Assembly (NCBI GenBank): GCA_965261445.1 | Contig: CBDHCW010000025.1 | Coordinates: 13,870-77,869, forward strand | Reading direction: 5' to 3' | Source: Dehalococcoidia bacterium | GTDB lineage: Bacteria > Chloroflexota > Dehalococcoidia > Lucifugimonadales > QGNO01 | Length of the DNA: 64,000 nt | Part shown: one piece after another, positions 1-64,000 of the stretch | How positions within the stretch are numbered: the stretch's first letter is position 1 | How the letters are laid out: every line of letters begins with the position of its first letter | The notes under the pieces: generated by a model | The model's input: the letters and a program-made list of their open reading frames with translations, nothing else | Told to the model about the DNA's origin: nothing | The model's database searches: none | Made by a program: the position numbers and the translations under genes

Positions 1-199
1 TGTACAGATGAGACTGATGTTGACGGTTTGAAATACGTCCAACAGAGAGCAAATTTGTACAGAACGCTGAATATTTGTACACAAGACGGATTCTTATACA
101 AAGCCGTCTTTTAACCCCCCACCATCCCCATCTTGACGCAACCGTGATAAACTGTGCCCCGGATAAATCCCCTGCATACTCGGTGCTCAGGAGGTACAA

Positions 200-1612
200 A
201 TGACAGGCAAGACTCGCATTGAACGGGACTCCATGGGAGAGATGGAGGTCCCTGAAGACGCTTACTACGGCGCTTCCACACAGCGCGCCGTCCTCAACTT
301 CCCCATCTCCAACCTGCGATTCTCTCGCAACTTCAACAGGGGCATGGCCCAGATCAAGCAGGCGGCGGCACAGGTCAACGTGGAGCTTGGTCTGCTCGAC
401 AAAGACACCGGCGACATAATAGTCAAGGCCGCTCAGGACGTCATCGACGGCAAGCTGGAAGACCACTTCGTCGTCGACATCTTCCAGACCGGCTCTGGCA
501 CCTCCACCAACATGAACGCCAACGAGGTCATTGCCAACCGGGCCGCGGAGCTTCTTGGCAATCCCAAGGGCACCCGTGGCCCCGTTCACCCCAACGACCA
601 CGTAAACAAGGGACAGTCCTCCAACGACGTTATACCCACCGCCATCCACGTCACCGCGGCGCAGGCCATCCAGGAAGAGCTCATCCCCGCTCTGGAGATG
701 CTGCGCGACGCCATGCAGAAAAAGACCGACGAGTATTGGGGCATCATCAAGACGGGACGTACCCACCTGCAGGACGCAACGCCCATCCGGCTTGGGCAAC
801 AGTTCCTTGGCTTTGTGGGTCAGGCCGAGCGGTCCATAGAGCGCGCCCGTGAAGCCCTTGACGAGCTCGCTGAAGTCGCCTTGGGCGGCACGGCTGTGGG
901 CACCGGCGTCGGCACCAACCAGCAGTTCGCTCCCAAGGTCATAGAGAAGCTTAGCCAGCTTACCGGCGTCGAGCTCCGCGAGACCAGCAACCACTTCCAG
1001 GCGCAGAGCACCCTGGACAACATCGTAGCCGCCAGCGGCGCCACGAATACCATCGCCGTCAGCCTGATGAAGATTGCCAACGACCTTCGATGGCTGGGCT
1101 CCGGCCCGCGTGCCGGCATAGGTGAGATAGAACTGCCGGAGGTGCAACCTGGCAGCTCCATCATGCCGGGCAAGGTCAACCCCGTTATTCCGGAGTCGGT
1201 CTGCCAGGTCTGTGCCCAGGTGATGGGCAACCACGTCGCCGTTACGGTGTCTGGCCAGTCGGGCAACTTCGAGATCAACGTCATGATGCCTGTCGCCGCC
1301 TACAACCTGGTCCAGTCCATTGAGCTTCTGGCCTCTGTGACCAAGAATTTCGTGGAGCAGTGTATTGACGGCATCAACGCCACCGCCAAGGGTCCCGCAA
1401 TGGTCGAACAGGGACTCGCCATCTGTACCGGCCTGGTTCCTGCCATAGGCTACGATGCGGCGGCCAAGATAGCCCAGGAAGCGCAGCGCACCGGTAAGAC
1501 AGTACGCGAGGTAGCCCTAGAGAGCACCGACCTGACCGAAGACCAGCTCGACGAGCTTTTGGACGCCGAAGCCATGACTGAACCGACAGCAAAAATAGCT
1601 GCCGGCGGTTGA
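200..1612 (+). CDS. Fumarate-lyase superfamily enzyme (class II fumarase / aspartate ammonia-lyase-like)
   Basis: 470-aa ORF with the GSSIMPGKVNP signature. It also has QTGSGTSTNMNANEV, GRTHLQDATP and KIANDLRWL motifs. VIPE following KVNP is aspartase-like, whereas QTGSGT is fumarase-like. An AGGAGG RBS sits just upstream of the ATG. Confidence 0.85.
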   Translation: MTGKTRIERDSMGEMEVPEDAYYGASTQRAVLNFPISNLRFSRNFNRGMAQIKQAAAQVNVELGLLDKDTGDIIVKAAQDVIDGKLEDHFVVDIFQTGSGTSTNMNANEVIANRAAELLGNPKGTRGPVHPNDHVNKGQSSNDVIPTAIHVTAAQAIQEELIPALEMLRDAMQKKTDEYWGIIKTGRTHLQDATPIRLGQQFLGFVGQAERSIERAREALDELAEVALGGTAVGTGVGTNQQFAPKVIEKLSQLTGVELRETSNHFQAQSTLDNIVAASGATNTIAVSLMKIANDLRWLGSGPRAGIGEIELPEVQPGSSIMPGKVNPVIPESVCQVCAQVMGNHVAVTVSGQSGNFEINVMMPVAAYNLVQSIELLASVTKNFVEQCIDGINATAKGPAMVEQGLAICTGLVPAIGYDAAAKIAQEAQRTGKTVREVALESTDLTEDQLDELLDAEAMTEPTAKIAAGG

Positions 1613-1623
1613 GGACGTTCAAT

Positions 1624-1887
1624 ATGCCGTACGGCCTGACTATAAAGCACGACCGTTCCGGTAAGCGCCTGGAAGTGCAGTGCGCACACCAGAACGGCTT
1701 GGTCTACGTGGTGCCCAGCGAGGCAAGCTGGGTATGCTCTGAAGAGCACATACACGCCCACGCCCTAGCCGGGTTCTTCAAGGAGTTGACTGGCTTGGCA
1801 GAGCCTCGCGTTAAGGAGCTTATGCAGAAGTGGGGCCTCTATTTCAGGGAGCGGCCCCTGGACAGTGAAGACGGCGAGTCCATATAA
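1624..1887 (+). CDS. Hypothetical small protein
   Basis: ORF directly after the lyase gene, taking the ATG at 1624 inside the 1609..1887 track ORF. I recognise no motif. Confidence 0.3.
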   Translation: MPYGLTIKHDRSGKRLEVQCAHQNGLVYVVPSEASWVCSEEHIHAHALAGFFKELTGLAEPRVKELMQKWGLYFRERPLDSEDGESI

Positions 1888-1891
1888 GAGA

Positions 1892-3745
1892 CTAGTCGGT
1901 GGTTGGCGCCGCTAGGGGCTCGACCACCAGTGGAGGCGCCTCCGATTCTAGGAGCTTGTTAAGCGCGGCGCCTTCAATAGTTTCGTTTGTTATCAGGTGG
2001 CGCGCCAGTTGTACCAGCTTTGCCTTATTTGTTTCCAGTATCTCTTCGGCCCTGTCGTGGGCCTCCTGGATAAGGCGGTGCACCTCTTCGTCGATTTGCT
2101 GTGCCGTATTGTCGCTGTAGTCACTCTGCTCAGATATCTCTCTGCCCAGGAAGACAAGCTCTTCGCGCTTTCCAAAGGTGCGCGGTCCCAGCTTCTCGCT
2201 CATGCCGTAGCGGGTCACCATGTTGCGGGCTATCTGTGTTGCGCTCTCTAGGTCGTTGCTGGCTCCCGTAGTGACCTCTCCGAATATCTGCTCCTCCGCA
2301 ACACGTCCTCCCAGCGCCGCGGCCAGCATATCTTTGAACTGTGCTTTGCTAAACAGGTGCCTGTCTTCTTCAGGCAAGAACCGGGTATACCCGCCCATAC
2401 CTCCGCGCGCCACTATGGACACCTTCTGTACAGGGTCGGCATGAGTAAGCTTATGGCCCACCAGGGCGTGGCCGCCTTCGTGGTAGGCGGTGATCTCCTT
2501 CTCCTTGTGGCTGATCACTCGGCTTTTCCGCTCCGGCCCTGCGATCACCCTGTCTATTGCCTCACCGAACTCATCAAACATGACGGTCTTCTTGCTGCGC
2601 CGCGCCGCCAGAATAGCAGCTTCGTTAACCAGATTCGCCAGATCCGCCCCGCTGAACCCCGGGGTCTCTTTTGCTACCACTTCCAGATTTACGTCCGCGT
2701 CTATGGGCTTCCCTTTGGTGTGAACGCTTAGGATGGCCTCTCGCCCTGCGATGTCCGGCAAATCGAGTACCACCCGCCTATCGAACCGGCCGGGACGGAG
2801 CAGGGCCGGGTCCAGTATGTCCGGGCGGTTGGTAGCCGCCACCACAATTACGTTGATACTGGAATCAAACCCGTCTATCTCCACAAGAATCTGGTTTAGC
2901 GTTTGTTCGCGCTCGTCATGACCGCCGCCAAGGCCGGCGCCGCGGTGTCTCCCAACGGCGTCTATCTCATCGACAAAGATAATGCAGGGTGCGTTGCGCT
3001 TTGCCTGGTCAAACAGGTCGCGCACTCTTGCTGCTCCTACGCCCACGAACATCTCAACGAACTCGCTGCCGCTTATCGAGAAGAATGGCACACCCGCTTC
3101 GCCTGCCACTGCTTTTGCCAGCAGGGTCTTGCCTGTGCCGGGAGGCCCTACCAGAAGCACTCCCTTGGGTATGCGCGCCCCCAGCGACACAAACCGCTCC
3201 GGGTACGTGAGGAACTCCACGATTTCCTGCAACTCGGCTTTGGACTCTTCCACACCGGCCACGTCGGAAAAAGTAACGCTGGGTTTGTTGCCAACCAGCA
3301 TTCTGGCCTTACTGCGGCCAAAGCTCAGGGTTTGATTGTTGCTGCCCTGAGCCTGGCGCATCATGAACAGCAGAATAGCGCCAAAGAACAGCAGTGGTAG
3401 GAAATTGAACAGCAACCCGAATATGTTGGACAGACCACTGGAGCCCTTGACGGTGAGTTGGACGCCGCCTTCACCCGTCTCCACTCCGGCCTGGGTGAGC
3501 ACCTCAAGGATGCTGGTGCCGGGCTCCTTGCGAGAATTGAAATCCGCTCCTTCACGCGGGCTAACGGTGAGGTTGTCTCCGTCTACCACAATGGACCTCA
3601 GACGGTTCTCCCGGGCCATTTGGACAACACTCGCTATATCTTTCTGCTCCCCGCGAGCGCCGGAAGTGAAGTTGTAGAAGACCAAGATGATGGCAATAGC
3701 CACCACAGCATAAATTATTGTATTGCGCAGCCAGTGGGATCCCAT
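1892..3745 (-). CDS. ftsH: ATP-dependent zinc metalloprotease FtsH
   Basis: Walker A GPPGTGKT, an AAA second region of homology, the HEGGHAL zinc site and an N-terminal TM segment. I place the start at the internal Met (MGSHWLRN), which is codon 44 of the 1892..3874 track ORF. Confidence 0.9.
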
Positions 3746-3893
3746 AAACTTCTCCAATGGTTTGTCCGCCACTGATATTAAAGCTGTATTGTTATTGTAC
3801 CTGAAGTGCCATTTCAAAGAAAGTACGGTCTTGATGTGCACGGTGGATTGAATGTTGACACTCCCGTACTTCACACCTAAAATCAGTTGTTAG

Positions 3894-4718
3894 ATGATAG
3901 CTAAGGAAGGATTGGTGCAACCAACCACCCTTTCAGACGCTGCTGCGCAGTACCTGGAAACGCAGAAAGAGAAGGATGCGCATGCGGCTCAAAGGGAACT
4001 CTCTCGCTTTGTCCAATGGTGCGGACGGGACCGCCAGGTCAATGCAATTCTACCCATTCAGGTTGAGGAGTACAGTGCCACCTTGGAGTACTCCGGGGAC
4101 AGCGGCAATGTCAGACTGGCTATAACCAAGCGGTTCCTTAATTTCCTCCGCAACCATGGCATGACCGAGACCAAGCTTGCGTCGTTCGCCAGGATTAGAC
4201 GCAACGGTAAGAGAAGGAGCGCGGCGCAGGCTAAGAGGGTTGCATTGGAGGCTCCCAAGAAGATAACACTGGAGGGTCACAAGAAACTTCTGGAAGACCT
4301 TGATTCCTTGAAGGCGGAAAGGGGCAAGATAGCAGACGAGATCCGCCAGGCTGCTTCAACCGGAGACTTCAGCGAGAACTCGCCCCTGGATGCGGCTAGA
4401 GAGCATCAAGGCCAGACGGAAGCGCGGATCAGAGAGTTGGAAAGCATCTTGAAGAATGTGGTGATTATGGATGGCGCTGCCGCTGGAATCGGAGGCGCTT
4501 CCATTAGCGTTGGCTCACGTGTAGTTTTGCAACACCTTCAGACAGGGAAAGAGATTAGCTATCTCCTAGTTGAGCCCAGTGAGGCTGACCCCTCTGCCGG
4601 TAAGCTTTCTACCGCCTCTCCCGTAGGCCAGGCTGTGTTGGATCGCTCTGAAGGAGACCAGGTAGAGGTGGTCACTCCCAAGGGCGCGGTGACCTACAAA
4701 GTGACACAGGTGGGCTGA
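3894..4718 (+). CDS. GreA-family transcript cleavage factor with ~120-aa N-terminal extension
   Basis: The C-terminal ~155 aa match the GreA layout: a coiled coil carrying DFSENSPLDAAREHQ, then a globular domain with SVGSRV...PVGQAVL. The N-terminal part resembles a SAM-like core-binding fold only loosely. Confidence 0.75.
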   Translation: MIAKEGLVQPTTLSDAAAQYLETQKEKDAHAAQRELSRFVQWCGRDRQVNAILPIQVEEYSATLEYSGDSGNVRLAITKRFLNFLRNHGMTETKLASFARIRRNGKRRSAAQAKRVALEAPKKITLEGHKKLLEDLDSLKAERGKIADEIRQAASTGDFSENSPLDAAREHQGQTEARIRELESILKNVVIMDGAAAGIGGASISVGSRVVLQHLQTGKEISYLLVEPSEADPSAGKLSTASPVGQAVLDRSEGDQVEVVTPKGAVTYKVTQVG

Positions 4719-4745
4719 TTACTCAGACCCTACGTTAATAATAAG

Positions 4746-4774
4746 AAGCCCGTAGAGCGGGCTTTTTTCTTTTG
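4746..4774 (+). terminator. Rho-independent terminator after the GreA-family gene
   Basis: Stem aagcccg (4746-4752), loop tagag, stem cgggctt (4758-4764), followed by a T-run ttttctttt. Confidence 0.75.
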
Positions 4775-4787
4775 TGAGGTAGGGACA

Positions 4788-6074
4788 TTGGAAGAAAGCT
4801 CGTCTACCGGAATCGGCATGCACAACTGGGCATTGCTTGCTGTTGTGATTGGTATGGGTATCCCCGCGGTTGTCATCAGCTGGCTGGTCATCCTTACCGG
4901 GAGGCCGGACCTCCTTCCATGGATGGGTAGCGTCGTTTTCGGGGTCGGCATAGTAGGAGCCGCCGCTTTGCTTGCCTGGGCTTCGGAAGTCGCCGAGATC
5001 GACATATCCCAGGGGCTGGCCCTGGCCATTGTTGCCCTGGTAGCTGTGCTCCCCGAATTAGCGGTGGATTTATTCCTTGCCTGGCAGGCCGGCAATGATC
5101 CATCATCCCTCTACTCTTCGTACGCCACCGCCAACATGACGGGAGGAAACAGGCTCATCGTGGGATTGGGCTGGCCCATGGTTGTTTTGCTCTACTGGTT
5201 CAAGCGCAAGCAAAACGTGTCCCTGACCACTGGCGTATCGCCGGAGATTGCCTTCCTTGTCGTCGGCGCTCTGTATGCAGTGTTCATTGTGGTGAAGGGC
5301 GAGATCTCTTTGTGGGACACGGCTGTTCTCCTTCCCCTTTTCGGCGTATACATCTGGCTCAGTGGCCGAGGCGAGCACTCCGAGCCGGACCTCATTGGCC
5401 CTTCACGAGCCATAGCATCTTTCGGGGCAACCGGACGCAGGGTAGCCGTTGTTCTCATATTCCTATATGCCATAGGAGTGATAATCTTTTCTACGGAGCT
5501 ATTTGCCGAAGGACTGATAGATACCGGCGCCCAGTTTGGAATAGATGAGTTCGTCCTCATCCAGTGGCTGGCCCCGCTTGCTTCCGAGGCGCCTGAAATG
5601 CTTATTGCCAGCTACTTTGCGCTGAGAGGGGCGCCCGGTGCGGCGTTGATCATGCTGGTGTCGGCCACGGTTAACCAGTGGACCCTCTTGCTAGGCAGTT
5701 TGCCCATTGCCTACAGCCTTGGTTTTGGAGGCGTTGCCGCACTCCCCTTGACGACCGGCGAATCGATCACTCTTCTTGGAGTCTCAGGCCACAGGCAGCA
5801 GGTGGAGCTTATTCTGACCATGGCTCAAACCGTTTTTGCTGTTGTTCTGGTGCTTCGCTTGTATGCTTCCTGGAGGGGTATGGGCCTACTGCTGGCTTTA
5901 TTCATTACCCAGCTTGTCTTCTCCGGTACCGAGCAACGGTTAGCCGTATCAGCGCTACTCCTATCTCTGGCTTTGCTCCTGTTGATTGTCGACGGACGGC
6001 GCAGAGACGGTATTAGAGATCTGGCAACTCACGTTGCCGGCGCGTTCCGCAGACGTCCCGTTCAGAGCCTATAG
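4788..6074 (+). CDS. Ca2+/cation antiporter (CaCA, sodium/calcium exchanger membrane region) family protein
   Basis: Polytopic membrane ORF with two alpha-repeat-like segments (ASEVAEIDISQGLALAIVALVAVLPELAVD and IQWLAPLASEAPEMLIA). The start could instead be the ATG at 4818. Confidence 0.6.
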   Translation: MEESSSTGIGMHNWALLAVVIGMGIPAVVISWLVILTGRPDLLPWMGSVVFGVGIVGAAALLAWASEVAEIDISQGLALAIVALVAVLPELAVDLFLAWQAGNDPSSLYSSYATANMTGGNRLIVGLGWPMVVLLYWFKRKQNVSLTTGVSPEIAFLVVGALYAVFIVVKGEISLWDTAVLLPLFGVYIWLSGRGEHSEPDLIGPSRAIASFGATGRRVAVVLIFLYAIGVIIFSTELFAEGLIDTGAQFGIDEFVLIQWLAPLASEAPEMLIASYFALRGAPGAALIMLVSATVNQWTLLLGSLPIAYSLGFGGVAALPLTTGESITLLGVSGHRQQVELILTMAQTVFAVVLVLRLYASWRGMGLLLALFITQLVFSGTEQRLAVSALLLSLALLLLIVDGRRRDGIRDLATHVAGAFRRRPVQSL

Positions 6075-6089
6075 CTGTACAATCAAGGC

Positions 6090-6383
6090 ATGCAGCCATC
6101 CAGTCCAAAGCGGTTTGCCGAATGTCCACGTTGCCATAGTCCTGCTGTGTATGTACCCTGGCGTCCCCAGGCGGTGGCTTGGCGCAGGCGGGCAGGGCTG
6201 TGGCTGACTTTGCTCTGGCTGACCTCTATATTGTGGCTCATAGTAGGACTGTTGCATGGGGGCATTCTCTGGCTGGGTGCCTTGGCTGTTTACGTAGTCA
6301 TAACCGTGGTTGCCGCTGGTCTTATCTACAGGAGCGTTCGCGGCTACCGGTGTAGCTCTTGCGATCTGCGCTGGAGCGTCTGA
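6090..6383 (+). CDS. Small membrane protein with split CxxC...CxxC zinc-ribbon-like termini
   Basis: 97 aa. CPRC near the N-terminus, two hydrophobic helices, and CSSC near the C-terminus. Confidence 0.4.
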   Translation: MQPSSPKRFAECPRCHSPAVYVPWRPQAVAWRRRAGLWLTLLWLTSILWLIVGLLHGGILWLGALAVYVVITVVAAGLIYRSVRGYRCSSCDLRWSV

Positions 6384-6460
6384 AGCAGAGCGGGAAATTG
6401 ACACATCAATGGGCCGGAGATATTCTCCGGCTGTCTTAGAAATTAGGATAGAGGTGGGCT

Positions 6461-6751
6461 ATGGCAAGCTATCTGGTATTGGGCAACTATACGGACGAGG
6501 GCATACGGAACATCAAGGATTCTCCTGACCGTCTTCAGGCAGCCAAGCAAGCTGTCAAGGATGCCGGGGGCAGGGTGATCTTCTTCTACCTAACCTTGGG
6601 CCAATACGACTTCGCGTCTCTGGTGGAAATCCCCAACGATGAAGTCGCGGCAGCAATCTTGCTCAGGCTGGGCGGCGAGGGCAATATCCGAACCACCACC
6701 CTAAAGGCATTCACGGAAGACGAGTACCAGAGCATTGTTGCTTCTGTGTGA
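6461..6751 (+). CDS. GYD domain-containing protein
   Basis: 96 aa starting MASYLVLGNYTDEG...GQYDFASLVE, the typical GYD-family pattern. Confidence 0.75.
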   Translation: MASYLVLGNYTDEGIRNIKDSPDRLQAAKQAVKDAGGRVIFFYLTLGQYDFASLVEIPNDEVAAAILLRLGGEGNIRTTTLKAFTEDEYQSIVASV

Positions 6752-6810
6752 GGCTGGGCTAACGTCCGCTTGAACCGCGCCGGTCGATTTGACAGGACCG
6801 ATGCAGCCCC

Positions 6811-9399
6811 TCACCCCCCAAACCACTCCGCCAGTCCCGCCTTGTTCTGCTCCAGCCAGCGTATATTCAGCCCTATCCGCTCCAGCGACTGCTGAATCGT
6901 GCGGCTTGCCGAGGGCGTGGGGTGCTCTTGGAAGAACTCCTCCACTTCTTGGCGCGCCTCAGGCGTGGTGAAACCGCCCGTGATCTGCACCAGCCGCATC
7001 ATGGCGAAGCCGCCCGCCCCGTACCGTCTGTCGAGCTCTTGCCAGTTCCTTTTCGCATAGTCCCAGGCGATCTCTCTGCCGTTCTTGGGGTTGATGGCCA
7101 CGAAGTTGACCAGCATTACACTGTCCTGCGACCGCACCTTCTCCGATAGCGTCATCTCGATGGTTTTTTCAAGCAGTTCCTGGTCTTGGAAGCTGGACAT
7201 GGCCATGAGTAGGCGTACCTTCTCTTCCTGTAAGTCCGCCTCGTCGTGGAGGCGCTGCAAGGATGTGTACGTATTGCCGTCGCCCCCGTATGCCGCCAGG
7301 TTGTACACCGCACCGCGCATGTCCGGTGACAGCGAAGACGGGTCCTCCAGGTAGCGGTGGAACCGTTGTTGCGCCTCTTCCAGGGCCTCCCTGTCGCCGA
7401 ATGCTCCCATCTGCCCCAGTACGGTGCTGCGCAGCAGGCTTCGCAGATGCCCTTCTTCCGCTTCCTTCTCCCAGCCCACTTTGTGAGCTATGTCGCTGAG
7501 CAGGCCTCTGCCGAACTCCTGGTATCGTTGGTAGTAGGGCTCTTGGGCAACGAGCGATGCGAGGCCGCGTAGATTGGCCGTGAGATCGGCCCATACTGGG
7601 TACTCGGTCTCCTGTCCATAGGCCCTGGCCAGGTCCAAGAACCGTGTCGCCGGGATCATCCCCGCCCTTGCCAGTGCGTAGGCGTCCGCCTGCAACCCCA
7701 GCCGGTCGGCGCTGGGCAGTTCCAGAGACTCCACCGCCGGTATCAGCCTGGCCAGGTCTTCCTGCTTGTACTGGGCTCTGTAGAAGCCGGTCTGTTCGGA
7801 ATTGACCTTCACCCAAAAATTGCTGATTCCGTGTGGCGGCTGGGCTTCCAGGGCAGCTTCCCTGTTGCTCATCACCATGGACACCGGCTCCGTCATGCCT
7901 TGAACGGTTGCTCTTACCGGGATCTGCCATAGTGTGAGGTCCTGGTTTGGCCCGGAGTAGAGGAAGCGTTGCTGGGTCAGCCCTACGGACACCGTATCTG
8001 CGCGGTTTACGTCCACGTTCAGGACGGGGTATCCCACCTGGTTGATCCAGCTTTCCATCATTGCCACCACCGGCTGTCCCGTTTCTTCTTGCATTGCCGA
8101 CCAGAGATCCGTACCCGTGGCGTTTTTGTAGATATGCTCTGAGATGTACCGGCGCAGCCCTTTTCTGAACTGCTCCGGGCCAAGGAACTGCTCCAGCATC
8201 CGCAGAATGGAGGCTCCTTTCTGATAGCTGATGGCGTCAAAGAGCTGGTTGATTTCAGCGGGGTCCTTCACCTCTTGCTCTATGGGGTGCGAGCTCTCCA
8301 GGCCATCCAGTCCTAACCCCGCATTCACGTCGGACGATACAAATTGCGTCCACAGGTCCCATTCCGGGTAGAGATGGTCTACCGCCTTGGTTGCCATCCA
8401 TGAAGCAAAGCTTTCGTTGAGCCATAGATCGTTCCACCAGTCCATGGTCACCAGGTCGCCGAACCACATGTGCGCCATCTCGTGAGCAACCACCTCCGCA
8501 ATGAGCTGGCGCGCCCTTGGGGAGGAGTTCTCTGCGTCGAACAGCAGGGCCACCTCCCGGTATGTGATGGCGCCCCAGTTCTCCATCGCCCCTGCCGCGA
8601 AGTCAGGTATCGCCAGCTGGTCCAGCTTCTCCAGCGGATACGGGATCCCGAAGTAGTCGTTATAGTAGGCCAGCAGCCGTTTTGCCGCCTCCAGCGCGAA
8701 ACGCCCCTGCTCCGATTTCCCCGGTGTCGTCCATATCCTCAACAGCGTCCCGCTGTCCGCCGTATCCTCTATAGATTCCAATTCGCCAACTACAAAGGCC
8801 AGCAGATAGGTGGACATCGGCGGCGTTTCGGCAAACTGCACTCGCTTTTTGTCGCTGCCTTCCGCCGACTCGCTGGCTATCGACGTATTGCACACGGCGG
8901 TGAGGTGCGACGGAATGACCAGCGTTACGTTGAAGGTGGCTTTCTTGTTGGGCTCATCCCAGCAGGGGAAGGCACGCCTTGCGTCTGTCGGCTCAAACTG
9001 TGTCGCTGCCAGGACCCGCGTTTCGCCGTTTGCCGACTGATATGTGCTGCGGTAGAAGCCGTGCAGCCTATCGTTGAGCTCTCCGCTGAAGCTCAGTTCG
9101 AGTTTGGCGCGGCCGGTCGGCAGTTCCTCTCCAAAATCGAAGGTTACCGTCTGCGCTTCTTCGTTGTAGCGTATGTCGCTTGCCTGCTTCATTCCGCCGC
9201 CGGCCGGCGTAACGGACGCCGACTGCACCTCTAAATCGGCTGCGTTCAGGGACAAAGTGGAGGTGGGCTCGGTAATTTCAACGTCTACGGTCTCATTGCC
9301 GGCAAAAGCGAATCTCTCCAGGTCGGGAGCCAGTGTGATCTCATATTTCAAGGGATGTGAATGTTGCGGCAGTATCACACGGTCTTGCGTATTTGCCAT
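6811..9399 (-). CDS. pepN: M1-family aminopeptidase N
   Basis: GAMENWG exopeptidase motif, HEMAHMWFGDLV-x18-E zinc site, and an ERAP1-like C-terminal domain. 862 aa. Confidence 0.9.
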   Translation of the reverse strand: MANTQDRVILPQHSHPLKYEITLAPDLERFAFAGNETVDVEITEPTSTLSLNAADLEVQSASVTPAGGGMKQASDIRYNEEAQTVTFDFGEELPTGRAKLELSFSGELNDRLHGFYRSTYQSANGETRVLAATQFEPTDARRAFPCWDEPNKKATFNVTLVIPSHLTAVCNTSIASESAEGSDKKRVQFAETPPMSTYLLAFVVGELESIEDTADSGTLLRIWTTPGKSEQGRFALEAAKRLLAYYNDYFGIPYPLEKLDQLAIPDFAAGAMENWGAITYREVALLFDAENSSPRARQLIAEVVAHEMAHMWFGDLVTMDWWNDLWLNESFASWMATKAVDHLYPEWDLWTQFVSSDVNAGLGLDGLESSHPIEQEVKDPAEINQLFDAISYQKGASILRMLEQFLGPEQFRKGLRRYISEHIYKNATGTDLWSAMQEETGQPVVAMMESWINQVGYPVLNVDVNRADTVSVGLTQQRFLYSGPNQDLTLWQIPVRATVQGMTEPVSMVMSNREAALEAQPPHGISNFWVKVNSEQTGFYRAQYKQEDLARLIPAVESLELPSADRLGLQADAYALARAGMIPATRFLDLARAYGQETEYPVWADLTANLRGLASLVAQEPYYQRYQEFGRGLLSDIAHKVGWEKEAEEGHLRSLLRSTVLGQMGAFGDREALEEAQQRFHRYLEDPSSLSPDMRGAVYNLAAYGGDGNTYTSLQRLHDEADLQEEKVRLLMAMSSFQDQELLEKTIEMTLSEKVRSQDSVMLVNFVAINPKNGREIAWDYAKRNWQELDRRYGAGGFAMMRLVQITGGFTTPEARQEVEEFFQEHPTPSASRTIQQSLERIGLNIRWLEQNKAGLAEWFGG

Positions 9400-9676
9400 G
9401 GGGTTCTACCTCGTCTCGCTAAGTCGTTTAGGGCAGGGGTTAAGGTAACACAATGCCATAGTTGAGGACAGACGTACGGGCATCCCCGCAGGCGTGGGAC
9501 GCCCTGCTCACCCCGTACCGTCCTCCCACCGTCATTCCCGTGCTCGACACGGGAATCCATCCCCCCTTCGTCATTGCGAGCCTCTGAGCACAGCGAAGAA
9601 TCCCTTGACAGTGTTCCATGGCGGTGTTATGCCTATGCCACTCCCGGCGTACCGGAGTATTGAAGGAGGTGGCAAG

Positions 9677-10777
9677 ATGAAAGCTTTAGTTGTGGGCGGC
9701 ACGGGCCCCACCGGGCCATTGATCGTTCAGGGGCTTCTGGATCGCGGCTATGAGGTCACCGTGTATCATCGTGGCTTCCATGAGCCTGACGACCTTCCCC
9801 AAGTCCATAGCCACGTGCATGGTGACCCCTTCACCAAAGAGAGCTTTGAAAGAGACGTAGAAGGCCAGGCCTGGGACATAGTCGTATCGATGTATGGTCG
9901 CCTTCGCCACATCGCCGACGTGGTTGCCGGCCGTACTCGCAAACTGGTTGGCGCAGGCGGGCCCAGCTTCATCCGCCCCGAGCATTTGACCTTCCCCCAA
10001 GGGTTAGAGATGCCCCTTCCCGAGGAGTTCCCCACCTATACGGAGCGCGACCTCAACCCGTACGGTTTCGCCATTGCACACACCGAGCGGCAGGTAATGG
10101 AGCACCACCGCAACGGCGATTTTGCCGCCGTTATGTTCCGCTATACCTCGGTGTACGGGCCAAGGGCCCCCCGACAGTGGATGTGGTCAATTGTCAAGCG
10201 CGTACTGGACGGGCGCAAGCGTATCATAATCCCCGGCGATGGAAGCCAGCTCCGCCTCACCTGCTATGCCGAGAACGCCGCCCACATGGTTCTCCTTGGC
10301 TGCGACAAATCGGAAGGCGACGGTCATATCTTCAACTCCGTCGACGAAGTGGGATACACCGTCAGTGACACGGTCCGCATCGTTGCTGAGGCGCTTGATC
10401 ATGAGTTCGAAATGATAGAGATAAGCCATCCCATGGCCTACGATCTGGCCGGCGGCTATTCTACGCGGCGTACCGGTCAGCTCAACGTCTACAGCATGAA
10501 GAAGCTGCTGGGCTACAGGGACGTTGTCCCGCCGGATGAAGGTATGCGGCGTTCGGCCAGGTGGATGGTGGACAACTGGTCCAGCCTTGACCATGAACAG
10601 ATGCAGGTCCTCATGGCGGATCCCCTTGCCTACGATATAGAGGACCAACTGATTGCCTCCGCCAAGGAGTGGGCGGGGAGTGTGGAGAGTTCCATTCCCC
10701 AGCCGGAGATTCCTCAACTGGACTCATCGCGTGACTGGCGCGGCGCTTTCAGGCCGCAGCAACCGGGGTCTTCCTGA
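9677..10777 (+). CDS. NAD-dependent epimerase/dehydratase family protein
   Basis: MKALVVGGTGPTGP Rossmann start, preceded by a GAAGGAGG RBS. The longer track ORF from 9494 reads through REP-like repeats and I judge it spurious. Confidence 0.75.
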   Translation: MKALVVGGTGPTGPLIVQGLLDRGYEVTVYHRGFHEPDDLPQVHSHVHGDPFTKESFERDVEGQAWDIVVSMYGRLRHIADVVAGRTRKLVGAGGPSFIRPEHLTFPQGLEMPLPEEFPTYTERDLNPYGFAIAHTERQVMEHHRNGDFAAVMFRYTSVYGPRAPRQWMWSIVKRVLDGRKRIIIPGDGSQLRLTCYAENAAHMVLLGCDKSEGDGHIFNSVDEVGYTVSDTVRIVAEALDHEFEMIEISHPMAYDLAGGYSTRRTGQLNVYSMKKLLGYRDVVPPDEGMRRSARWMVDNWSSLDHEQMQVLMADPLAYDIEDQLIASAKEWAGSVESSIPQPEIPQLDSSRDWRGAFRPQQPGSS

Positions 10778-11201
10778 GCGGGTCACCCCCCGTCGGATTG
10801 CTTCGCTGAGTTTATCCTGAGCCTAGCCGAAGGAATGAAATGAGGGGACACACTAGGGCAACCACGAGGGTTGCCCTGGCACCTGTTCCCGGCCCATTGT
10901 CTTGGGCGCCCACAGGGTATCCCCCGCGATACTGCTTGGCACTACGTCATCCCTCTGGGAATCAGGCCATTTTCGACTTGTGCTATGAGGCCCGACCTCT
11001 CCAGTCCAAGTATCTTTGCACTTCGGCCTCGGCAGTCTTTAGCGGGGCGGACGCTCTCCTGCCTGCTGAACGCTTCTGGCTTTTCTTCCGGGCCTTGTTC
11101 TTCTTCTTACTCACCGCTCAACCTCTTGAGAGGAAATCATAGCATGGGCTTCCGCGTCTGTTCAATGAATTCCCGTAGTGTGGAGCTAGGGGTACACCCG
11201 C

Positions 11202-11230
11202 TTGACTTCACGCAGGCGCTAGCCGATACT
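11202..11230 (+). promoter_or_regulatory. Candidate sigma70-type promoter upstream of bioY
   Basis: TTGACT (11202-11207), a 17-nt spacer, then GATACT (11225-11230). Confidence 0.3.
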
Positions 11231-11258
11231 CTTGCCTTGTTACCGCTGAAATATACCT

Positions 11259-11945
11259 TTGGGGAGGCACGGTCATATGCAGGCAAGCGCACCCGTCTAC
11301 GGCGCTCTCGGCACTCTGCGTCGAGTCGACAAATCCCTCTTCGACATGCTCTTTCCCACCGCTCACACGGGGCATCGAGTTCTTGCGTCGGTATTGCTCA
11401 TCGCCCTGATGTTCGTTTGCGCCAAGGCCAGGTTCTACCTTCCTGAGAATCCGACGCCTATAACCCTGCAGACCTTCGGCGTGCTTCTCACCGGCGGGGT
11501 CATGGGCTGGAGGTGGGGAGCTGGGGCCGTGCTTGGCTATATCGGGCTGGGCGCATTGGGCCTTCCCATGTTCGCCAGCTCCGACCCGTGGGCGTTCCGT
11601 ACTCCCGTTGATGCTTGGAACGCTTCCATAGCAGGCGTCACCGGCGGATACATCATCGGTTTCGTAGTGGCCGCGGCGGTGACGGGATATCTCAGCCAGA
11701 TAGGATTTACCCATTCCGGCTCCCTGTGGCCCGTTGCCCTCGGCGGACTGGCCCTGTACATTCCCGCGCTGGTGTGGCTCTCCGTCATGGACTTCGGATG
11801 GCCGGCGGAAGGCAAGCTGTTCGTCGACGGGATGTACATCTACATGCCCGGCGACATCGTCAAGATGCTCGGAGCTTCACTCATCGTTACCGGGCTATGG
11901 AATCACGGAGAGCGCCTGAAAGGGCTCTTTAGGAAAAAGCCGTAG
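11259..11945 (+). CDS. bioY: Biotin transporter BioY
   Basis: PITLQTFGVLLTGGVMGWRWGA and the downstream TM pattern are typical of the BioY S-component. The true start may be one of the internal Met codons. Confidence 0.8.
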   Translation: MGRHGHMQASAPVYGALGTLRRVDKSLFDMLFPTAHTGHRVLASVLLIALMFVCAKARFYLPENPTPITLQTFGVLLTGGVMGWRWGAGAVLGYIGLGALGLPMFASSDPWAFRTPVDAWNASIAGVTGGYIIGFVVAAAVTGYLSQIGFTHSGSLWPVALGGLALYIPALVWLSVMDFGWPAEGKLFVDGMYIYMPGDIVKMLGASLIVTGLWNHGERLKGLFRKKP

Positions 11946-11971
11946 CGGCCACCAGTGAGGGCGGCGTAGGC

Positions 11972-12679
11972 TTACAGCCGTTCCTTCTTCATGTAGAGGC
12001 GGCACACCAAATCTGGCGAGATTCGGAACTTGGTGCCATGATCACGTAGTCCTGGACTACCGGGCTTCTGCTCGCGACAATCGAAGTCAATGACAATTGA
12101 CCCGCGTAACACCTCTGCAATGAAGTCAACGAGGTTAAATACCTCGAAGGCGTCAGCTCTGCGGAAGCGCACGGACTGGCCATTCTTCTCGCCCTGTACC
12201 GCCAAGAGCCTGCGAAGCTTGGCCCCGGCTGCGGCCATTATCTCTTCATGCGACCAGTAGGGGATCGGACCATTGCCCTTCAATGGTCGAACTACGATTT
12301 GCCCGCCGCTATCGTCCACCCTGAAACGGTCGGACCTCCCCTTTATGGTATGCCGGAAGCTCAGTCGCCCCTCTTTGTCCTTCCATCCGTATCTCCGCAC
12401 CATGTAGCGCATTATGGCTTCTGGACCATCTGCTTCCTTGTGGAAAAGGGTGATTAAGCTAGTCTTAGCGGTATACCATTTGAGTTCCCATCCTACAGCG
12501 TCGGGAATGTCCAATGCCCCAGCAGTCAGTCCCAACAAGTCCTCAAGGAATCGCCCAGGCCCGCCCGTGCCACCATAGTGCGAGTCTTGTGGTAAATCAT
12601 ACCAGCCGTGGTCTATGATTGTCCTGACGCGAGCGAATAGTTCGGATCGGGTTCTTGGTGGTTTGTCAGGAAAGGTCAC
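11972..12679 (-). CDS. MvaI/BcnI-family type II restriction endonuclease
   Basis: The 235-aa ORF aligns by eye with my recollection of BcnI. Matching segments are G..GRFLEDLLG, DAVGWELK (D...E.K), LITLFHK, RDHGTKFRI and a C-terminal LYMKKERL. Its GTG start overlaps the methyltransferase stop (GTGA). Confidence 0.8.
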   Translation of the reverse strand: MTFPDKPPRTRSELFARVRTIIDHGWYDLPQDSHYGGTGGPGRFLEDLLGLTAGALDIPDAVGWELKWYTAKTSLITLFHKEADGPEAIMRYMVRRYGWKDKEGRLSFRHTIKGRSDRFRVDDSGGQIVVRPLKGNGPIPYWSHEEIMAAAGAKLRRLLAVQGEKNGQSVRFRRADAFEVFNLVDFIAEVLRGSIVIDFDCREQKPGSPGLRDHGTKFRISPDLVCRLYMKKERL

Positions 12680-13101
12680 TTGATTAGCTGCTTTGCAGTG
12701 AGGACGCGTTCTCTAGCAACTTTGCAGTATTCTTCGGATATGTCTATGCCTATCCAGTCACGCCTAGCCGATTCGGCAGCTATTGCCGTTGACCCGCTTC
12801 CCATAAATGGGTCTAGTACGATTTGGGCATGGGTAGCTTCGATGCATCTTTGTGCCAACTCTACAGGGAAAGGTGCTGGGTGAGGATTGTGGGCTTCCTG
12901 TGGGATACTCCATACATCTCCTTGTGCATTTGCCTTGGGAGCCAGCCGGAATCCAGGATTGGCTATCAGATAGATGACCTCGTAGGTTGGCAGAAAGTAG
13001 CCGGGGTTGAAGTTGATGCCGCCCCGGCGGTGCCAGATGATGATCTGCCGGAGTGGGAACCCTTCAAGAATATCATTCCTGTCTTGCAACAGGCCTCCCT
13101 G
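12676..13101 (-). pseudogene. DNA methyltransferase, C-terminal fragment (AdoMet-binding motif I), separated from its 5' part by an IS
   Basis: DPFMGSGSTAIAA motif. The reading frame continues exactly from the N-terminal fragment once the IS and one CTG copy are removed. Confidence 0.85.
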
Positions 13102-13118
13102 TCAGGTGGACCCCATCA

Positions 13119-14054
13119 TCAGGACAGCGGTGAGGCTAAAATAAGAGAGTCTACCGCTGGGGTGTCTCGTAAACCTTCATCCGATGGTAAGGCTTGTGGA
13201 TGTTCCAGTAAACACCTTTGTGGGCTCACTGCTTGGAACACCTGACCCGGTGACCGATAGCCCAGGGCTTGATGGGGCCGCTCTTGGTTGTAGAAGGCCA
13301 GATAAGCCCCAATCCCCTTTCTGGCCTCAGTCCCATTTTGGTATGCCTTCAGGTACACCTCCTCGTACTTGATGCTGCGCCACAGCCGTTCCACGAAGAC
13401 GTTGTCCATGCACCGGCCCCTGCCGTCCATGCTCACTTGAACGCCTTGCGCCAGCAGCATGCTGGTGAAGGCCTCGCTGGTGAACTGGCTGCCCTGGTCG
13501 GTGTTGAAGATCTGTGGCCGACCCTTGCTCAAGGCCTCTTCCAGAGCCGCAACACAGAAGTCTACCTCCAGGGTGTTGGACAGCCGCCAGGCCAGCACGT
13601 AGCGGCTGTGCCAGTCCATGATGGCCACCAAGTAGAGGAAACCCCGAGCCATGGGTATGTAGGTGATGTCGGTGGCCCACACCTGGTTGACCCGGTTGAT
13701 CTCCAGCCCCCTGAGCAAGTACGGATAGACCTTATGCCCTGGGTTTGGCTTGCTGGTGTTGGGACGCCGGTAGATGGCCTCCAGGCCTATCAGCTGCATC
13801 AGCCGGCGGACCCGCTTGCGGTTGACCTGGTGTCCGTGATTTCTGAGCCAGGCAGTCATCCTTCTGGATCCGTAGAAAGGTGTCTTCAGGTACTGTTGGT
13901 CTATGAGGGCCATCAACTCCAAGTCCTCGGCGCCGGCCTCGGTTGGCAGGTAGTACAACGAGGAGCGGCTGATACCCAGCAAGGCGCACTGGCGCACCAG
14001 AGACAGCTTCGGTTCTTCTCGGTCAATCATGGCCCGGCGTTGGGACCGGCTCAC
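13119..14054 (-). CDS. IS3-family transposase OrfB (DDE integrase core)
   Basis: WATDITYI...[10 protein letters not shown]...[16 protein letters not shown] pattern. It lies in the -1 frame relative to orfA. Confidence 0.9.
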
Positions 14055-14335
14055 AACCCGAAGCTCCGTGACAAAAAATCCCGTTCCACCTTGAGCTGCC
14101 CAATCTGTTGGTAGAGCTGGGCAGTGAGGACCTCTTGGTCCTTCTCCTGGCGTCCAGCACCATTTTCAAAGAGGTGCGGCGCCCCCTGAATCAAGGCCTT
14201 CTTCCAGGCATGGATCTGGCTCGGGTGGACTTCAAACCGGCTGGCCAGCTCTGCAATGGTGTGCTCCCCCTGGAGCGCGGCCAAAGCCACTTTGGCCTTG
14301 AAGACTGGGCTGTGCTTCTTACGTGTTTGCTTCAT
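14051..14335 (-). CDS. IS3-family transposase OrfA (HTH)
   Basis: 94 aa, [39 protein letters not shown]. Ends in a leucine-zipper-like segment. Confidence 0.9.
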
Positions 14336-14414
14336 GTCCTGCTCCTTGTTTCCGTCCTATTTTAGGAGCGGGACTCTCTCTTAGCCACCTGTCCGAATTT
14401 TGGGGTCCACCTCA

Positions 14415-14759
14415 CTGGATGCGCCATTTGTGGTTATAGAAGATAGCCCCATCCTGCCGAAGCACCCGCATCATGGACTTTAGGCATCTTCGCTGCCACG
14501 CAACATATTCCTCATGGGGCATAGCGTCGTCATGGTCGGTATATCCTTCTAGCAGGGCGGCTTGAGGCCATTTGCCTCCGCTTCCGTTCTTTAAGCCGTT
14601 GCCGGTGCTGTTCTTGATGTTGTAAGGGGGGCTGGTAACTATCAGGTCTATGGAGCCAACCGGCATCTTGTCCATTAGCTCCACACAATCGCCCATGTGA
14701 ACCTTGCCAAGCCAAGCTTCCATCATGTGTCTTGGCGTTCGAGTTGCTGATTCAGCCAT
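14415..14759 (-). pseudogene. DNA methyltransferase, N-terminal fragment (catalytic SPPY motif IV)
   Basis: DLIVTSPPYN motif. The ORF runs into the IS end and is stopped by the terminal TGA of the IS. The likely start is the ATG at 14759. Confidence 0.85.
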
Positions 14760-15044
14760 CAGGTCGTTAAAGTTCACCCGATAAGTTCCTCGTAGGGCAA
14801 ACGAAGACCGCAAGATACACCTAGAAGGGAGTTTATCCTCATTTCTCCGTATGCTTGCCCAAGATCCCCGCTAGCCCAAGGTCGGCCAAGTAGCGGTGAA
14901 ATCTCCCTGCAGGAGCCACGCCATGTCCGTAGAGTCATCTTAGCATCGCAGAAGGTCACGATACAAGATTCCTATGTCGGGAAGTTCCAAGTTGTTCGTA
15001 GAGGCTGACTAAGTTGGTCCATCATGAGGAATTATTTCTGACGC

Positions 15045-16250
15045 CTATATAACGCTAATCAACTGACCCCCTAGGGCGGCGAGTACCACCACCAGCCACG
15101 GCGGGAACTTCCAGAAGGCAAGCAGCGCGAATGCGGCCAGACCCAGTGCAAAGTCGGAGGGTCCAAGGATAGCGCTCGTCCACACCGGATCGTACAGCGC
15201 AGCCAGCAGTAGGCCCACCACGGCGGCGTTGATGCCCATCAGCCCCCGACGGAAATTAGCCATGCTCCGTAGCCTGTCCCAGAAGGGCAAGACCGCCGTG
15301 ACCAGAAAGAACGATGGTAGGAAGATGGCGGCCAGGGTGAAGATGCCCCCCATCCAGCGGGCAGGCGTATCCTCTATGACCGCTCCCAGGTAGGCGGCAA
15401 AGGTGAACAGAGGCCCCGGTACCGCCTGCGCTGCGCCGTATCCGGCAATGAATGCGTCGTTGCTGACCCAGCCCGGAGGCACTACCTCTGCCTGGAGCAG
15501 CGGCAGGACCACGTGCCCCCCGCCGAACACCAGCGACCCGGCGCGGAAGAAGCTGTCGAAAATCTCCAGAGCCTCATACGATACCACCTGTCGAAGCAGG
15601 GGAAGGCCGATCAGCAAACCGGCGAAAACCGCCAGCGAGGCGATGGCCACGCCGCGGCCAACGGGAGGCCTGCTTACCGTCGCCGTCTCGGACTGTTCGC
15701 CGCGGAGAAACAGCCATCCCAGTATCCCGCCTGCCGCGATAACCGCCACCTGGAGCAAGGCGTTGGGTGCAGCCAGTATAGCTATGGCTGCCAGAACGGC
15801 CAGGGTGACGCGCGGCCTGTCCGGGCAGAGGTTTCTCGCCATTCCCCAAACCGCCAGGGCAACCACCGCAACCGCCACAACCTTCAGGCCGTGCAGCCAG
15901 CCCGCATCGGCTATGTCGAACGAGGTGACCCCGTAGGCAAATAGGATGAGCGCAGCGGCAGAGGGCAGTGTAAAGCCAAGCCAGGCAACGAAACCGCCCA
16001 GCAGCCCGGCTCGTGTCATCCCCACAGCGATGCCCACTTGGCTGCTTGCGGGACCCGGCAGGAACTGGCAGAGGGCGACTATATCGGCGAAGGCGCGCTC
16101 GTCCAGCCACTTCCGGCGCTGCACGTACTCTTCACGGAAGTAACCTAGGTGGGCCACAGGCCCTCCGAACGAGGTCAGCCCCAGCCGCGTCGTTACGAAG
16201 AGCACTTCCCACGTGCGCGGGAGCCAGCCTTTTGGCGTGTCAGTCGTCAT
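15045..16250 (-). CDS. chrA: Chromate transporter ChrA
   Basis: FGGPVAHLGYFREE...LCQFLPGPASSQ in the first half, and an internally duplicated CHR domain (GGGHVVLPLL) in the second half. Confidence 0.85.
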   Translation of the reverse strand: MTTDTPKGWLPRTWEVLFVTTRLGLTSFGGPVAHLGYFREEYVQRRKWLDERAFADIVALCQFLPGPASSQVGIAVGMTRAGLLGGFVAWLGFTLPSAAALILFAYGVTSFDIADAGWLHGLKVVAVAVVALAVWGMARNLCPDRPRVTLAVLAAIAILAAPNALLQVAVIAAGGILGWLFLRGEQSETATVSRPPVGRGVAIASLAVFAGLLIGLPLLRQVVSYEALEIFDSFFRAGSLVFGGGHVVLPLLQAEVVPPGWVSNDAFIAGYGAAQAVPGPLFTFAAYLGAVIEDTPARWMGGIFTLAAIFLPSFFLVTAVLPFWDRLRSMANFRRGLMGINAAVVGLLLAALYDPVWTSAILGPSDFALGLAAFALLAFWKFPPWLVVVLAALGGQLISVI

Positions 16251-16816
16251 AGCTGCTCACCACGTTCTTTGGATTGACGCCACTCCTCAGCAAGCAACCC
16301 GAACGCGCCTATATCGACGTAGTGACCCCACTTGACGTAGTGCTGCCGCAATGTGCCTTCGTACTTCATGCCACACTTCTCCAGCACTCGTTCTGAGGCT
16401 CGGTTGTGCTTCATGTATTGAGCAAATACCTTGTTCAGATTCAGGTGAGCAAAACAGAACTCGATAATACTTTCAGTAGCCTCTGTGGCGTAACCACGGT
16501 TCCAGTGTTCCTCGCCTATCCAGTACCCCAGTTCACCGCGCTTATGCTCCGGATGTAGCGTCACGGAGATTGCCCCACACAGAACATTGCCTTCTTTAAC
16601 CACTATGGCGTAATGCACGGCTTTTTGGCTGTCAAAATCACTCGAATGGCTGCTGATCCAATCCTCCGCCATCCCATCTTCGTAAGGATGTGGTATCAAA
16701 CGTGTGGTTCTTGCAATCTCCACCGAGCTTGCCATCCGTTGAACTGCCGGCGCGTCTGCCAGGGTAAACGGTCGAAGGATCAGTCTCTCCGTCTCTATTT
16801 CAGGTTGAACAGGCAT
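16247..16816 (-). CDS. GNAT-family N-acetyltransferase (RimJ/RimL-like)
   Basis: TERLILRPFTLADA start, plus WIGEEHWNRGYATEA acetyl-CoA-binding region. It overlaps the chrA start by 4 nt. Confidence 0.8.
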   Translation of the reverse strand: MPVQPEIETERLILRPFTLADAPAVQRMASSVEIARTTRLIPHPYEDGMAEDWISSHSSDFDSQKAVHYAIVVKEGNVLCGAISVTLHPEHKRGELGYWIGEEHWNRGYATEATESIIEFCFAHLNLNKVFAQYMKHNRASERVLEKCGMKYEGTLRQHYVKWGHYVDIGAFGLLAEEWRQSKERGEQL

Positions 16817-17145
16817 TTGCTTCCTGGTATACGGCTTTCGGGTATCATAAAGGCTAACGGACGTGGATTACAGCTTTCGCGGGTATCCAGGGGGGCTCTG
16901 TTTCCGTTCACCCTGAGCACAGTCGAAGGGAGTGAGCGGAAACCCGACAGCGCCTTGCCCGCTCATAGCCTGCCCCGTCATCCTAAGCGTGGCGCCACCG
17001 TCTGACACCCCCTCCTTCTCACACCCCTCTGCAGACAGTACCCTATCCTCATGGACTTGCACAAAACCACTCAGCAGTACCTATAACGTCGGCGTGGAGC
17101 GCCCATGATAGAAACGTTGCGAAATCACGCCATCAACCGTCGAAT

Positions 17146-17228
17146 CTCGGATTTGTTTCCCATATTTCCCAAAAAGTGGTTCGTTTTTAGCTTTGAAATT
17201 GACATAACGTTGGAAACAATTCTCCTCC
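17146..17228 (+). repeat. ~83-nt dispersed intergenic module, copy 1 (second copy 50962..51046)
   Basis: About 90% identical to 50962..51046 by manual alignment. Contains TTGACA at 17199-17204. Lies 115 nt upstream of a + strand start codon. Confidence 0.7.
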
Positions 17229-17342
17229 TCACCCTTTCCATGACTCCATATTCGGTATCCCCGGTTGGCCTAGACACCGGCAACCGCTACGATGTAAAAC
17301 AAGGAACGGGATCATCTGTAGCCACCTTGAAAGGAGCACGAC

Positions 17343-18038
17343 ATGACTGAGCAGATCAGCCAAGCTCAACTGGACGCCCTCAAGAAGTACACCTCGCCTG
17401 AAATATCAGATACCATTCGGATGATGGGTATCCGTCCCGCTACGGAGGGCTACCTGGGCTACGACATCCGTTGCCTCTTCCCTGATCTGGGGCCCATGGT
17501 CGGCTTTGCGGTCACGGCTATTCTGGACAACCTCACCCCGGATCGGCCCGCGCGCCCTGACGTGCAGCGACGCTACCTTGAATCCATAGAGGCCTCGCCC
17601 AAACCCGCCGTGATCGTGATAAAGGCGGGAGGCCACAACAGAGTCCGCAGCCTTGTCTTTGGCGGCATCATGGCCAACACCGCCCGGTCTCTGGGCGCAA
17701 TCGGGCTCGTCACCGACGGCGGCGTCCGCGACCCGGATGACGTCTACGAGATTGGGTTTCACATGTTTGCGCCGGGTACGGTCTCCGCCCACGGCACCGG
17801 CGCATTCGTCAACATGGTGGATACCGGCAACCCCGTCACCATCAGCGATCAGCTCATCCGCCCCGGGGATCTGGTGTTCGCCGACAAAATAGGAGTTATA
17901 ATCATTCCGCACGAAGTGGTTGAGGATCTTCCATCCAAGGTGGAAGAGCTTCATCAGCGTGAGGCCGGCCAGATATCCTTCCTCCAGAGCGAAGAGTTTT
18001 CTCTGCCTGAGCTGCTGAAACGGTCCGGCCTGGATTGA
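17343..18038 (+). CDS. RraA-family protein (RNase E regulator / oxaloacetate-type aldolase family)
   Basis: GGIMANTARSLGAIGLVTDGGVRD motif. AAAGGAG RBS. Confidence 0.75.
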   Translation: MTEQISQAQLDALKKYTSPEISDTIRMMGIRPATEGYLGYDIRCLFPDLGPMVGFAVTAILDNLTPDRPARPDVQRRYLESIEASPKPAVIVIKAGGHNRVRSLVFGGIMANTARSLGAIGLVTDGGVRDPDDVYEIGFHMFAPGTVSAHGTGAFVNMVDTGNPVTISDQLIRPGDLVFADKIGVIIIPHEVVEDLPSKVEELHQREAGQISFLQSEEFSLPELLKRSGLD

Positions 18039-18186
18039 ACCCTATTGCCCGTCCACCCAGCTGCAACAATAATCTCCGGAAAATGCGGAGGTGATGAAGG
18101 CTGTTGGACCGTTTTCTTCTTGCCGTGGAGTATTGTGGACTGAGCCACTGGCGCTTTTGCGGCCGGACTAAGATATAATTCACCCG

Positions 18187-19533
18187 ATGCGGCACGGTCA
18201 CTCCAAAGTTCGCCCAGGGCCTTTTGAGCAGTTCTTGCGCCCGTTGCGGGATTTTATTCACGAACAGGCCTCCAGTGGTATTGTCCTGCTTGCTTCCGCT
18301 GTTGTTGCTCTGGTTTGGGCCAATTCCCCTTGGTCAGGGACCTATAACGACTTCTGGCACACTGAAATCTCTATTGAAATGGGCGCTTTTCATCTCTCTG
18401 ATGCCCTGGTGCACTGGATCAACGATGGTGTCATGGTGGTTTTCTTCTTTGTCGTTGGTCTGGAAATAAAGCGGGAATTGATAGTGGGTGAGTTGTCATC
18501 TTCCAGACAAGCTGCCTTGCCCATGATTGCCGCCGTCGGCGGCATGGCAGTCCCCGCGCTTATCTATACCGCCTTCAATTTCAACTCCGAAGGCTCGGTT
18601 GGTTGGGGCATACCCATGGCCACCGATATTGCATTTGCCCTCGGTATCCTTGCTCTACTTGGTTCTCGTGTTCCCCTCGCCCTCAAGTCATTCCTTGTTG
18701 CCGTCGCCATCGTTGATGACATTGGTGCGGTGCTTGTCATAGCCATCTTCTACACAGAAGAGATATCCATTGTTAGCTTACTCATTGGTCTCGGTATTTT
18801 CGGTTTGCTCTTTGTCTTCAATCGCGTGGGAATACGTAACCCATTGCCATATGTAATCGCAGGAGTCTTTCTCTGGCTTGCTTTCCTCCAGTCCGGCGTT
18901 CACGCTACCATCGCAGGGATCCTTCTTGCTGCCACTATCCCGGCGCGCTCGCGCATAAATGTTGACGAATTTCTTGGAACTGGCCGTGTAATCCTGGCTG
19001 AATACGAAGAAGCAGGCGATTTAGGTGGCGCCGTGCCTGTCCGACAAGCGCGGCAGGTGGCTCTGCAGCAGATGGAAAGGACTATCGCCCACGTTTGGAT
19101 GCCCTTGTATCGGTTGGAGCATACACTCCATCCCTGGATAGCCTTCGGGATTGTGCCCCTCTTCGCCTTGTCAAACGCCGGCGTTACCCTTGGCGCTGAC
19201 TTTACCTCTCACCTCTTCGATCCCATAAGCCTGGGGATCATCGTCGGTCTCGTCATAGGTAAACAGGTGGGTATCACCTTCGCTGCCTGGCTGGCCGTTA
19301 GATTTGATTGGGGCGCCCTCCCTGCCGGTGTCACCTGGCCCCAGATCTATGCCGTAGGCTGGCTGGCGGGTATAGGCTTCACCATGTCCCTCTTCATATC
19401 CACACTGGCATTCGGCGGTAGCGACCTGGTCAGTACCTCTAAGATAGGCATACTCATTGCATCCATCATCTCAGGCTTGGTGGGATACATTCTGGTCCGC
19501 ACGTTTACCTCAGCGCCACGGTGGAAGGTGTAG
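18187..19533 (+). CDS. nhaA: Na+/H+ antiporter NhaA
   Basis: ALVWANSPW, WINDGVMVVFFFVVGLEIKRE and the paired-Asp region VAIVDDIGAV. Confidence 0.9.
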   Translation: MRHGHSKVRPGPFEQFLRPLRDFIHEQASSGIVLLASAVVALVWANSPWSGTYNDFWHTEISIEMGAFHLSDALVHWINDGVMVVFFFVVGLEIKRELIVGELSSSRQAALPMIAAVGGMAVPALIYTAFNFNSEGSVGWGIPMATDIAFALGILALLGSRVPLALKSFLVAVAIVDDIGAVLVIAIFYTEEISIVSLLIGLGIFGLLFVFNRVGIRNPLPYVIAGVFLWLAFLQSGVHATIAGILLAATIPARSRINVDEFLGTGRVILAEYEEAGDLGGAVPVRQARQVALQQMERTIAHVWMPLYRLEHTLHPWIAFGIVPLFALSNAGVTLGADFTSHLFDPISLGIIVGLVIGKQVGITFAAWLAVRFDWGALPAGVTWPQIYAVGWLAGIGFTMSLFISTLAFGGSDLVSTSKIGILIASIISGLVGYILVRTFTSAPRWKV

Positions 19534-19545
19534 GGAGATTAGGAC

Positions 19546-20511
19546 ATGGTCACCTTGGTCACAGGCGGCAACGGTTTCGTTGCTTCTAACATAGTGAGAG
19601 TCCTCGCTGAGCGCGGCCACCGGGTGGTATCACTCGATATATCGGAGCCGGACGGCATGCTGAAGGCTTACTTGCGACCCTGGCATGACCGCATAACCTT
19701 CCACACGGCTGACGCCCTTGACATCGACGCCCTGGATGAGCTTGCCAGGGATCACTCCATCGACAAAGTCATTCACGCCGTTGCCTACACTCCGGGATCC
19801 CGCGGTCCCGTGGAACACGACTACAGTCGGAGCATAGTAGAGGTGAACGTCATGGGTACCGTCAACCTGCTTGACCTTGCCAGGCGGATATCCGTGCGGC
19901 GTTTTCTCTTCGTTAGTTCCGGCGCAGTCTATGAGGGAGTGACTGCGCCTAGGCCTCTGAATGAGGAGACGTTTGTCCACCCCAAAGCTCTCTATCGCAT
20001 CTCTAAATACGCCTGTGAGCGCATTGCGGAGCGGTATAGGGAGCTCCATGGTCTTGACACGGTGAGCGTCCGACTCGGCGGCCCATACGGCCCTATGGAG
20101 CGCATTACTGGCTACCGCGCCAATATGTCCCTCCTGCACGACTGGACAGGGAAGGCGGTGCGAGGTGAACCGATAGAGGTTATGCCTCAAGCGCCCGGCG
20201 ATTACACCTACGTTCTGGATATTGCGAGCGGCCTTGCCACCGTCCTGGATGCGCCCCGTTTGCCGCACAGGCTGTACAACCTGGCTAGAGGCGCCGCCAC
20301 CCCAACCAGCCGGGTTATCGATGCGTTCCGCAAGGCTTACCCCGATGCTGAATTCGTCGAGCCCATACCTCCGGACCCGGTCAGCGATGACACCCCGCAC
20401 ATGGACGTCTCCCGGATGAGAGAGGACTTCGGCTTTGAGGCCACCACGGATCTGCTGAGCGGACTGAAGGATTACTTCAAGTGGCGCGCTGAAAGCGGGT
20501 ATACGGGGTGA
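19546..20511 (+). CDS. NAD-dependent epimerase/dehydratase family protein
   Basis: VTGGNGFVASN Rossmann motif and YRISKYACE catalytic YxxxK. Confidence 0.8.
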   Translation: MVTLVTGGNGFVASNIVRVLAERGHRVVSLDISEPDGMLKAYLRPWHDRITFHTADALDIDALDELARDHSIDKVIHAVAYTPGSRGPVEHDYSRSIVEVNVMGTVNLLDLARRISVRRFLFVSSGAVYEGVTAPRPLNEETFVHPKALYRISKYACERIAERYRELHGLDTVSVRLGGPYGPMERITGYRANMSLLHDWTGKAVRGEPIEVMPQAPGDYTYVLDIASGLATVLDAPRLPHRLYNLARGAATPTSRVIDAFRKAYPDAEFVEPIPPDPVSDDTPHMDVSRMREDFGFEATTDLLSGLKDYFKWRAESGYTG

Positions 20512-20677
20512 TGTGGATGGCTGAGGATGTTGGTTACTCAGCAGAACAGAGGAGGACTTGAACGGCAAGACAGCTAATCGTCCTACCAGTCAGCAATCGG
20601 GACAACGTCCATATCTTTTGTTTATACCTTTGCCGTATCGTCAATACTAAGCACCGTTCTTACGAAAGGCGGACTGC

Positions 20678-21226
20678 CTAACGTTCTTTGTAAACGTTGC
20701 CCTCCCGGGCATCTTGCAATCTGCCACTTTTGGCTAGCTCTTCCGTTGCTGCTAAGTAGGCCACCCAAGACCGCGACCGCTCCCGATTGATAAGGTAACC
20801 AAAGTCAGGCACTTGTATGTCGAGTTCTATAAGTTGTCTTATCACCAAGTTTAACTCGACTATCAGCGCAGAGTGGTCGGATACTCTACTTAAGGAGGAG
20901 GACGACGGCGTTTCAACGTACTCAATCAGGTGGTGCTTGCACTGCCGTAGAGGACCTTCCAAAGCTCGAAATTTACGAACACTTGGGCCATTATGCAATA
21001 ATTCTATGCTTTTCCGGATTATCCATGGACTCACTTGCCCACCACCAAAGATAACACCGGCCAGAGCAATGTATGGCAACAATGCTGCACCTACTGGGAA
21101 GATAGAACTCACACTATCCTCCAGACGGGAACGCCCAGCAGGAAAATCAGCGAGAAAACCCAAGGACGTAATAAGAAGGACGAAGCCAGCCAATGTTGGG
21201 GGCAATTGGGTGCGAAGCCAACGCAT
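20678..21226 (-). CDS. Hypothetical two-TM membrane protein (orphan, lower GC)
   Basis: 182-aa ORF with two N-terminal hydrophobic helices and a ~110-aa soluble tail. I recognise no motif. It sits next to mobile-element debris. Confidence 0.45.
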   Translation of the reverse strand: MRWLRTQLPPTLAGFVLLITSLGFLADFPAGRSRLEDSVSSIFPVGAALLPYIALAGVIFGGGQVSPWIIRKSIELLHNGPSVRKFRALEGPLRQCKHHLIEYVETPSSSSLSRVSDHSALIVELNLVIRQLIELDIQVPDFGYLINRERSRSWVAYLAATEELAKSGRLQDAREGNVYKER

Positions 21227-21279
21227 CCACCGATGCTAAACCACCTACCATGTTGTGTCAAAGTGATGTCACCGAGAGG

Positions 21280-21324
21280 TCTTGCGTTAAGAAACATGGG
21301 CGACACTCTCATGTAGGATGTTCT
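21280..21324 (+). repeat. 45-nt IS-end-like motif (reverse-complement copy at 60261..60305)
   Basis: TCTTGCGTTAAGAAACATGGGCGACACTCTCATGTAGGATGTTCT matches the reverse complement of 60261..60305 with about 5 mismatches. Confidence 0.7.
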
Positions 21325-21344
21325 GGGTAGACATTCGCCGTGAG

Positions 21345-21690
21345 GTGCATTTGGCCCCCGTCGCGCCCCACACCACGTACTTTTGTCTGGGTCTCTGGTT
21401 CGAATTCCCACAACCAGCAACAAGGCGGAATTCATCCGAGTCAATCCGGCAGGAGCGCCGGAATCCAGTCGCGCTAGCACTGGACTGGCAGTAGCAACTT
21501 GACTTTGGCGAGTTCACCTTCAGAGCAGAGTTCGCACGTGAGCTGGTGTCACAAGGGCTCATGTCACACAAGTCCTGAGTTTGCTTCACTTCGTTCCAGA
21601 GGTGAGGTCATTGATTCTGAGCCTCGGTGACCCCATCAGGAGAAAGGCGTTGGGCATTCATACGCTGCGGTATCTGTTGCACCTTCCAGT
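21345..21690 (+). pseudogene. Degenerate HTH (ParB/Spo0J-like DNA-binding) gene remnant, copy 1
   Basis: Roughly 85% nucleotide identity to 40417..40749. Relative to copy 2 the reading frame is broken by an in-frame TAG and a frameshift inside the ELARELGVTRAHVTQVLSLL-equivalent segment. Confidence 0.6.
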
Positions 21691-21772
21691 GGACAAGCAG
21701 ATCGGCCGGATTAAGGAGTGTGTAGAACTGAGGACTCGACCGGAAGGAGGCAGGTCATCTCGGTTAGTGCCC

Positions 21773-22870
21773 TCAGGAGGATGCGCTGGGGGCTTCCTCA
21801 CTGAAGACGATCTTGCGAACCGGGTAGTTGATTTCGATGCCCTCCGCGGCGAACCTGGCGTGGAGCCGCTTGATGAGGTCGTTGCTCACCACAAACGAAC
21901 CAACGCGGTCTGTGGCCTGCAGGAATATCCAGAAATTCACGTTAGAGTCGCCAAAAGAGTCGAAGCCGAACCACGGTTCCATGCTCTTCACGGCTTCGGC
22001 GTTGTCGGCAATGACGCTCCGGGTCACCTCTAGCGACACTTCCTCAACCTGCTGCAGGTCGCTCGCATAGCTGACGCCGCCCGAGACGAGGATGTTGAGT
22101 GCTGGATCGGGCCCTTGATAGTTGGTAATGATCGTATCGGCCATGACCGAGTTCGGGATGATTACCAGGGTGTTCAACCAAGTCCTGATCTTCGTGGTGC
22201 GCCAGCCCACGTCAACCACGTACCCAGCCGACCCGCCTTGAAGTTCAATGTAGTCTCCCGATTTGATGGCCTGATCCGACATAACGTAGGTGCCGGCGAA
22301 GTAGTTCGTCAGCGTAGGCTGCAATGCCAGAGCGACTGCGAGCCCGGTGATACCGAGGCCACCGAGTAGCAGCCCTACGGAGTAGCCAAGGGTGTCGAGG
22401 ATGAGGACGAGCGCTAGGCCGTAGATGGCCACCCGCAGGAAGCGCCGGAGCAGTGGTAGGCTCCGGTCGTCGAAAGATGTCTCCGTCCGCGCCGCGATGT
22501 TGACCATGTACCAATTGAGAGTCGCGCCGCTAACAGCCGAGAGAGCGTGGGCGCCAATCAGGAGGGCGAGAATGGTGAACCCTTGTTGCACTTCGGTGCG
22601 CCACTGGTCCAGCTGTTCCACTAAGCCCATTCCGACATATGCGCCGAGAACGACCACGAAGGCCACGAGAGAGGTTCGAACGGATCTGAGGGTGACGCCT
22701 CCTATGCCATACGGGGTGCTCGTGTCCAGGCGAGCAGCTACAAATTTCACCACAAGCGCAACTGCCACAGCTACGGCGAACGACATAGCAAAGATGACTC
22801 CGCCAATGACCGCGCCTTCGTACCCGCTGTTGCTGAACGTTTCCCACCACATACGCGGCAATAGTACCAC
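21773..22870 (-). CDS. MscS-family mechanosensitive ion channel
   Basis: TM3 plus beta-domain signature AIKSGDYIEL...GYVVDVGWRTTKIRTWLNTLVIIPNS. Confidence 0.85.
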   Translation of the reverse strand: MVLLPRMWWETFSNSGYEGAVIGGVIFAMSFAVAVAVALVVKFVAARLDTSTPYGIGGVTLRSVRTSLVAFVVVLGAYVGMGLVEQLDQWRTEVQQGFTILALLIGAHALSAVSGATLNWYMVNIAARTETSFDDRSLPLLRRFLRVAIYGLALVLILDTLGYSVGLLLGGLGITGLAVALALQPTLTNYFAGTYVMSDQAIKSGDYIELQGGSAGYVVDVGWRTTKIRTWLNTLVIIPNSVMADTIITNYQGPDPALNILVSGGVSYASDLQQVEEVSLEVTRSVIADNAEAVKSMEPWFGFDSFGDSNVNFWIFLQATDRVGSFVVSNDLIKRLHARFAAEGIEINYPVRKIVFSEEAPSASS

Positions 22871-23000
22871 CGAATCGGCTCACTGTGGGAAACGTGGCGG
22901 GAGATTGTATATAATCACTTCATTGCAGGGGACCACGCTGTCTGTATAGTGCTCACAGAAGATGGGCAAGCAAGCCCTGCTGAACCGAGGTAGGAACTAC

Positions 23001-24152
23001 ATGAGGACAAGAGGTACATACGATGTAATCGTCATTGGTGTCGGGGGAATGGGTTCTGCGACGGTGTATGAGCTCGCAAGTCGTGGCATGCGTGTGCTGG
23101 GCCTCGAACGTTTCAGCATACCGAACGATTTAGGGTCGTCGCACGGCGTAAACCGAATTATCCGGATGGCCTACTTCGAGGAACCGTCCTACGTGCCGCT
23201 CCTGCGGCGCTCATACCAGCGCTGGCGTGAGCTGGAGGAGGTGAGCGGGGAGAAGCTGTTGCACATCACTGGTTCAGTGGACACTGGTCATGAGGACGGC
23301 AGAATCTTTGCCGGCTCCCTGCGGTCCTGCCGGGAGCATGACTTGCCGCACGAGGCGCTCACCAGTGCCGAGTTGACTCGGCGCTTCCCGGGATTCCGCT
23401 TCCCGGAGAACTGGATGGGGGTATACCAGCCCGACGGCGGGTTCGTGCTTTCGGAGCGGTGCATAGTCAACCATGTCTTCGCAGCACTGGAGCGCGGCGG
23501 CGAAGTGAGGGCCCATGAGGCGGTGCGGGAATGGAGCAGCGCTGGGGGCACCGTGAGAGTAGAGACCAACCGCGGACTATACGAGGCAGGGGCGCTGGTC
23601 ATTACGGCCGGCGCCTGGGCGGGGCCGCTATTGCCGTCGTTGAGCCACCTGTTGGTACCTGAACGTCAGGTCCTCGGCTGGTTCCAGCCGCTACGCCCGC
23701 ATCTCTTTGCGCTTGGCAACTGCCCGGTGGTGATCGGCGAGTTCGAGGAAGGGCATTACTACACCCTCCCCGTATTCGGCATCCCGGGGTTCAAGATCGG
23801 CAAGTACCACCACCTGTATGATGCGACGACCGCCGACGGCTTAGAGAGGGACTTTCGGGATGAGGATGAGGCTGTGTTGCGGAAGGGTTTGGCACGCTAC
23901 TTTCCTGATGCAAACGGGCCGACGCTCTCTCTCAAGCCCTGCATGTTCACCAATACCCCCGACGGGCACTTCATCATCGATGCGTTGCCCGGGTCTGCTA
24001 ACGTCTTCTTTGCTGCCGGGTTCTCTGGTCACGGATTCAAGTTCTGCAGCGTTATGGGCGAGATCATGGCCGACCTGGCCACAAGAGGAGAGACGGGCCA
24101 TGACATCTCGTTCCTACGCCTTAGCCGCTTCGATCTCCACGCTGACCCATAG
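23001..24152 (+). CDS. Monomeric sarcosine oxidase / N-methyl-L-tryptophan oxidase family flavoprotein
   Basis: YDVIVIGVGGMGSA FAD-binding motif and a C-terminal GFSGHGFKF segment. The start is taken at the internal Met of the 22962 ORF. Confidence 0.8.
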   Translation: MRTRGTYDVIVIGVGGMGSATVYELASRGMRVLGLERFSIPNDLGSSHGVNRIIRMAYFEEPSYVPLLRRSYQRWRELEEVSGEKLLHITGSVDTGHEDGRIFAGSLRSCREHDLPHEALTSAELTRRFPGFRFPENWMGVYQPDGGFVLSERCIVNHVFAALERGGEVRAHEAVREWSSAGGTVRVETNRGLYEAGALVITAGAWAGPLLPSLSHLLVPERQVLGWFQPLRPHLFALGNCPVVIGEFEEGHYYTLPVFGIPGFKIGKYHHLYDATTADGLERDFRDEDEAVLRKGLARYFPDANGPTLSLKPCMFTNTPDGHFIIDALPGSANVFFAAGFSGHGFKFCSVMGEIMADLATRGETGHDISFLRLSRFDLHADP

Positions 24153-24300
24153 CCGCCCTAAGTCTTCCGTTCAAACGGCATCATGCGTCTGCCGGTCACG
24201 GGATCCTTATCCTCGTGACCAAGGGACGCAGGAGTAGGGTGATAGAATGAGAGACGGAGTATAGCTTGGATGAGTAACTTGATACGAAGAACTAGAGCAA

Positions 24301-25239
24301 ATGATAAGTATTGCCAAAGAATTCTATGTGGCGGAATTGAAAGTGCCATCGTATTGGTATCTGGGCAGGGAGATAAACGGTGAAATTCCCGAACCTGCTG
24401 GCTTTGAGATAAACAGAGGATATTGGGTACTCCGCCCCCAAAAGGAACAACCTGAGTTTGATTTGATTGTTGAGTTCGGCTCTGCAACTCTCAAAGATGC
24501 TGAAGACCACGCTTTGAAGGTGGGCAGGATACTTAGTTCCATAGCTTCGGCACATGGAGGGTATCCAAGTGGGGCACCGAAACTCCAACGTGTTGCCTCC
24601 ATAGATCGTGACGGATACCTGAAGTCTCAACACCAATACTGGTACGGTGACAACTCACAAAAGCTCTGGCCCTATGATGGACACGCGAAGCAAGCGTTTC
24701 TAAGAAATCTCGAAATCATCTCTTTGATGGATCATAAAGAGAGATACAAACTACTTGCAGCAATTCACTGGTACGGAATATCCATAAGCACCGATGATCC
24801 AACAGTCAGTTACGTTGCTGCATGGACAGGACTTGAGGTCATTGGTGTAGTTATAAACAGCATATTTCATCCCAACGGACATAAAGCTCCCTGCCAGATT
24901 TGCAAAAATAAAGCAGGCAAAGACAGAGATCGTAAAATGGCCGGTATTGAACACGCATTCGGTTATCTCGCAAGGGAGTCTTTGCCTGGGTCTCCTTCGG
25001 AAGGAAATAGGAAGCTAATTGCAGACGATCTAATCAAGGGTTTCGCGGCTGAAGAAGCTGGCAAGTTGCGTAATTCTGTTGTTCATGGTCTGGAAGAATT
25101 TGAAGTGCTCCTAGAGAAATGTTCGGAGGTCAGACGGCACCTGATTCACATTCTCAACGTCTCAATTCTAACCGCAATGGCCTCATCAGCTTCCGCAAGG
25201 GTAACTGAGGTGGACCCCAAAATTCGGACAGGTGGCTAA
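24301..25239 (+). CDS. HEPN-like (Rx4H motif) protein whose 3' end is replaced by IS3 copy 2
   Basis: The KLRNSVVHG segment fits the Rx4H HEPN motif within a predicted helical C-terminal half. The last 11 codons and the stop come from the IS end. The region has low GC. Confidence 0.5.
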   Translation: MISIAKEFYVAELKVPSYWYLGREINGEIPEPAGFEINRGYWVLRPQKEQPEFDLIVEFGSATLKDAEDHALKVGRILSSIASAHGGYPSGAPKLQRVASIDRDGYLKSQHQYWYGDNSQKLWPYDGHAKQAFLRNLEIISLMDHKERYKLLAAIHWYGISISTDDPTVSYVAAWTGLEVIGVVINSIFHPNGHKAPCQICKNKAGKDRDRKMAGIEHAFGYLARESLPGSPSEGNRKLIADDLIKGFAAEEAGKLRNSVVHGLEEFEVLLEKCSEVRRHLIHILNVSILTAMASSASARVTEVDPKIRTGG

Positions 25240-25284
25240 GAGAGAGTCCCGCTCCTAAAATAGGACGGAAACAAGGAGCAGGAC

Positions 25285-25569
25285 ATGAAGCAAACACGTA
25301 AGAAGCACAGCCCAGTCTTCAAGGCCAAAGTGGCTTTGGCCGCGCTCCAGGGGGAGCACACCATTGCAGAGCTGGCCAGCCGGTTTGAAGTCCACCCGAG
25401 CCAGATCCATGCCTGGAAGAAGGCCTTGATTCAGGGGGCGCCGCACCTCTTTGAAAATGGTGCTGGACGCCAGGAGAAGGACCAAGAGGTCCTCACTGCC
25501 CAGCTCTACCAACAGATTGGGCAGCTCAAGGTGGAACGGGATTTTTTGTCACGGAGCTTCGGGTTGTGA
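25285..25569 (+). CDS. IS3-family transposase OrfA
   Basis: Identical in translation to the copy 1 OrfA. Confidence 0.9.
25542..25548 (+). promoter_or_regulatory. Candidate -1 programmed ribosomal frameshift heptamer T TTT TTG (orfA to orfB)
   Basis: X XXY YYZ pattern in the orfA zero frame (gaT TTT TTG), 19 nt before the orfA stop. The -1 frame is open into orfB. The equivalent site in copy 1 is at 14072-14078. Confidence 0.5.
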
Positions 25570-26501
25570 GCCGGTCCCAACGCCGGGCCATGATTGACCG
25601 AGAAGAACCGAAGCTGTCTCTGGTGCGCCAGTGCGCCTTGCTGGGTATCAGCCGCTCCTCGTTGTACTACCTGCCAACCGAGGCCGGCGCCGAGGACTTG
25701 GAGTTGATGGCCCGCATAGATCAACAGTACCTGAAGACACCTTTCTACGGCTCCAGAAGGATGACTGCCTGGCTCAGAAATCACGGACACCAGGTCAACC
25801 GCAAGCGGGTCCGCCGGCTGATGCAGCTGATAGGCCTGGAGGCCATCTACCGGCGTCCCAACACCAGCAAGCCAAACCCAGGGCATAAGGTCTATCCGTA
25901 CTTGCTCAGGGGGCTGGAGATCAACCGGGTCAACCAGGTGTGGGCCACCGACATCACCTACATACCCATGGCTCGGGGTTTCCTCTACTTGGTGGCCATC
26001 ATGGACTGGCACAGCCGCTACGTGCTGGCTTGGCGGCTGTCCAACACCCTGGAGGTAGACTTCTGTGTTGCGGCTCTGGAAGAGGCCCTGAGCAAGGGTC
26101 GGCCACAGATCTTCAACACCGACCAGGGCAGCCAGTTCACCAGCGAGGCCTTCACCAGCATGCTGCTGGCGCAAGGCGTTCAAGTGAGCATGGACGGCAG
26201 GGGCCGGTGTATGGACAACGTCTTCGTGGAACGGCTGTGGCGCAGCATCAAGTACGAGGAGGTGTACCTGAAGGCATACCAAAATGGGACTGAGGCCAGA
26301 AAGGGGATTGGGGCTTATCTGGCCTTCTACAACCAAGAGCGGCCCCATCAAGCCCTGGGCTATCGGTCACCGGGTCAGGTGTTCCAAGCAGTGAGCCCAC
26401 AAAGGTGTTTACTGGAACATCCACGAGCCTTACCATCGGATGAAGGTTTACGAGACACCCCAGCGGTAGACTCTCTTATTTTAGCCTCACCGCTGTCCTG
26501 A
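25566..26501 (+). CDS. IS3-family transposase OrfB (DDE)
   Basis: 311 aa, with 2 amino-acid differences from copy 1. Confidence 0.9.
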
Positions 26502-26582
26502 TGATGGGGTCCACCTGAAACGGGGCATTACGAATTCCATCCAGATGGACGCGTCTCCCTCAAGTTCAGCCGATATCTCCGA

Positions 26583-26906
26583 ATGTCACTCTTCCTCAAC
26601 GAGTGGATAGGGGGGTTCCAACATCTGTCTGAACCAGATGTTTATAATAACGATGGATCATTTGTAGCAACTGGCGGAGTTGAATGGCGTGTACCTGAAG
26701 AGATATCCAAGCTCATTGAGTCCAGCAGCTCAGAAAAATTCAGAAGGGATCTAGATATCGTCAGTTTAGAAGACGACTCTGTGATCACTGGTTTAGAAGA
26801 CGACTCTGTGATCACTGAATGTGCAACATGGCATAACAGGCCTCCGGAACCTGAATGGGAAAATCCTCTAGAGTGGATTGTTGAACATCCTCCACTTCAC
26901 AACTGA
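26583..26906 (+). CDS. Hypothetical acidic small protein containing a perfect 9-aa duplication
   Basis: 107-aa ORF in the low-GC islet, with LEDDSVITG/LEDDSVITE encoded by a 27-bp tandem duplication. I recognise no family. Confidence 0.3.
   Translation: MSLFLNEWIGGFQHLSEPDVYNNDGSFVATGGVEWRVPEEISKLIESSSSEKFRRDLDIVSLEDDSVITGLEDDSVITECATWHNRPPEPEWENPLEWIVEHPPLHN
26764..26817 (+). repeat. Perfect 27-bp tandem duplication (2 copies)
   Basis: gtttagaagacgactctgtgatcactg occurs at 26764-26790 and again at 26791-26817. Confidence 0.95.
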
Positions 26907-26928
26907 TCCACGCTGCTGACCAGCCTGA

Positions 26929-27426
26929 AGAAGATGCTGGGTATCTCCGCCCGGGCCGTGGGACGTGAAGCCGACACCGACGGGACGCATTGTGCTGGAC
27001 CTCATTAGAGGAAGGATGCCCGTTGCAATTGGGGTGCACCTCAACCTGGTAGACGTGGAGGACGTGGTCCAAGGCCACATCGCCGCATGGCGGCGCGGAG
27101 GCACAGGAGAGCGCTATCTGCTGGGCAACTGGAACACCACGCTGCCGGAGGCGTTGTCCGTACTGAGCGAGATCACCGGTCGACGCTCGCCGCAATTGAA
27201 GGCGCCGTTCCCGCTTGTGCTTGCGGCGGCCTACGTGGACGAACTGCTGGAGGGCGTGATCTTGCGCCGACAGCCGTACATTCCGTTGGAGGCTGCGCTG
27301 CTCGCGCGGCACAGAATGGCGGTTGACTGCACAAAGGCGGTCTCTGAGCTGAGGCTTCCCCAAAGTTCCATCGTGGAGGCTCTGGGAAAATCGGTGCGCT
27401 GGTTTCAGGACCACGGCTACGTATGA
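26929..27426 (+). pseudogene. 5'-truncated NAD-dependent epimerase (HpnA/dihydroflavonol-reductase-like), C-terminal half only
   Basis: PTPTGRIVLDLIRGRMP...LNLVDVEDVVQGH...GERYLLG matches the substrate-binding half of extended SDR epimerases. The Rossmann half is missing. The homology begins where GC content rises again. Confidence 0.65.
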
Positions 27427-27728
27427 GCTGAGGCAAGACCTGTGGCGAAAACGGGAGAGTTCAAGGCTTTCAAGGACTGCGCCGTGTTTGTGCGTGGGCG
27501 GGCATCAGTCAGGGAGTGAAGCGAAGCCTTATCCCTACGCCATGTAGCCGTCTAATCCCTCCCCAAGTCTTCGCTTTGGCCAGCATAGCAGTTCCCAGTC
27601 GGTAATCAGGCCAAGGCATGCTCAGCAACTCAGCTACAGCAGTCAACGTAGCGCGCCACGACGGAACCAGCGTGCCCGTTGCAACGCGAGCAGAATCGGT
27701 GAATAATTAGACGGCCCCGCAATCCCCT

Positions 27729-28418
27729 ATGAGGAGCAATCTGCGAGTGACCAAGTTCAGCGACATTCTGAGAGACCGCGCTTCGGGCATCTGGAAGATG
27801 GAGCATCGGCACCCGTTCGTAGTCGAGCTTGGAGAAGGCACGCTTCCTTTAGAGAAATTCCAATGGTACATGAGACAGGACTACCTGTTCCTGATAGACT
27901 TCTGCCGCGTTATTGCCATGGCCGCCGCCAAGGCAGACTCCCCCGACGACATGGGCTGGTTCGCGAGACTGCTCCACGAGACGCTGAACACAGAGATGGC
28001 CCTACACGTTAGCTTCTGTCAGGACTTTGGCATATCAGAATCTGAGCTCCTGGCAACCCAACTATCGCCCACGACCCTTGCGTACACTAATCACATGCTC
28101 TCCAAGGCGTATTCGGGCACGATCGGTGAGATTGCGGCTACTCTCTTGCCATGCTCCTGGGGATACGCGGAGATAGGGCAGGCCCTGGAGGCGAGGGGCA
28201 AGCCTGCGGACCATCCTCTCTACTGCCGGTGGATCGAGATGTACAGTTCGCCCGAATTCGGCGAACTGGCCGAGTGGCTTCGTTCGTTCATGGATCGCAC
28301 TGCGCTGGGCCTCGGCGAGGAGCAGCGGGAGCGTCTGGTACAGATTTTTGTCTCGAACAGCAAATACGAGTACATGTTCTGGGACGCCGCGTACAGGATG
28401 GAAGAATGGTCCGTATAG
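27729..28418 (+). CDS. tenA: TenA-family thiaminase II / aminopyrimidine aminohydrolase
   Basis: HPFVVELGEGTLPLEKFQWYMRQDYLFL and CSWGYAEIG motifs. Confidence 0.8.
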   Translation: MRSNLRVTKFSDILRDRASGIWKMEHRHPFVVELGEGTLPLEKFQWYMRQDYLFLIDFCRVIAMAAAKADSPDDMGWFARLLHETLNTEMALHVSFCQDFGISESELLATQLSPTTLAYTNHMLSKAYSGTIGEIAATLLPCSWGYAEIGQALEARGKPADHPLYCRWIEMYSSPEFGELAEWLRSFMDRTALGLGEEQRERLVQIFVSNSKYEYMFWDAAYRMEEWSV

Positions 28419-28832
28419 GTACAGCCGGCACGGAGTTGCCCGAATGACCGACATTCTGGAGCGTATTGGGGCGCTGATCGACCAGTCAATAGACGTGGCC
28501 TCCTTACTCATCGGCATCACACGGATAACGGAGGACTTTGGTTTGAACCGTGATCTGAATGGCCTAATATCCAACCCTGATATTTTCGCTGACCAGATCG
28601 AGAGCCCAGAGTATGCCGAAGTCCTTGCCTCCCAGCCCGAGGCCCAAGTAATTCAGACAAGCCGTGAGCATCGAGTGGCCCCAAAACCTTCCTCCCTCGG
28701 TACTACGGGGAAACTGCAAGTGTGCAAAGCCGCACAAAATTATGAATTAATGCCGAGGTTCCGCCAGCGCTAGCGGCGCGCGGGGCTTGCCGAAGCCCAG
28801 GGGTATCATGGGCGTAGTGTGGGAGTCGAGGT

Positions 28833-30461
28833 ATGAGACAGCGCCTTCGTACATTCAAAGGGGATCTGTTCGGAGGCATCACCGCCGCGGTGGTGGGCCT
28901 GCCCGTGGCGTTGGCCTTTGGCGAGGCCTCCGGTCTTGGGGCCCTAGCGGGCATCTACGGGGCCATTTCCGTAGGGTTTTTTGCGGCGGTGTTCGGCGGT
29001 ACGCGGTCTCAGATTTCCGGACCCACTGGCCCCATGGCCATCGCCATGGCCGTCGTGGTCACGCTCCACGCGGATAACCTCGCCGCCGCCTTCACCATTG
29101 TCATCATGGCCGGGCTCTTCCAGGTGCTGCTTGGCCTAGTGGGGATCGGCCGGTTCATCGCCTTCACGCCCTACTCCGTCATCTCCGGTTTTATGTCGGG
29201 CATCGGCATCATCATCATCTTGCTGCAAACCCTGCCCTTTATGGGCATGCCCGTGGCGGAGGGTCCCATCGCCTCCATTAAAGGCTGGGCGAACGGCATC
29301 ACCCATTTCAACGTGAGCGCCTTTGCCATCGCCGCCGTGACGCTGGCCGTGGGCATCCTGTGGCCCGGGCGGCTCCGGCGCGTCCTACCGCCGACCCTTG
29401 TCGCGCTGATGGTTGGCACGGTAATGGGCGTCCTGTGGCTGACGGACGTGCCCGTCATTGGCAATGTCCCTACGGGCCTGCCCACGCCGCAGATGCCGGA
29501 TCTGTCCCCGGGGATCCTGGTGCAAGCCATCACGCCTGCACTGACCATTGCGATGCTGGGGTCCATCGACAGTCTGCTGACGTCGCTCATCGCGGACTCC
29601 ATGACACGGACACAGCATAAGGCCAACCGGGAGCTGGTCGGACAGGGCATCGGCAACATGGTAGCCGGGTTCCTGGGCGGCCTGCCCGGCGCCGGGGCAA
29701 CCATGGGAACGGTCATCAACATCCGCGCCGGCGGCAGGACTCCGATATCCGGTGTCATCCGCGCGGCGATCCTGCTGACGCTGGTGCTGGGCTTGGCCAG
29801 GTACGTCGAGGTCATTCCACATGCCTGCCTTGCCGGCATCCTCATCAAGGTAGGCTGGGACATTATCGACTGGCGATTCCTGACCCGCATCATGCGCATG
29901 CAGCGTGAACATCTCGTGGTCATGGCGGTCACTATGTTCCTGACGGTGTTTGTCGACTTGGTGACTGCCGTGGCCATAGGGCTCATCGCGGCAGGTATGG
30001 CGACTTCTCGGCGGTTCGAGCGGCTGCAGCTGGACAGCGTGCTTTCTGTGCCGATCCTGGACAAGGTCTTCTTCAAGGGAGGCTACAGGGATGACATGGA
30101 CGACTATTCGGCCCACGTGGGCATGGTGATCCTGCGCGGCGCGTTCACGGTGGCCTCCTCTCACAAGCTCATCAGCACCATCAGCAAAGATATCAATGAG
30201 CACGATGTGGTGATCTTCGACTTTACCAACACAACCTACATGGACGACAGCGCCGCGCTGGTGGTGGAGGAACTCATCGACACCGCCCTTGCCGATAATA
30301 CGGAGTGTATTGTGATGGGCCTGTCCGACCAACCCGCCATGACCCTGCGCTCGCTCAACGCTCTTGAGCGCATACCGGAGGATCACTTTGCCGATGACAT
30401 CGATGCCGCGCGGGAGACCGCCGGACGGCTGCTGGGGCTAGAGACGGCGTCAACGGCATGA
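28833..30461 (+). CDS. SulP-family anion permease with C-terminal STAS domain
   Basis: DLFGGITAAVVGLPVALAFG start, a polytopic core, and a STAS-like tail (VVIFDFTNTTYMDDSAALVVEEL). Confidence 0.85.
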   Translation: MRQRLRTFKGDLFGGITAAVVGLPVALAFGEASGLGALAGIYGAISVGFFAAVFGGTRSQISGPTGPMAIAMAVVVTLHADNLAAAFTIVIMAGLFQVLLGLVGIGRFIAFTPYSVISGFMSGIGIIIILLQTLPFMGMPVAEGPIASIKGWANGITHFNVSAFAIAAVTLAVGILWPGRLRRVLPPTLVALMVGTVMGVLWLTDVPVIGNVPTGLPTPQMPDLSPGILVQAITPALTIAMLGSIDSLLTSLIADSMTRTQHKANRELVGQGIGNMVAGFLGGLPGAGATMGTVINIRAGGRTPISGVIRAAILLTLVLGLARYVEVIPHACLAGILIKVGWDIIDWRFLTRIMRMQREHLVVMAVTMFLTVFVDLVTAVAIGLIAAGMATSRRFERLQLDSVLSVPILDKVFFKGGYRDDMDDYSAHVGMVILRGAFTVASSHKLISTISKDINEHDVVIFDFTNTTYMDDSAALVVEELIDTALADNTECIVMGLSDQPAMTLRSLNALERIPEDHFADDIDAARETAGRLLGLETASTA

Positions 30462-30501
30462 GGCAAGGTTTTGGCGCGACTTTCATAGGCACCATGAGGC
30501 T

Positions 30502-32232
30502 GTGGGTAAGGAATTGAAGAAGTATTTCGTCGTCGTGATCTTAGTTCTGGCTATTACGGCTAGTCTGGCCTGTCGAGGCTCTGATCCCACGCCATCTCAA
30601 ACACCAACGTTCGAGTCAACTACAACACCGACGGCGACACCTAGTTTGACTCAAACGCCCTCGCCCGTCCCATCCATTGCTCCAACTCCAAATCAGCCAC
30701 CCACGCCAGTGCCTGAGGTTACAGCAGTGCCAACGGCGACACCTACTTCGATTCCAACGCCAACCCAGCTACCCCTTACTACAACTGTTCCTACATCGAC
30801 AGTCGAGCCTGAGCCCGCCCGGCTAGGAGAACGGATAAACTGGATCCGGTGCGGACGATTCGAGCTTGAGTGCGGGTTTGTGGAAGTTCCCGCAGACTAC
30901 AAGAACCCAGAGGCAGGAAGCATCAGAATCGCGGTCAATGTGCACCGGGCCACGTCTCCGGATGAACGGATAGGCTATTTACTCGTGAATCCAGGGGGGC
31001 CAGGTGAAAGCGGTGTAAGGTTGGTTCACTATCTTCCATTCGGACTGTTCCCAGATGAAATCGTCGCCCACTTCGACATAGTCGGCTTCGACCCGCGCGG
31101 GGTCGGAGACTCCGAGCCCGAATTCGCCTGTGGCGAGCCCGGTGAGCAGATCGGGCTGCTTGCCGAGATTGACGGTAGAATAGACACCCCCGACGAGGTA
31201 GCGGCCGGCGAAGCGGCGGCCAACCTGTGTATTCAATCAATGGGCCCGATCGGTGGCCTGCTGCACAGCCAATATGTCGCCAACGATATGGATGAAATAC
31301 GCAAGGCCTTGGGCGCCGATCAGATCTCCTACCTAGGGTTCTCCTATGGGTCGGCGTTGGGGGTCTGGTACGCAACCCTCTTCCCAAATTCAGTTAGTGC
31401 AATGGTTGTTGACGGCGCCGACAACTCGGTTGACCCCGCCGCCACCCAGCAGGAACGGGTTGACGAGGTAATCGAGGAGGTCGCACCCATTGAAGACTTT
31501 CTCCAACAAGCGCTCATCGCCTGCACTGATCCGCTATGCCCCATATACAACGACGGAGACCCGCTTGGCTACTTCAGGCAGGCGGTTGCGAAACTGGATA
31601 TTGTCAATGCTGCGGCAGATCATCCACTGGCAGGCTTCTTCGGGGTGGTCTCGACCCTGTACAGTGAAGAGACATGGCCTAGTCTGTGGCAAGGTCTGTT
31701 TGAGCTCTACGAAAGAGACGACCCTTCTACTCTTCTAGATTTCGCCAATATACAATTCGGCCCGGAACCCACGGCTGCAAGGTTCACTTCCCACGTCAAT
31801 TGCCTGGACCACTGGGTCATATACCCGGAATTGGACCGCGCCACCCGACTAGATGACTCCGTAATCATTGACGCCGCCGTAGAGAAAATGTTCCCCTTAC
31901 TGGCGTTGGTTGACCCCCAGTTCCCCAGTTCCTGCCCGTTCTACGACCAGTTCGCACCCGACCCTCTGGAGGTGCCTCTTGACGGTGGAGGAGTGCCCAT
32001 ACTGGTGATCGGCAACCACTCCGACCCGTTTACTCCGTTCAGCGAATCTGAAGAGCTAGTATCCGACACGCTCAGCAATGGCTACCTGCTGGAGACCTCT
32101 CACTTTTCTCACGTTGTCTACCCTCAGAATAACTGCGTCAATAGTTACGTTCACAGAGTGCTGATTGACGGCGTTTACCCAAGCGAGAGGCGGCTCTTCT
32201 GTGAGCAGGAAGCCAGTCACCCTTCCCACTGA
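30502..32232 (+). CDS. Secreted alpha/beta-hydrolase lipoprotein (S33 tripeptidyl-aminopeptidase-like)
   Basis: Lipobox LAC, a Pro/Thr-rich linker, NPGGPGESG, and the nucleophile elbow GFSYGS. Confidence 0.7.
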   Translation: MGKELKKYFVVVILVLAITASLACRGSDPTPSQTPTFESTTTPTATPSLTQTPSPVPSIAPTPNQPPTPVPEVTAVPTATPTSIPTPTQLPLTTTVPTSTVEPEPARLGERINWIRCGRFELECGFVEVPADYKNPEAGSIRIAVNVHRATSPDERIGYLLVNPGGPGESGVRLVHYLPFGLFPDEIVAHFDIVGFDPRGVGDSEPEFACGEPGEQIGLLAEIDGRIDTPDEVAAGEAAANLCIQSMGPIGGLLHSQYVANDMDEIRKALGADQISYLGFSYGSALGVWYATLFPNSVSAMVVDGADNSVDPAATQQERVDEVIEEVAPIEDFLQQALIACTDPLCPIYNDGDPLGYFRQAVAKLDIVNAAADHPLAGFFGVVSTLYSEETWPSLWQGLFELYERDDPSTLLDFANIQFGPEPTAARFTSHVNCLDHWVIYPELDRATRLDDSVIIDAAVEKMFPLLALVDPQFPSSCPFYDQFAPDPLEVPLDGGGVPILVIGNHSDPFTPFSESEELVSDTLSNGYLLETSHFSHVVYPQNNCVNSYVHRVLIDGVYPSERRLFCEQEASHPSH

Positions 32233-32371
32233 GCGGAGAGAAGAGCCTCTAGCTTGCACCTATTTCTCGCAAGATGTCGGCAGTTTCAGACCCAACCCAC
32301 GTTGACCCTGCCAATTCCCGGTGCTAATGTCAGGACTCGAGGCTACAGTGGACAGGGAAGGAGATGACCTT

Positions 32372-33376
32372 ATGTACAAGAGAGATGCCATGCCATATTA
32401 CGGAGGCCCTGTCTCCTTCTTTCGAGCACCCCAAGTCGAGTTCGACGAAATCGTTGAGGGTACTGCCGTGGTGTCGGGGGTGCCTATCGACAACGGGATA
32501 TACTCAGGAAGGCCTGGAGCCCGGTTCGGTCCCAGGTCCATTCGAGAGGCATCCCTGCACAACAGAGTAGGCTATGACGTTTCACCGGAAAACACGCGAG
32601 TGGATGCGGATACTGGGGTTGGAACCCAACTCAAGAACCTGCCCATGATAGCGGACATCGGTGACTTCAACATCTACCCCAACGACCTGATGAAGACAAC
32701 GGAGTCGGTCAAGGAGGGAGTGTACGAGGTCGTAAAACGCGGCGGCTTTTCAGTGGTAATGGGAGGAGACCACTACGTTGCTTATCCCTCCTTTGAGGGA
32801 TTCGCCAAAGGCATCGCCGAGAGAACGGAAGGAGCGCGCCTCGGCTACGTCCATATCGATGCACATTCCGATTTTCAGGACGGTAACTCGTTGGGAGGCC
32901 GGTACCACCACGGGACAATGGTGCGACGCGTAAGTGAGAATCCCATAATCTCGTACAAGAACCTGAGTTGGGTCGGCCTCAATTCTGCGTTAACCATAGA
33001 CCAACACCAATTAAAGAGGGCACATTCCTTGAAGATGCTCACGGCGAAGAGCGTCCGTGAAAGAGGAATAGCCGAGGTTATGAAGGAAGCCATGGACGTG
33101 GCGGCAGACGGGGTCGACGCGGTGTACGTGAGCATTGATATCGACGTGATAGACGCCCATGAATCGCCGGGGACCGGCGCTCCTGAGTTTGGCGGCATCA
33201 CCGTGCCGGAGTTCTTTGAGGCCATGGAGATTTTGAGCAACTACAAGGCTATGGGAGCAATTGACCTCTGCGAGGTATCCCCCGAGTGGGACTCTTCTGC
33301 ACAGACAGTTAAGATTGCTGCCTCAGGTCTGCTCAAGCTCCTGCATCCCTGGCTGTTCGACACGGTCAAAGTGTAG
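32372..33376 (+). CDS. Agmatinase/arginase (ureohydrolase) family protein
   Basis: Mn-binding motifs GGDH, HIDAHSD and SIDIDVID. GGAAGGAG RBS upstream of the ATG at 32372. Confidence 0.8.
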   Translation: MYKRDAMPYYGGPVSFFRAPQVEFDEIVEGTAVVSGVPIDNGIYSGRPGARFGPRSIREASLHNRVGYDVSPENTRVDADTGVGTQLKNLPMIADIGDFNIYPNDLMKTTESVKEGVYEVVKRGGFSVVMGGDHYVAYPSFEGFAKGIAERTEGARLGYVHIDAHSDFQDGNSLGGRYHHGTMVRRVSENPIISYKNLSWVGLNSALTIDQHQLKRAHSLKMLTAKSVRERGIAEVMKEAMDVAADGVDAVYVSIDIDVIDAHESPGTGAPEFGGITVPEFFEAMEILSNYKAMGAIDLCEVSPEWDSSAQTVKIAASGLLKLLHPWLFDTVKV

Positions 33377-33522
33377 CCAAATGAAAAAGTTGCGTTACTC
33401 GTGGGCGGTCGATTTGGATTCTTCCGTCTCTTCTCCAAGTTGAGCGCCCAATCGAATGTAAACCTCCTACACTATCGGTAATGGACTTCTGGATACCTAT
33501 CAGCCGCAGCCGGTTCGGAGCA

Positions 33523-34449
33523 CTAAAGGACTCTCTCCAAGGCCTGATCGAGCTCGTCAAAGGTGGCGAAGGACTCGAACCGTGCTGCGACCCTCCGGTC
33601 TCGGTCGATCACGAAAGACCACTCCGCACTCGGTAGCCGCCACTCAAGTACAGTGGGAGAGATGCGGGCCCGATTTAGGTCTCCTTGGATCTCGTCAGGG
33701 TTGTCGTACAAGTCGACGTGGATGAAGTTGGCTTGCCCTCTGTATCTGTCCTTGAGCTGCTGGAGCACCTCTACCTGAGGACCGCAGACGGCATTGATGC
33801 AGAAGGCGGGACTGGCCATCACGATCACGGTAGGCATGCCGGAGCCGATAGCGTCGGCGATCGTGGTTCGGTATAGATCGGGGTCCCGGAGGGAGCCGGT
33901 AGTGAGTTCGCCTATGTCTTCGATATCGGCGAGGGTCTTGTTCTCACTCGGCACCGCCGCCACCCCGACGTCAGGAGCCTTGGTCACCTCGTCGACTTGA
34001 AAGGACAGCTGCGCGAACCGGCTGTGCCCGCTCCCGTCCATCACAGTGACGTCGATCTGCCATCTGCCCGCCACATCGAATGTAAGCTGAGTCGTATAGC
34101 TTCCTCTGATCCCGTACGGCCACGGCCTGAATACGGCCAGCGCTGTCTCTCTATTGCGGCCCATTGCATCACCCTCAGGCAAGTGACGCGACACCACAGT
34201 CGCGGACGGCGCGTGGACCAGGCTCTGCTCCGACTGGAGCACGAAGGCCATCCTGTGCGTGCCTACTGCAACGTCCGGCGTACCCAGGATGATCTGTATC
34301 CCGTCGTCTGATGGTACCCCCTCTATCAACTCAACCTCGTCCGGGCGTGGCGACAGATCTGGGCTGGTGATGCCAGAGGAGGAGTCGGAGCACGCAGCTA
34401 TCAGGACGGTGGAGAGCGCGGCAGCGGATGCTAGGAGTCTGTAGCGCAT
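33523..34449 (-). CDS. Lipoprotein with C-terminal thioredoxin-like fold
   Basis: Lipobox LIAAC. The C-terminal part, VIVMASPAFCINAVCGP...FIHVDLYDNPD, resembles a thioredoxin-fold domain. Confidence 0.45.
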   Translation of the reverse strand: MRYRLLASAAALSTVLIAACSDSSSGITSPDLSPRPDEVELIEGVPSDDGIQIILGTPDVAVGTHRMAFVLQSEQSLVHAPSATVVSRHLPEGDAMGRNRETALAVFRPWPYGIRGSYTTQLTFDVAGRWQIDVTVMDGSGHSRFAQLSFQVDEVTKAPDVGVAAVPSENKTLADIEDIGELTTGSLRDPDLYRTTIADAIGSGMPTVIVMASPAFCINAVCGPQVEVLQQLKDRYRGQANFIHVDLYDNPDEIQGDLNRARISPTVLEWRLPSAEWSFVIDRDRRVAARFESFATFDELDQALERVL

Positions 34450-34528
34450 CGGAACCCCATGGTCTAACGGTCGGTGTCGTGTGCACCGAAGATGAAGGCG
34501 GAAAGCTTCATGTCGTCCGAATTCGAGT

Positions 34529-35181
34529 TCAAGTCGGCCCCGGCTCTTCTAGCAGGTCGCGGATCCACTGCTCCGTCTCCTCGTAGCGCCCCTCTCCGAT
34601 GTGGACGTATCTGATGTAGCCGTCCTTGTCTATCAGGTACTTTGTCGGCCAGTAACGGTTGCTGAATGCCCTCCAGGTACTGAATTCGTTATCTTGGACG
34701 ATGGGATAGAGAAGGCCAAACTCCTCGACTGCTTCTTGGACGTTTGCGATGTCCTTTTCGAAATTGAACTCGGGCGAGTGGACGCCCAAGATCACTAACC
34801 CGGAGTCAGCATACTTCTCATGCCACGATTTCAGGTAGGGAGAGTGCGCTTGCAGTTGATGCAACTGAAGGTCCAGAAGTCTATCAGGACGACCTCTCCC
34901 CGCCGGCTCGCCAGCGTGAACGGCTCCGAGTTGATCCAAGCGCCGGTGCCTCTCAGCTCAGGAGCCGGCGGTTCGTCGCCGGTACGGGGGTTCTTGGTGG
35001 GGACGGATATGGGGGTTGAGGAGGCCGAGCCGGTCACCGTAGGTGAAGCCACTTCGGCAACCGGCGAGGGAGTCTGGAGCAGCGGAGCCGCCTCATCCTC
35101 CATGTCAGGACCACAGGAGACGACCAACGTCACCAGGAGTATCGACACGGCCGCGGCTATCGCTATCGATGTGATCCTCAT
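34529..35181 (-). pseudogene. Redoxin (TlpA/DipZ-C-like thiol:disulfide oxidoreductase) lipoprotein gene with a 1-nt frameshift
   Basis: ORF 34831..35181 ends with FWTFSCINCKRTLPT*. ORF 34529..34939 continues in another frame with (P)YLKSWHEKYADSGLVILGVHSPEF. Adding one C to the ccc run (plus-strand ggg, 34838-34840) restores a single 216-aa protein. Confidence 0.7.
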
Positions 35182-35404
35182 ATTGCCTCCTTAGTGACGG
35201 CCAAGGCCGACACAAGAGAACCGCCTCGTCCTTAAAGGGCTCAACAACTAATTGTACAGCATTGAACAACGACCTATGAGATGGCCTGAGCATTCTCAAT
35301 TCCTCCCTCGCCAATACCGAAAGTCGTAGTGACGACGCTTGGCCTGTGGGCGCGATGGGGCGGAGATCAGCAACAAATTGAGAAGGGCACGATCCGCTCC
35401 CACG

Positions 35405-37459
35405 CTAAGTGGGTGGCAGGTTCTCGATCTCCACAGGATCCACCGGATCGGCAAGGTCGAAGCCGAACACGCGCGAGTAGAAGTAGAGCTCAGCGTCCAG
35501 CGTCCTCTTGATGTTCTCCGCGCGACGGAAGCCGTGTTGCTCGCCCTCGAACGGTAGGTAGGCGACGGGAACCCGTTTCTCACGCAGCGCGTCGCGCATC
35601 AACTCAGACTGGTTCGGAGGCACCACTCTGTCCTCCATGCCTTGGAACAGGATGAGCGGTGTGGAGAGCCGGTCTACGTGGTGGATGGGGGAACGTTCCA
35701 GGTACAGATCCTGACGCTCCGGGTACGGCCCGACCAACGTGTCCAGATACCGCGACTCGAACTTGTGGGTGTCTCTTGTGAGGGCCTCCAGGTCGCTGAC
35801 GCCGTAGAGGCTGGCCCCGGCTCGGAATACGTTATGGAAGGTCAGCGCGGCCAGCGTCGTGTAGCCGCCGGCGCTCCCTCCCCTGATCGCCATGCGACCG
35901 CCATCCACGTCGCCGCGTTCGGCCAGGAACCTGGCGCCGTTGACGCAGTCCTCAACGTCGACTACGCCCCACCTGCCGTTGAGACGCCGCCGGTAGGCGG
36001 TGCCATACCCGGTGCTGCCGCCGTAGTTCACGTCCAGTACCGCGAAGCCGCGGCTCGTCCAGAACTGGGTGCGAAGATCGAGCGTGGACGAGGCGGCGGA
36101 GGTCGGTCCACCGTGTACCAAGACGACCATCGGAGGCCGCTCTCCCTCCGGCGCCGAGTAGACCTTATTCACCGGCGGGTAGAAGAATGCATGGGCTGCA
36201 AGACCTCCTCCCGTGGGGAACTCTATCGGCTCCGGCGCCGAGACGTATCCCTCGTCGATGCCGAAGGCGTTCGAGTTGCGCAGCACCTCCGTAGCGCCAG
36301 TGCGCAGGTCGTGAGATATCAGTGTCGGCGCCATCGTCGGGGAGCCAGCACCGAACACGACGCGACCTGCTCCGACGCGCATCCCCGACCGGGTGATCTC
36401 AGTGAACGGCGTGGGCACAGTCTCGAGATCCAGACTGTCAGTGTAGAGGTTGGCGAAGTGCGACGTGCCGCCTCTGTTGTAGCCGCAGGCGATGCGGTGC
36501 TCGGAGGCAAACCCGTATGTGGACGCGGCCAGTCCCCACTGTGGAACCCCGAACTCTGCATCCATCTCACAGAGGGGCTCGACCCTACCGCCTCGCCACC
36601 GATAGAGGTTCCACCAGCCGCTCCGGTCGGAGACGAAGTGGAGCGTCCCCTGCGGAGACCATTCCGGCTGGAAGACGGCCTCACCGTCTCCTCCGGCCAC
36701 TCGCTGCACCTCCCCAAGAGAGCCGTCTGCCCTTACGTCGGCGACCCACAGGTCGCTACCGTCCCACGGCATGTTGGGATGGTCCCATGAGATCCAAGCC
36801 AGCCTCGCTCCGTCCGGAGACAGCCGGGGGAAGGAGTAGAAGTCGTGGCCCGATAGGAGCACGGAGCCACTGTCCATTTCGTCCAGGCCTAGGCCGACGA
36901 TCGTATTGATCGCCTCTCCCTCTCCCCTGTGGTCCTCCCGGATGCAGATGATGCGGGCCCGCTTACTGTCCATGACACCGTCGGCGTAGCGCACAGCTGC
37001 CTCCGGCGTGACGGGCTCCGGCTCCCCGCCCGGCCTCTGCCGGTAGAGCCGCTGGTCTTCAAAGTTGGAGAAGTAGACAACGCCGTTGGACACGAGAAAG
37101 GCGCCGCCCCCGTACTCGTGCACGCGGGTTCGAACGTTGAAGGGCTGGGGCGTGACGTCAGCCGTTTCCCCATCCGGCCCGCGCCGTACCACGACGTTCC
37201 TGCCGCCCTCCGAAGGCCGCATCTCGGTCCAGTAGATATCATCCACATCCAGCCTGATCTCTCCGATGCCGATCGACTCAGCAACGATCAGGTCAGAGGT
37301 GATGGGCGACCGCCAGGAACCATACGGCGCCACCTTACGGGAGTTCATTGTTGGAGAGGTCTCCATTGGGCCGGGATTTCCCGTTTGGCTGCCCTCGGAG
37401 GCCGAGACCAGCTCAGACGAGATGACGACATAGTAGAATTGTTTTACTAGGTCGGTCAA
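35405..37459 (-). CDS. S9-family serine peptidase (prolyl oligopeptidase/dipeptidyl aminopeptidase-like)
   Basis: Beta-propeller N-terminal half and a C-terminal hydrolase domain with GGSAGGYT nucleophile, plus downstream D and H regions. The start may be the internal Met at 37366. Confidence 0.85.
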
Positions 37460-37662
37460 TCCCTGTTATCTATGGTGCTCTGAGCCTGAAGTCATGGCGG
37501 GGAACCACTCCCTGGGCGATGCCGCTGTCATAATATTGCATCCGCTCTCCATCACTGCCTTCTTGAACCCACATAGTCACCCAATTTGTCCTGGATTCCA
37601 AATTGGGATACACTACGGCAGGCCTCAAACTTTCTTAGCGCCCAAATCCGGGAGGAACCCTA

Positions 37663-38826
37663 ATGGCATACGCTCCATTGTTCCCAGTGACGGTCGTTGG
37701 AAGTTGGCCCCGTTCCACCGAGTTAGTCCGTGCCCTCCGCCGAAGGCAAGCTGACGAAATCACACTGGATGATTTCAACTCCGTGGCCGACGGCGAAGTG
37801 TTGGCTTGCATCCGTGCGCAGGAAGAGGCAGGAGTGGATATCATAAGCGACGGAGAGCAGCGCCGAGACAACTTTTACTCCTTCACCGTGGACAAGCTGA
37901 CTGGGATGCAGCTGATGAAGGTCTCAGAGTTGCTGGACCACTCCCGGGACCGGGCCAGGATGGAGGAGACGTTGCGGGCCCTTGACGTGCCATCCTTTGC
38001 CATCAAGAGCGCCATCGTGGTTGACCGCCTCGGGAGAAGTCATGGCTTGGCCCTTGATGAATTGGCCTTCATGCGAGAACATACTGACCGGCAAATCAAG
38101 GTCCCTCTTCCCGGCCCCTATATGCTGACCCGCTCCAGCTGGTTCGAAGGCCTCTCCGACCGGGTGTACCCTGATCCCGAAGATTTGGCCGCAGACGTTG
38201 TGGCCATCCTCCGGGAAGAGATAATCGCCCTGCGGGACCAGGGCTGCGACTTTGTTCAGTTGGACGAACCCATCCTGAGCCAGGTGGTATTTGGAGAGGA
38301 AAGCACAGAGACCTTCATGTGCGCTGCTCTGCCCAACCGCCGGGACCCCACCGATGAACTTGAGTTTGCGGTGCGGCTGATGAATCAGACCACGGAGGGA
38401 ATCACCGGAATCAAGACCGGTGTCCACATCTGCCGTGGCAACTGGAGTCGGCGAGAAGATGTGCTGCTCACGGGTAACTACGGGCCGATGCTTCCTTACC
38501 TTGTCCAGATGAACATTGACCAGCTAGTGCTGGAATGTGCCACGCCTAGGGCTGGCGAGATGGAAGTCTTCAAGGAGTACGGCAATGAGAAAGAAATCGG
38601 CTTCGGAGTGGTGAATCCCCGGACCGACGACATAGAACCTCCGGAGCAGATTGTCGCCAGGGTAAAGGAACTCCTGCCATACTTCGACCCGGACAAAATC
38701 TACCTCAACCCCGACTGCGGATTTGGCACCTTCGCCGAAAGAAACGTCAATACCCATGAGATTGCCTCCAGGAAGATGCTGGCAATTGTTCAAGCTGCCG
38801 AACAACTCAGAGCCGAATATCGATAG
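37663..38826 (+). CDS. Cobalamin-independent methionine synthase (MetE C-terminal domain-like) family protein
   Basis: VVGSWPRS, ISDGEQRRDNFYSF, HICRGNW and NPDCGF zinc/substrate motifs. Confidence 0.75.
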   Translation: MAYAPLFPVTVVGSWPRSTELVRALRRRQADEITLDDFNSVADGEVLACIRAQEEAGVDIISDGEQRRDNFYSFTVDKLTGMQLMKVSELLDHSRDRARMEETLRALDVPSFAIKSAIVVDRLGRSHGLALDELAFMREHTDRQIKVPLPGPYMLTRSSWFEGLSDRVYPDPEDLAADVVAILREEIIALRDQGCDFVQLDEPILSQVVFGEESTETFMCAALPNRRDPTDELEFAVRLMNQTTEGITGIKTGVHICRGNWSRREDVLLTGNYGPMLPYLVQMNIDQLVLECATPRAGEMEVFKEYGNEKEIGFGVVNPRTDDIEPPEQIVARVKELLPYFDPDKIYLNPDCGFGTFAERNVNTHEIASRKMLAIVQAAEQLRAEYR

Positions 38827-38892
38827 CACCAGGGTTCAGGGTTTACGCCAATTAGGATTGCTTGACACTAAATTGACATTAAGGAGTATGTA

Positions 38893-39426
38893 ATGGCTGA
38901 AGAGAGAGACCTTAACGGGCTGCCTCGGGAGAAACTGACCGAAGTTCTGGATTCCTTTCGGGACCCTGAGGTTTTCAATGCAGTAACCGGGCCTTGGAAG
39001 TCGCGTGTGGTCTGGCAGGATGGTATGCGGGCCAGGGCCTACATGCGCAACCACCAAGTTGACATGGATGAGCCAGGCGACCTGACCGCCACTGATGTGG
39101 CCGCCAGCGCTCACGAGCAGCTGTTGTCGGCCATTGGCAGCTGTATGACCGTGGGCTTTGTGGTCAACGCTACCAAGCAGGGAGTCCGCATCCATGACCT
39201 GGAGATAGCGGTCGAAGGGTATTTTGACAACATCCGCAAGTGGGCCGGAGTTGAGGACGAGGGAAACCCGGGTTACGGCAGGATTTCGGCCAAATGCTTC
39301 GTGCGCGCCGATGCCAATGAGGAAACTCTGCGGGAAATCTGGCGCTTGGCAGTGGAGGGCTCTCCGGTCACCCAGTCAGTGGCCAAGCCAACCGCAGTCG
39401 AGACCGACTTTGAAATGGTCGGTTGA
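38893..39426 (+). CDS. OsmC-family peroxiredoxin-like protein
   Basis: 177 aa. The GSCMTVGF segment and overall length fit OsmC/Ohr. Confidence 0.6.
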   Translation: MAEERDLNGLPREKLTEVLDSFRDPEVFNAVTGPWKSRVVWQDGMRARAYMRNHQVDMDEPGDLTATDVAASAHEQLLSAIGSCMTVGFVVNATKQGVRIHDLEIAVEGYFDNIRKWAGVEDEGNPGYGRISAKCFVRADANEETLREIWRLAVEGSPVTQSVAKPTAVETDFEMVG

Positions 39427-40199
39427 TGGTCAACTTCGTTTCGGCGGATTGGGTCTCTGACCATATCGGGCAGCCAGGATACCTGATAATTGACCCTCGC
39501 TCCGCCATGCGCTACTTGATGGGCCACTTGAGAGGCGCGGTCAACGTCCCTTTCAAGAAACTGCAAGGTACGGACGGACGTCTCGGCCCGCCGGATCAGC
39601 TTGCTGCAGTTTTTGGTGAAGCAGGGCTCGGCGACGGCGTAACTCCGGTGATTTACGACCATCAGGATGGACGCAACGCCTCTATGGTGGCTTGGGTCTT
39701 GGAATATCTGGGCCGTAGCGACGTTTATATCATGGACATACTCTACGATGCCTGGAAGGAGCAGGGGAGAGAGGTCCTCTACCGGCCTGTTTCCACTGAG
39801 CCAAAGTCCTTGTCGCCACGCCTGAACCCTTCGGTGAGGGCAACTATCAGCGACCTTGTCACCTCCGGCGAGACAAAACTTCTGGATACACGCTCCCAGG
39901 AGGAGTTTCGCGGCCAAACGGAAATTGACCATCGTCCTGGGCACATTCCCGGTGCGGTCAACGTTCCCCACTCCGAAATGGCTGGCACTGATGGAAGACT
40001 GCTCATTGAGCTGGACCTTCTGCGCCGACGGCTGGCAGCAGCAGGCATCACTCCCAGTGATCCGGTAGTGGCCTACTGCCGCAGTGGAATCCGGGCCTCA
40101 CTGGCTTACCTGTCCATGCAACAGGCTGAGTACAACGTCCGTCTCTACGACGGCTCCTACGCAGAATGGATGGACAGCGGCCATGCCGTGGAAGTCTGA
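39426..40199 (+). CDS. Rhodanese-domain sulfurtransferase (thiosulfate/3-mercaptopyruvate type)
   Basis: Two rhodanese repeats with the active-site loop CRSGIRAS. The start overlaps the OsmC stop. Confidence 0.8.
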   Translation: MVNFVSADWVSDHIGQPGYLIIDPRSAMRYLMGHLRGAVNVPFKKLQGTDGRLGPPDQLAAVFGEAGLGDGVTPVIYDHQDGRNASMVAWVLEYLGRSDVYIMDILYDAWKEQGREVLYRPVSTEPKSLSPRLNPSVRATISDLVTSGETKLLDTRSQEEFRGQTEIDHRPGHIPGAVNVPHSEMAGTDGRLLIELDLLRRRLAAAGITPSDPVVAYCRSGIRASLAYLSMQQAEYNVRLYDGSYAEWMDSGHAVEV

Positions 40200-40416
40200 T
40201 CTTCCCCTCTAGTTGGTGTCATAAAGGAATGTCCCCTCATGGACGGAGATTTACTTGCCAACGTCACATCCTTCTCCCGGTTGGGGCACCCATTAGGGGG
40301 CACCATGCGAACCGAACCGCTGCAAGGACGGTGGCGAATAGCAAAGTGGACCAAACTGCCTACGACGCTCACGTCTATTTTGACTGGTGGTCGCGCCTAG
40401 CGTTGTGCGTCAGGGG

Positions 40417-40749
40417 AATTGGCTCCACGTTACGTCCCACACTACGTACTTTTGTCTGGGCTTGGTTCAAACTCCCACAACCAGCATCAAGACGGAATTC
40501 ATCCGGGTCAATCCGGCAGGAGCGCCGGAATCCGGTCGCGTTGGCCCTGGACTGGCAGCAGCGCCTAGATTCTGGCGAATTCACCACCAGAGCAGAACTC
40601 GCACGGGAGCTGGGTGTCACAAGGGCTCATGTTACACAAGTCCTGAGTTTGCTTCACCTCGTTCCAGAGGTGAGATCATTGATTCTGGGCCTTGGTGACC
40701 CCATCAGGGGAAAGGGGTTGGCATTCATACTTTGCGGCCTCTGTTGCAA
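40417..40749 (+). pseudogene. Degenerate HTH (ParB/Spo0J-like) gene remnant, copy 2
   Basis: Encodes ...RRNPVALALDWQQRLDSGEFTTRAELARELGVTRAHVTQVLSLLHLVPEVRSLILGLGDPIRGKG. It has no credible start or end, and it is embedded in a chimeric 273-aa track ORF. Confidence 0.55.
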
Positions 40750-40892
40750 CAGAGTCTCCTTTCTAGGCCTTGTACCTTCAAACTATGATCCCATTTTGAC
40801 AGGCGGGGCCCGGCGTCGAGGGGGTGCGACCTTTCCGCCGGACTCCACCCTGAGCGGCGGTTTGCATCCGCCTAGTCAGGAATTCACGGCCG

Positions 40893-42554
40893 TTAGAGTT
40901 CAGCAACTCGGAGATGCCAGTCAGTTGCAGTCTGGTAGGCATGCGCAACCCGGAAGACAGTGGCCTCTTGAAACATCCCACCTGTGATTTGTAGCCCTAA
41001 AGGCAACCCAATTGAGCTGAAACCGCAAGGCAGCACTATAGAGGGTACCCCTACGAGATTTGAAGCGGACGTTAGGTTAGGGGAATTCAACATTCGGTCT
41101 AGGACGTCGTCCTTGTTCGTAGACTTGGAGGGCGGTGTGATCTTGGGCGCTGGGCCGGCAGCACCAGGGTAGACTAGCACATCGAACTTAGACAGCAGGC
41201 CGATGACGTCCCTTCGGATCAGGTTTCTCAATCTGTAAGCCACGCTCACCGCGGATGCTGGCATTAATGCAGCCGTCAGGAAACGTGTCCGTGTTGCGTA
41301 GTCGTACAGCTCGGGATGTTCCCTGAATCGGGCAAGATGAAGGTTCACGTTATTAACCTGATCTGCAACTCCGCTAGCAATGCCGACGTATTGAATGTTG
41401 GGCAGAGAAACCTCTTCTGCCTTTGCTCCCTGGTCATTCAGCACCTTGACAGCCGCTAGAACGGCATCACGCATCTCCGGATGTATCTCTTCGTGATATA
41501 GGAGCTGTTTTACTACCCCAACTCTTATCCCTGCAATGTCGCCGGTTAGAAATGCTTCGTAGTGAGGAACGGGTCTTCTGCTTGTGGTGATATCCAAGGG
41601 ATCGTGGCCCGCAATGACCTCCAGCAACCAGGCACAATCTAGCACGGTCCGTCCCATTGGACCGATGGTATCCAAAGACCAGTCGAACTCGGTCATCCCG
41701 TAGCGACTTACTCGCCCATAGGTGGTCTTCAAGCCAACGACCCCGCAGCAATTCGCCGGTCCCCTTATGGAACCGAGGCTGTCTTCGCCTATTGTAATGG
41801 GAAGCTCGCAGGCGGCCACGGCTATACCGGAACCGCCGCTCGACCCCCCGGCAGAATAATCTAAGTTCCATGGGTTAGTGGGAATGCCATACGGGTAGTA
41901 AGTTCGGCCGCCGCCTCCAATGACCGTCAGGTTCAACTTGCCCATCAGAATAGCACCAGCTTCTTTAAGCCTAGCGACTACTGTGGCATCGTAGTCAGGG
42001 ACGAAGTTCTCTCCGTATGGCTGTGCCGTGGTGGTCCTTATCCCCTTTGTGTAAATCTGGTCTTTAATACCAATAGGAATGCCGTGCAAGGGTCCCCGGT
42101 ATTTCCCTTTCAGGATTTCGGCTTCTGCTTTCTTGGCTGCGCTGAGTGCTTCTTCCCTGGTTACGGTTATGAAACCGTGCACCTTGCTATCAACGATGTC
42201 TATCCGATCCAGATAGATCTGTGCAACTTCTACCGGGGATATGTCTTTCTTCCTAATGGCATTGCTCAAATCGGCTACGGTTAGCGGCGCAGTCACATCA
42301 ATAGGCTGTGCGACACTGATTGGTCGCGCTTGTGCTGGTAGGTTCTTTCCCTGGACCGCATCCTCGTCAGACCAGTCGATGTCCGCTACCCAAGGGATAG
42401 GATCAATGTCTCGCCAGAGCGACTCGTCAAGCTGGGCAATAGCTTCAGACGCGGCGTTGTACTTTGCTGTGACTTCATCTATCTCTTCATTGCTGATTGG
42501 GACATCAAGCCAAGAAGCCAAGTCACGGATTTCACTTGAGGTAAGGTTGGTCAT
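40893..42554 (-). CDS. Amidase-signature family amidase with ~90-aa N-terminal extension
   Basis: GGSSGGSG signature, plus catalytic Lys and Ser-cisSer context (GIPIGIKD). Confidence 0.85.
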   Translation of the reverse strand: MTNLTSSEIRDLASWLDVPISNEEIDEVTAKYNAASEAIAQLDESLWRDIDPIPWVADIDWSDEDAVQGKNLPAQARPISVAQPIDVTAPLTVADLSNAIRKKDISPVEVAQIYLDRIDIVDSKVHGFITVTREEALSAAKKAEAEILKGKYRGPLHGIPIGIKDQIYTKGIRTTTAQPYGENFVPDYDATVVARLKEAGAILMGKLNLTVIGGGGRTYYPYGIPTNPWNLDYSAGGSSGGSGIAVAACELPITIGEDSLGSIRGPANCCGVVGLKTTYGRVSRYGMTEFDWSLDTIGPMGRTVLDCAWLLEVIAGHDPLDITTSRRPVPHYEAFLTGDIAGIRVGVVKQLLYHEEIHPEMRDAVLAAVKVLNDQGAKAEEVSLPNIQYVGIASGVADQVNNVNLHLARFREHPELYDYATRTRFLTAALMPASAVSVAYRLRNLIRRDVIGLLSKFDVLVYPGAAGPAPKITPPSKSTNKDDVLDRMLNSPNLTSASNLVGVPSIVLPCGFSSIGLPLGLQITGGMFQEATVFRVAHAYQTATDWHLRVAEL

Positions 42555-42630
42555 CGTTCTTGCACCTCAGCCATCTTTCAATTTTGGTTCGTGAGACCAC
42601 AGCCAATTATTTGCACCAACTTCAGCCTAC

Positions 42631-43536
42631 CTAACGGCCCCTAAGTTTGGGATCGAGCACATCGCGAAGTGCATCACCAAACATATTCAGACCAAACACA
42701 ACTGCCGATAGAGCGAATCCTGGTGCTAAGGCCATCCACACAGCACTCGAGACGAATTGGCGTGTATCTCCTCCAAGCATTCCCCCCCACGAGATGGTTG
42801 TAAATGGAACACCTATTCCCAGAAAGCTCAAGGATGCCTCCGTAATGATAATTGAGCCGATCGACGACGTGGCGACAATCATCAGTGGCGCGAATGTGTT
42901 AGGTGTCACATGTCTTAGCATTATTCGCACGTGGGTAGCTCCTATCGTTCTAGCAGCATCTACATACGGCGTTTCTCTAATGCTTAGAACAGAGGAACGT
43001 ATAACCCTAGTCATACGCGGAGTTTGCACGATTGCAATGGCCAGGATGATGTTGGTCACTCCTGGATCCAATGCGGCGATCAGGGCAAGAGCCAATATCA
43101 GGGATGGAAAGGCGATTATACTATCCACTACTCGCTGGACGATCAAATCAAATTGGCCACCAATATAACCGCTAGTCACGCCTAAGGCTACGCCCCCCAA
43201 TCCAGACAGTAGCATCGTTACCAACCCAACGTATATTGAGATCTTCCCTCCGTAAAGAACCCTGCTCAACACGTCCCGACCTAAGACATCAGTACCAAAC
43301 CAGAAGTCTCTATTTGGTGCTTCCAGGCCGTGGGCAAATCTGGTTTCCCAGGGGTCATACGGAGCGACTATGGGAGCCGCTAGGGACAAAGCCGTAGCTA
43401 TCAATACTAGGCTAATCCCGAATGCTCCCAGTGGCTTCCTCTGGGCAAACCTTCATACGGTACTAAGCCCCACTACTGCGAGAGAGCGCTTGCCTCTCAA
43501 CGATATTGTAACCTGTCCCATTTCACCAAGCGACAT
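42631..43536 (-). pseudogene. ABC peptide/nickel-type permease (DppC/OppC-like) with an in-frame TGA at codon 25
   Basis: From the ATG at 43536 the frame reads MSLGEMGQVTISLRGKRSLAVVGLSTV-TGA-RFAQRKPLGAFGISLVLIATALSLAAPIVAPYDP. The stop lies at 43463-43465. The segment after the stop is the conserved N-terminal TM1 region. Confidence 0.65.
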
Positions 43537-43626
43537 CGTCCCAGCTTCCTATCCGTGTTCAAAATAACTTGAGTGCATAACACTCTGAAAATAGATCATT
43601 CGTATATCTACGACGACTAACTCTCC

Positions 43627-44586
43627 TCAGCCATATTGGATGCGAGGATCTAATATCGCATAGCTGAGATCCACAACCAGGTTGGCCAAGAGAGCGATAA
43701 AAGCCAAGTACATCACGTAGGCCTGCACTACGGGAAGATCCTTCGAGATGACCGCCTCAATAAGATTTACCCCAAGGCCGGGGATACTGAAGATTATCTC
43801 CGTTGTGACTGTGCCACCGAGCAGCACGGCAATCTGAAAACCCAGTACGGTTATGACTGGCAACACAGCATTGCGTAGTGCGTGGCGGAAGATAATTACG
43901 CGCTCCGGCAACCCCTTGGCCCTTGCTGTACGCACATAGTCATCCCGCAAGACCTCCAGCATTTGAGCCCGCGTCATGCGTAACATTACTCCACTACTTG
44001 ACAATGCTAAAGCAGCAGCAGGGAATATCAGTTGCTGGAAAGACTTCCATGGGCTTTCCCAAAGGTTCGCGAAGCCCGGCGGCGGTAGCCAATGCAACAA
44101 CACAGACAAGCCGATAATTACCAGCAAACCTACAAAAAAGCTTGGCATAGCAAGACCTGCGATAGCTATTGTGCGTAGAATGTAATCGGGCCACTTGTCT
44201 TGATATACAGCCGCGAGTATTCCAATCGGTATCGCAATTGCCGATACCAGGACAATGGATAACGCGGTTAACTGAAGAGTCACGGGGAATTGCCGCTTCA
44301 GCTCCTCAAGAATCGGCTTCTTCAAAACCCACGACTCGCCTAGGTCGAATCGCAATAGGCCCCACATCCACTCGATATACTGAACGTAAATGGGACGGTC
44401 TAAACCGAGCTCCTTTACTACTAGCTGTCTGGCCTCTTCAGTGAATGATGCTCCTTCGTCGCCTGCCGTCAGTATTGCTGCCGCAACGTCACCTGGAATG
44501 ATGCGTAGTATCGCAAAGACCGCTACAGACACTATCAAAAGGCTGGGAATAAACAAAAGGAGTCTTTTGATGACGTACTTTCGCAT
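43627..44586 (-). CDS. ABC peptide/nickel-type permease (DppB/OppB-like)
   Basis: MRKYVIKRLLLFIPSLLIVS start and an EAA-loop region (YVRTARAKGLPERVIIFRHALRNA). Confidence 0.85.
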   Translation of the reverse strand: MRKYVIKRLLLFIPSLLIVSVAVFAILRIIPGDVAAAILTAGDEGASFTEEARQLVVKELGLDRPIYVQYIEWMWGLLRFDLGESWVLKKPILEELKRQFPVTLQLTALSIVLVSAIAIPIGILAAVYQDKWPDYILRTIAIAGLAMPSFFVGLLVIIGLSVLLHWLPPPGFANLWESPWKSFQQLIFPAAALALSSSGVMLRMTRAQMLEVLRDDYVRTARAKGLPERVIIFRHALRNAVLPVITVLGFQIAVLLGGTVTTEIIFSIPGLGVNLIEAVISKDLPVVQAYVMYLAFIALLANLVVDLSYAILDPRIQYG

Positions 44587-44667
44587 GACTCACATTAATT
44601 CTTTGTCTTCGTGTTAGACCGCCAGCCTATAGCTTATTGTCGGCGCATTTTACACAAGCGATTAAAC

Positions 44668-44717
44668 AGTAGATGCGGGCCAATTGTTACCTTAGATTGA
44701 GTTGGTCCGCATCTACT
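44668..44717 (-). promoter_or_regulatory. Intercistronic stem-loop between the binding-protein and permease genes
   Basis: Arms AGTAGATGCGGGCCAA (44668-44683) and TTGGTCCGCATCTACT (44702-44717), with 15 of 16 positions paired. Confidence 0.5.
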
Positions 44718-44804
44718 ATAGTACGGTAACGCTTACAAGGCGACCAGCGCTTTCCAAGAATTTCGCAACCGACGGACGCCAGCGCCCGAGAGTCGTAATC
44801 TTGG

Positions 44805-46718
44805 TCAACTCAGATCTACGTTTCCCATCACGAAGATGTCGTGTTGTTGGAGAGTCTCCGGCAGAGCCTTGGCATCGTTCGAGAACCACAAGTTCTCAAA
44901 GTTAACTGTCAACACGTGGATTGGCTGGGGGCTCCAGTTGCGCCAGTTGCCACGAAACATGTGGTAGGGTGTCAGCACGACGGTAGGGAAAAATCCAGAG
45001 TCGCGGTGAATGATATCTACCATTTGACGGAGGATTGCACCACGCTGTGTCTTGTCGGTGATAACCGCCTGTTTCTCATACAATGCTATCCACTCATCAT
45101 TTTTCCAGCGACCCCAGTTTTCGTTTCGGTACTCTTCAAAAGGTAGGTACTTATTGCCGTCGTATATCTCCGGATCTAGCAAGCCGTATCCGGTGGTGTC
45201 GTACAGAACGTCAAATCTACCCTCTAACTGGTCTTCATATCTGGCGCCGCTCTGTTGAACTCGCACGGTAGGTTTGATGTGTATTTTCTCTAAGTCTTCC
45301 ACCAACAATTCGCCGTGTCGACGACCAGCCGGGTAGGAGGACGTTACAATCTCAAACGTGAGCGGGTTATCCGGCCCGTAGCCGAGTTCTTCCATTATAC
45401 GTTTCGCCTCGGCTTGGTCTTCCGCTTTCTTATCGGGATTGAATCCCGGCATCTGTTGCCACTCTTCCAAGCTCAAGAGCCAGTCCCAAATGTAAAGGTA
45501 GTAGTATGAAGGGTAGTAACTGCCTTGCAGGACTAGCTGCCCGTATCTTTCCCTGTCAAGATAGAGTTGGATGGCCCACCGAATTTTCTGGGCAGTCGGG
45601 TCATCTTGCGGGCCTAGGGGCGGCCGTTGCAGATTGGCAATAAATCCCTCCCAGCTGAAACCAAGTACCTTCGGCACCACGATTTCATCTCCGAACTCTC
45701 TTTTAAGGGCAACCGCGTCCTTCACAGTAGGACCAGAATAGCCGAACCACCCATCGATCTGGCCTGCCCTAAATGCGGCAACCTGGCTAGAGACCTCGGT
45801 GATGTGATAATTGGTAACTTTATCTAGATATGGACGCCCTTCGTTCATGTATTGATCGTGGCGTTCAAGGACCGTCTCGCTCCCATCAACGTGCTTGACA
45901 ACTTTGAACGGTCCAGTGCCAACCCATTCATCCTTCTCGTAATCTAACTCTCGCCATTCCCCGCTTTCGTCAATTGGCTTGAAGTACTTTGCTGGGCCCA
46001 AATACGCCCAGCCTTGGGCGAGACAAGAGGTCCACCAGGCAAATTGACCATTGAGCCTCACAGTTATTTCGTTTGGGCCGCTAACTTCTACTCCCAACTC
46101 GCCTCCCGGCTCCATGGGAACACCAAAAGAAGCGTCCTTTTTTACAGCTGTTCGGAAGCACGGAATGCGCCGGAAGTTCGCGTCATTCGGGCGCTCTGAC
46201 CACCGCCAGATGACATAGGCAATCTCCTCGGCACCATATGGCTCACCCTCATGATCCACTATGCCATCACGGATCGTATACTTATATACAGTTCCGTCTG
46301 CGCTGGCCGACCAAGACTCTGCCATCTCCCCAACGAGGGTTCTCCGGTCATTGAGGTCAGTTCCCAACACCTTACTGTAAACATTAGAAATCAAACTGAA
46401 GTCCTGCCCAGTACCCGCCAACCTGCCGATATCCACCGAGCGAACTCTACCAGACATTCTTATATTACCGCCGTACTGGGGTTGTTCAGTCGACGCCGGA
46501 GTTGGTGTCGGTGTGCTAGTCGCACCAGGTGCCGCCACGGTAGGTGTCGCGACCTCTTGAAGTACCAAGGGAGTCGCAGTTGGCGTAGGCTCAGTTCTCA
46601 CGGTCGGCGTTGGTGTCGCTTCTTCACTAGCTCCACAAGCCAGAGCAACAAGCATACCGACCGCTACGGTTCCACCTGCTACGCTTCTCATCACCCGGAC
46701 TAGATTTATTCCTAGCAT
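44805..46718 (-). CDS. ABC transporter substrate-binding lipoprotein, family 5 (peptide/nickel)
   Basis: Lipobox LAC, a Thr/Pro-rich linker, and the length and layout of the SBP_bac_5 family. Confidence 0.8.
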   Translation of the reverse strand: MLGINLVRVMRSVAGGTVAVGMLVALACGASEEATPTPTVRTEPTPTATPLVLQEVATPTVAAPGATSTPTPTPASTEQPQYGGNIRMSGRVRSVDIGRLAGTGQDFSLISNVYSKVLGTDLNDRRTLVGEMAESWSASADGTVYKYTIRDGIVDHEGEPYGAEEIAYVIWRWSERPNDANFRRIPCFRTAVKKDASFGVPMEPGGELGVEVSGPNEITVRLNGQFAWWTSCLAQGWAYLGPAKYFKPIDESGEWRELDYEKDEWVGTGPFKVVKHVDGSETVLERHDQYMNEGRPYLDKVTNYHITEVSSQVAAFRAGQIDGWFGYSGPTVKDAVALKREFGDEIVVPKVLGFSWEGFIANLQRPPLGPQDDPTAQKIRWAIQLYLDRERYGQLVLQGSYYPSYYYLYIWDWLLSLEEWQQMPGFNPDKKAEDQAEAKRIMEELGYGPDNPLTFEIVTSSYPAGRRHGELLVEDLEKIHIKPTVRVQQSGARYEDQLEGRFDVLYDTTGYGLLDPEIYDGNKYLPFEEYRNENWGRWKNDEWIALYEKQAVITDKTQRGAILRQMVDIIHRDSGFFPTVVLTPYHMFRGNWRNWSPQPIHVLTVNFENLWFSNDAKALPETLQQHDIFVMGNVDLS

Positions 46719-46979
46719 TAAGACACCGCCACACGCATAGATTGTATCGCTAACCTAGTTCTTGCTGAGCGTTGGGACAACAGTATTAAATAGGTTTTTG
46801 CACTGTTGAATACCGAAGTGCGGCAGGCGATGTTGAACTTCCGCAAAACGAAGCGTACAATGTATTAGTCCCTTGTGAATGAGAAATGAAATTCTTCTAC
46901 TAAGACGAAATGCAGCAGAGACCGCAAGGTATACGTCGTTATTCGTAGCCCCATCATAGCAGAGGCTATCTGCCAAGTC

Positions 46980-47597
46980 GTGGACCAGATGCCAGATTTC
47001 ACCTCGGTCGGTCAGTCCCATGGACTAGATGAGGCTATCATTTCAATGGCAGAAAGCTGCCCTGATCTAATCCTATCGGGGGCTAATGCGGACGACTTCA
47101 GCCCATCCGTTCTCGCAAGACGCATAGGGGAGATGTTTGGCTACCAAATCCCAATCGTAGTTGTCACGACTCGAGCCGGCCACGATCCGGTATTAGTCTC
47201 ACAAGCAGTCAGTTCTGACATAGCTGCCTACGTTTCGATGAACATAGACGGAGACTCGTTGCACAAAATCCTTTGCCTTGTAGATAAGGGATTCAAAGTA
47301 TTTGGACAAGATGCCTTTGCTATTGTGCGATGTGCACTTGACCACATGCCGACGACACATCTGTCCTCCGATCAAGAAAAGTCCTTGACTCCGCGCGAAC
47401 AACAAGTTCTCAGACTGATGAGTTTAGGTCTCGGAAACCGAGAAATAGCTGATCAGTTAGGGATAGGATTACGGACTGTAGAGATGCATGCATCGCACAT
47501 CATCAGCAAGTTAGGAGTACACTCGCGAACTGAGGCCGTGATTCGCTCCTTAAAGCCAAGCCCTCTCGATTCCGAGATTGACAAAACCGCAAATTAA
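46980..47597 (+). CDS. LuxR-family transcriptional regulator with degenerate receiver-like N-terminal domain
   Basis: C-terminal HTH LTPREQQVLRLMSLGLGNREIADQLGIGLRTVEMHASHIISKLGV. The receiver-like sequence continues upstream of the GTG at 46980 (KVYVVIRSPIIAEAICQV) with no canonical start, and the acidic DD pocket is replaced. Confidence 0.65.
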   Translation: MDQMPDFTSVGQSHGLDEAIISMAESCPDLILSGANADDFSPSVLARRIGEMFGYQIPIVVVTTRAGHDPVLVSQAVSSDIAAYVSMNIDGDSLHKILCLVDKGFKVFGQDAFAIVRCALDHMPTTHLSSDQEKSLTPREQQVLRLMSLGLGNREIADQLGIGLRTVEMHASHIISKLGVHSRTEAVIRSLKPSPLDSEIDKTAN

Positions 47598-47887
47598 AAG
47601 CAGATCAACTGGATTATGGAATCCAGAACTCTGTGTTGCGCCAAGTCTCGTAAGGTCGCCCTGGTATCTTGCTGAACCGTGGGAACGAGCTCCTCCAAGG
47701 GGGGAAGAAGCACGTTTGTTCGCAGACTCCCACATCTGTCACCACTACATCAGTCCTAATGATAAGTTCGAGTCTCCTTCGGTGGGCCTACGTGGAAGGT
47801 TGAACGTATCCGACTAGTAATAAGGCGGGGGATCCAGCAGTCTAGTTCGACGAAAATCCACGATCGGGACTATCAATGCCCCTAGAA

Positions 47888-49186
47888 TCATCGGGTCTCT
47901 GAGGAAGCAGATGCGCTAGCCAAATGAGGTCTTCTCAGGAAAAGGAGGGCCACAATGGCAACGCCAGCGACCACGGCGAATGTCAGAAGAGCGTTTGCGT
48001 AGCTGTCCGTCATATCGAAGACCCATCCGGCAAATACAGGCGTGACAAGTCCAATCATGCCCACGGTTTGGAGAAGGCCGTTCAGAGTGGCGAATGCCTT
48101 ACGGCCGAAGTACTCCCCTATTATCGAATGATTTACTGGCGCCGTGCTTTCCCCCAGCGCCATTAACAAAGCAAAAACAAGCAGAGGAAAAATGCCACTG
48201 AAATTCACTATAACTAGCATAGCTGCAACTGTTCCCACATGCCCGAGGAGCAGCATTGGCGCTTTGTTAAATCGATCTCCAAGCCAGCCAAACATCAAGA
48301 TCAATGGAACTGCTGTGAAAGCCAGCAACCCCAGAAGGTTGGCGCCCGCTTGCTCACTTAAGCCCTTCCAGACAAAGATAGGTATGATGTGTACCCGCAC
48401 TCCCTGATTCAGGGAAAGTCTGACCATAGTGCTGAAAGCTATGATCCAATAGGATGGGGTATGTAACGCCTCTTTGAACGTGAAGTCTGCTGGCAGCTCC
48501 CTGGTTGCTGTCGTTTCAGCCTTCGAATGGCCTCGCTCGCTCGACACCTTTGCAATACGCCCGCCGTCTGGCAACAGCCCCATAGACTCTGGCGTTCTAC
48601 GTATGAACAGTGCAACAGGAAGTGTGACTATCAGAGTAACCAGTGCTGCGAAGATAGCGCCGTTTCTCCAGCCATGGTTCAGGACAATGAACGCAATAAT
48701 GGGCGTAGAAAGGGCGGTTCCCAAACGTATTGAGCCTGAGAACAGACTCAGCACTCTGGTTCGATAACGAACGAACCACAGGTTGGCGACTGCATGCATG
48801 GCATGGGCGCCGGCTATGTTAGAAGAAGGAGAGATCATCAGGAGGTAGATGAGGGCATACGCCCAGTAGTTCTGGGCCATGGCCAACAGCATGAATCCAA
48901 GGCTTCCCATAGCGATGCCTATTACTGTAGGGAGCCGTGGCCCAAAGCGGTCTATAATCCATCCGGCTATAGGTGCTTCTATACCACCCTCTAGGCGCGC
49001 TATTGAGAAGATAAACGCTAGAGCGGCTCGACCAACACCTAGCTCTTGGGACACCGGCAGGAAGAAAATCGGCACTGTGGCTTGACGCATCGACCCGAAT
49101 CCATTGACCACGATTCCGATAGTCGCCATCCACCATCCATAGTGAACCCGCGGGACGTGTTCTGCTTGAGTTCTATTTGTTTCCAA
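47888..49186 (-). CDS. MFS transporter
   Basis: 12-TM profile, 432 aa, with a GWIIDRFGPR-type loop 2-3 motif. Confidence 0.8.
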   Translation of the reverse strand: METNRTQAEHVPRVHYGWWMATIGIVVNGFGSMRQATVPIFFLPVSQELGVGRAALAFIFSIARLEGGIEAPIAGWIIDRFGPRLPTVIGIAMGSLGFMLLAMAQNYWAYALIYLLMISPSSNIAGAHAMHAVANLWFVRYRTRVLSLFSGSIRLGTALSTPIIAFIVLNHGWRNGAIFAALVTLIVTLPVALFIRRTPESMGLLPDGGRIAKVSSERGHSKAETTATRELPADFTFKEALHTPSYWIIAFSTMVRLSLNQGVRVHIIPIFVWKGLSEQAGANLLGLLAFTAVPLILMFGWLGDRFNKAPMLLLGHVGTVAAMLVIVNFSGIFPLLVFALLMALGESTAPVNHSIIGEYFGRKAFATLNGLLQTVGMIGLVTPVFAGWVFDMTDSYANALLTFAVVAGVAIVALLFLRRPHLASASASSETR

Positions 49187-49514
49187 GTTCTTCCCTCAAC
49201 AACGAGACCTCTCCTTGGAGGCAAACCAAACCCATGCCTCAATTTAACAGCATAGCCGCTCAGGGGATGCTTCGCCATCCTAGCCACATGCCGGAGCGCG
49301 ACCCGAATGGGACCTGGAGACGTGAATAAACTCCTCGGTACTCCGTAGGCTCTTCATGGCAGGGACGCAATAGCAACAAAAAAGTGCGGTACTCGTGGGC
49401 TGTTGACTTGGATGCAGACGGATAGATAAAGTGGGGCGCCAAAGGGTGTGCCAGTTGCCAACTAGCCCCCTGCGCTGCCAGACAACCCCTTAGGAAGAGG
49501 TACAATCTTACTGT

Positions 49515-49919
49515 ATGGATACTGATCTCGACGCTAAGTGCACGGTCGTAAAGCCGGGCGAGCTTGAGGTGGAGGTCGCGTCGGGCGCGATGACACGGCT
49601 GGCCGGCGTGTCGCAGGCGCTGGTGGGTGCCAAGGGCATTCATCTTGCGGTCGCCACCATTCCGCCCGGTTGCGCTTCCTCGCCTCACTACCACGTAAAC
49701 TGCGAGTCAGCCATTTACGTGCTGAAGGGTAAGGGGCGGTTCCTCACTGGAAAACGGCTCGATAACAGCTTGTCGATAGCACCGGGCGACTTTATCTATG
49801 TGCCGCCGCATTCGGTACATCAGCCCGTCAACGACAGCCTGACGGAGCCGATGGAGCTGATCGTGGCGCGCAACGCGCCGGTGGAAATCGTCGTCGAGCA
49901 CGACCCCTCCGCCGAGTAG
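49515..49919 (+). CDS. Cupin domain protein
   Basis: PPGCASSPHYHVNCESAIYVLKG...DFIYVPPHSVHQPVN, i.e. cupin motifs 1 and 2. Confidence 0.75.
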   Translation: MDTDLDAKCTVVKPGELEVEVASGAMTRLAGVSQALVGAKGIHLAVATIPPGCASSPHYHVNCESAIYVLKGKGRFLTGKRLDNSLSIAPGDFIYVPPHSVHQPVNDSLTEPMELIVARNAPVEIVVEHDPSAE

Positions 49920-50057
49920 CTCCCCTTCAGTTCGGGGCGTATGGTCGTCCGCGAGTACGTGGACGAGAGTGGTCGTATCACCGACAGTCCCCAGTGAAGA
50001 TGACGCGTACGGTAGGGCAATACCATCTTTTGAGATGTGGCTGGGGACTCTGTGAGT

Positions 50058-50167
50058 CTGCCACCTCCACCTTCCCCATTGCCCGCCGCTCTTGCTATCC
50101 TTGCCTCACCATGACAACCACCCACACCCACGTCGTCCCCATTCCCAGGGCGGATTCCGCCGCTTCC
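50058..50167 (+). repeat. ~110-bp GC-rich direct repeat, left copy (flanks the TA pair)
   Basis: Roughly 90% identical to 50821..50929 by manual alignment. Confidence 0.8.
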
Positions 50168-50213
50168 CCTAATGTTGTAAACTATCCTCAATAGCCACCC
50201 TTGGAAAGTCGTT

Positions 50214-50444
50214 ATGGAACAACCGCGCATCACAATTGACCCCAATGTTCACTTCGGCAAGCCGTGCATCAAAGGCACGCGTATCCCCGTCTATGCCGTG
50301 CTGGAGCTGTTGGAAGACGGCGCCACCTTTGACGACATCTTGCGTGACTACTACCCGGATATTACCCATGATGACATTAAGGCATGCATCCACTACGCTA
50401 CGCAACTCGTCAAGAATGAAGAAGTGCACATTGCTGGCGGCTAG
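50214..50444 (+). CDS. DUF433-family antitoxin-like protein
   Basis: ITIDPNVHFGKPCIKGTRIPVYAVLELLEDGATFDDILRDYP pattern typical of DUF433. Confidence 0.8.
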   Translation: MEQPRITIDPNVHFGKPCIKGTRIPVYAVLELLEDGATFDDILRDYYPDITHDDIKACIHYATQLVKNEEVHIAGG

Positions 50445-50449
50445 CAGGC

Positions 50450-50809
50450 ATGCGTTTCCTCGCCGACCAGGATGTCTATGCCTACACTATCGCTTTCCTC
50501 CGCTCTCAAGGCCATGACGTACTAACCGCCCGCGAAGCTGGCCTTTCCACCACGCCAGACCAAGAAATTCTTGGCCGTGCCCTAGAAGCAGGAAGGATTC
50601 TCCTTACCAGAGATTCTGACTTCGGGAGCCTTGCTTTCCTTAATATGCAGCCTTCCACCGGTATCATTCTCTTACGTATTGCCAGACAGACGGCTTCACA
50701 GGTACATCAAGAACTCCTACGCCTCATAACAGAGCACACTGAAGAAGAACTCCACTACTCGTTTGTGGTAGTTGAGCCAAGCCGCCATCGTATCCGTAAC
50801 CTTCCCTAA
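50450..50809 (+). CDS. DUF5615 (Mut7-C/PIN-like) toxin-like protein
   Basis: MRFLADQDV...GHDV...ILLTRDSDF pattern. It starts 5 nt after the DUF433 gene. Confidence 0.75.
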   Translation: MRFLADQDVYAYTIAFLRSQGHDVLTAREAGLSTTPDQEILGRALEAGRILLTRDSDFGSLAFLNMQPSTGIILLRIARQTASQVHQELLRLITEHTEEELHYSFVVVEPSRHRIRNLP

Positions 50810-50820
50810 CCCCCACCCCC

Positions 50821-50929
50821 CTGCCACCTCCCCCTTCCTCATCGCCCGCCGCTCTTGCTATCCTTGCCTCACCATGACAAGCACTCACAACCCACGCCGT
50901 CCCCATTCCCGGGGCGCATTCCGCCGCTT
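50821..50929 (+). repeat. ~110-bp GC-rich direct repeat, right copy
   Basis: See 50058..50167. Confidence 0.8.
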
Positions 50930-50961
50930 TCTTGACGGAATCCTGTCCTTACATGACGATA

Positions 50962-51046
50962 TTCGGATTTGTTTCCCATATTTGCAAAAAAGTGGTTCGC
51001 GTTTAGCTTTGGAATTTGACATAACGTCTGAAACAATTCCCTCCCC
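50962..51046 (+). repeat. ~83-nt dispersed intergenic module, copy 2
   Basis: Matches 17146..17228. Lies 109 nt upstream of the sbcD-fragment start. Confidence 0.7.
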
Positions 51047-51154
51047 CAGGCAGGAAAACCTCTACTCCGCCCCGCCCTCCTCTTGTCTAGTGCACGCCTA
51101 CTGCCCCTACAATCTGCATACCATGGACGCACTTATGTCAAGGAGCAACCCGCC

Positions 51155-51388
51155 GTGAAGCTCATCCACTTCTCAGACCTCCACATCGGCGTCGAGAACT
51201 ATGGCATGCTGGACCCCGATACCGGCATGTCCACCCGACTCCTCGACTTCCTCGCCGCCTACGACGAGCTCGTCCAGTACGCCATCGACAACCGCGTAGA
51301 TGCCGTCCTTTTTGCCGGCGACGCATACAAGAACCGCGACCCCTCGCAGACCCACCAGGGCATCGAGTACTCGCCGCCCTGTTCCTGA
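51155..51388 (+). pseudogene. SbcD/Mre11-type nuclease, N-terminal ~70-aa fragment
   Basis: VKLIHFSDLHIG...AVLFAGDAYKNRDPS are metallophosphoesterase motifs I-II. Similarity then ends and a stop follows. AAGGAG RBS upstream of the GTG at 51155. Confidence 0.7.
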
Positions 51389-51669
51389 TAGACCAGGTGG
51401 AGCCTACGGCATCTTTTACACCTTCGCACGAAGCCCTGGCACGGCTCGCAGACCCTGATCACGTCGCGGCTGTCGCAGGAGAAGCTAACGACCACGGGAT
51501 CCCCCCACGTGTGCCTGCAACGCTCCGGTCCTTCGCTGGCATCGAGAGGTGGAGGCGGCAGGCTGGACGCCATACATGCCTAGCCTTGCGCTCCCTAGAG
51601 TACACGATGCCAGTCCCTGCCAGCGATGGGTTAACCAAGACGACTGAAGTACTTAGTGTCAGGGTATAC

Positions 51670-51744
51670 TGGCTCCCCGGGTAGGACTCGAACCTACGAC
51701 CAATCGGTTAACAGCCGACCGCTCTACCACTGAGCTACCGGGGA
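51670..51744 (-). tRNA. tRNA-Asn (anticodon GTT), CCA encoded
   Basis: Folded by hand as follows. Acceptor TCCCCGG/CCGGGGA. D arm GCTC-AGTGGTA-GAGC. Anticodon stem GTCGG/CCGAT with loop CTGTTAA. T arm GTAGG-TTCGAGT-CCTAC. Discriminator G, then CCA. Confidence 0.9.
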
Positions 51745-51866
51745 GTGCGGGGACAACCCTCTGATTCTAGCCTGTCTACTACGGGCAGGCAAGCCAGAGC
51801 TTACCGATCAATTCCAAAACGGCCGCCGTGACATGTCTGCGGCATCTACAGGCAGGACTTCCGCAT

Positions 51867-53003
51867 TCAACCCGTTGCCCCGAATTCCTTCAGCTTTGCT
51901 TGCTCTTCCAACGTATAGCCCAGCTCGGTAAGGATGACTTCCGTGTCCGCTCCCATGAACGATGGCTCGTGAAGCAATCCAGCGGGCGTGCCAGCGAACT
52001 TCATGCCGAAACCCGGCTCGTACTGCCTCTCCCCGGTGTCGGGAGCGGTTGTTTCCAATATCATCTCACGGGCTTTGAAGTGAGCGTCGTTCACAAAGTG
52101 CTCCATCGACGAGTTGACCGGCCCGAACTCGATGTCGTGCTCTTCAAGGATATCCATCCATTCAGCAAGCGGCTTGCTCTTGAACCGCTCCCTGAAGAAG
52201 CGAAACATCTCATCACGTAATTCCCCGGTCGGGCGTATGTGCGGTATCCAATCTTCCCGTTCCAATAGACGGCAGAGGCGTTCCCAGAACCAGGGCTCCC
52301 GTGTGCTCAATGCCACGTGGCGGCCATCACTGGTCTCATAGATGTTCAGGCCGGGATAGGCGCCCACCAGCATCTCGTCCTTGTGCTCGTTGGGCAGCCT
52401 CAGGGATACGTCGGTAAACGACACGTCGATGTACTGGCCCTCGCCGCTGCCAGCGCGTCGCAGTAGGCCCATCAACAGCGCCATGGCGGCGAAGTAAGCG
52501 GCATTAAGGTCGGCCTGACCCTGGCTCACCATGGGGACTTGGGGCTTGCCGTCGTCGTCCAATGGCAGCATGCCCGATACGCTTTGGAATGCGAGATCGT
52601 GGGCGGCGAGGCCTGAATACGGTCCGGTTTGACCGAAGCCTGTCAGCGAGCAGTACACAATGTCCGGCTTGGCCATTCTTACGGAGTCGTAATCAACACC
52701 CAGGCGCTTCACCGCCCCGGGCCGGTTGCTTTCCAGCACGGCATCCGATTGCTTGGCCAGCCGCATGAATACGCCGAGAGCGCCCTCGGAACGCATGTTT
52801 AGAAACAGGCTACGTTTGTTGCGATGATTGATAGCGTCGCCGCGGCGCATACCGCCTTCACCGGGCGCGGCGCGTTGCGCGTATCCCGGCTGGACCACGG
52901 AGACTACCTCCGCTCCGTAGTCCGCGAGGATACCAGTGGCCTGGCGGCCGGGCCCGGCTCGGCAGAGATCTATTATGCGGTAACCTTCCAATGGGCCAGG
53001 CAT
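51867..53003 (-). CDS. Family III CoA-transferase (CaiB/BaiF)
   Basis: GYRIIDLCRAGPGRQATGILADYGAEV N-terminal motif. 378 aa. Confidence 0.85.
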   Translation of the reverse strand: MPGPLEGYRIIDLCRAGPGRQATGILADYGAEVVSVVQPGYAQRAAPGEGGMRRGDAINHRNKRSLFLNMRSEGALGVFMRLAKQSDAVLESNRPGAVKRLGVDYDSVRMAKPDIVYCSLTGFGQTGPYSGLAAHDLAFQSVSGMLPLDDDGKPQVPMVSQGQADLNAAYFAAMALLMGLLRRAGSGEGQYIDVSFTDVSLRLPNEHKDEMLVGAYPGLNIYETSDGRHVALSTREPWFWERLCRLLEREDWIPHIRPTGELRDEMFRFFRERFKSKPLAEWMDILEEHDIEFGPVNSSMEHFVNDAHFKAREMILETTAPDTGERQYEPGFGMKFAGTPAGLLHEPSFMGADTEVILTELGYTLEEQAKLKEFGATG

Positions 53004-53012
53004 AAGCGCCTC

Positions 53013-54341
53013 CTACTCAGCGAAATCCTCGCTCCTTGAGAAGGAGCGCATTAGCTTGAGGTAAGATTCCTTTTCATACGGCAGCTTGGCTTTGTTCAGA
53101 ACATCCTTTGCAACGGAGGCCCCGTCCGCAAGCAAATCCACGACGGTCATGGCCATGGCTTTTGCGGGGTTGATTACTGCTTTGGTGTAGTCTTGGATAA
53201 GGTAATCGGCGCCATGGCCAATTCCCGTAACGCCGCCCGCATAGGGATGGATCGCGGGGATGATCTGGCTGATATCACCCATATCCGTCGACCCTGTGCG
53301 GTGTCCGGTGTAGCTCACGTTCTCTTCGCCCACGAGACGAACGGCGTTTCCCCGCCACAAGCCCATCATCTCCGGGTTCATGTTGAGCGGCAAGTAGCCG
53401 GGGATGGTATCGATTTTGACTCTGGCTCCCACCGCCATGGCTCCCGCGCGCAGGGCACGGTCGACCTTCCTATCCCAGTCCAAGATGGCGCTTGCATTAC
53501 TGGCGCGTACAAATGTCTCCAGCCGGACGTCGGAAGGCACCGCACTCACCGCATCTCCGCCGCGGGTTACAATGGGGTGCACTCGCACCGTATCAGCGCC
53601 GTGGAACGTTTCCCGCAAAGCATGAACGGATTGAAGTCCCAGCATTGCGGCGTTGAGGGCATTGATACCCATGTGCGGCGATCCGCCGGCGTGTGCGCCC
53701 CTTCCCAGGTATGAGATGTGCTTCACCACAAGCCCGTTGTTTGTGCCGGAAGCGGCCAGCAGCCCGTCCTCCGGTGTGCTGGTGGTATGCGTCATCATTG
53801 CCAGGTCAACGTCATCGAATTCCCCCAGCCTCACCAGCTCAGGCTTGCCGCCTATGAACTCAACCGTGCCTTCCCGTCGCAGGCCGTTGCGGAACTCCAC
53901 TTCAACCAGCTCTTCGGCGGGGACGGCAAAGAACACCAGTCTGCCTGAAAGCTGGTTGAGCACGCCGGAAAGCCGTAAGCCCATGGCCACGCCGAGCATC
54001 ATTGCAATCTGGCAGTGATGGCCGCAAGCATGGGCGGCCCCGGTATCCGGGTCAGCCTCGCGGTGGTCGGGTACAATCATGGAGTCGAGCTCGCCAATTA
54101 CTGCTACGGATGGCCCCGGCGAGCCTGCCTCCACCCAGGATTTGACGCCGGTAATGGCAAGGTTGTCCCTGTGAGGAAGCTCCAGCTTGTTGAACTCTTC
54201 CTGAACCAAGCGCGCAGTTTTCTGCTCTCTAAAACCTGGCTCCGGCCCAGCGAGGATCCGTTTCGCTACTTCTATCAGGTCAACGGCATGCTGATCGATA
54301 ACCTCGTTGACCCTTGCCTTCATCTCCTCTTTGGTAGACAA
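53013..54341 (-). CDS. M20-family amidohydrolase (aminobenzoyl-glutamate hydrolase B / M20D-like)
   Basis: AHACGHH metal-binding motif, with length and layout of M20 amidohydrolases. Confidence 0.75.
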   Translation of the reverse strand: MSTKEEMKARVNEVIDQHAVDLIEVAKRILAGPEPGFREQKTARLVQEEFNKLELPHRDNLAITGVKSWVEAGSPGPSVAVIGELDSMIVPDHREADPDTGAAHACGHHCQIAMMLGVAMGLRLSGVLNQLSGRLVFFAVPAEELVEVEFRNGLRREGTVEFIGGKPELVRLGEFDDVDLAMMTHTTSTPEDGLLAASGTNNGLVVKHISYLGRGAHAGGSPHMGINALNAAMLGLQSVHALRETFHGADTVRVHPIVTRGGDAVSAVPSDVRLETFVRASNASAILDWDRKVDRALRAGAMAVGARVKIDTIPGYLPLNMNPEMMGLWRGNAVRLVGEENVSYTGHRTGSTDMGDISQIIPAIHPYAGGVTGIGHGADYLIQDYTKAVINPAKAMAMTVVDLLADGASVAKDVLNKAKLPYEKESYLKLMRSFSRSEDFAE

Positions 54342-54350
54342 GTCGCCTCC

Positions 54351-54962
54351 TCAAACAAACCTTGCGGAAGCCATCGCCCCTACTGCTATCAGCAGTAGGA
54401 TAGCCGTGGCCTGGCCCGATATCCTCAGCCGGGAGGATAGACCTTGGATTTCTCCCATCTCCTCTGCAGTTGGCTGGCGACTCTGGATGGTCTTGCCTAT
54501 CTTCCGCATCCTGAGATTGGTGCGTATAGTCGTCAGGTTGAGCACATAGGCGGCCATAGTGGTAACCAGTCCCAGCCCCATGGCCCAACCCCAGCCCGTT
54601 TCGTGCAGGGTGTCCAGGCTATTGCCCCTTAGGACGAAAATCAAAACGATGCCGGATACAATGTTGATGGTTCCCGCGGAAGCAAAGGTAACTCCGATGG
54701 CTCCTGCCATGGAGCGCATCACCGTCTGCTGTATGGCTGGTCCCAGTGCTCGTAGGCGCGGTTCCATTACAAAAGCCAGGAACAGGGAGACGCCGGCCCA
54801 AATTACACCGGAAACTATATGCAGCAGCCGCCAGAACACCAGATCAATATCTATGGTTGACCTCCACCAACGAGTACAGAGGGCATTTAGTGTATCAGAA
54901 GACGTTGCTCTGCAAGCAACCATGAGACACATTTGCAATAATACACCTATGAAAGTGGTCAT
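54351..54962 (-). CDS. Hypothetical integral membrane protein
   Basis: Four predicted TM helices. As drawn, the ORF start overlaps the divergent glycerate kinase start by 14 nt, so the real start is probably an internal codon. Confidence 0.45.
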   Translation of the reverse strand: MTTFIGVLLQMCLMVACRATSSDTLNALCTRWWRSTIDIDLVFWRLLHIVSGVIWAGVSLFLAFVMEPRLRALGPAIQQTVMRSMAGAIGVTFASAGTINIVSGIVLIFVLRGNSLDTLHETGWGWAMGLGLVTTMAAYVLNLTTIRTNLRMRKIGKTIQSRQPTAEEMGEIQGLSSRLRISGQATAILLLIAVGAMASARFV

Positions 54963-56112
54963 AGCACCTCAGGTTTTCAAGGGCGGTCTTAGTGGCATGG
55001 AAGCGGCCCGCGCCATAGGGCGAGGTGTCCTCAGAGTGTACCCGGATGCGGAGAACGTGCTGCTGCCGGTTGCCGATGGCGGCGACGGCACCCTGGAAGC
55101 CTTGGTGGGCCCTTCAGGCAGTTACTTTGAAGCGCAGATCTCAGGCCCGCTGGGTGAACCAGTCAGGGCTCAGTGGGGCGTGATGCCCGACGGCAAAACC
55201 GCGGTTATCGAGATGGCGCGGGCTTCCGGCTTGGCGCTAGTTCCTCCGGAACGGCGCGACCCCCGGCTGACTACAAGTTACGGTGCCGGCGAGCTGATAA
55301 GGGAGGCCTTGGACAAAGGCTGCCGTGAAATAATAATAGGAGTTGGAGGCAGCGCCACCAACGATGCAGGTGCAGGAATGGCGCAGGCGCTGGGCGCCAG
55401 GCTTACCGATGACGGCGGGAATCAGGTGAGTTTTGGGGGCGCTGCTTTGTCGAATTTGAGGCGCATAGAGCTGGGCGCTATGGATACGCGGCTCATGGAA
55501 TGTCGAATAAGAGTAGCCGCCGATGTCAACAACCCGCTCTGCGGGCCCCTGGGCGCAGCAGCGATTTACGGGCCGCAAAAGGGGGCCACCGCTGAAATGG
55601 TTGACCTGCTGGACTCTGCCCTGAGGCGCTTTGCCGAAATTGTGGAGAGTGACCTGGGAGTGGACCTGATACACCTGCCCGGGGCCGGCGCCGCGGGCGG
55701 TGCCGGCGGAGGACTCGTGGCTCTATTGGGCGCACGGTTGGAGTCGGGGGCGGCCCTTGTCTGCGACGCACTCCACTTGGAGGAACATCTGCAGGATGCG
55801 GACCTGGTCATCGTCGGTGAGGGCAGAATGGACGCTCAAACGGTCTACAACAAAGCGCCCATAGTCGCGGCCCAGCGCGCCAGGAAGCTGGGCTTGCCTG
55901 TTGTTGCAGTCGCGGGTTCGCTGGGAGAGGGGCATCAGGCGGTGTTTCAACATGGAATTAGCGACGTTGAAAGCGCTGCGCCGCATGACCTCCCCTTGGA
56001 TGAAGCGTTGCAGCGCGCCGGTGAGCTGGTGGCAGAGGCCGGAGAGCGAGTGGTAAGGAGAAATAAGAGAGACTCGACTAGATACCGGCGGCCTCGGAGG
56101 TTTCCAGGATGA
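54949..56112 (+). CDS. glxK: Glycerate kinase
   Basis: MKVVIAPQVFKGGLSG...LPVADGGDGT...GVGGSATNDAGAGM motifs. The 517-aa track ORF from 54559 is an antisense run-in. The 3' end overlaps convergent lutC by 35 nt. Confidence 0.85.
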   Translation: MKVVIAPQVFKGGLSGMEAARAIGRGVLRVYPDAENVLLPVADGGDGTLEALVGPSGSYFEAQISGPLGEPVRAQWGVMPDGKTAVIEMARASGLALVPPERRDPRLTTSYGAGELIREALDKGCREIIIGVGGSATNDAGAGMAQALGARLTDDGGNQVSFGGAALSNLRRIELGAMDTRLMECRIRVAADVNNPLCGPLGAAAIYGPQKGATAEMVDLLDSALRRFAEIVESDLGVDLIHLPGAGAAGGAGGGLVALLGARLESGAALVCDALHLEEHLQDADLVIVGEGRMDAQTVYNKAPIVAAQRARKLGLPVVAVAGSLGEGHQAVFQHGISDVESAAPHDLPLDEALQRAGELVAEAGERVVRRNKRDSTRYRRPRRFPG

Positions 56113-56833
56113 CCATGTGGACTACCATTGGGCCGTGAACTCCCGTGACTAGGGTTTGTTCTATGTCCGCGGTACGACTGGGCCCGGTGATCAAACTGAG
56201 GTAGCTTCCCATGTCGCCTTGTCCTTCCATAAAGGCCAGGCGCCGCAAAGCGAACAGGTCGTCCAGGGTCTCGTAGACCTGGTGCGCCTCGATAACCGCG
56301 ACATGTACGGGGGGAAGTATAGATACCAGGCGGCTCACCCCCTGTCGGGGTACCAGTGCGCACGTGCCGGTCTCGGCTATGGCATAGTCCACGCCGGTAA
56401 TGCCCATGTCGGCCTGCGCCATGTCGTTCCGTAGTTGCTCCCTCAGCGAGTCTTCCTTTGCCGTGGCCACGGTGAGGTGGACGCCAAGTTTAGCCAGGGC
56501 ATCGTCTATGGGCAGACGGTGGAACACCTCGTGTGCGGAGCGCACGACCAGCCTGGCCCTCTGTTCTCTGGCTATGGATAGAATGTATTCGGTGGCTTCT
56601 TCCGTGGTTGCGGCTCTGAGCACGTTCCATCCAGCATTGAACGCGGACTGGGCCAGCCGTTCCAGCAACTCGGTGCGACGTGCCTGAGCGCGCGCCTCTA
56701 TGGTCACAACCTTCTGCCTTTGTATCTCTCGCCTAGTCTTAAGGCGGTGGTAGTCCGGCCGCTCCGAAGTTCCCCGGCGTCCCAGAGCTTCTTGCACCCC
56801 GGCGATGAACTTATGTCTGGATGTGCCCGTCAT
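56078..56833 (-). CDS. lutC: Lactate utilization protein C (LutC/LldG, LUD domain)
   Basis: LUD-domain ORF immediately downstream of lutB. Confidence 0.75.
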   Translation of the reverse strand: MTGTSRHKFIAGVQEALGRRGTSERPDYHRLKTRREIQRQKVVTIEARAQARRTELLERLAQSAFNAGWNVLRAATTEEATEYILSIAREQRARLVVRSAHEVFHRLPIDDALAKLGVHLTVATAKEDSLREQLRNDMAQADMGITGVDYAIAETGTCALVPRQGVSRLVSILPPVHVAVIEAHQVYETLDDLFALRRLAFMEGQGDMGSYLSLITGPSRTADIEQTLVTGVHGPMVVHMVILETSEAAGI

Positions 56834-56840
56834 AGCCTGT

Positions 56841-58289
56841 TCAATGGGTCTCTTTGTCTCCCTGTTTCAGCTTCTGTTCCCATACCTTGTGGAACGACTT
56901 GGGCGCCAGGCGAGGGAAGTCCCTGTTGCGCGTCCACTTGGAGAATGGAGCCATCGGTATTCTTCGCAGGCGGCTGCCTTTGACAAACGGCCGCTGCGCC
57001 AAGGCGGCGATGGCCCTGTACTTTGACAGAGCCCCTTCTGAAGCAACGATGCGGCTCCATATCCCAAAGCCGAACCGCTCCAGGAAGGTGGCCTTGCGCT
57101 CCTCTTTGCCGCCTTCCTTCAGGTCTTGACGCAGCTTCAGCAGCATCCTTGGGATGTTAATTTTAACCGGACAGGCATCGCGGCACGCCCCGCAAAGCGT
57201 GGAGGCGAAGGGCAGATCCTTGGCATTCCCCAGCCCGTTCATGGCAGGGGTCAAGACGGAGCCTATGGGGCCGGGATAGACCCAGCCATAGGCGTGTCCC
57301 CCTATCTTCTGGTATACAGGACAGGTGTTGAGACAGGCGCCGCAGCGGATGCAGTTGAGAGCTTCCCGGAGCTCCGGGTCTGCCAGGAGCTTGCTCCGTC
57401 CGTTGTCCATGATCACCAGGTGAAACTCCTCAGGCCCGTCCTCATCGCTGGGGCGGCGCGGCCCGGAAACGAGAGTTACGTAAGAGGTGAGCCGCTGCCC
57501 GGTGGCGGCCCTGGGTAGCAGACGAAGCATGACGGCCAGGTCCTCCAGGGTAGGGACCACCTTTTCCATGCCCATGAGCGCGACGTGGATGCGGGGCAAG
57601 GAGGTGCTCAACCGTCCATTGCCTTCATTGGTGAATATGGCGATTGTCCCCGTTTCCGCAACGGCGAAATTCACGCCTGTTATTCCCATATCCGCTTCTA
57701 AGAACTTACTGCGAAGCGCTTTTCTTGCCGCGATGGTGAGAGCGGGAATACCGGCCTTCTTTCGCGTGCCCAGCTTTTCGTTGAACAGGACGCCAACTTC
57801 TTCCTTGGACTTGTGAAGCGCGGGCGCAATGAGATGAAACGGCGTTTCATTGGATAGCTGCAGTATGAACTCGCCAAGGTCTGTTTCCACGGGTTCTATG
57901 CCGTTGTTCTCCAGGACATGATTCAGCCCCATCTCTTCTGAGACCATGCTCTTGCTCTTGGTGGCCAGCTTTACGCCTCGACTGCGCGCCACCTCCAGCA
58001 TAATGTCGGTCGCCTCTTTAGAATCGCGGGCAAAGTGGACAGTTCCCCCGTTTTGCTGCACGCGGTCGGTTAGAAGCTCCAGGTAGTAGTCCAGGTTTGC
58101 AATTGTGTGCTCTTTGATGCGTCGGCCCTGCTCCCGGTATTCCTCCCAAACCTCTGGCGTCAGTTCCGCCACTGCTCTGCGACGCGCTAGGTCGAACCCT
58201 TCAGAGACCCGGGACAGAGATCTCTGTACCTGCTTGCTGGCGAGCGCCTGAAGGGATAGCTCCTTGAACTGTTCAGATCTGACTTCCAC
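56841..58289 (-). CDS. lutB: Lactate utilization iron-sulfur protein LutB/LldF
   Basis: CIRCGACLNTCPVY and CGACRDACPV ferredoxin-type clusters, plus a LUD domain. Confidence 0.85.
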   Translation of the reverse strand: MEVRSEQFKELSLQALASKQVQRSLSRVSEGFDLARRRAVAELTPEVWEEYREQGRRIKEHTIANLDYYLELLTDRVQQNGGTVHFARDSKEATDIMLEVARSRGVKLATKSKSMVSEEMGLNHVLENNGIEPVETDLGEFILQLSNETPFHLIAPALHKSKEEVGVLFNEKLGTRKKAGIPALTIAARKALRSKFLEADMGITGVNFAVAETGTIAIFTNEGNGRLSTSLPRIHVALMGMEKVVPTLEDLAVMLRLLPRAATGQRLTSYVTLVSGPRRPSDEDGPEEFHLVIMDNGRSKLLADPELREALNCIRCGACLNTCPVYQKIGGHAYGWVYPGPIGSVLTPAMNGLGNAKDLPFASTLCGACRDACPVKINIPRMLLKLRQDLKEGGKEERKATFLERFGFGIWSRIVASEGALSKYRAIAALAQRPFVKGSRLRRIPMAPFSKWTRNRDFPRLAPKSFHKVWEQKLKQGDKETH

Positions 58290-59015
58290 TCAAGAGGCCT
58301 CGTGGTCGAGAAGTTGCGCCAGGTGCATGGGTTGAGTCTTAATATTTCTCCGCGATAGACCCCCGGCAATGTGCATTAGGCAGCCGGGATCGCAGGCAAC
58401 GACTGCATCGGCGGCCGTTTTTTCTATCTGGTCCAGCTTGCTATTGAGGATGGCCCCGGAAATCTCTGGGTACTTCACGGCAAACGTCCCCCCAAACCCA
58501 CAGCATTCGCTTTCGCCTTGAAGCGGAACAAGCCGGGCTCCCTTCACGGTTCGAATGAGCTGCTGGCTTTCCGTGGAGGCCCCCAGCTCGCGGAGCAGGT
58601 GGCAAGAAGCGTGGTAGGTGATCCTTCCGTTGTAGCTTGCGCCCACCCTGGATACGCCCATGACGTTGACCAGGAACTGCGAGAACTCATGGGTGCGGTT
58701 CGATAGGGCTTGAGCGGGCTCGGCCAGGGTGGGGTGGTCGCTCAGCATTTCAGGGATGAATATCTTGAGCATAGAGGCGCAAGAACCTGATGGTACGACG
58801 ACATATTCGCTATTCGCGAACAGCTCGATGAAGCGTTCCGCCAGAGGCAACGCCCGGCTGGTGAATCCTGAGTTATAGGCAGGCAGGCCACAGCACGTCT
58901 GGCCGGAGGGGAAGTCCACTTCCACGCCCCGCCGGCGCAGAACGTTGACAACACTCTCTCCAACTTCAGGAAAGAACTGATCTACTAGGCACGTGACAAA
59001 TAGAGAAGCCTTCAA
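58290..59015 (-). CDS. lutA: Lactate utilization protein LutA/LldE (CCG-domain Fe-S oxidoreductase)
   Basis: LFVTCLVDQFFPEVG...GQTCCGLP and ECCGFGGTF CCG motifs. Confidence 0.85.
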   Translation of the reverse strand: MKASLFVTCLVDQFFPEVGESVVNVLRRRGVEVDFPSGQTCCGLPAYNSGFTSRALPLAERFIELFANSEYVVVPSGSCASMLKIFIPEMLSDHPTLAEPAQALSNRTHEFSQFLVNVMGVSRVGASYNGRITYHASCHLLRELGASTESQQLIRTVKGARLVPLQGESECCGFGGTFAVKYPEISGAILNSKLDQIEKTAADAVVACDPGCLMHIAGGLSRRNIKTQPMHLAQLLDHEAS

Positions 59016-59287
59016 GTAAGACCCACTACGTCAAAATCGTCTTGGTAACGGTAGCAGAGGAGCGGGACAAGTGGCAAGAAACCAAAAGAAGATGTCCTGA
59101 GCAACTTAGGCCTCAGCAGACATTGGCTTCTTGCCATCACAGTTGCCTGATGCTGGCTTGCGGCCTCTGCCCGCTTCGTCCTCAGTTTGCTCAGGACTAG
59201 AGTAGTCTATCACGTGTGACACGTGGGCCTGTCAAGCATCTGACGGCACCAATTTTGGAGCAATTTTCCTCCAATAAACCCGGTGCG

Positions 59288-59315
59288 TTGACAGGTACTA
59301 AAAGTACGCTAAATA
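59288..59315 (+). promoter_or_regulatory. Candidate promoter for the DUF502 gene
   Basis: TTGACA (59288-59293), a 16-nt spacer, then TAAATA (59310-59315). Confidence 0.3.
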
Positions 59316-59352
59316 CTGATGTGTCCTATATTTAGGTAGAGGGGGTGTTGAT

Positions 59353-59967
59353 ATGAGCAAAGGAATTGGTGGGCATTTGAGGAGATCCTTTGTCAGGGGA
59401 CTTTTTGTCCTGATACCTGTTGTGCTTACTTATATGGTACTGAAGCTGCTCTTTGACATAGTAGACGGAGTATTGCAGCCTTTGGTGGAAATAGGATTTG
59501 GCAGCAGGATCCCCGGGCTTGGCATCCTCTTTCTTGTGGTACTGGTCTATTTAGTGGGTCTTCTGCTTGCCAATGTTCTGGGCCGCCAAATGGTTGATCT
59601 GTTGAAGAGAGGACTGCTTAGCATTCCTGTTGTTGGCAGCGTCTACTCCACGGCGGGCAAGCTCATAGACTCTTTCTCTGGCAGCAGCGATATGGGTTTC
59701 AAGCGCGTTGTGGTCATGGAGCACCCAAGAAAAGGGGTGTGGACCGTGGGTTTCCTCACCAGTTTCATAGAGGAGGTTCCCAGCAAACGAATGGCTATAG
59801 TTTACATACCTACCGCTCCTATGCCCAACTCGGGCTGGGTGGCCATCCTTCCCGTAGAAGAGGTCTACGATACCGACTTATCCATAGATACGGCGATGAA
59901 TCTGGTGCTGTCCGGCGGCATTACGGCGCCATCACAGTACAAGCGGATGGCCCTAGCGGCGGACTGA
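59353..59967 (+). CDS. DUF502 domain-containing membrane protein
   Basis: LRRSFVRGLFVLIPVVLTYMVLKLLF start and the conserved PNSGW region. Confidence 0.8.
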   Translation: MSKGIGGHLRRSFVRGLFVLIPVVLTYMVLKLLFDIVDGVLQPLVEIGFGSRIPGLGILFLVVLVYLVGLLLANVLGRQMVDLLKRGLLSIPVVGSVYSTAGKLIDSFSGSSDMGFKRVVVMEHPRKGVWTVGFLTSFIEEVPSKRMAIVYIPTAPMPNSGWVAILPVEEVYDTDLSIDTAMNLVLSGGITAPSQYKRMALAAD

Positions 59968-60130
59968 TTTACACGACCCACAGATGCTTGATAGGTTGAT
60001 AAAACGCTCACTATGTTCAACCCCGTAGGAGGCAATAGATGACTCTGAGCCCCGGAGACAAAGCACCGCATTTCTCGTTGCCGGCTTCCACTGGTGAGAC
60101 CATCTCGCTGCCGGATGCGGTGGGGAGGAA
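59892..60130 (+). repeat. 239-bp direct repeat, copy A (DUF502 3' end + intergenic + first 27-28 codons of bcp)
   Basis: Aligns without gaps to 63102..63340 at a constant offset of 3210 bp, with 8 mismatches. Confidence 0.9.
60039..60120 (+). pseudogene. bcp 5' fragment (first ~27 codons), duplicated copy
   Basis: MTLSPGDKAPHFSLPASTGETISLPDA is identical to the start of the intact bcp at 63249. It then diverges at the junction. Confidence 0.85.
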
Positions 60131-60131
60131 T

Positions 60132-60224
60132 GATCCCGTAGTAGCGGCAGACATCACTCACCGGCACCCCTTGCTCATGCCATGCAACCCGTTGCTTGAT
60201 AGCGTACCAACTGCTAGTCTCCAC
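60132..60224 (-). pseudogene. Transposase N-terminal HTH stub (31 codons)
   Basis: A GTG start preceded by a GAGGAGG RBS. (M)ETSSWYAIKQRVAWHEQGVPVSDVCRYYGI resembles the N-terminal HTH of IS481/IS3-type transposases. It is cut off at the duplication junction. Confidence 0.5.
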
Positions 60225-60260
60225 TTGGGTGACCTCCTCTCATCGATTTGTTCCTTCTAA

Positions 60261-60305
60261 AGAACATCCTACATGAGAGTGTCACCCAAGTTTCATAACA
60301 TAAGA
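60261..60305 (-). repeat. 45-nt IS-end-like motif upstream of the transposase stub (copy of 21280..21324)
   Basis: AGAACATCCTACATGAGAGTGTCACCCAAGTTTCATAACATAAGA is the reverse complement of the 21280..21324 motif, with about 5 mismatches. Confidence 0.7.
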
Positions 60306-60396
60306 AAACTGACCCACTACCTAAATATAGACAGCAGAACCTTTACTATGCTAGCATTGTCCAGGTTTTAAGACGGTTGACAACTGAGGTGTTAAG

Positions 60397-62949
60397 ATGC
60401 TCAATGCGAAGCGACTGGCGGTGCCCACGATGGGACTACTTCTTCTGTTGGTTGGCCTGATTGGAAATGCCACTGCGGCCAATCCCCAAAGCTCCGCAAG
60501 TCCCCAAGCCGTCACACCTACGGAGGTGACGCTGAGTTCCGAGGAGTCGTGGAACTGCATTCTTAACCAGCATGAGATTACAGCCAACCTGGCTGCTGGC
60601 GTGATCGCCTCGGCGAACGGACGCATCGAATTCTTCCTCAACCGATTCCCGGATGCGGTTGGTGACATCGTCGAGGTAACGGGCAACACCAGCCCGACCA
60701 AGATGACCAACTCCTTGGCAGTTGTGAACACCAACTCAGACGGACAGGCCACCGCAACTCTGGTGGCCACACGGCCGGGCGATACCGACGTAACCGCCTT
60801 CGCACCCGGCATCCAGGATAATGGCACCCACAAGGTCTTTGGAGTTGTGCACTGGGTAGACGGGTGTCCCCAGTTCCCATCCGATGCAGAGAACCGCTTC
60901 AACACGCCTCACCCCATGAACGTAACCATAACCAACGTCTCGGATGGCAGCCCTGTCCAGGGCACGTCCGTCCGCTGGACCATAGTCGATGACGAGCCGA
61001 ACGCCCGGTTCGCAAACGCGGCGGAAGACAGCAACGTCATCACAACCACAACCGACTCCTCCGGACAGGCTTCCGTCACTCTTGAGCAGATAGACGCGCT
61101 CTTGGGTGACAACAGCGTGTTCATTGAAGTGCTGGAGCCGGGCGGCAAGACCATGTTCTCGCAAAGCATGCGGAAGCGGTGGACTCAGGCAATTCTGGAT
61201 GTAGAGGCAACCGGCTCCGCTCAGATCGGCCTGCTTGCCAACGCAACATACACTGTCTCGGTGACCAATACCGGTAACTTCGATGCAACGAGCACTGAGC
61301 TTACCGCCACGCTGCCTGCGGGTATGACCTACGTGTCCGCCACGGACGGAGGCACAGCGAGCGACTCTGTCGTAACCTGGAACCTTGGCACTATCGCAAT
61401 CGGCGGCTCCAGGTCGGTGGGACTTACAGCCCAGGGCACCCGCATAGGCGAACAGACAATCACGTACCAAGCGAGGTCTTCCGAGGGTCTCGGCGACGAC
61501 GACTCCACCGTAACGGAAGTCATAAGAGGCGGTCTGGAAGTCACCAAGACCGGACCGACCCAGGCTGACCTCAATGACGACGTCACCTACACCATTGAGG
61601 TGACCGGTACTGGCACTGGTGCAAGCACGGGTATCCAGTTGGTGGACACCATACCGGCGGGCATGAGCTTCGTCTCATCCAACCCGGAGGGCACTCAGAC
61701 CGACAGCCAGCTGTCGATTGATCTGGGTACGTTGAACCCGACCGAGAGAAGGTCGATCGCAGTGGTCCTGCGGGCGGACCAGACTGGCAACTGGACCAAC
61801 CAAGTGGCTGTGTCCTCCACCGAAGGCGCCACGGCCAGCGCCGAGGCCACGACCACGGTTGTCCGGCCAGCGCTGACCATCACCAAGACCGGGCCGGAAA
61901 CGGCTCTGATAAATGAGAGCTTTGCCTACATCGTAACGGTCTCCAACGACGGCACCGGTGTCGCCGGCAACACAACCGTAACCGACACCCTGCCTGAGGG
62001 TATGGAGCACGTCGGCAGCCTCCCGGCCGGTACTGTCTCAGAAGACGGCAGCACGGTGACCTGGAGCGTCGGCAGTCTGAACCCCGGCAGCTCGTCCATC
62101 ATCACGCTGACGGTCAGGGGGACAACGGCAGGCGCCAAGGTGAACACTGCGTCCGCCACCGCCGACAGGGTTGCCACGGAGCCTGAGAGTCAGGCAACCA
62201 CCACGATCCTAGTACCCGCCATAACGGTCGAAAAGATCGGTCGCACGGCGCTCTTCGTGGGCAACCAGGCAACCTACACCCTGACCGCCACCAACACCGG
62301 TGAGGCGACGTTGACCAGCGTGACAATCACCGACACGTTCGCAACCGGCATGTCCTACGTGGCGTCCAGCCCCGAGGGCACCATATCCGTGGGTGGCAAC
62401 ACCGTAACCTGGCAGGTTGGAGATCTGGCAATCGGTGGAGCGGCCACGGTCACCCTGACGTTGCAAGGCGACGAGGTGGGAACGATGATCAACACCGCCA
62501 CCACCACCGCCGCCGAGGGCGTCAGCGACGACGACGTGCTGAATGTCGCGATACTGGCTGCGGCTGGCGCCACAATCCAAATCACCGACTCCTTCGACCC
62601 GGTCAGGGAAGGTGAGCAGGTTGCCTTCACGGTGATCGTGAGCAACCAGGGTAGGTCGCCGATGACAGATGTGAGCGTGGCCGTCCCGGTGAAAGCTGAG
62701 TACTTCACCATCAACTCCACGTCGGACAGCACTAAAGCGACGATTGACGCGGCAAACTCGACGGTGACTTACAACCACGGCGAGGCGCTGGCCATGGGCG
62801 ACAGCTTCACGTTCTCCATCACGGCAACGGCAAACGAACTGCCCGAGGGCCAAATCAGACAAGACGCGGTCACCACCGCTACGCTGACCTACGCTGAGTT
62901 CTCGCAGCCGGTCAGCACCGACGAAGGCACAACGGTGATCGAGCAGTAG
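60397..62949 (+). CDS. Secreted DUF11-repeat (conserved repeat domain) surface protein with Ig-like N-terminal modules
   Basis: Signal peptide MLNAKRLAVPTMGLLLLLVGLIGNATA. At least five repeats follow the pattern (L/I)xVxKTGP...YTxxVxNxG...TDxLPxGMxYV. No obvious sortase or lipobox anchor. Confidence 0.8.
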   Translation: MLNAKRLAVPTMGLLLLLVGLIGNATAANPQSSASPQAVTPTEVTLSSEESWNCILNQHEITANLAAGVIASANGRIEFFLNRFPDAVGDIVEVTGNTSPTKMTNSLAVVNTNSDGQATATLVATRPGDTDVTAFAPGIQDNGTHKVFGVVHWVDGCPQFPSDAENRFNTPHPMNVTITNVSDGSPVQGTSVRWTIVDDEPNARFANAAEDSNVITTTTDSSGQASVTLEQIDALLGDNSVFIEVLEPGGKTMFSQSMRKRWTQAILDVEATGSAQIGLLANATYTVSVTNTGNFDATSTELTATLPAGMTYVSATDGGTASDSVVTWNLGTIAIGGSRSVGLTAQGTRIGEQTITYQARSSEGLGDDDSTVTEVIRGGLEVTKTGPTQADLNDDVTYTIEVTGTGTGASTGIQLVDTIPAGMSFVSSNPEGTQTDSQLSIDLGTLNPTERRSIAVVLRADQTGNWTNQVAVSSTEGATASAEATTTVVRPALTITKTGPETALINESFAYIVTVSNDGTGVAGNTTVTDTLPEGMEHVGSLPAGTVSEDGSTVTWSVGSLNPGSSSIITLTVRGTTAGAKVNTASATADRVATEPESQATTTILVPAITVEKIGRTALFVGNQATYTLTATNTGEATLTSVTITDTFATGMSYVASSPEGTISVGGNTVTWQVGDLAIGGAATVTLTLQGDEVGTMINTATTTAAEGVSDDDVLNVAILAAAGATIQITDSFDPVREGEQVAFTVIVSNQGRSPMTDVSVAVPVKAEYFTINSTSDSTKATIDAANSTVTYNHGEALAMGDSFTFSITATANELPEGQIRQDAVTTATLTYAEFSQPVSTDEGTTVIEQ

Positions 62950-62978
62950 CCTCTGCCAGTGCCGATTGGATCATCAAG

Positions 62979-63015
62979 CAGCCGGCAGGTGATAAACCTG
63001 CCGGCTGTTGCTTTG
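62979..63015 (+). terminator. Rho-independent terminator after the DUF11 gene
   Basis: 11-bp perfect stem cagccggcagg / cctgccggctg, loop tgataaa, followed by ttgctttg. Confidence 0.75.
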
Positions 63016-63101
63016 TAAGTGACTCACATGCCAACGCGAGGACGCCTGAGCTGAGAGCAACATCCCCTGGCTTCACCCGCGCTGCCGCGCAGGGTCATGG
63101 T

Positions 63102-63340
63102 GGCGATGAGCCTGGTGCTGTCCGGCGGCATTACGGCTCCATCGCAGTACAAGCGGATGGCCCTAGCGGCAGACTGATTTACACGACCCACAGATGCTTG
63201 ATAGGTTGATAAAACGTTCACTATGTTCAACCCCGTAGGAGGCAATAGATGACTCTGAGCCCCGGAGACAAAGCACCGCATTTCTCGTTGCCGGCTTCCA
63301 CTGGTGAGACCATCTCGCTGCCGGATGCGGCGGGCAGGAA
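63102..63340 (+). repeat. 239-bp direct repeat, copy B (DUF502 3' fragment + intergenic + start of the intact bcp)
   Basis: See 59892..60130. Confidence 0.9.
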
Positions 63341-63710
63341 GGTCGTACTTTACTTCTATCCCAAAGACGATACCCCCGGCTGCGTGAAGGAGGCCTGCAG
63401 CTTCCGCGACGCCAACGCTGAGCTGAGAGCGGCGGGCGTGGAGGTGCTGGGCGTCAGCGCCGACAGCCTGAAATCGCACCGGCGGTTCGTTGAGAAGTAC
63501 AAGCTGCCCTTTCCTCTTCTGTCGGACGAGGAGAAGACGGTGTCCACGGCCTACGGCGCCTGGGGCGAGAAGACGGCCTGGGGCAAGACGACGGTGGGGA
63601 TGAGGCGTATGACGTTCCTCATAGACGAGGAGGGGATGATCCAGAAGGTCTGGCCCAAGGTGAGACCGGATGGCCACGCGGAAGAGGTGCTGAAAGCCGT
63701 GAAGGCCTGA
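63249..63710 (+). CDS. bcp: Peroxiredoxin Bcp (thioredoxin-dependent thiol peroxidase)
   Basis: VVLYFYPKDDTPGCVKEACSFRD peroxidatic-Cys motif. 153 aa. AGGAGG RBS. Confidence 0.9.
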   Translation: MTLSPGDKAPHFSLPASTGETISLPDAAGRKVVLYFYPKDDTPGCVKEACSFRDANAELRAAGVEVLGVSADSLKSHRRFVEKYKLPFPLLSDEEKTVSTAYGAWGEKTAWGKTTVGMRRMTFLIDEEGMIQKVWPKVRPDGHAEEVLKAVKA

Positions 63711-63727
63711 GCGGTCTGCTATGCTCC

Positions 63728-64000
63728 TCAGCTGTCAGCGCTTTGCGGCGGGGCTGGAGGGACGTCGGCGTGGAGCCAGGCCTGGAACAGGTCATCGAGG
63801 TCTTGACCGGAGACCTGTTCCGCCACCTCCACGAAGTCGGATGTTGAGGCGTTGCCTCCGGCATGGCGAGACAGGTACTGGCGGAGCGTGCGGAAGAAGG
63901 CGTCGTCGCCGATTTCCCCGCGCAGGGCGTGAAGGGTCATGGCCCCTCTGATGTAGACCGCCGCCGTGAACGGGTCTTCGGGTTGCGGCTTACCGGGCGG
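63728..64000 (-). CDS. M1-family metallopeptidase, C-terminal part (partial; continues beyond the window)
   Basis: The frame is open to the window edge: ...AAVYIRGAMTLHALRGEIGDDAFFRTLRQYLSRHAGGNASTSDFVEVAEQVSGQDLDDLFQAWL. This is the typical post-catalytic helix region of M1 peptidases. Confidence 0.7.
   Translation of the reverse strand, partial: PPGKPQPEDPFTAAVYIRGAMTLHALRGEIGDDAFFRTLRQYLSRHAGGNASTSDFVEVAEQVSGQDLDDLFQAWLHADVPPAPPQSADS

Follow-up and report, generated by a model that had tools for sequence, protein, structure and literature searches.

Restriction–modification (R–M) systems are thought to be self-enforcing, in that a cell deprived of its methylase is killed by the remaining nuclease. 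The restriction enzymes MvaI and BcnI pair with m4C methyltransferases, and Type II R–M operons exist (Cfr9I, for example) in which the methylase (M) and nuclease (R) genes overlap and are translationally coupled. The catalytic residues of MvaI are Glu36/Asp50/Glu55/Lys57 (PMC1874612); BcnI is described as monomeric, cleaving one strand and then the other (PMC3203586). Within a 64-kb stretch of DNA (hereafter the window) we find a locus that, judged from its sequence, is a chromosomal Type II R–M operon of the MvaI/BcnI kind, with the methylase gene first and the nuclease gene second. The methylase gene is divided by an insertion sequence (IS) and the nuclease ORF beside it is uninterrupted. 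Our leading reading, to which we give an even chance of being right, is that an active IS3-family element disabled the operon in the recent past and that nuclease synthesis was lost along with the methylase through translational coupling.

Table 1. Features of the R–M locus and of the inserted element, in window coordinates.
Feature	Position	Strand	Remarks
Methyltransferase gene, 5′ fragment	14415..14777	-	GTG start 14777; encodes residues 1–121, including motif IV (TSPPY)
Target-site duplication, upstream copy	14415..14417	-	CAG on minus strand; empty site ATCCAGGGAGG in L010, L011
IS3-family insertion sequence, 1313 bp	13102..14414	-	same orientation as the R–M operon
IS orfA, 94 aa, HTH_Tnp_1	14051..14335	-	intact in both IS copies
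T TTT TTG slippery heptamer, orfA frame, just 5′ of orfA stop	14072..14078	-	read from sequence
IS orfB, 311 aa; HTH_21, rve, rve_3 integrase core	13119..14054	-	profile matches
Target-site duplication, downstream copy	13099..13101	-	CAG on minus strand
Methyltransferase gene, 3′ fragment	12676..13098	-	residues 122–261 plus stop; motif I (DPFMGSGST)
GTGA overlap, nuclease GTG start/methylase TGA stop	12676..12679	-	
MvaI/BcnI-family restriction endonuclease gene, 235 aa, uninterrupted	11972..12679	-	catalytic E46, D60, E65, K67
Nuclease codon 213	12041..12043	-	GAT (Asp); AAT (Asn) in IS-free alleles
Terminator-like hairpin and T-run, ~20 bases past nuclease stop	11938..11950	-	consensus match only
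Second copy of the same IS, 7 mismatches	25206..26518	+	AAC duplication; interrupts another ORF

An IS3-family element splits the methylase gene

The initial annotation had recognized motif IV and motif I of a methyltransferase in two separate ORFs, arranged in the beta-class order, and had proposed that the fragments join in frame once 13102..14417 is removed; both points hold. Deletion of this interval in silico joins ...HKWRIQ in frame to GGLLQDRND..., giving an enzyme of 261 aa (counted from the GTG at 14777; the earlier figure of ~273 aa was too long) that is identical to an uninterrupted database protein, P0001 (100% identity over 100% of the length), with the 5′ piece corresponding to P0001 residues 1–121 and the 3′ piece to residues 122–261. 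The rejoined product also matches PF01555 (N6_N4_Mtase) in a single stretch (profile 1–220 of 221, 137 bits, E 1.2e-39), such that the two fragments assemble into one member of this family. TSPPY occupies residues 50–54 and DPFMGSGST lies near the C-terminus, placing motif IV before motif I. An SPPY at motif IV is the hallmark of N4-cytosine enzymes, and the best match in the PDB is 8s9n, titled ‘DNA cytosine-N4 methyltransferase’ (E 1.4e-35); the motif and this closest solved relative together lead us to predict that the methylase makes N4-methylcytosine.

The element sits at codon 121/122 of the methylase gene, just past FYNH and ahead of the IIW block, within the continuous PF01555 match. 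Translation of the 5′ fragment stops at a TGA made of the first three bases of the element (14414–14412), adding no foreign residues. Within the 3′ fragment, a TTG at 13089 lies four bases past a GGAGG and could serve as the start of a 137-aa fragment.

The ends of the element are exact (13102..14414, reading 5′-TGAGGTGGACCCCA...TGGGGTCCACCTGA-3′ on the minus strand), its terminal inverted repeats share 13 of 14 bases, and a 3-bp duplication (CAG on the minus strand, CTG on the plus) stands at 14415–14417 and 13099–13101; length, coordinates and duplication are all as first annotated. A second copy (25206..26518, plus strand, 99.47% identity) carries its own 3-bp duplication, AAC, and thereby fixes the ends independently. 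Mis-assembly was considered and is ruled out by the perfect 3-bp duplication around exact IS ends, which a repeat-induced assembly error would not yield. The transposase matches NF033516 (transpos_IS3) at 291.6 bits against a cut-off of 160, and both orfA and orfB are intact in each copy. From the ORF coordinates orfB is in the −1 frame relative to orfA; the T TTT TTG heptamer is a putative −1 frameshift site for production of an OrfAB fusion. With two near-identical copies, each bounded by its own target duplication, the element is evidently active.

The nuclease retains its fold and active site and carries one derived substitution

The nuclease ORF runs without disruption and overlaps the methyltransferase stop (GTGA) as initially described, and its placement in the MvaI/BcnI family is borne out by profile, PDB sequence and fold matches. 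PF15515 (MvaI_BcnI) matches residues 18–229 (profile 4–227 of 227) at 86.3 bits against a cut-off of 25 (E 4e-24); the family assignments at the locus draw on NCBIfam and PADLOC matches as well. The AlphaFold model (pLDDT 90.6) shows the two-lobe MvaI/BcnI/MutH-like fold, with Foldseek returning MvaI–DNA (2oaa, TM 0.79), BcnI–DNA (2odi, TM 0.78) and MutH (TM 0.41). The four catalytic residues of MvaI align to E46/D60/E65/K67, all of which are present, and D60/E65/K67 are conserved in 119–120 of 120 homologues; the nuclease departs from 0 of the 60 alignment columns conserved at 98% or more. H214 and R219, the equivalents of MvaI His225 and Arg230, are likewise conserved, R212 replaces His223, and the region of MvaI Asp207/Arg209 aligns ambiguously, with no clean correspondence to the window nuclease. 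Neither the nuclease (in 235-aa and 187-aa versions) nor the neighbouring ChrA had an exact match in the collections searched.

The description of the nuclease as intact stands at the level of the ORF; at the protein level there is one derived substitution, N213D, located in the loop that reads DNA. No other residue distinguishes the protein from its counterpart in the IS-free alleles described below, and over 708 bases the genes differ by a single synonymous and a single non-synonymous change. Residue 213 aligns to MvaI Asp224, within the His223-Asp224-His225 DNA-reading loop; the backbone oxygen of Asp224 (a main-chain rather than a side-chain contact) binds N4 of the outer cytosine, where an N4-methyl group would clash (PMC1874612). 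The residue is Asn throughout the 13 full-length nucleases of the related loci retrieved, as it is in all listed relatives at 72–92% identity, which identifies Asp213 as the derived state. Asp nonetheless occupies this position in 15 of 120 homologues and is native in both MvaI and BcnI, and two Asp213-bearing homologues belong to intact, overlapping M–R operons of the same subfamily (L015, L016). Since Asp is natural at this position in functional relatives, N213D is probably not inactivating, and inactivation by it is rejected as the main explanation for the state of the locus.

The insertion is recent, and sister strains carry the empty site

The IS-free alleles for which related strains were inspected do exist. 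Two closely related metagenomic strains (L010 and L011, sister strains from one ENA sample) encode P0001 without interruption at the corresponding chromosomal position, where, as in the window, the neighbours of the R–M locus are ChrA and BioY, and the exact empty site ATCCAGGGAGG is present in both. The R–M DNA of the window differs from theirs at 2–3 of 1508 bases, which supports a recent insertion, as had been proposed. Flanking DNA differs by 5–8%, so that L010 and L011 are distinct strains and not reads of a single clone. A 24-mer taken from the upstream flank had no exact match in JGI metagenome contigs; the same 24-mer is invariant in the ENA sister strains.

Widespread and mobile, the R–M family occurs in differing contexts in L001–L009 and L014–L016; one locus (L006) holds a tandem M-R-M-R arrangement, with methylases 78% identical in a tblastn comparison. 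Where decay is seen in relatives it strikes the nuclease (a frameshift in L009, a nonsense codon in the first nuclease of L006) and the methylases beside both are intact; no broken methylase was found among the relatives examined. A literature search returned nothing specific as precedent for an IS-split methylase gene beside an intact nuclease. The decay event described here is real, recent and well documented, in a new member of a known R–M family, and it adds a well-supported MvaI/BcnI-type subfamily with hundreds of members, mostly from Chloroflexota metagenome genomes among the named loci.

Gene overlap suggests that the nuclease falls silent with the methylase

In the window and in 17/17 intact M–R pairs (the 15 pairs of 14 related loci, plus L015 and L016), methylase stop and nuclease start are joined in a four-base overlap, NTGA. 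Across these 17 pairs protein identity runs from 62% to 100%, and the nuclease start is ATG, GTG or TTG; in 12 of the 15 pairs from the 14 related loci, the NTGA start is the only in-frame nuclease start available. No purine-rich ribosome-binding site lies ahead of the window nuclease GTG. Given the overlap in all 17 intact pairs, the nuclease is most likely made by translational coupling, an argument built from the arrangement of the genes and from what is generally known of R–M genes that overlap. The suggestion in the initial annotation that the insertion silences the nuclease by polarity gains support from the strict conservation of this overlap, and we infer that the insertion probably does so.

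The mechanism that we propose is as follows. In an R–M family whose nuclease would lack an independent translation start, ribosomes finishing the methylase gene would restart at the overlapping NTGA to make the nuclease. Ribosomes would now be halted at the IS-borne TGA, ~1.7 kb upstream, and nuclease synthesis would collapse together with that of the methylase; the cell lineage would on this account have survived the loss of protection because both activities went at once. Residual nuclease would arise only via weak restarts at the internal TTG (13089). If BcnI-like monomeric action holds for the window nuclease, low residual levels would be less dangerous.

Two features of the element speak against complete silencing. 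It is co-oriented with the operon and free of terminator-like sites on the shared strand, making read-through transcription into the nuclease gene plausible, and the orfB stop (13119) lies 30 bases ahead of the in-frame, GGAGG-preceded TTG, so that some ribosomes could translate the 3′ methylase fragment and couple into the nuclease. Scans for signals are uninformative on polarity: the sole promoter-like site lay within the nuclease ORF, fewer than chance would give, and terminator-like sites were near chance (5 against 2.7 expected). The hairpin and T-run past the nuclease stop possibly mark the end of the operon, and Rfam and tRNA scans returned nothing near the locus.

Some form of silencing or protection does appear to be needed, since potential target sites are abundant and unavoided. 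Counted as MvaI and BcnI sites (the window nuclease may recognize another sequence), CCWGG occurs 236 times in the window (observed/expected 0.90) and CCSGG 201 times (observed/expected 1.09). The initial annotation had pointed to avoidance of CCNGG as something to look for; within the 64 kb neither sequence is depleted, and the counts give no hint of nuclease pressure, past or present, or of specificity.

Other accounts of survival

A smaller but real chance attaches to the possibility that the nuclease is still made and that the chromosome is guarded by another methyltransferase, of the same or overlapping specificity, whose gene lies elsewhere in the genome; in that case the cell could already have done without the operon’s own methylase at the time of the insertion. 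The paralogous M–R pairs that some relatives carry (the tandem arrangement of L006) and the mobility of the family across varied contexts would both favour this, as would a nuclease ORF free of any decay, although with an insertion so recent the undecayed ORF says little about selection. Against it, a search of the 64-kb window for further ORFs with [SDN]PP[YFW] or a C5-methylase motif found none.

It is improbable that the insertion represents a minority or short-lived genotype, present in part of the population or in dying or heavily SOS-stressed cells and fixed by the assembler in the consensus. The element is evidently active, and IS-free alleles with otherwise identical R–M DNA occur in the two sister strains of the ENA sample, but the heterogeneous population envisaged in the initial annotation is borne out only in the sense of these sister strains, whose divergent flanks set them apart from the window clone; assembly into a 64-kb contig moreover requires a reasonably abundant genotype.

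We see an equally slim chance that N213D weakens or retargets DNA recognition and so makes methylase loss tolerable. The substitution is the only amino-acid change relative to the IS-free nuclease, is derived, and aligns to the MvaI residue in contact with N4 of the outer cytosine; set against this, that contact is made by the main chain, Asp is native in MvaI, BcnI and other homologues, including the two in intact overlapping operons, and one non-synonymous plus one synonymous change in the gene fits drift.

Finally, reassembly of residues 1–121 and the 137-aa piece into an active split enzyme that maintains protection is very improbable. Some DNA methyltransferases are known to work as complementing fragments, the 5′ fragment here stops at the IS-borne TGA with nothing foreign appended, and the 3′ fragment has its GGAGG-preceded TTG; against this, the break, within the PF01555 match and between FYNH and the IIW block, parts motif IV from motif I and leaves neither piece a folding unit, the GGAGG is merely the Gly-Gly codons of the native gene, and expression of the 3′ piece would rely on read-through from a transposase gene, a class typically weakly expressed.

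Returning to joint loss of both activities through coupling, we entertain with low confidence the further idea that the strictly conserved NTGA overlap may act as a safety interlock, whereby a hit of any polar or truncating kind on the methylase gene automatically shuts off the nuclease and turns an otherwise lethal loss into a survivable one, with N213D, in the methyl-sensing loop, possibly compensatory. Should this be true, the window and the IS-free sister alleles would offer a naturally occurring paired comparison for demonstrating such an interlock. The locus is in any case a natural, fresh methylase-minus, nuclease-plus genotype, for which sister strains carry the uninterrupted allele with one nuclease residue different, and it offers a convenient test case for how R–M systems can be lost without killing the host.

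Comparison with known systems

Of described systems, MvaI (R.MvaI, CC/WGG; PDB 2oa9, 2oaa) is the nearest to the window nuclease: both fall in PF15515, MvaI is the best PDB match by sequence (E 1.3e-12) and by fold, the catalytic Glu/Asp/Glu/Lys set and the C-terminal reading loop x-D-H-G-T-x-F-R are kept, and the partner in each case is an amino-methyltransferase. The two nevertheless share only ~22% identity, the window enzyme has Arg212 in place of His223, and its methylase is interrupted. BcnI (R.BcnI, CC/SGG; PDB 2odh, 2odi) has the same family and fold (E 4.2e-5, TM 0.78) at ~21% identity. On the methylase side, 8s9n/8s9m and the beta-class amino-methyltransferases M.PvuII, CcrM and M.RsrI share the full-length PF01555 domain and the order of motif IV (SPPY) before motif I (FMGSG), and differ in that the window gene is split by the IS.

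The element itself resembles the IS3 family in its orfA (HTH) and orfB (DDE rve) in 0/−1 frames with a slippery T TTT TTG, its 1.3-kb length, its 3-bp target duplication and its short terminal inverted repeats. IS3-family elements usually have termini 5′-TG...CA-3′ and short target duplications of 3–5 bp; here the left end is TG as usual, whereas the right end is ...CCTGA (complement starting TC) rather than ...CA, a minor departure, the IS3 assignment resting on the transposase. With coupled M/R operons such as Cfr9I the locus shares the methylase-first order, the 4-base stop/start overlap and the lack of an evident separate nuclease ribosome-binding site, the conserved architecture being what suggests coupling for the window. 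Decay here is the ordinary kind of gene loss by an active IS, unusual only in that the protector was hit first.

An IS3-family element splits a single methylase gene

The two methylase halves (see table) are one gene. Removal of the IS together with one CAG in silico fuses them in frame, and the rejoined methylase gives a single continuous match to PF01555 (profile positions 1-220 of 221, E 1.2e-39); in the interrupted gene, the 5' fragment terminates at a TGA supplied by the first three bases of the IS. Searching a collection of 5.8 billion proteins, we found one (P0001) with 100% identity to the rejoined methylase over 100% of the query. The unbroken match and this identity uphold the initial annotation in treating the fragments as one family member joined in frame, but not in its length of ~273 aa, since the identical P0001 has 261 aa. 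The methylase is also uninterrupted, and collinear with the reconstruction, in all nine farther relatives fetched from GTDB genomes and in three further related loci (L012-L014).

Features of the interrupted operon and of the inserted element (positions within the window)
Feature	Position	Length	Strand	Basis
Methylase 5' fragment	GTG start at 14777	121 residues	minus	includes DLIVTSPPYN
Methylase 3' fragment	from IS to TGA at 12676-12678		minus	frame runs on through DPFMGSGST
IS3-family element	13102..14414	1313 bp	minus	end sequences and flanking duplication
IS first ORF		94 aa	minus	HTH_Tnp_1; T TTT TTG at the ORF's end
IS second ORF		311 aa	minus	rve/rve_3, -1 frame; 291.6 bits against NCBIfam transpos_IS3 (cut-off 160 bits)
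Second IS copy	25206..26518	1313 bp	plus	99.47% identity over exactly the same 1313 bases; own 3-bp AAC duplication
Nuclease gene	GTG at 12679, ends 11972	235 aa	minus	uninterrupted ORF

The element ends, 5'-TGAGGTGGACCCCA and TGGGGTCCACCTGA-3', are inverted repeats (13/14 positions matching) with a CAG on either side (14415-14417 and 13099-13101, minus strand); ends, flanks and transpos_IS3 match agree with the 1313-bp IS3 element and CTG/CTG duplication originally described. The second copy, near-identical, with identical limits and a duplication of its own, defines the element ends twice over and shows that the element is evidently active in the window's genome. It also interrupts a gene (24283..25205 plus 26522..26903); deleting this copy and one AAC restores an ORF of ~430 aa, for which neither Pfam nor PADLOC gave a match.

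Sister strains carry the uninterrupted allele

The gene for P0001 occurs on two long contigs (L010 and L011) within one ENA metagenome assembly, among the same neighbors as in the window (ChrA, methylase, nuclease, BioY, epimerase and M1 peptidase; GNAT in L010 only). Alignment of both contigs to the window is interrupted precisely at the IS boundaries, such that they carry the empty site, the IS-free allele whose existence in related strains had been raised at the outset. Across the 1508 bases of R-M DNA compared, 2 positions distinguish the window from L011 and 3 distinguish it from L010; so few differences argue that the insertion into the methylase gene is recent, as first proposed.

A block of ~3.5 kb (window about 10200..15000, IS excluded) is nearly identical to L010 and L011 (4-5 differences) and spans the R-M operon and BioY along with the epimerase gene's 3' end. 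On either side of it, divergence is about 5-8% (10-19 differences in every 200 bases), a pattern suggesting that the block was recently transferred by recombination, or swept, between strains.

The nuclease is an intact member of the MvaI/BcnI family

The 235-aa ORF falls in PF15515 MvaI_BcnI, covering positions 4-227 of the 227 in the profile (E 4e-24), with PDB sequence matches to R.MvaI (E 1.3e-12) and R.BcnI (E 4.2e-5). Its AlphaFold model (35 homologues, pLDDT 90.6) superimposes on the MvaI-DNA and BcnI-DNA complexes with TM 0.79 and 0.78, far above MutH (TM 0.41). The family placement made initially is thus borne out, as is the reading of the ORF as undisrupted from a start overlapping the methylase stop. 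The MvaI active site comprises Glu36, Asp50, Glu55 and Lys57 (PMC1874612); a check of their counterparts for substitutions found E46, D60, E65 and K67 all retained and essentially invariant among 120 homologues, and none of the 60 columns of at least 98% conservation is altered in the window nuclease. The subfamily numbers 608 homologues at E up to 1e-5, mostly without names (named loci are mainly Chloroflexota metagenome genomes) and in varied genomic surroundings.

In L010 and L011 (10927..11490), the public gene calls begin the nuclease at codon 49, an internal TTG, instead of at the GTG overlapping the methylase stop, and so cut it to 187 aa; exact-sequence look-ups fail owing to this annotation artefact. 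Calls for L012-L014 are full length. Separately, window 11972..14777 matches one PADLOC model, PDLC03305 'MTase_II' (513 positions), whose positions 7-241 align with the methylase (E 1e-109) and 283-361 with the nuclease; because it matches both, the model seems to be built from fused or merged methylase-nuclease (M-R) sequences.

Nuclease synthesis may have fallen with that of the methylase

The CCNGG count suggested by the initial annotation revealed no avoidance in the window: its 236 CCWGG and 201 CCSGG sites are not depleted (observed/expected 0.90 and 1.09), so there is a real need for either silencing or protection. None of the ORFs in the 64-kb window carries a further amino- or C5-methyltransferase motif. 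Among all NNWNN and NNSNN pentamers, GGWCC is under-represented most strongly window-wide (228 observed on both strands vs 323 expected; observed/expected 0.71), with CTAG (0.68) and GATC (0.78) also low, which may reflect another restriction system in the window's genome.

Some R-M operons are known to rely on translational coupling. The nuclease start overlaps the methylase stop by four bases (NTGA) in the window and in 17/17 intact M-R pairs examined, which span 62% to 100% protein identity and start with ATG, GTG or TTG; within one set of 15 pairs, the overlapping start is the only in-frame start in 12. This kept overlap, and the lack of a visible ribosome-binding site upstream of the window nuclease's GTG, are as expected if the nuclease were made by coupling, with ribosomes restarting as soon as they complete the methylase gene. 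With the IS present, ribosomes would stop 1.7 kb upstream of the nuclease start, and nuclease synthesis would have dropped along with methylase synthesis, letting the lineage survive. We infer such a joint fall as the most economical reading, with the caveats that IS and operon share orientation and that a scan of the IS found no terminator-like site on the operon strand. The orfB stop, moreover, lies 30 bases ahead of an in-frame TTG preceded by GGAGG, making some translation restart there conceivable.

A minor alternative would attribute the tolerated methylase loss to weakened or retargeted DNA recognition through N213D, the nuclease's single residue difference from L010 and L011 (one synonymous change lies 32 bases from this codon). 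Asn is present in 13/13 full-length related nucleases of the fetched loci and in every listed relative with 72-92% identity, so Asp213 is the derived state in the window's lineage. Its aligned counterpart in MvaI is Asp224, in the loop (His223-Asp224-His225) by which both C:G pairs are read; there the main-chain oxygen of Asp224 binds the outer cytosine at N4, where an N4-methyl would clash (PMC1874612). Speaking against inactivation, Asp is native at this position in MvaI and BcnI and occurs in 15/120 homologues, with two Asp-bearing homologues lying within intact, overlapping M-R operons (L015, L016); we therefore treat N213D as probably neutral.

Where relatives show damage, it lies in the nuclease rather than the methylase

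In related loci, damage falls on the nuclease beside an intact methylase. The closest GTDB relative (L009, nuclease 85% identical) has a 1-base nuclease frameshift at about 6483..6504, which may reflect either genuine decay or an error of long-read assembly. L006 (5237..9027) carries two paralogous pairs in tandem (M-R-M-R; nucleases 69% and 63% identical to that of the window), both methylases being intact and the first nuclease bearing a CGA-to-TGA nonsense change (in-frame TGA at codon 96). As no broken methylase was found among the relatives compared, the window represents an unusual direction of decay, the hit on its methylase being a single, very recent event.

In L015 (1302..3711) and L014 (1103..3506), an IS1595-type transposase gene lies immediately upstream of the methylase with a 4-base overlap, forming a Tnp-M-R unit flanked in L015 by ORFs with UxuA matches on both sides, as if uxuA were the insertion target. 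The overlap and the flanking UxuA matches suggest that the R-M pair is carried as cargo by an IS1595-like transposon.

Comparison with known systems

Gene disruption by an IS is an ordinary event; the order of loss, and having the exact pre-insertion allele at hand, take this case slightly beyond routine. The methylase and nuclease clearly both belong to known families, and the inserted element is likewise of a known kind, a standard IS3-family member whose one departure is its right terminus, ...TGA.

Follow-up and report, generated by a model that had tools for sequence, protein, structure and literature searches.

Between an oxidase gene and what is left of an epimerase gene, the window (the whole 64,000-nucleotide stretch of Dehalococcoidia DNA analysed here) contains an islet of low GC content that is interrupted by an insertion sequence. 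What does this islet encode, and could it be a defence gene? We consider it fairly likely that its gene encodes a three-domain ApeA-type HEPN protein, acting as an infection-triggered RNase, which the insertion sequence has now inactivated. The gene, the insertion and their flanks are laid out as follows (basis in brackets; L007 is the locus of the closest relative):

22962..24152, + strand: N-methyl-L-tryptophan-oxidase-like FAD oxidase, the left backbone flank, outside the islet (NF008425, DAO domain)
24153..24300, + strand: low-GC leader from the oxidase stop to the gene start (GC profile; only at this locus)
24301..25205, + strand: ApeA-like HEPN gene, 5' portion from codon 1 to the second base of codon 302 (ORF list, in-silico excision, L007 match)
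25203..25205, no strand: left copy of the target-site duplication AAC (excision; overlap of the L007 HSPs)
25206..26518, + strand: IS3-family insertion sequence, 1,313 bp (HTH orfA, rve orfB, imperfect inverted ends)
26519..26521, no strand: right copy of the target-site duplication AAC (excision; overlap of the L007 HSPs)
26522..26906, + strand: 3' part of the same gene, from the last base of codon 302 to codon 429, then the stop; beta-rich C-terminal domain (in frame after excision, homologue C-termini)
26764..26817, + strand: 27-nt segment repeated perfectly in tandem and in frame (LEDDSVITG twice), within a C-terminal-domain loop modelled at low confidence
26938..27426, + strand: HpnA-type sugar epimerase remnant, 5'-truncated, from about residue 166 (TIGR03466)

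One gene interrupted by an IS3-family element

When the insertion sequence was excised in silico (25205 joined to 26522), a single ORF of 429 aa was obtained, running from 24301 to 26906. The reconstructed junction, ...ARVT/GHYEFHPDG, agrees with an intact relative residue for residue, and a blastn comparison with the intact L007 gene returned two HSPs whose overlap is exactly the 3-nt AAC. Nucleotide identity between 24301..25205 and L007 9984-10905 is 86%, and 91 homologue clusters with full-length proteins of 410-430 aa span 95-99% of the reconstructed ORF. The 27-nt tandem duplication is missing in L007/P0001. Over the whole length of the gene, dN/dS relative to L007 is 0.33, indicating purifying selection until recently.

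These results change the gene model. The preliminary description was right that a 312-aa ORF (24301-25239) holds LRNSVVHG in a helical region following a distinct N-terminal domain of ~120 aa. It was mistaken about the 3' end: rather than costing the gene ~37 codons, the insertion splits off the whole 128-residue C-terminal domain, and the excised ORF ends at 26906 and not at a TGA near 26630 (26630-26632), which is out of frame. Likewise, the stem-loop placed over the gene end is an 8-bp stem (26620-26627 / 26636-26643) within coding sequence, with no T-run after it, and a terminator scan did not report it. A ~349-aa protein shortened by ~37 codons and followed by a separate small acidic ORF, a possible partner or antitoxin, is thus refuted on sequence grounds and retains a vanishingly small probability: a 107-aa ORF with an ATG start does exist at 26583-26906, but once the insertion is removed it is in frame with the upstream gene, and in all full-length homologues its counterpart is the conserved C-terminal domain. 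Since there is one gene rather than a truncated gene and a small ORF, no candidate partner or antitoxin is left.

The insertion itself has the traits of the IS3 family and no unusual one: orfA (25285-25569, HTH_Tnp_1) and orfB (25566-26501, DDE/rve) overlap, the 24-nt terminal inverted repeats are imperfect, the direct repeats are of 3 bp (the AAC/AAC duplication reported earlier), and the length is 1.3 kb. It differs from an inverted copy at 13102-14414 at 7 of 1,313 positions. Together with the excision result, this near-identity supports a recent transposition into the gene, as judged from sequence, and agrees with the earlier view of a gene undergoing inactivation. As the split falls after codon 301, in the linker behind the HEPN domain, it very probably inactivates the gene. 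Elsewhere in the window, the second IS3 copy splits an N4-cytosine DNA methyltransferase gene.

Composition and borders of the islet

Without the insertion sequence, the islet (24153-25205 plus 26522-26930) measures 1,462 bp and has a GC content of 46.9%, compared with 56.9% for the window, 60.6% for the oxidase and 63.0% for the epimerase remnant; the lowest GC content of any contiguous 1,465-bp stretch in the window is 49.2%. The GC profile falls directly past the oxidase stop (24152) and rises again at ~26930, as had been described. Third-position GC is 0.43 for the ApeA-like HEPN gene versus 0.73-0.75 for its neighbours. On the left, the N-methyltryptophan-oxidase-like gene scores 464.6 bits against NF008425 (cutoff 257 bits). 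Nucleotide homology of the islet to L007 begins at 24287, and a promoter scan of the leader (24153..24300) found no sigma-70-like promoter on the + strand. The islet and L007 have only the ORF in common, while their neighbours differ. Taken with the low GC3, this supports the proposed horizontal acquisition, and the islet would consist of a single acquired gene of ~1.3 kb.

On the right, the islet borders an HpnA-type epimerase gene of which the C-terminal half is left. The remnant matches TIGR03466 at positions 176-327 of 327 only (150.9 bits, cutoff 367.65) and no Pfam epimerase domain, in line with the missing Rossmann half noted before; this N-terminal half is absent elsewhere in the window. 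From codon ~171 the remnant is 92% identical at the nucleotide level to L023. Its nearest relatives are likewise fragments, with other breakpoints, in other genomes. It is plausible that the arrival of the islet truncated the epimerase gene.

A central HEPN-like domain

Within the protein, the following segments could be distinguished. A1 is the 71-member family alignment and A4 a wider alignment of 43 sequences that includes relatives of 15-20% identity.

24301..24660, + strand: N-terminal alpha/beta domain, residues 1-120 (AlphaFold2 secondary structure)
24673..25185, + strand: central helical HEPN-like domain, residues 125-295 (AlphaFold2 models m8a9093430652 and m178734c516dd; ApeA profile matches)
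24835..24837, + strand: E179 codon, VAAWTGLE motif, helix 2 (invariant in A1 and A4)
24868..24954, + strand: putative zinc knuckle H190-x7-C198-x2-C201-x16-H218, between HEPN helices 2 and 3 (conservation)
25069..25086, + strand: R257-N-S-V-V-H262, Rx4H motif predicted to be catalytic, where helix 3 ends (R and H invariant in A1 and A4)

In the AlphaFold2 models the central domain has four predicted helices (1, 145-163, with W157; 2, 167-189, with E179; 3, 250-262; 4, 267-292), and an insert of 60 residues (190-249) separates helices 2 and 3. Both models end helix 250-262 in RNSVVH and place a loop at 263-266 before the last helix. HEPN domains are marked by Rx4-6H, in which the R is followed directly by a polar residue (N, D or H; PMC3710099). 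Here the motif reads LR[NSDH]xxVHG, most members having N, S, D or H behind the R. R257, H262 (LRNxxVHG), E179 and W157 are invariant in the 71 family members, and in A4 the set of invariant residues shrinks to W, E, C, R and H. The R/H pair is therefore conserved down to relatives of 15-20% identity, the point that an alignment of homologues had been meant to settle. Furthermore, the predicted secondary structure, with the motif at the end of helix 3, the upstream glutamate in helix 2 and an insert between these helices, follows the layout of HEPN domains (PMC3710099), so the motif assigned in the preliminary description stands.

The insert carries the putative zinc knuckle. Its four residues, H190, C198, C201 and H218, are all invariant in the 71-member family; across the superfamily the first Cys never varies and the second hardly does, and relatives show weak Zn-ribbon Pfam matches. 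Behind the HEPN domain, the beta-rich C-terminal domain (302-429) has its own invariant residues (P309, R312, S314, W330, W405 and W414).

Matches to established HEPN families were sought by structure and by sequence. Solved HEPN domains form a four-helix up-down bundle. A Foldseek search with the domain model placed HepT toxins at ranks 1-4 (probability 0.72-0.87), with AbiV, 1wty and 1wol below them; none of these matches is significant (all E>=0.25 and TM about 0.4-0.5), and a fold search with the full-length model gave no match. Five HEPN families in Pfam (DUF4209, HEPN_Apea, RiboL-PSP, HepT-like and Cthe2314) were matched below threshold, DUF4209 in 10 members; in one relative, the HEPN_RiboL-PSP match sits on the Rx4H motif. 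With all direct Pfam matches sub-threshold, the link to an established HEPN family comes through ApeA.

Distant kinship with ApeA

A search of the PDB with the superfamily profile (hmmsearch) returned Ec4ApeA (E 0.0037) and Ec3ApeA as its only sequence matches, the W..LE and RNxIVH blocks aligning colinearly. When the family was compared with an ApeA alignment by hhalign, the probability was 95.9% (P 5.6e-9), versus 0.1% or less for reversed and column-shuffled controls. The main alignment covers helices 1-2 and the preceding domain: residues from ~52 of the N-terminal domain align with the ApeA Mid domain (A4 HMM 50-180 vs ApeA 255-385), and E179 falls opposite E381, which is invariant in the W..LE motif of ApeA. 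The Rx4H block pairs with the LLRNTIVHN of ApeA in a short separate match only (P 8e-4, probability 24%). Altogether, these profile comparisons make the central domain demonstrably related, as a distant relative, to the HEPN domain of ApeA. ApeA, which the preliminary description had named, is thus a relative of the family, but the protein is not classified with it. The window protein had no match at E<=1 in Pfam, NCBIfam or PADLOC, including the PADLOC ApeA models, and Pfam HEPN_Apea (PF18739) matched just one of the 71 members (E 0.011) and not the window protein. Because the curated thresholds are missed and the architecture differs, membership of the ApeA family was rejected.

Distribution and genomic contexts

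The family carries no annotation and so far occurs only in Dehalococcoidia: matches were found in 14 of 185,579 species representatives, all of them Dehalococcoidia MAGs, and no copies were found in the phages, plasmids and viral contigs searched. In almost all genomes the gene has a low GC3, and its position differs from genome to genome. A PLD/SNF2 helicase accompanies it in 7 of 17 loci, in six of these along with a PIN gene and in five with an Eco57I/MmeI-type methyltransferase; in part of the family these form an operon in the order methyltransferase, PIN, ApeA-like HEPN gene, helicase. At the loci inspected in detail (L005, L014, L018, L032 and L033), the gene and its partners lie tightly spaced on the same strand. 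Identity among five L014-type operons is 89-92% for the helicase but just 47-73% for the ApeA-like HEPN gene. Nearby at other loci are a C5 methylase with DUF4928, Fic, BrxC/D-like genes, VapBC, CBASS, GmrSD or McrB. Several loci, L007 included, have ordinary metabolic neighbours and no defence genes, and the window gene stands alone, without the methyltransferase/PIN/helicase operon. The defence link that the preliminary description thought possible is in keeping with a context that recurs in other genomes.

Proposed function

Reasoning from ApeA and further HEPN effectors, we infer RNase activity and a defence role as follows. HEPN domains would dimerise to form a composite, metal-independent RNase site, and the protein would stay inactive until its flanking domains, the partly ApeA Mid-like N-terminal domain and the family-specific beta-rich C-terminal domain, sensed an infection cue. 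Once activated, it would cleave host RNA, with tRNA the likeliest target, and abort the infection.

A more specific version, which we regard as possible though tentative, makes the protein the infection-sensing RNase module of an undescribed four-gene restriction-like operon of Dehalococcoidia (Eco57I/MmeI-type methyltransferase, PIN, ApeA-like HEPN protein and PLD/SNF2 helicase). It would be a compact ApeA derivative, able to act alone as well, whose new beta-rich C-terminal domain and zinc knuckle replace the ligand-sensing N-domain of ApeA, a replacement that would imply a different infection signal.

Somewhat less likely still, the protein could be no autonomous effector but an accessory subunit, a sensor or RNA-targeting arm, of a restriction-like system formed by the same three partners, with solitary copies as orphaned relics of little function. 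The recurrence of the same-strand, tight or overlapping arrangement in L014, L018, L032 and L033 argues for such a role, as do the partial arrangements in L019, L005 and L009, the methylases involved being just 34-37% identical. Nevertheless, the window copy, L007 and several others lack all three partners, and the window/L007 pair shows the purifying selection described above along its whole length despite their absence. ApeA, the nearest characterised relative, functions as a single gene. Finally, L005 has a toxin-antitoxin pair separating the gene from the helicase, pointing to a cassette hotspot and not to an obligate complex.

A housekeeping or regulatory protein of HEPN-like/MauJ-like type, active in RNA processing or binding nucleic acid through the zinc knuckle and unrelated to phage defence, appears improbable. 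Distant relatives do match Pfam MauJ (PF17419; 13 of 43 members, best E 1.9e-7, most below the 28-bit cutoff), over helix 1, helix 2 and the zinc knuckle and once up to the Rx4H region; the 71 close family members, window protein included, have no MauJ match at E<=10. MauJ is named after a protein of the methylamine-utilisation cluster, and we know of no function for it. Purely metabolic surroundings at some loci, and the occurrence of HEPN domains in RNA-processing proteins outside defence (PMC3710099), would also suit a housekeeping role. Against it, the gene is confined to a handful of species representatives of one class, takes a new position in each genome with atypical GC3, evolves faster than its operon neighbours and is dispensable here, where an insertion sequence splits it.

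To our knowledge, the defence systems of Dehalococcoidia and SAR202-type Chloroflexota, which are hard to culture, are almost unexplored. The family offers a compact candidate of ~420 aa, related to ApeA yet with other sensor domains and a conserved putative zinc knuckle. Should it prove active, it would carry the ApeA-type plan of a "sensor plus HEPN tRNase" into a new architecture and phylum and would lend itself naturally to comparing how effectors of this sort are turned on. The recurrent operon of a type IIG-like methylase, PIN and PLD/SNF2 helicase is a testable candidate for a multi-gene system. The window itself is more ordinary: a defence-type gene, horizontally gained, recently knocked out by an IS3 copy, and a restriction-modification methylase knocked out by a second copy of the same element.

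Comparison with known systems

HepT and other minimal HEPN toxins (7bxo, 8xdj, 8yuf) are the best, non-significant fold matches of the isolated domain model and likewise carry Rx4H at the end of helix 3. HepT has ~130 aa and is neutralised by an adjacent nucleotidyltransferase (the MNT-HEPN toxin-antitoxin system), whereas no conserved nucleotidyltransferase partner lies beside the family genes. A toxin-antitoxin module was rejected, as no neighbour is common to all loci and the supposed downstream partner is the same gene. In functional logic the family may resemble DARNA, a HEPN tRNA nuclease that works as a single protein and is switched on by ssDNA bound to phage SSB (bioRxiv 10.64898/2026.02.22.705581), in that one polypeptide combines a HEPN nuclease with a sensor domain. 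Unlike the family, DARNA has its HEPN domain at the N-terminus and a helical sensor, and no sequence relationship between the two was detected.

The closest comparison is with ApeA (structures 9hxm and 9hxj), an abortive-infection nuclease of ~600 aa that cleaves the tRNA anticodon loop as a ligand-activated oligomer, for which a single gene suffices, and which consists of a helical N-terminal domain of 200 residues, a Mid domain and a C-terminal split HEPN domain (bioRxiv 10.64898/2026.01.26.701840). Both share, in the same order, the helix-1/helix-2 signature (aromatic...W..LE) and the LRNxIVH motif, and the homology continues into the Mid-like region ahead of them; in each, one polypeptide chain surrounds the HEPN domain with non-catalytic domains, and both are found in or near restriction-modification genes (for ApeA, PMC3710099). 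The putative zinc knuckle also recalls some zinc-binding ApeA proteins. The window protein differs in its 429 residues, in lacking the 200-residue helical N-terminal domain, and in the central position of its HEPN domain, which is followed by the family-specific beta-rich domain; the aligned regions are only the Mid-like part and HEPN H1-H2. The family is thus a new branch of an already known kind of bacterial immune protein rather than a new kind.

An IS3-family element splits a single 429-codon gene

The low-GC islet next to the oxidase gene holds one gene in two pieces, with the following layout (window coordinates):

22962-24152, N-methyl-L-tryptophan-oxidase-like gene (NF008425, 464.6 bits)
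24301-25205 and 26522-26906, the two parts of the islet gene
25206-26518, IS3-family insertion sequence with an HTH_Tnp_1 orfA, an rve orfB, imperfect 24-nt inverted ends and AAC/AAC flanks

An IS3 copy interrupting the gene with an AAC/AAC duplication was already proposed in the preliminary description, and this part of it is borne out. When the IS and one AAC were excised (25205 joined to 26522), an uninterrupted 429-codon ORF was obtained, running from 24301 to a stop codon at 26904-26906. The same description had the ORF end at a TGA near 26630 and a separate small acidic ORF follow it. Neither claim survives: the TGA at 26630 does not lie in the reading frame of the reconstructed gene, and the acidic ORF (26583-26906) is its in-frame 3’ end, the last 107 codons. 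The homologues, 91 clusters mostly of 410-430 aa, span 95-99% of the reconstructed protein, and the closest of them (P0001, 77% identity) is identical residue by residue at the junction (...SASARVT joined to GHYEFHPDGRVSLK). A blastn comparison of the window with the intact gene of the closest intact relative (locus L007) gave HSPs at 24287-25205 and 26519-26790, whose L007 coordinates share exactly 3 nt, the target duplication. Reading frame, homologue lengths, junction and HSP overlap thus place the IS between codons 301 and 302, where it detaches a 128-residue C-terminal domain, and they refute the two-gene model. The islet gene had therefore been rightly spotted but wrongly delimited; its structure and the IS insertion are essentially certain. 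The stem-loop noted in the preliminary description (8-bp stem) was rejected as a terminator because the stem lies inside the coding sequence and was unreported in a terminator scan.

An inverted copy of the IS at 13102-14414 and the one at 25206-26518 show 7 mismatches in 1,313 positions, and the element has therefore moved recently. Since dN/dS between the window and L007 genes is 0.33 (0.55 in the C-terminal domain), we infer that the islet gene was functional until recently. Most likely it was inactivated in this genome by the recent detachment of its C-terminal domain through IS3 insertion and is now a fresh pseudogene. The C-terminal coding part of the window copy also carries a perfect in-frame 27-nt tandem duplication (26764-26817, encoding LEDDSVITG twice) that is not found in the closest relative.

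Composition and boundaries of the islet

GC content falls after the oxidase gene and recovers near 26930. Without the IS, the islet (1,462 bp) has 46.9% GC against 56.9% for the window, in agreement with the drop first noted by eye, and against 60.6% and 63.0% for the flanking genes; any contiguous stretch of islet size in the window has at least 49.2%. GC3 is 0.43 in the islet gene compared with 0.73-0.75 in its neighbours, and in homologues it is 0.39-0.62, well under that of their neighbours in nearly every genome. Homology between the window and L007 is limited to the ORF (24287 to ~26885, 83-86% nucleotide identity); the genes on either side are wholly different. A search of the cassette boundaries for flanking repeats or att-like sites yielded short chance-level repeats only. 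The vicinity of the islet, checked as a possible integration site, gave zero Rfam matches, and the sole tRNA of the window lies at 51.7 kb. An exact-match look-up with the oxidase for an IS-free sister assembly returned no record. A second low-GC stretch at 41.8-47 kb was rejected as an island: it holds amidase and peptide ABC-transporter genes.

On the right side, the ORF at 26965-27426 matches positions 176-327 only of the 327-position HpnA model. Protein-level similarity reaches back to ~26938, and this HpnA-type epimerase remnant starts at most ~30 nt from the islet-gene stop codon. A 92% identical relative (L023) retains the first ~170 codons, which are missing from the whole window, so the 5’ truncation proposed earlier is real. 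That the arrival of the islet caused this loss is plausible only, as relatives elsewhere are also fragments. All eleven closest epimerase relatives inspected in other MAGs are truncated at differing breakpoints (96-253 aa), one being fused to an MMPL fragment, and the four loci whose neighbourhoods were viewed (L021-L024) have IS21, an integrase or type I restriction genes as neighbours. Some of these fragments come from low-coverage assemblies (one contig 2x) and may reflect assembly errors. The epimerase locus seems to be generally unstable, a recurrent rearrangement hotspot. Two other origins were rejected: an IS-mediated inversion, because both IS copies retain intact target duplications, and derivation from, or duplication of, the full-length epimerase at 19546-20508, which is unrelated.

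A narrowly distributed family with an invariant R/H pair

The reconstructed protein matched nothing in Pfam, NCBIfam or PADLOC at E<=1, and none of the 91 homologue clusters carries a name or Pfam domain. Among 185,579 species-representative genomes there were 14 matches, all in Dehalococcoidia MAGs (one SAR202); searches of plasmids, phages and viral contigs (IMG/VR) revealed no relative, and a metagenome scan added a single new, partial locus. Searching 1.84 billion representatives gave 145 relatives, including a distant group of ~360-400 aa, and a third search with the diverse alignment as query returned just 4 proteins.

Alignment of 71 full-length members revealed 23 invariant positions. 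They include R257 and H262 in the motif L-R-[NSDH]-x-x-V-H-G, E179 in VAAWTGLE, W157 in HWYG, several tryptophans of the C-terminal domain, and H190, C198, C201 and H218, whose spacing (H-x7-C-x2-C-x16-H) suggests a probable zinc knuckle. When distant relatives (15-24% identity to the first sequence) were added, only the helix-1 W, the helix-2 E, the first Cys, and R and H remained invariant. The R/H pair singled out in the preliminary description is therefore conserved at both depths.

A predicted HEPN domain related to that of ApeA

AlphaFold2 modelled the full protein with pLDDT 82 and pTM 0.75, in three parts:

residues 1-120, alpha/beta N-domain
residues ~125-295, helical domain
from ~residue 305, beta-rich C-domain

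HEPN domains are marked by an Rx4-6H motif whose R is followed by a polar residue, by a conserved acidic residue in helix 2, and often by an insert separating helices 2 and 3 (PMC3710099), and the window protein fits these hallmarks in sequence and predicted secondary structure. A predicted helix (250-262) terminates in RNSVVH and is followed by a loop (263-266) and a further helix (267-292); E179 lies inside predicted helix 167-189, and residues 190-249 form an insert that includes the putative zinc knuckle. Foldseek with the full-length model against the PDB gave noise only. With a model of the domain alone (pLDDT 87.5), the top four PDB matches were HepT HEPN toxins (probability 0.72-0.87), with AbiV and two further HEPN structures lower down; all had E>=0.25 and none is significant. 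Sub-threshold Pfam matches were to DUF4209, the C6orf70 HEPN family (PMC3710099), in 10 of the 71 members, and in other members or relatives to HEPN_Apea, HepT-like, Cthe2314 and RiboL-PSP, the last coinciding with the RNxxxH motif. In distant relatives (13 of 43 sequences, among them P0141, P0169, P0200, P0219, P0228 and P0252), the helix-1, helix-2 and zinc-knuckle region matched MauJ (PF17419, ‘methylamine utilization protein MauJ’; best E 1.9e-7). Perhaps MauJ is itself a HEPN domain of the ApeA-like type; a literature search on MauJ found nothing informative.

A profile of the close family recovered only a spurious ATP-synthase match among PDB sequences. Once distant relatives from the 1.84-billion-protein search had joined the profile, a link to ApeA emerged: against all PDB sequences this superfamily profile matched only Ec4ApeA (9hxm, E 0.0037) and Ec3ApeA (9hxj, E 0.19), in two colinear blocks (“AirWYr...flaaWiGLEsi” with “AFRFFRNG...FTAYWSALESL”, and “lRNeivHG” with “LLRNTIVHN”). 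We then compared profiles, using an ApeA alignment of five homologues from plasmids (20-100% identity) in which W377, L380, E381, R508, V512 and H513 are among the invariant residues. The superfamily matched this alignment with a probability of 95.9% (P 5.6e-9, 128 columns) and a single ApeA sequence with 90.5%; the close family alone gave 69.7% against ApeA, and reversed and column-shuffled control profiles gave <=0.1%. In the window protein the aligned span is residues ~52-182, from the latter half of the N-domain through HEPN helices 1 and 2; its ApeA counterpart, residues 255-385, comprises the Mid domain and H1-H2. A separate alignment to ApeA was obtained for the Rx4H block (P 8e-4, 23 columns). 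Altogether, we consider HEPN/ApeA homology highly probable.

In 109 enterobacterial plasmid records, mostly of conjugative plasmids, the Ec4ApeA-type gene has no annotation beyond ‘hypothetical protein’; on one plasmid (NZ_LC556211.1, locus L025) the gene adjoins the anti-phage gene ppl.

Genomic contexts and possible function

In four of the 17 distinct loci viewed (L014, L018, L032 and L033), the ApeA-like gene has an Eco57I/MmeI/TaqI_C-type methyltransferase (~1,200 aa) and then a PIN gene (130 aa) on one side and a PLD/SNF2 helicase (~1,200 aa) on the other, all in one orientation with small gaps or overlaps. Three more (L019, L005 and L009) have parts or a diverged version of this frame. 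Other loci lie near a C5 methylase with DUF4928, Fic, BrxC/D-like genes, VapBC pairs, a CBASS cyclase with patatin, GmrSD or McrB. The families recurring among the 118 neighbours are restriction-modification, SNF2, PLD, PIN, AAA_21 and transposase; no partner is common to all loci.

Most likely, the islet gene came in by horizontal transfer and encodes an HEPN RNase akin to ApeA, which would serve as an effector triggered by infection, probably an abortive one, either alone or within a restriction-like operon. We regard a role in defence as probable, and tRNA as its target as a tentative proposal. The main rival, which is compatible with this reading, makes the protein a subunit that depends on the rest of the four-gene system; we think this rather unlikely. 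Within the L014-type operons the helicases are 89-92% identical, the methylases 70-78% and the ApeA-like genes only 47-73%, which fits rapid diversification or cassette exchange, and the four-gene operon may be an undescribed multi-gene Dehalococcoidia defence system or a cassette hotspot within such a system. Several loci, including that of the closest relative, have purely metabolic surroundings with no defence neighbours; a non-defence role for the protein is improbable.

Other features of the window

The IS3 copy at 13102-14414 (CTG/CTG flanks) splits an N4-cytosine DNA methyltransferase gene; once the IS is removed, an open frame of 292 codons is recovered (244 aa if translation starts at the first in-frame ATG), with 8s9n as best PDB match (E 2.8e-35). 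Adjoining it is

11972-12676, minus strand, apparently intact R.MvaI/BcnI-like restriction endonuclease ORF (E 1.3e-12)

With this methyltransferase split, each of the two IS copies in the window disrupts a defence-type gene, and the endonuclease is left without its cognate methylase.

A ~315-nt non-coding repeat with no Rfam or tRNA match occurs twice (21339-21653 and 40408-40721, 79-94% identity). Its first copy adjoins a 45-nt inverted match to a third site (21280-21324 / 60261-60305), and beside one copy lies a 182-aa ORF (20678-21226, minus strand, 49.5% GC) with zero Pfam or PADLOC matches. Direct repeats were seen at 59892-60130 / 63102-63340 (239 nt, 97%), 50058-50129 / 50821-50892 (72 nt, 92%) and 17120-17200 / 50936-51016 (81 nt, 78%).

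Comparison with ApeA

ApeA is a single-gene abortive-infection system whose HEPN domain cleaves tRNA anticodon loops after a ligand binds in a pocket distant from the active site (bioRxiv 10.64898/2026.01.26.701840). As the ApeA models are unmatched, the window protein is not ApeA as curated. It is ~180 residues shorter, lacks the helical N-terminal domain of ApeA and, unlike ApeA, has its HEPN domain in a central position, with an extra C-terminal beta domain and a conserved predicted zinc knuckle in the insert that separates helices 2 and 3. We regard it as a new, compact form of the ApeA kind of HEPN protein, probably a defence protein, from a poorly studied phylum.

Follow-up and report, generated by a model that had tools for sequence, protein, structure and literature searches.

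Results

Genes and features at the locus

The window (the 64,000-nucleotide stretch analyzed, from the Dehalococcoidia assembly G000; G002, G003 and G005 label other Dehalococcoidia genomes compared with it) holds near its right-hand end four genes, each single and intact: a DUF502 gene (A), the peroxiredoxin gene bcp (B), an M1-family peptidase gene (X) and the gene of a DUF11-repeat surface protein (D). Beside them remain fragments of bcp (5' end) and DUF502 (3' end), both dead, and a stub of an insertion sequence (IS). An earlier note on this DNA had proposed the same content (DUF502, bcp, DUF11 protein, and a transposase stub with its IS end), and all its gene calls hold. The features, with the junctions J1 to J3 discussed below, are as follows.

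59353..59967, plus strand: DUF502 gene (A), intact ORF (Pfam PF04367, E 4.6e-25), collinear in relatives
59892..60130, plus strand: repeat copy A, with the live DUF502 3' end (76 nt), a 71-nt intergenic part that contains an RBS and a promoter-like site, and the dead codons 1-31 of bcp
59988..60017, plus strand: promoter-like site of bcp, TTGATA-18-TATGTT, first (orphaned) copy, from a consensus scan
60039..60130, plus strand: 5' remnant of bcp, dead, 92 nt or 31 codons long, ending at J1
60130/60131: J1, where bcp nt 92 abuts bluntly on an IS481-type element
60131..60305, minus strand: IS481-family stub, comprising the left terminal repeat, a leader, an RBS and the opening 31 codons of the transposase HTH, with a GTG start at 60224
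60306..60396, plus strand: native upstream region of D, from alignment with five relatives, with promoter-like site and RBS
60397..62949, plus strand: gene of the DUF11-repeat secreted protein (D), 850 aa, five DUF11 repeats (E 3.9e-62)
62977..63015, plus strand: intrinsic terminator of D, 14-bp stem (fold, -34 kcal/mol, z -4.1)
63091..63111, plus strand: J2, where a decayed mnmA remnant, represented by its 5' end AGGGTCATGGT, runs into the DUF502 3' end
63102..63177, plus strand: dead DUF502 tail, in repeat copy B
63102..63340, plus strand: repeat copy B, with the dead DUF502 3' end, an intergenic part containing an RBS and a promoter-like site, and the start of the live bcp
63249..63710, plus strand: bcp (B), intact, 153 aa (AhpC-TSA, E 2e-42)
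63728..64000, minus strand: gene X (M1-family peptidase; Peptidase_M1 match), 3' part, continuing to window-equivalent 65128
65152-65240 (window-equivalent; C25:79021-79109), outside the window: J3, 24 bp beyond the X start codon

The dead bcp fragment covers AhpC-TSA residues 5-35 only and has no catalytic Cys region, and its alignment to the bcp genes of relatives ends at 60130. The orphaned promoter-like site at 59988-60017 now faces the IS stub and D; a second, identical site is found at 63198-63227. The D protein consists of a signal peptide (called by inspecting MLNAKRLAVPTMGLLLLLVGLIGNATA), an Ig-like N-terminal part and five PF01345 (DUF11) stretches. Its gene is preceded by a conserved promoter-like site in the consensus scan (TAGACA-18-TAGCAT at 60328-60357) and followed by a terminator that alignment shows to be kept in relatives with compensatory changes. 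ORF, Pfam and fold analyses thus confirm the secreted 850-aa DUF11 protein with RBS and strong terminator described before, for which "giant" was an overstatement. No solved structure in the PDB was matched by the D sequence, no Rfam family was found in 58.5-64 kb, and exact-protein look-ups with D, bcp and DUF502 gave no match.

A 239-bp direct repeat

Repeat search recovered one two-copy direct-repeat family, 59892-60130 and 63102-63340, of 239 nt and 97% identity; in the whole-assembly search only these two sites carry it. The copies align gap-free at an offset of 3210 bp with 8 mismatches (59900, 59901, 59928, 59934, 59961, 60007, 60121 and 60125), exactly as first reported, around an identical core of 113 nt, and in the pairwise alignment similarity breaks off abruptly at either edge. 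One mismatch lies in the 71-nt intergenic part and two at the extreme end of the bcp part, a slight correction to the single mismatch counted earlier for these parts. The last 76 nt of the intact DUF502 gene fall within copy A, so that, as the earlier note had it, copy A combines a true DUF502 3' end with a dead bcp start and copy B the converse.

Polarization by six relatives assigns 3-5 derived changes to copy A and 2 to copy B, and ~3 further changes specific to G000 are common to both copies. The changes in the live coding parts are synonymous, including, by inspection, the two or three copy-A-specific changes in DUF502. Because derived changes are present in both copies, the duplication event appears to be old; together with the shared G000-specific changes, this distribution fits a genuine duplication of some age.

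The same differences bear on a possible assembly artefact, in which a genuine DUF502-bcp junction would have been threaded in the contig through another molecule, or a strain variant, with the same repeat core. In favour of it, the assembly is a MAG of 33 contigs (87% complete, 2% contamination) and the repeat has its 113-nt identical core. However, 8 differences separate the copies, each of which has derived states, and no repeat is shared by the sequences joined at J1 and J2, so that both joins must exist in the reads; the assembly also contains no alternative contig with the uninterrupted junction. In addition, twelve 1.3-kb IS3 copies, 99.2-99.5% identical, are resolved inside contigs, which implies read lengths far above 239 nt. 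Because near-identical elements of this length are resolved, misassembly of the 239-bp repeat is unlikely, and an artefact of the kind described is given very little weight.

The IS481-type stub

The 175 nt at 60131-60305 are all that remains of an IS481-type element at the locus, cut blunt at J1; they correspond to the minus-strand transposase stub noticed before, which is dead. IS homology runs from precisely 60131 to the IS terminus at ~60305, and native D upstream sequence follows from ~60310 on. In G003, elements of 1046 bp match the stub over their nt 1-~180, and tblastn gives 34 aa at 68% identity. The full G003 copies to which the stub aligns were the ones tested for IS481 membership, and they show the features of that family: a 317-aa transposase with rve_3, rve, HTH_32 and HTH_28 matches, inverted repeats (TGTTATG...CATGGGTGACAC) and a ~16-bp target duplication. 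No full-length copy of the element is present in the G000 assembly, only remnants. An IS insertion with target duplication would show a 2-15 bp duplication and two intact ends, whereas the locus shows a 239-bp repeat and one IS end truncated at nt ~175; the point made previously, that 239 bp is far beyond the length of a transposase target duplication, is upheld.

D is a native neighbour of bcp

Comparison with nine same-genus Dehalococcoidia genomes shows an uninterrupted DUF502-bcp junction in all of them, which answers the earlier suggestion to look for it and is the opposite of a structure shared by all relatives. In six of the nine the order is DUF502-bcp-M1 peptidase-DUF11 gene (A-B-X-D), each gene in the same orientation as here, and D lies 0.2-2.9 kb downstream of bcp in seven of the nine. 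Because the A-B-X-D order is found in six genus relatives, D is a native neighbour. Orthologues in relatives encode 846-850 aa at 80-88% aa identity (dN/dS 0.5-0.6), nucleotide identity is 86-91%, and the ranking of relatives by identity is the same as for the flanking genes. With GC values that are also similar (D 0.61, bcp 0.63, X 0.62) and D near bcp in most of the genus, the locus does not have the characters of a horizontal island. The reading of a 3.2-kb insertion of new DNA, or of capture of an adhesin, is contradicted by this vertical inheritance. JGI metagenome contigs yielded no relatives in a scan with the D protein, and the conserved junction pattern was also unmatched there.

These comparisons weigh most heavily against foreign DNA carried in by an IS, that is, an IS-mediated or composite-transposon insertion of an adhesin gene. 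An IS end does adjoin D, but it is single and truncated and is accompanied by no short target duplication, and D is orthologous and syntenic with the genus copy. D is single in the assembly, where neither a second copy nor a paralogue adjoining the IS was found (the check proposed in the earlier note), nor any complete copy of the IS. Foreign origin by way of the IS is contradicted by synteny and has a probability close to nil.

In G002 a 125-nt X fragment (aa 52-94, E 3e-11) directly follows D. Because G002 independently has this fragment right after D, a reshuffle of this type has occurred twice in the genus, in G000 and in G002. A 13-nt match in G002 between the bcp-D spacer and the post-D fragment was considered as a sign of two peptidase remnants, and is too short to serve as proof.

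Three junctions

J2 consists of 11 nt specific to the mnmA remnant followed by 10 nt, GGCGATGAGC, common to the remnant and DUF502 codons ~181-183. The exact 21-mer also occurs in G005 (L021, position 7327), ~240 nt after D, and the 11-mer has only 3 occurrences in the 1.89-Mb genome; the true mnmA of G000, on contig C5, differs in sequence from J2. G005 is the closest relative carrying the remnant, which there follows D, and is the one relative to provide this evidence, the others having deleted that stretch. Of the sequence from the D terminator region to the remnant, 98 nt present in G005 are missing in G000. J2 joins the distal to the proximal end of the ancestral segment, head to tail and at a short microhomology, and therefore has the defining geometry of a tandem-duplication join.

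J1 differs in character, as the junction alignments reveal no microhomology, and two substitutions lie within 9 nt of it. At J3, the arrangement of relatives, with X after bcp, is kept until 24 bp beyond the X start codon, where synteny jumps to a block with gamma-glutamyltranspeptidase and MaoC-like genes that lies 0.1-1.5 Mb away in relatives. An 88-nt filler at J3 has no match in the genus, the IS or D. Because X is joined here to a distant block, J3 is not a simple loss.

Discussion

A probable history of duplication and loss

The locus is a native surface-protein gene moved two positions along the chromosome, and not a captured foreign gene. The structure is probably the scar left by a local tandem duplication in which each duplicated gene later lost one of its copies, so that A-B-X-D became A-D-B-X. 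An IS481-type element had first inserted in this lineage ~90 bp upstream of D, beside the D promoter, where its terminus is still seen. To judge from J2, an illegitimate exchange may then have occurred between two sites sharing the 10-nt string, one in the mnmA remnant just downstream of D and the other 76 nt before the end of DUF502, with a ~6.4-kb tandem duplication (A-B-X-IS-D-/'A-B-X-IS-D, where the slash marks the join) as the presumed full intermediate. J1 points to a later, blunt deletion that took bcp nt 93 through IS nt ~176 out of the first copy, which would have left the dead bcp start and the 175-nt IS stub ahead of D. Finally, the second copy would have lost IS-D and all beyond, from the breakpoint seen 24 bp upstream of X, where the unrelated chromosomal block is now attached. 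The tandem duplication envisaged in the earlier note thus stands, as the junctions indicate, while the insertion or replacement it placed afterwards does not, a deletion having followed instead.

The repeat is the sole part of the duplicated segment that remains in two copies, and it probably persists because DUF502 depends on copy A for its end, and bcp on copy B for its promoter, RBS and start. The history is likely to be a little more complex than three clean steps, because J1 is without microhomology and has two substitutions nearby, and because 98 nt are missing relative to G005. The best explanation requires three events.

Two other routes to the same product were weighed. In one-step replicative template switching (FoSTeS/MMBIR-like), which needs no full tandem intermediate, a nascent strand copying A-B would have left its template at bcp nt 92, resumed ~2.9 kb ahead inside the IS, copied IS'-D-mnmA' and returned at the 10-nt microhomology in DUF502, with the downstream D lost later at J3. 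Microhomology and nearby substitutions are marks reported for error-prone template-switch repair, and both occur here, the former at J2 and the latter within 9 nt of J1. However, J1 offers no priming microhomology and a separate J3 event is still required. This route is considered unlikely, if the least so of the alternatives, and sequence alone cannot separate it from duplication followed by deletion.

The second, which corresponds to the recombination-mediated capture suggested in the earlier note, is Campbell-type capture, by homologous recombination, of a 3.2-kb circle carrying IS'-D-mnmA' and the 239-bp DUF502-bcp junction. A single crossover of such a circle over 239 bp of homology yields exactly the observed geometry, with direct repeats of the homology region flanking the inserted DNA, and the 113-nt identical core would be a usable substrate. 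Against this, the circle itself needs both illegitimate joins (J1 and J2) and hence one extra event, all its parts derive from within 6 kb of the target and are native, and the locus has no replicon, integrase function or att site; the route is accordingly rated improbable. Two further candidates were rejected: inversions, since none of A, B, X and D has changed orientation and an inversion gives rise to no repeat, and homology-facilitated illegitimate recombination of foreign DNA, since both non-homologous joins involve native neighbouring sequence.

Relation to known systems

Duplication followed by loss corresponds closely to tandem duplication-random loss (TDRL), a model for changes in gene order that was established on animal mitochondrial genomes (metazoan mitogenomes, e.g., PMC3283314). 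As there, tandem duplication of a segment is followed by loss of one copy of every gene, and the order is altered without inversion, with pseudogenes or fragments as scars. Here each duplicated gene is kept in exactly one copy, fragments of the lost copies remain, and A-B-X-D to A-D-B-X is exactly a TDRL permutation. Unlike those cases, the present one lies on a bacterial chromosome with its join points preserved at nucleotide resolution, and one of the losses falls together with a larger rearrangement instead of being a simple deletion.

Bacteria also undergo tandem duplications that arise at microhomologies independently of RecA and are then remodelled by deletions, a subject of duplication-amplification work in Salmonella and E. 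coli; microhomology-mediated tandem duplication is treated in, e.g., PMC13167724. Such duplications resemble the present one in being joined head to tail where both sites have a short string in common (here of 10 nt), and in later deletions that shorten the repeat unit. The G003 elements with TGT-type terminal repeats, single-ORF rve/HTH elements of ~1046 bp whose left end and first 31 codons the stub matches, liken it to IS481 insertion sequences; here, however, the 175 nt are a bystander cut by deletion and not the maker of the 239-bp repeat. Laboratory duplications are unstable and usually lost by recombination, whereas the present duplication is fixed, with copies ~3% diverged and each surviving part needed by a different gene.

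Significance

It is conceivable, though distinctly improbable, that the repeats are kept as a recombination switch while the orphaned promoter couples D to bcp, or that the locus is a TDRL hotspot. As a switch, the repeats would allow RecA-mediated pop-out, with exact restoration of DUF502-bcp and loss of the fast-evolving D, which would give D-minus variants in the population, and the orphaned bcp promoter copy would newly tie D expression to peroxiredoxin regulation. As a hotspot of duplication-loss reshuffling in Dehalococcoidia, with independent events in G000 and G002, the locus would establish TDRL as a way in which bacterial gene order evolves repeatedly.

The locus is a clean but ordinary genome scar that reveals no new biological system. 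It offers a natural example of bacterial gene-order change without inversion or mobile-element transposition in which both join points can be read to the base, and its probable mechanism, microhomology-mediated tandem duplication followed by complementary losses, is one usually invoked for mitochondrial genomes. It also illustrates how a long repeat may persist when each copy completes the end of a different essential gene, and for annotators it means that repeat-flanked segments of this kind should not be taken for captured or mobile DNA.

Direct repeat and gene content of the locus

Repeat search and pairwise alignment bear out the observation, made in the earlier note, of a gap-free 239-nt direct repeat (copy A, 59892-60130; copy B, 63102-63340) whose copies are offset by 3210 nt and differ at 8 positions. 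The window corresponds to C25:13870-77869; in the 1.89-Mb source assembly (G000, a MAG of 33 contigs, 87% complete) this sequence occurs at two sites only, both in the window. The gene content described in that note also matches the ORF and domain calls at the locus.

Features of the window
59353-59967, DUF502 gene
60039-60130, dead bcp start
60131 to ~60305, minus strand, transposase stub
60397-62949, DUF11 protein gene (850 aa, five DUF11 repeats)
62977-63015, strong terminator
63102-63177, dead DUF502 tail
63249-63710, live bcp
13102-14415 and 25206-26518, 1.31-kb IS3-family element (94-aa OrfA, 311-aa OrfB)

Origin of the DUF11 gene

An uninterrupted DUF502–bcp junction, which the earlier note had proposed to look for, is present once per genome in all nine same-genus relatives (G001-G009), 4 of which are single-contig; the genus consists of uncultured Dehalococcoidia. 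The order DUF502, bcp, M1-family peptidase gene (minus strand), DUF11 gene is found in six of the nine (G001, G003, G006, G007, G008 and G009); G002 has DUF502, bcp, DUF11, the DUF11 gene of G005 sits on a separate contig, and within this nine-genome comparison G004 carries no DUF11 gene. The G000 gene has 86–91% DNA identity to its orthologues, with the relatives ranking as they do for flanking genes; it is fast-evolving (dN/dS 0.5–0.6) and intact in every genome carrying it (846–850 aa), and from about 60310 the window retains the gene's own upstream sequence, in which a promoter-like site is conserved. Because the gene is syntenic in relatives, follows the identity ranking of its flanks and retains its native upstream region, the 3.2-kb segment is displaced native DNA and no acquisition. 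Of the explanations offered previously, duplication stands, on the geometry of the joins, and capture or insertion of the DUF11 gene falls, as the gene is native in relatives.

The right and left joins

Homology to the region downstream of DUF11 in relatives extends to about 63090. The following 21 nt, AGGGTCATGGTGGCGATGAGC (63091-63111, the right join), match G005 exactly about 240 nt past its DUF11 gene, where they code for VMVAMS, the beginning of a frameshifted mnmA remnant. In support of this reading, the start stretch is deleted in the other relatives, the remnant differs in sequence from the functional G000 mnmA (contig C5, near 72.1 kb), and a remnant-specific 11-mer has only three occurrences in the genome. 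The last 10 nt of the 21-mer, GGCGATGAGC, are also ancestral DUF502 sequence at the start of the repeat, and the mismatches at 59900-59901 fall within this microhomology. Since these 10 nt are common to the remnant and DUF502, the right join ties the mnmA remnant, at the distal end of the ancestral segment, to the DUF502 3' end, which is proximal in it; a tandem-duplication join has this geometry. In relatives the gene after DUF11 is a decayed, frameshifted mnmA-like remnant (L021, G005:C1 7300-7830; L015, G003 ~8900-9500), and such remnants carry lineage-specific deletions.

At the left join (60130|60131), bcp nt 92 directly adjoins IS nt ~175 with zero shared bases, and two substitutions specific to copy A lie 5 and 9 nt from it. 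This join would be a blunt illegitimate deletion in the first copy that removed the rest of bcp, the peptidase gene and most of the IS. The stub is homologous to 1046-bp elements that G003 carries in multiple copies, from exactly 60131 up to the element terminus near 60305. The element behind the stub is of IS481 type, because the full-length G003 element encodes a single 317-aa transposase (domains rve, rve_3, HTH_32 and HTH_28), is bounded by terminal inverted repeats and is flanked by a target duplication of ~16 bp. What is left in the window is the terminal repeat, leader and GTG start at 60224 with 31 codons; the insertion site, about 90 bp upstream of DUF11, is occupied in the G000 lineage only, and there is no full copy in the G000 assembly.

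The terminal ~45 nt of this element persist as solo remnants in several other genomes of the same order and in G000 (window 60261-60305 and 21280-21324, C8:66625-66671, C2:18433-18541), and ~120-nt left-end remnants occur in G002, G006 and G008. In G003 the GGT gene is preceded by a ~1083-bp IS distinct from the IS481-type element (L032, G003:C1 251-1331); of this IS, G000 has 4 full-length copies (C14, one; C32, two; C18, one; 90–96% identity) and 2 further partial matches on C23. The sequence CTATATTTAGGTAG upstream of the DUF502 RBS (59326-59339) recurs, as its exact reverse complement, at 60317-60330, a site lying between the IS end and the DUF11 promoter; the match extends to about 18 nt, and both sites deviate from the relatives' sequence at these positions. 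The pair could reflect a small patch templated during the rearrangement, an operator common to both sites, or coincidence.

Soundness of the assembly

Internal evidence argues against an assembly artefact, because each of the two joins connects unrelated sequences, the repeat copies are distinct in sequence, no contig of the G000 assembly has an alternative junction arrangement, and the IS3-family element is resolved in 12 copies, every one inside contigs. Such resolution is plausible only with reads much longer than the 239-nt repeat, and the near-identity of the 12 copies (99.2–99.5%) inside contigs indicates recent IS expansion and an assembly of long-read quality. Exact-protein look-ups of the DUF11, bcp and DUF502 products and JGI metagenome contigs yielded no independent assembly.

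The third breakpoint

The peptidase gene follows the live bcp, an arrangement shared with the relatives that extends to 24 bp past the peptidase start codon (window-equivalent 65152, beyond the window end). There follows an 88-nt AT-rich filler (65152-65240; G000:C25:79021-79109) with no match in the genus, the IS or DUF11, and from 65240 a gamma-glutamyltranspeptidase/MaoC block 97.6% identical to G004. In relatives that block lies 0.1–1.5 Mb from the DUF502 locus, and in G008 and G001 it adjoins the orthologue of window 47.9-49.3 kb. A 13.5-kb block begins at tRNA-Asn (left edge, window ~49.3-51.65 kb) and ends with the peptidase gene; the genes that flank it are adjacent in G008 and 2.5 kb apart in G001. 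The 51.65–65.15-kb block therefore has a position specific to G000 and appears translocated. The breakpoint is where a second DUF11 copy would have been, and may be either a deletion or a translocation endpoint.

Model, recurrence and age

The order DUF502–bcp–peptidase–DUF11 probably became DUF502–DUF11–bcp–peptidase by duplication then loss, with one survivor per gene. The IS would have inserted upstream of DUF11; a ~6.4-kb tandem duplication would have followed via microhomology, from the DUF502 3' end to the mnmA remnant 5' end; deletion in the first copy would have taken the rest of bcp, the peptidase gene and most of the IS (left join), and the second copy would have lost the stretch from IS to DUF11 (third breakpoint). 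A one-step template-switch event, which is less likely, would give an identical product, and sequence alone does not separate the two. Duplication studies in bacteria describe microhomology joins and remodelling by deletion. The G000 locus shows both. Microhomology-mediated tandem duplication in bacteria is described in PMC13167724. The change of gene order at the G000 locus is a permutation of the tandem duplication-random loss type, which is known from animal mitochondria (PMC3283314).

A comparable event is seen in G002, where a 125-nt peptidase-gene fragment (aa 52-94, tblastn E 3e-11; 43 codons, ancestral orientation) directly follows the DUF11 terminator region (L018, G002:C1 6596-6706) and no peptidase gene precedes DUF11; G002 appears to have undergone its own reshuffle of the duplication/loss type. 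The G002 bcp–DUF11 spacer has a 13-nt match to the fragment, a length too small to establish two peptidase remnants. Because G004 and G005 show further, differing rearrangements besides that of G002, the locus is plastic. After bcp in G004 and G005, where the peptidase and DUF11 genes are missing, lies a ~500-bp repeated element (L017, G004 ~5300-5960) with partial copies on at least 6 G000 contigs (e.g. C33:12260-12758, window 17002-17249); it may be MITE-like and mark another breakpoint.

With six relatives to set the polarity, three changes are clearly derived in copy A (five by simple majority count) and two in copy B, those within the live DUF502 end being synonymous, and ~3 G000-specific changes are common to both copies. 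Because changes are both private and shared, the duplication is old, dating roughly to halfway along the G000 terminal branch. The repeat is probably retained because each copy serves another gene: copy A completes DUF502, and copy B supplies bcp with its promoter-like site, RBS and start. The duplication has been stable despite its 239-bp direct repeats, and the structure is a clean genome scar of a known type.
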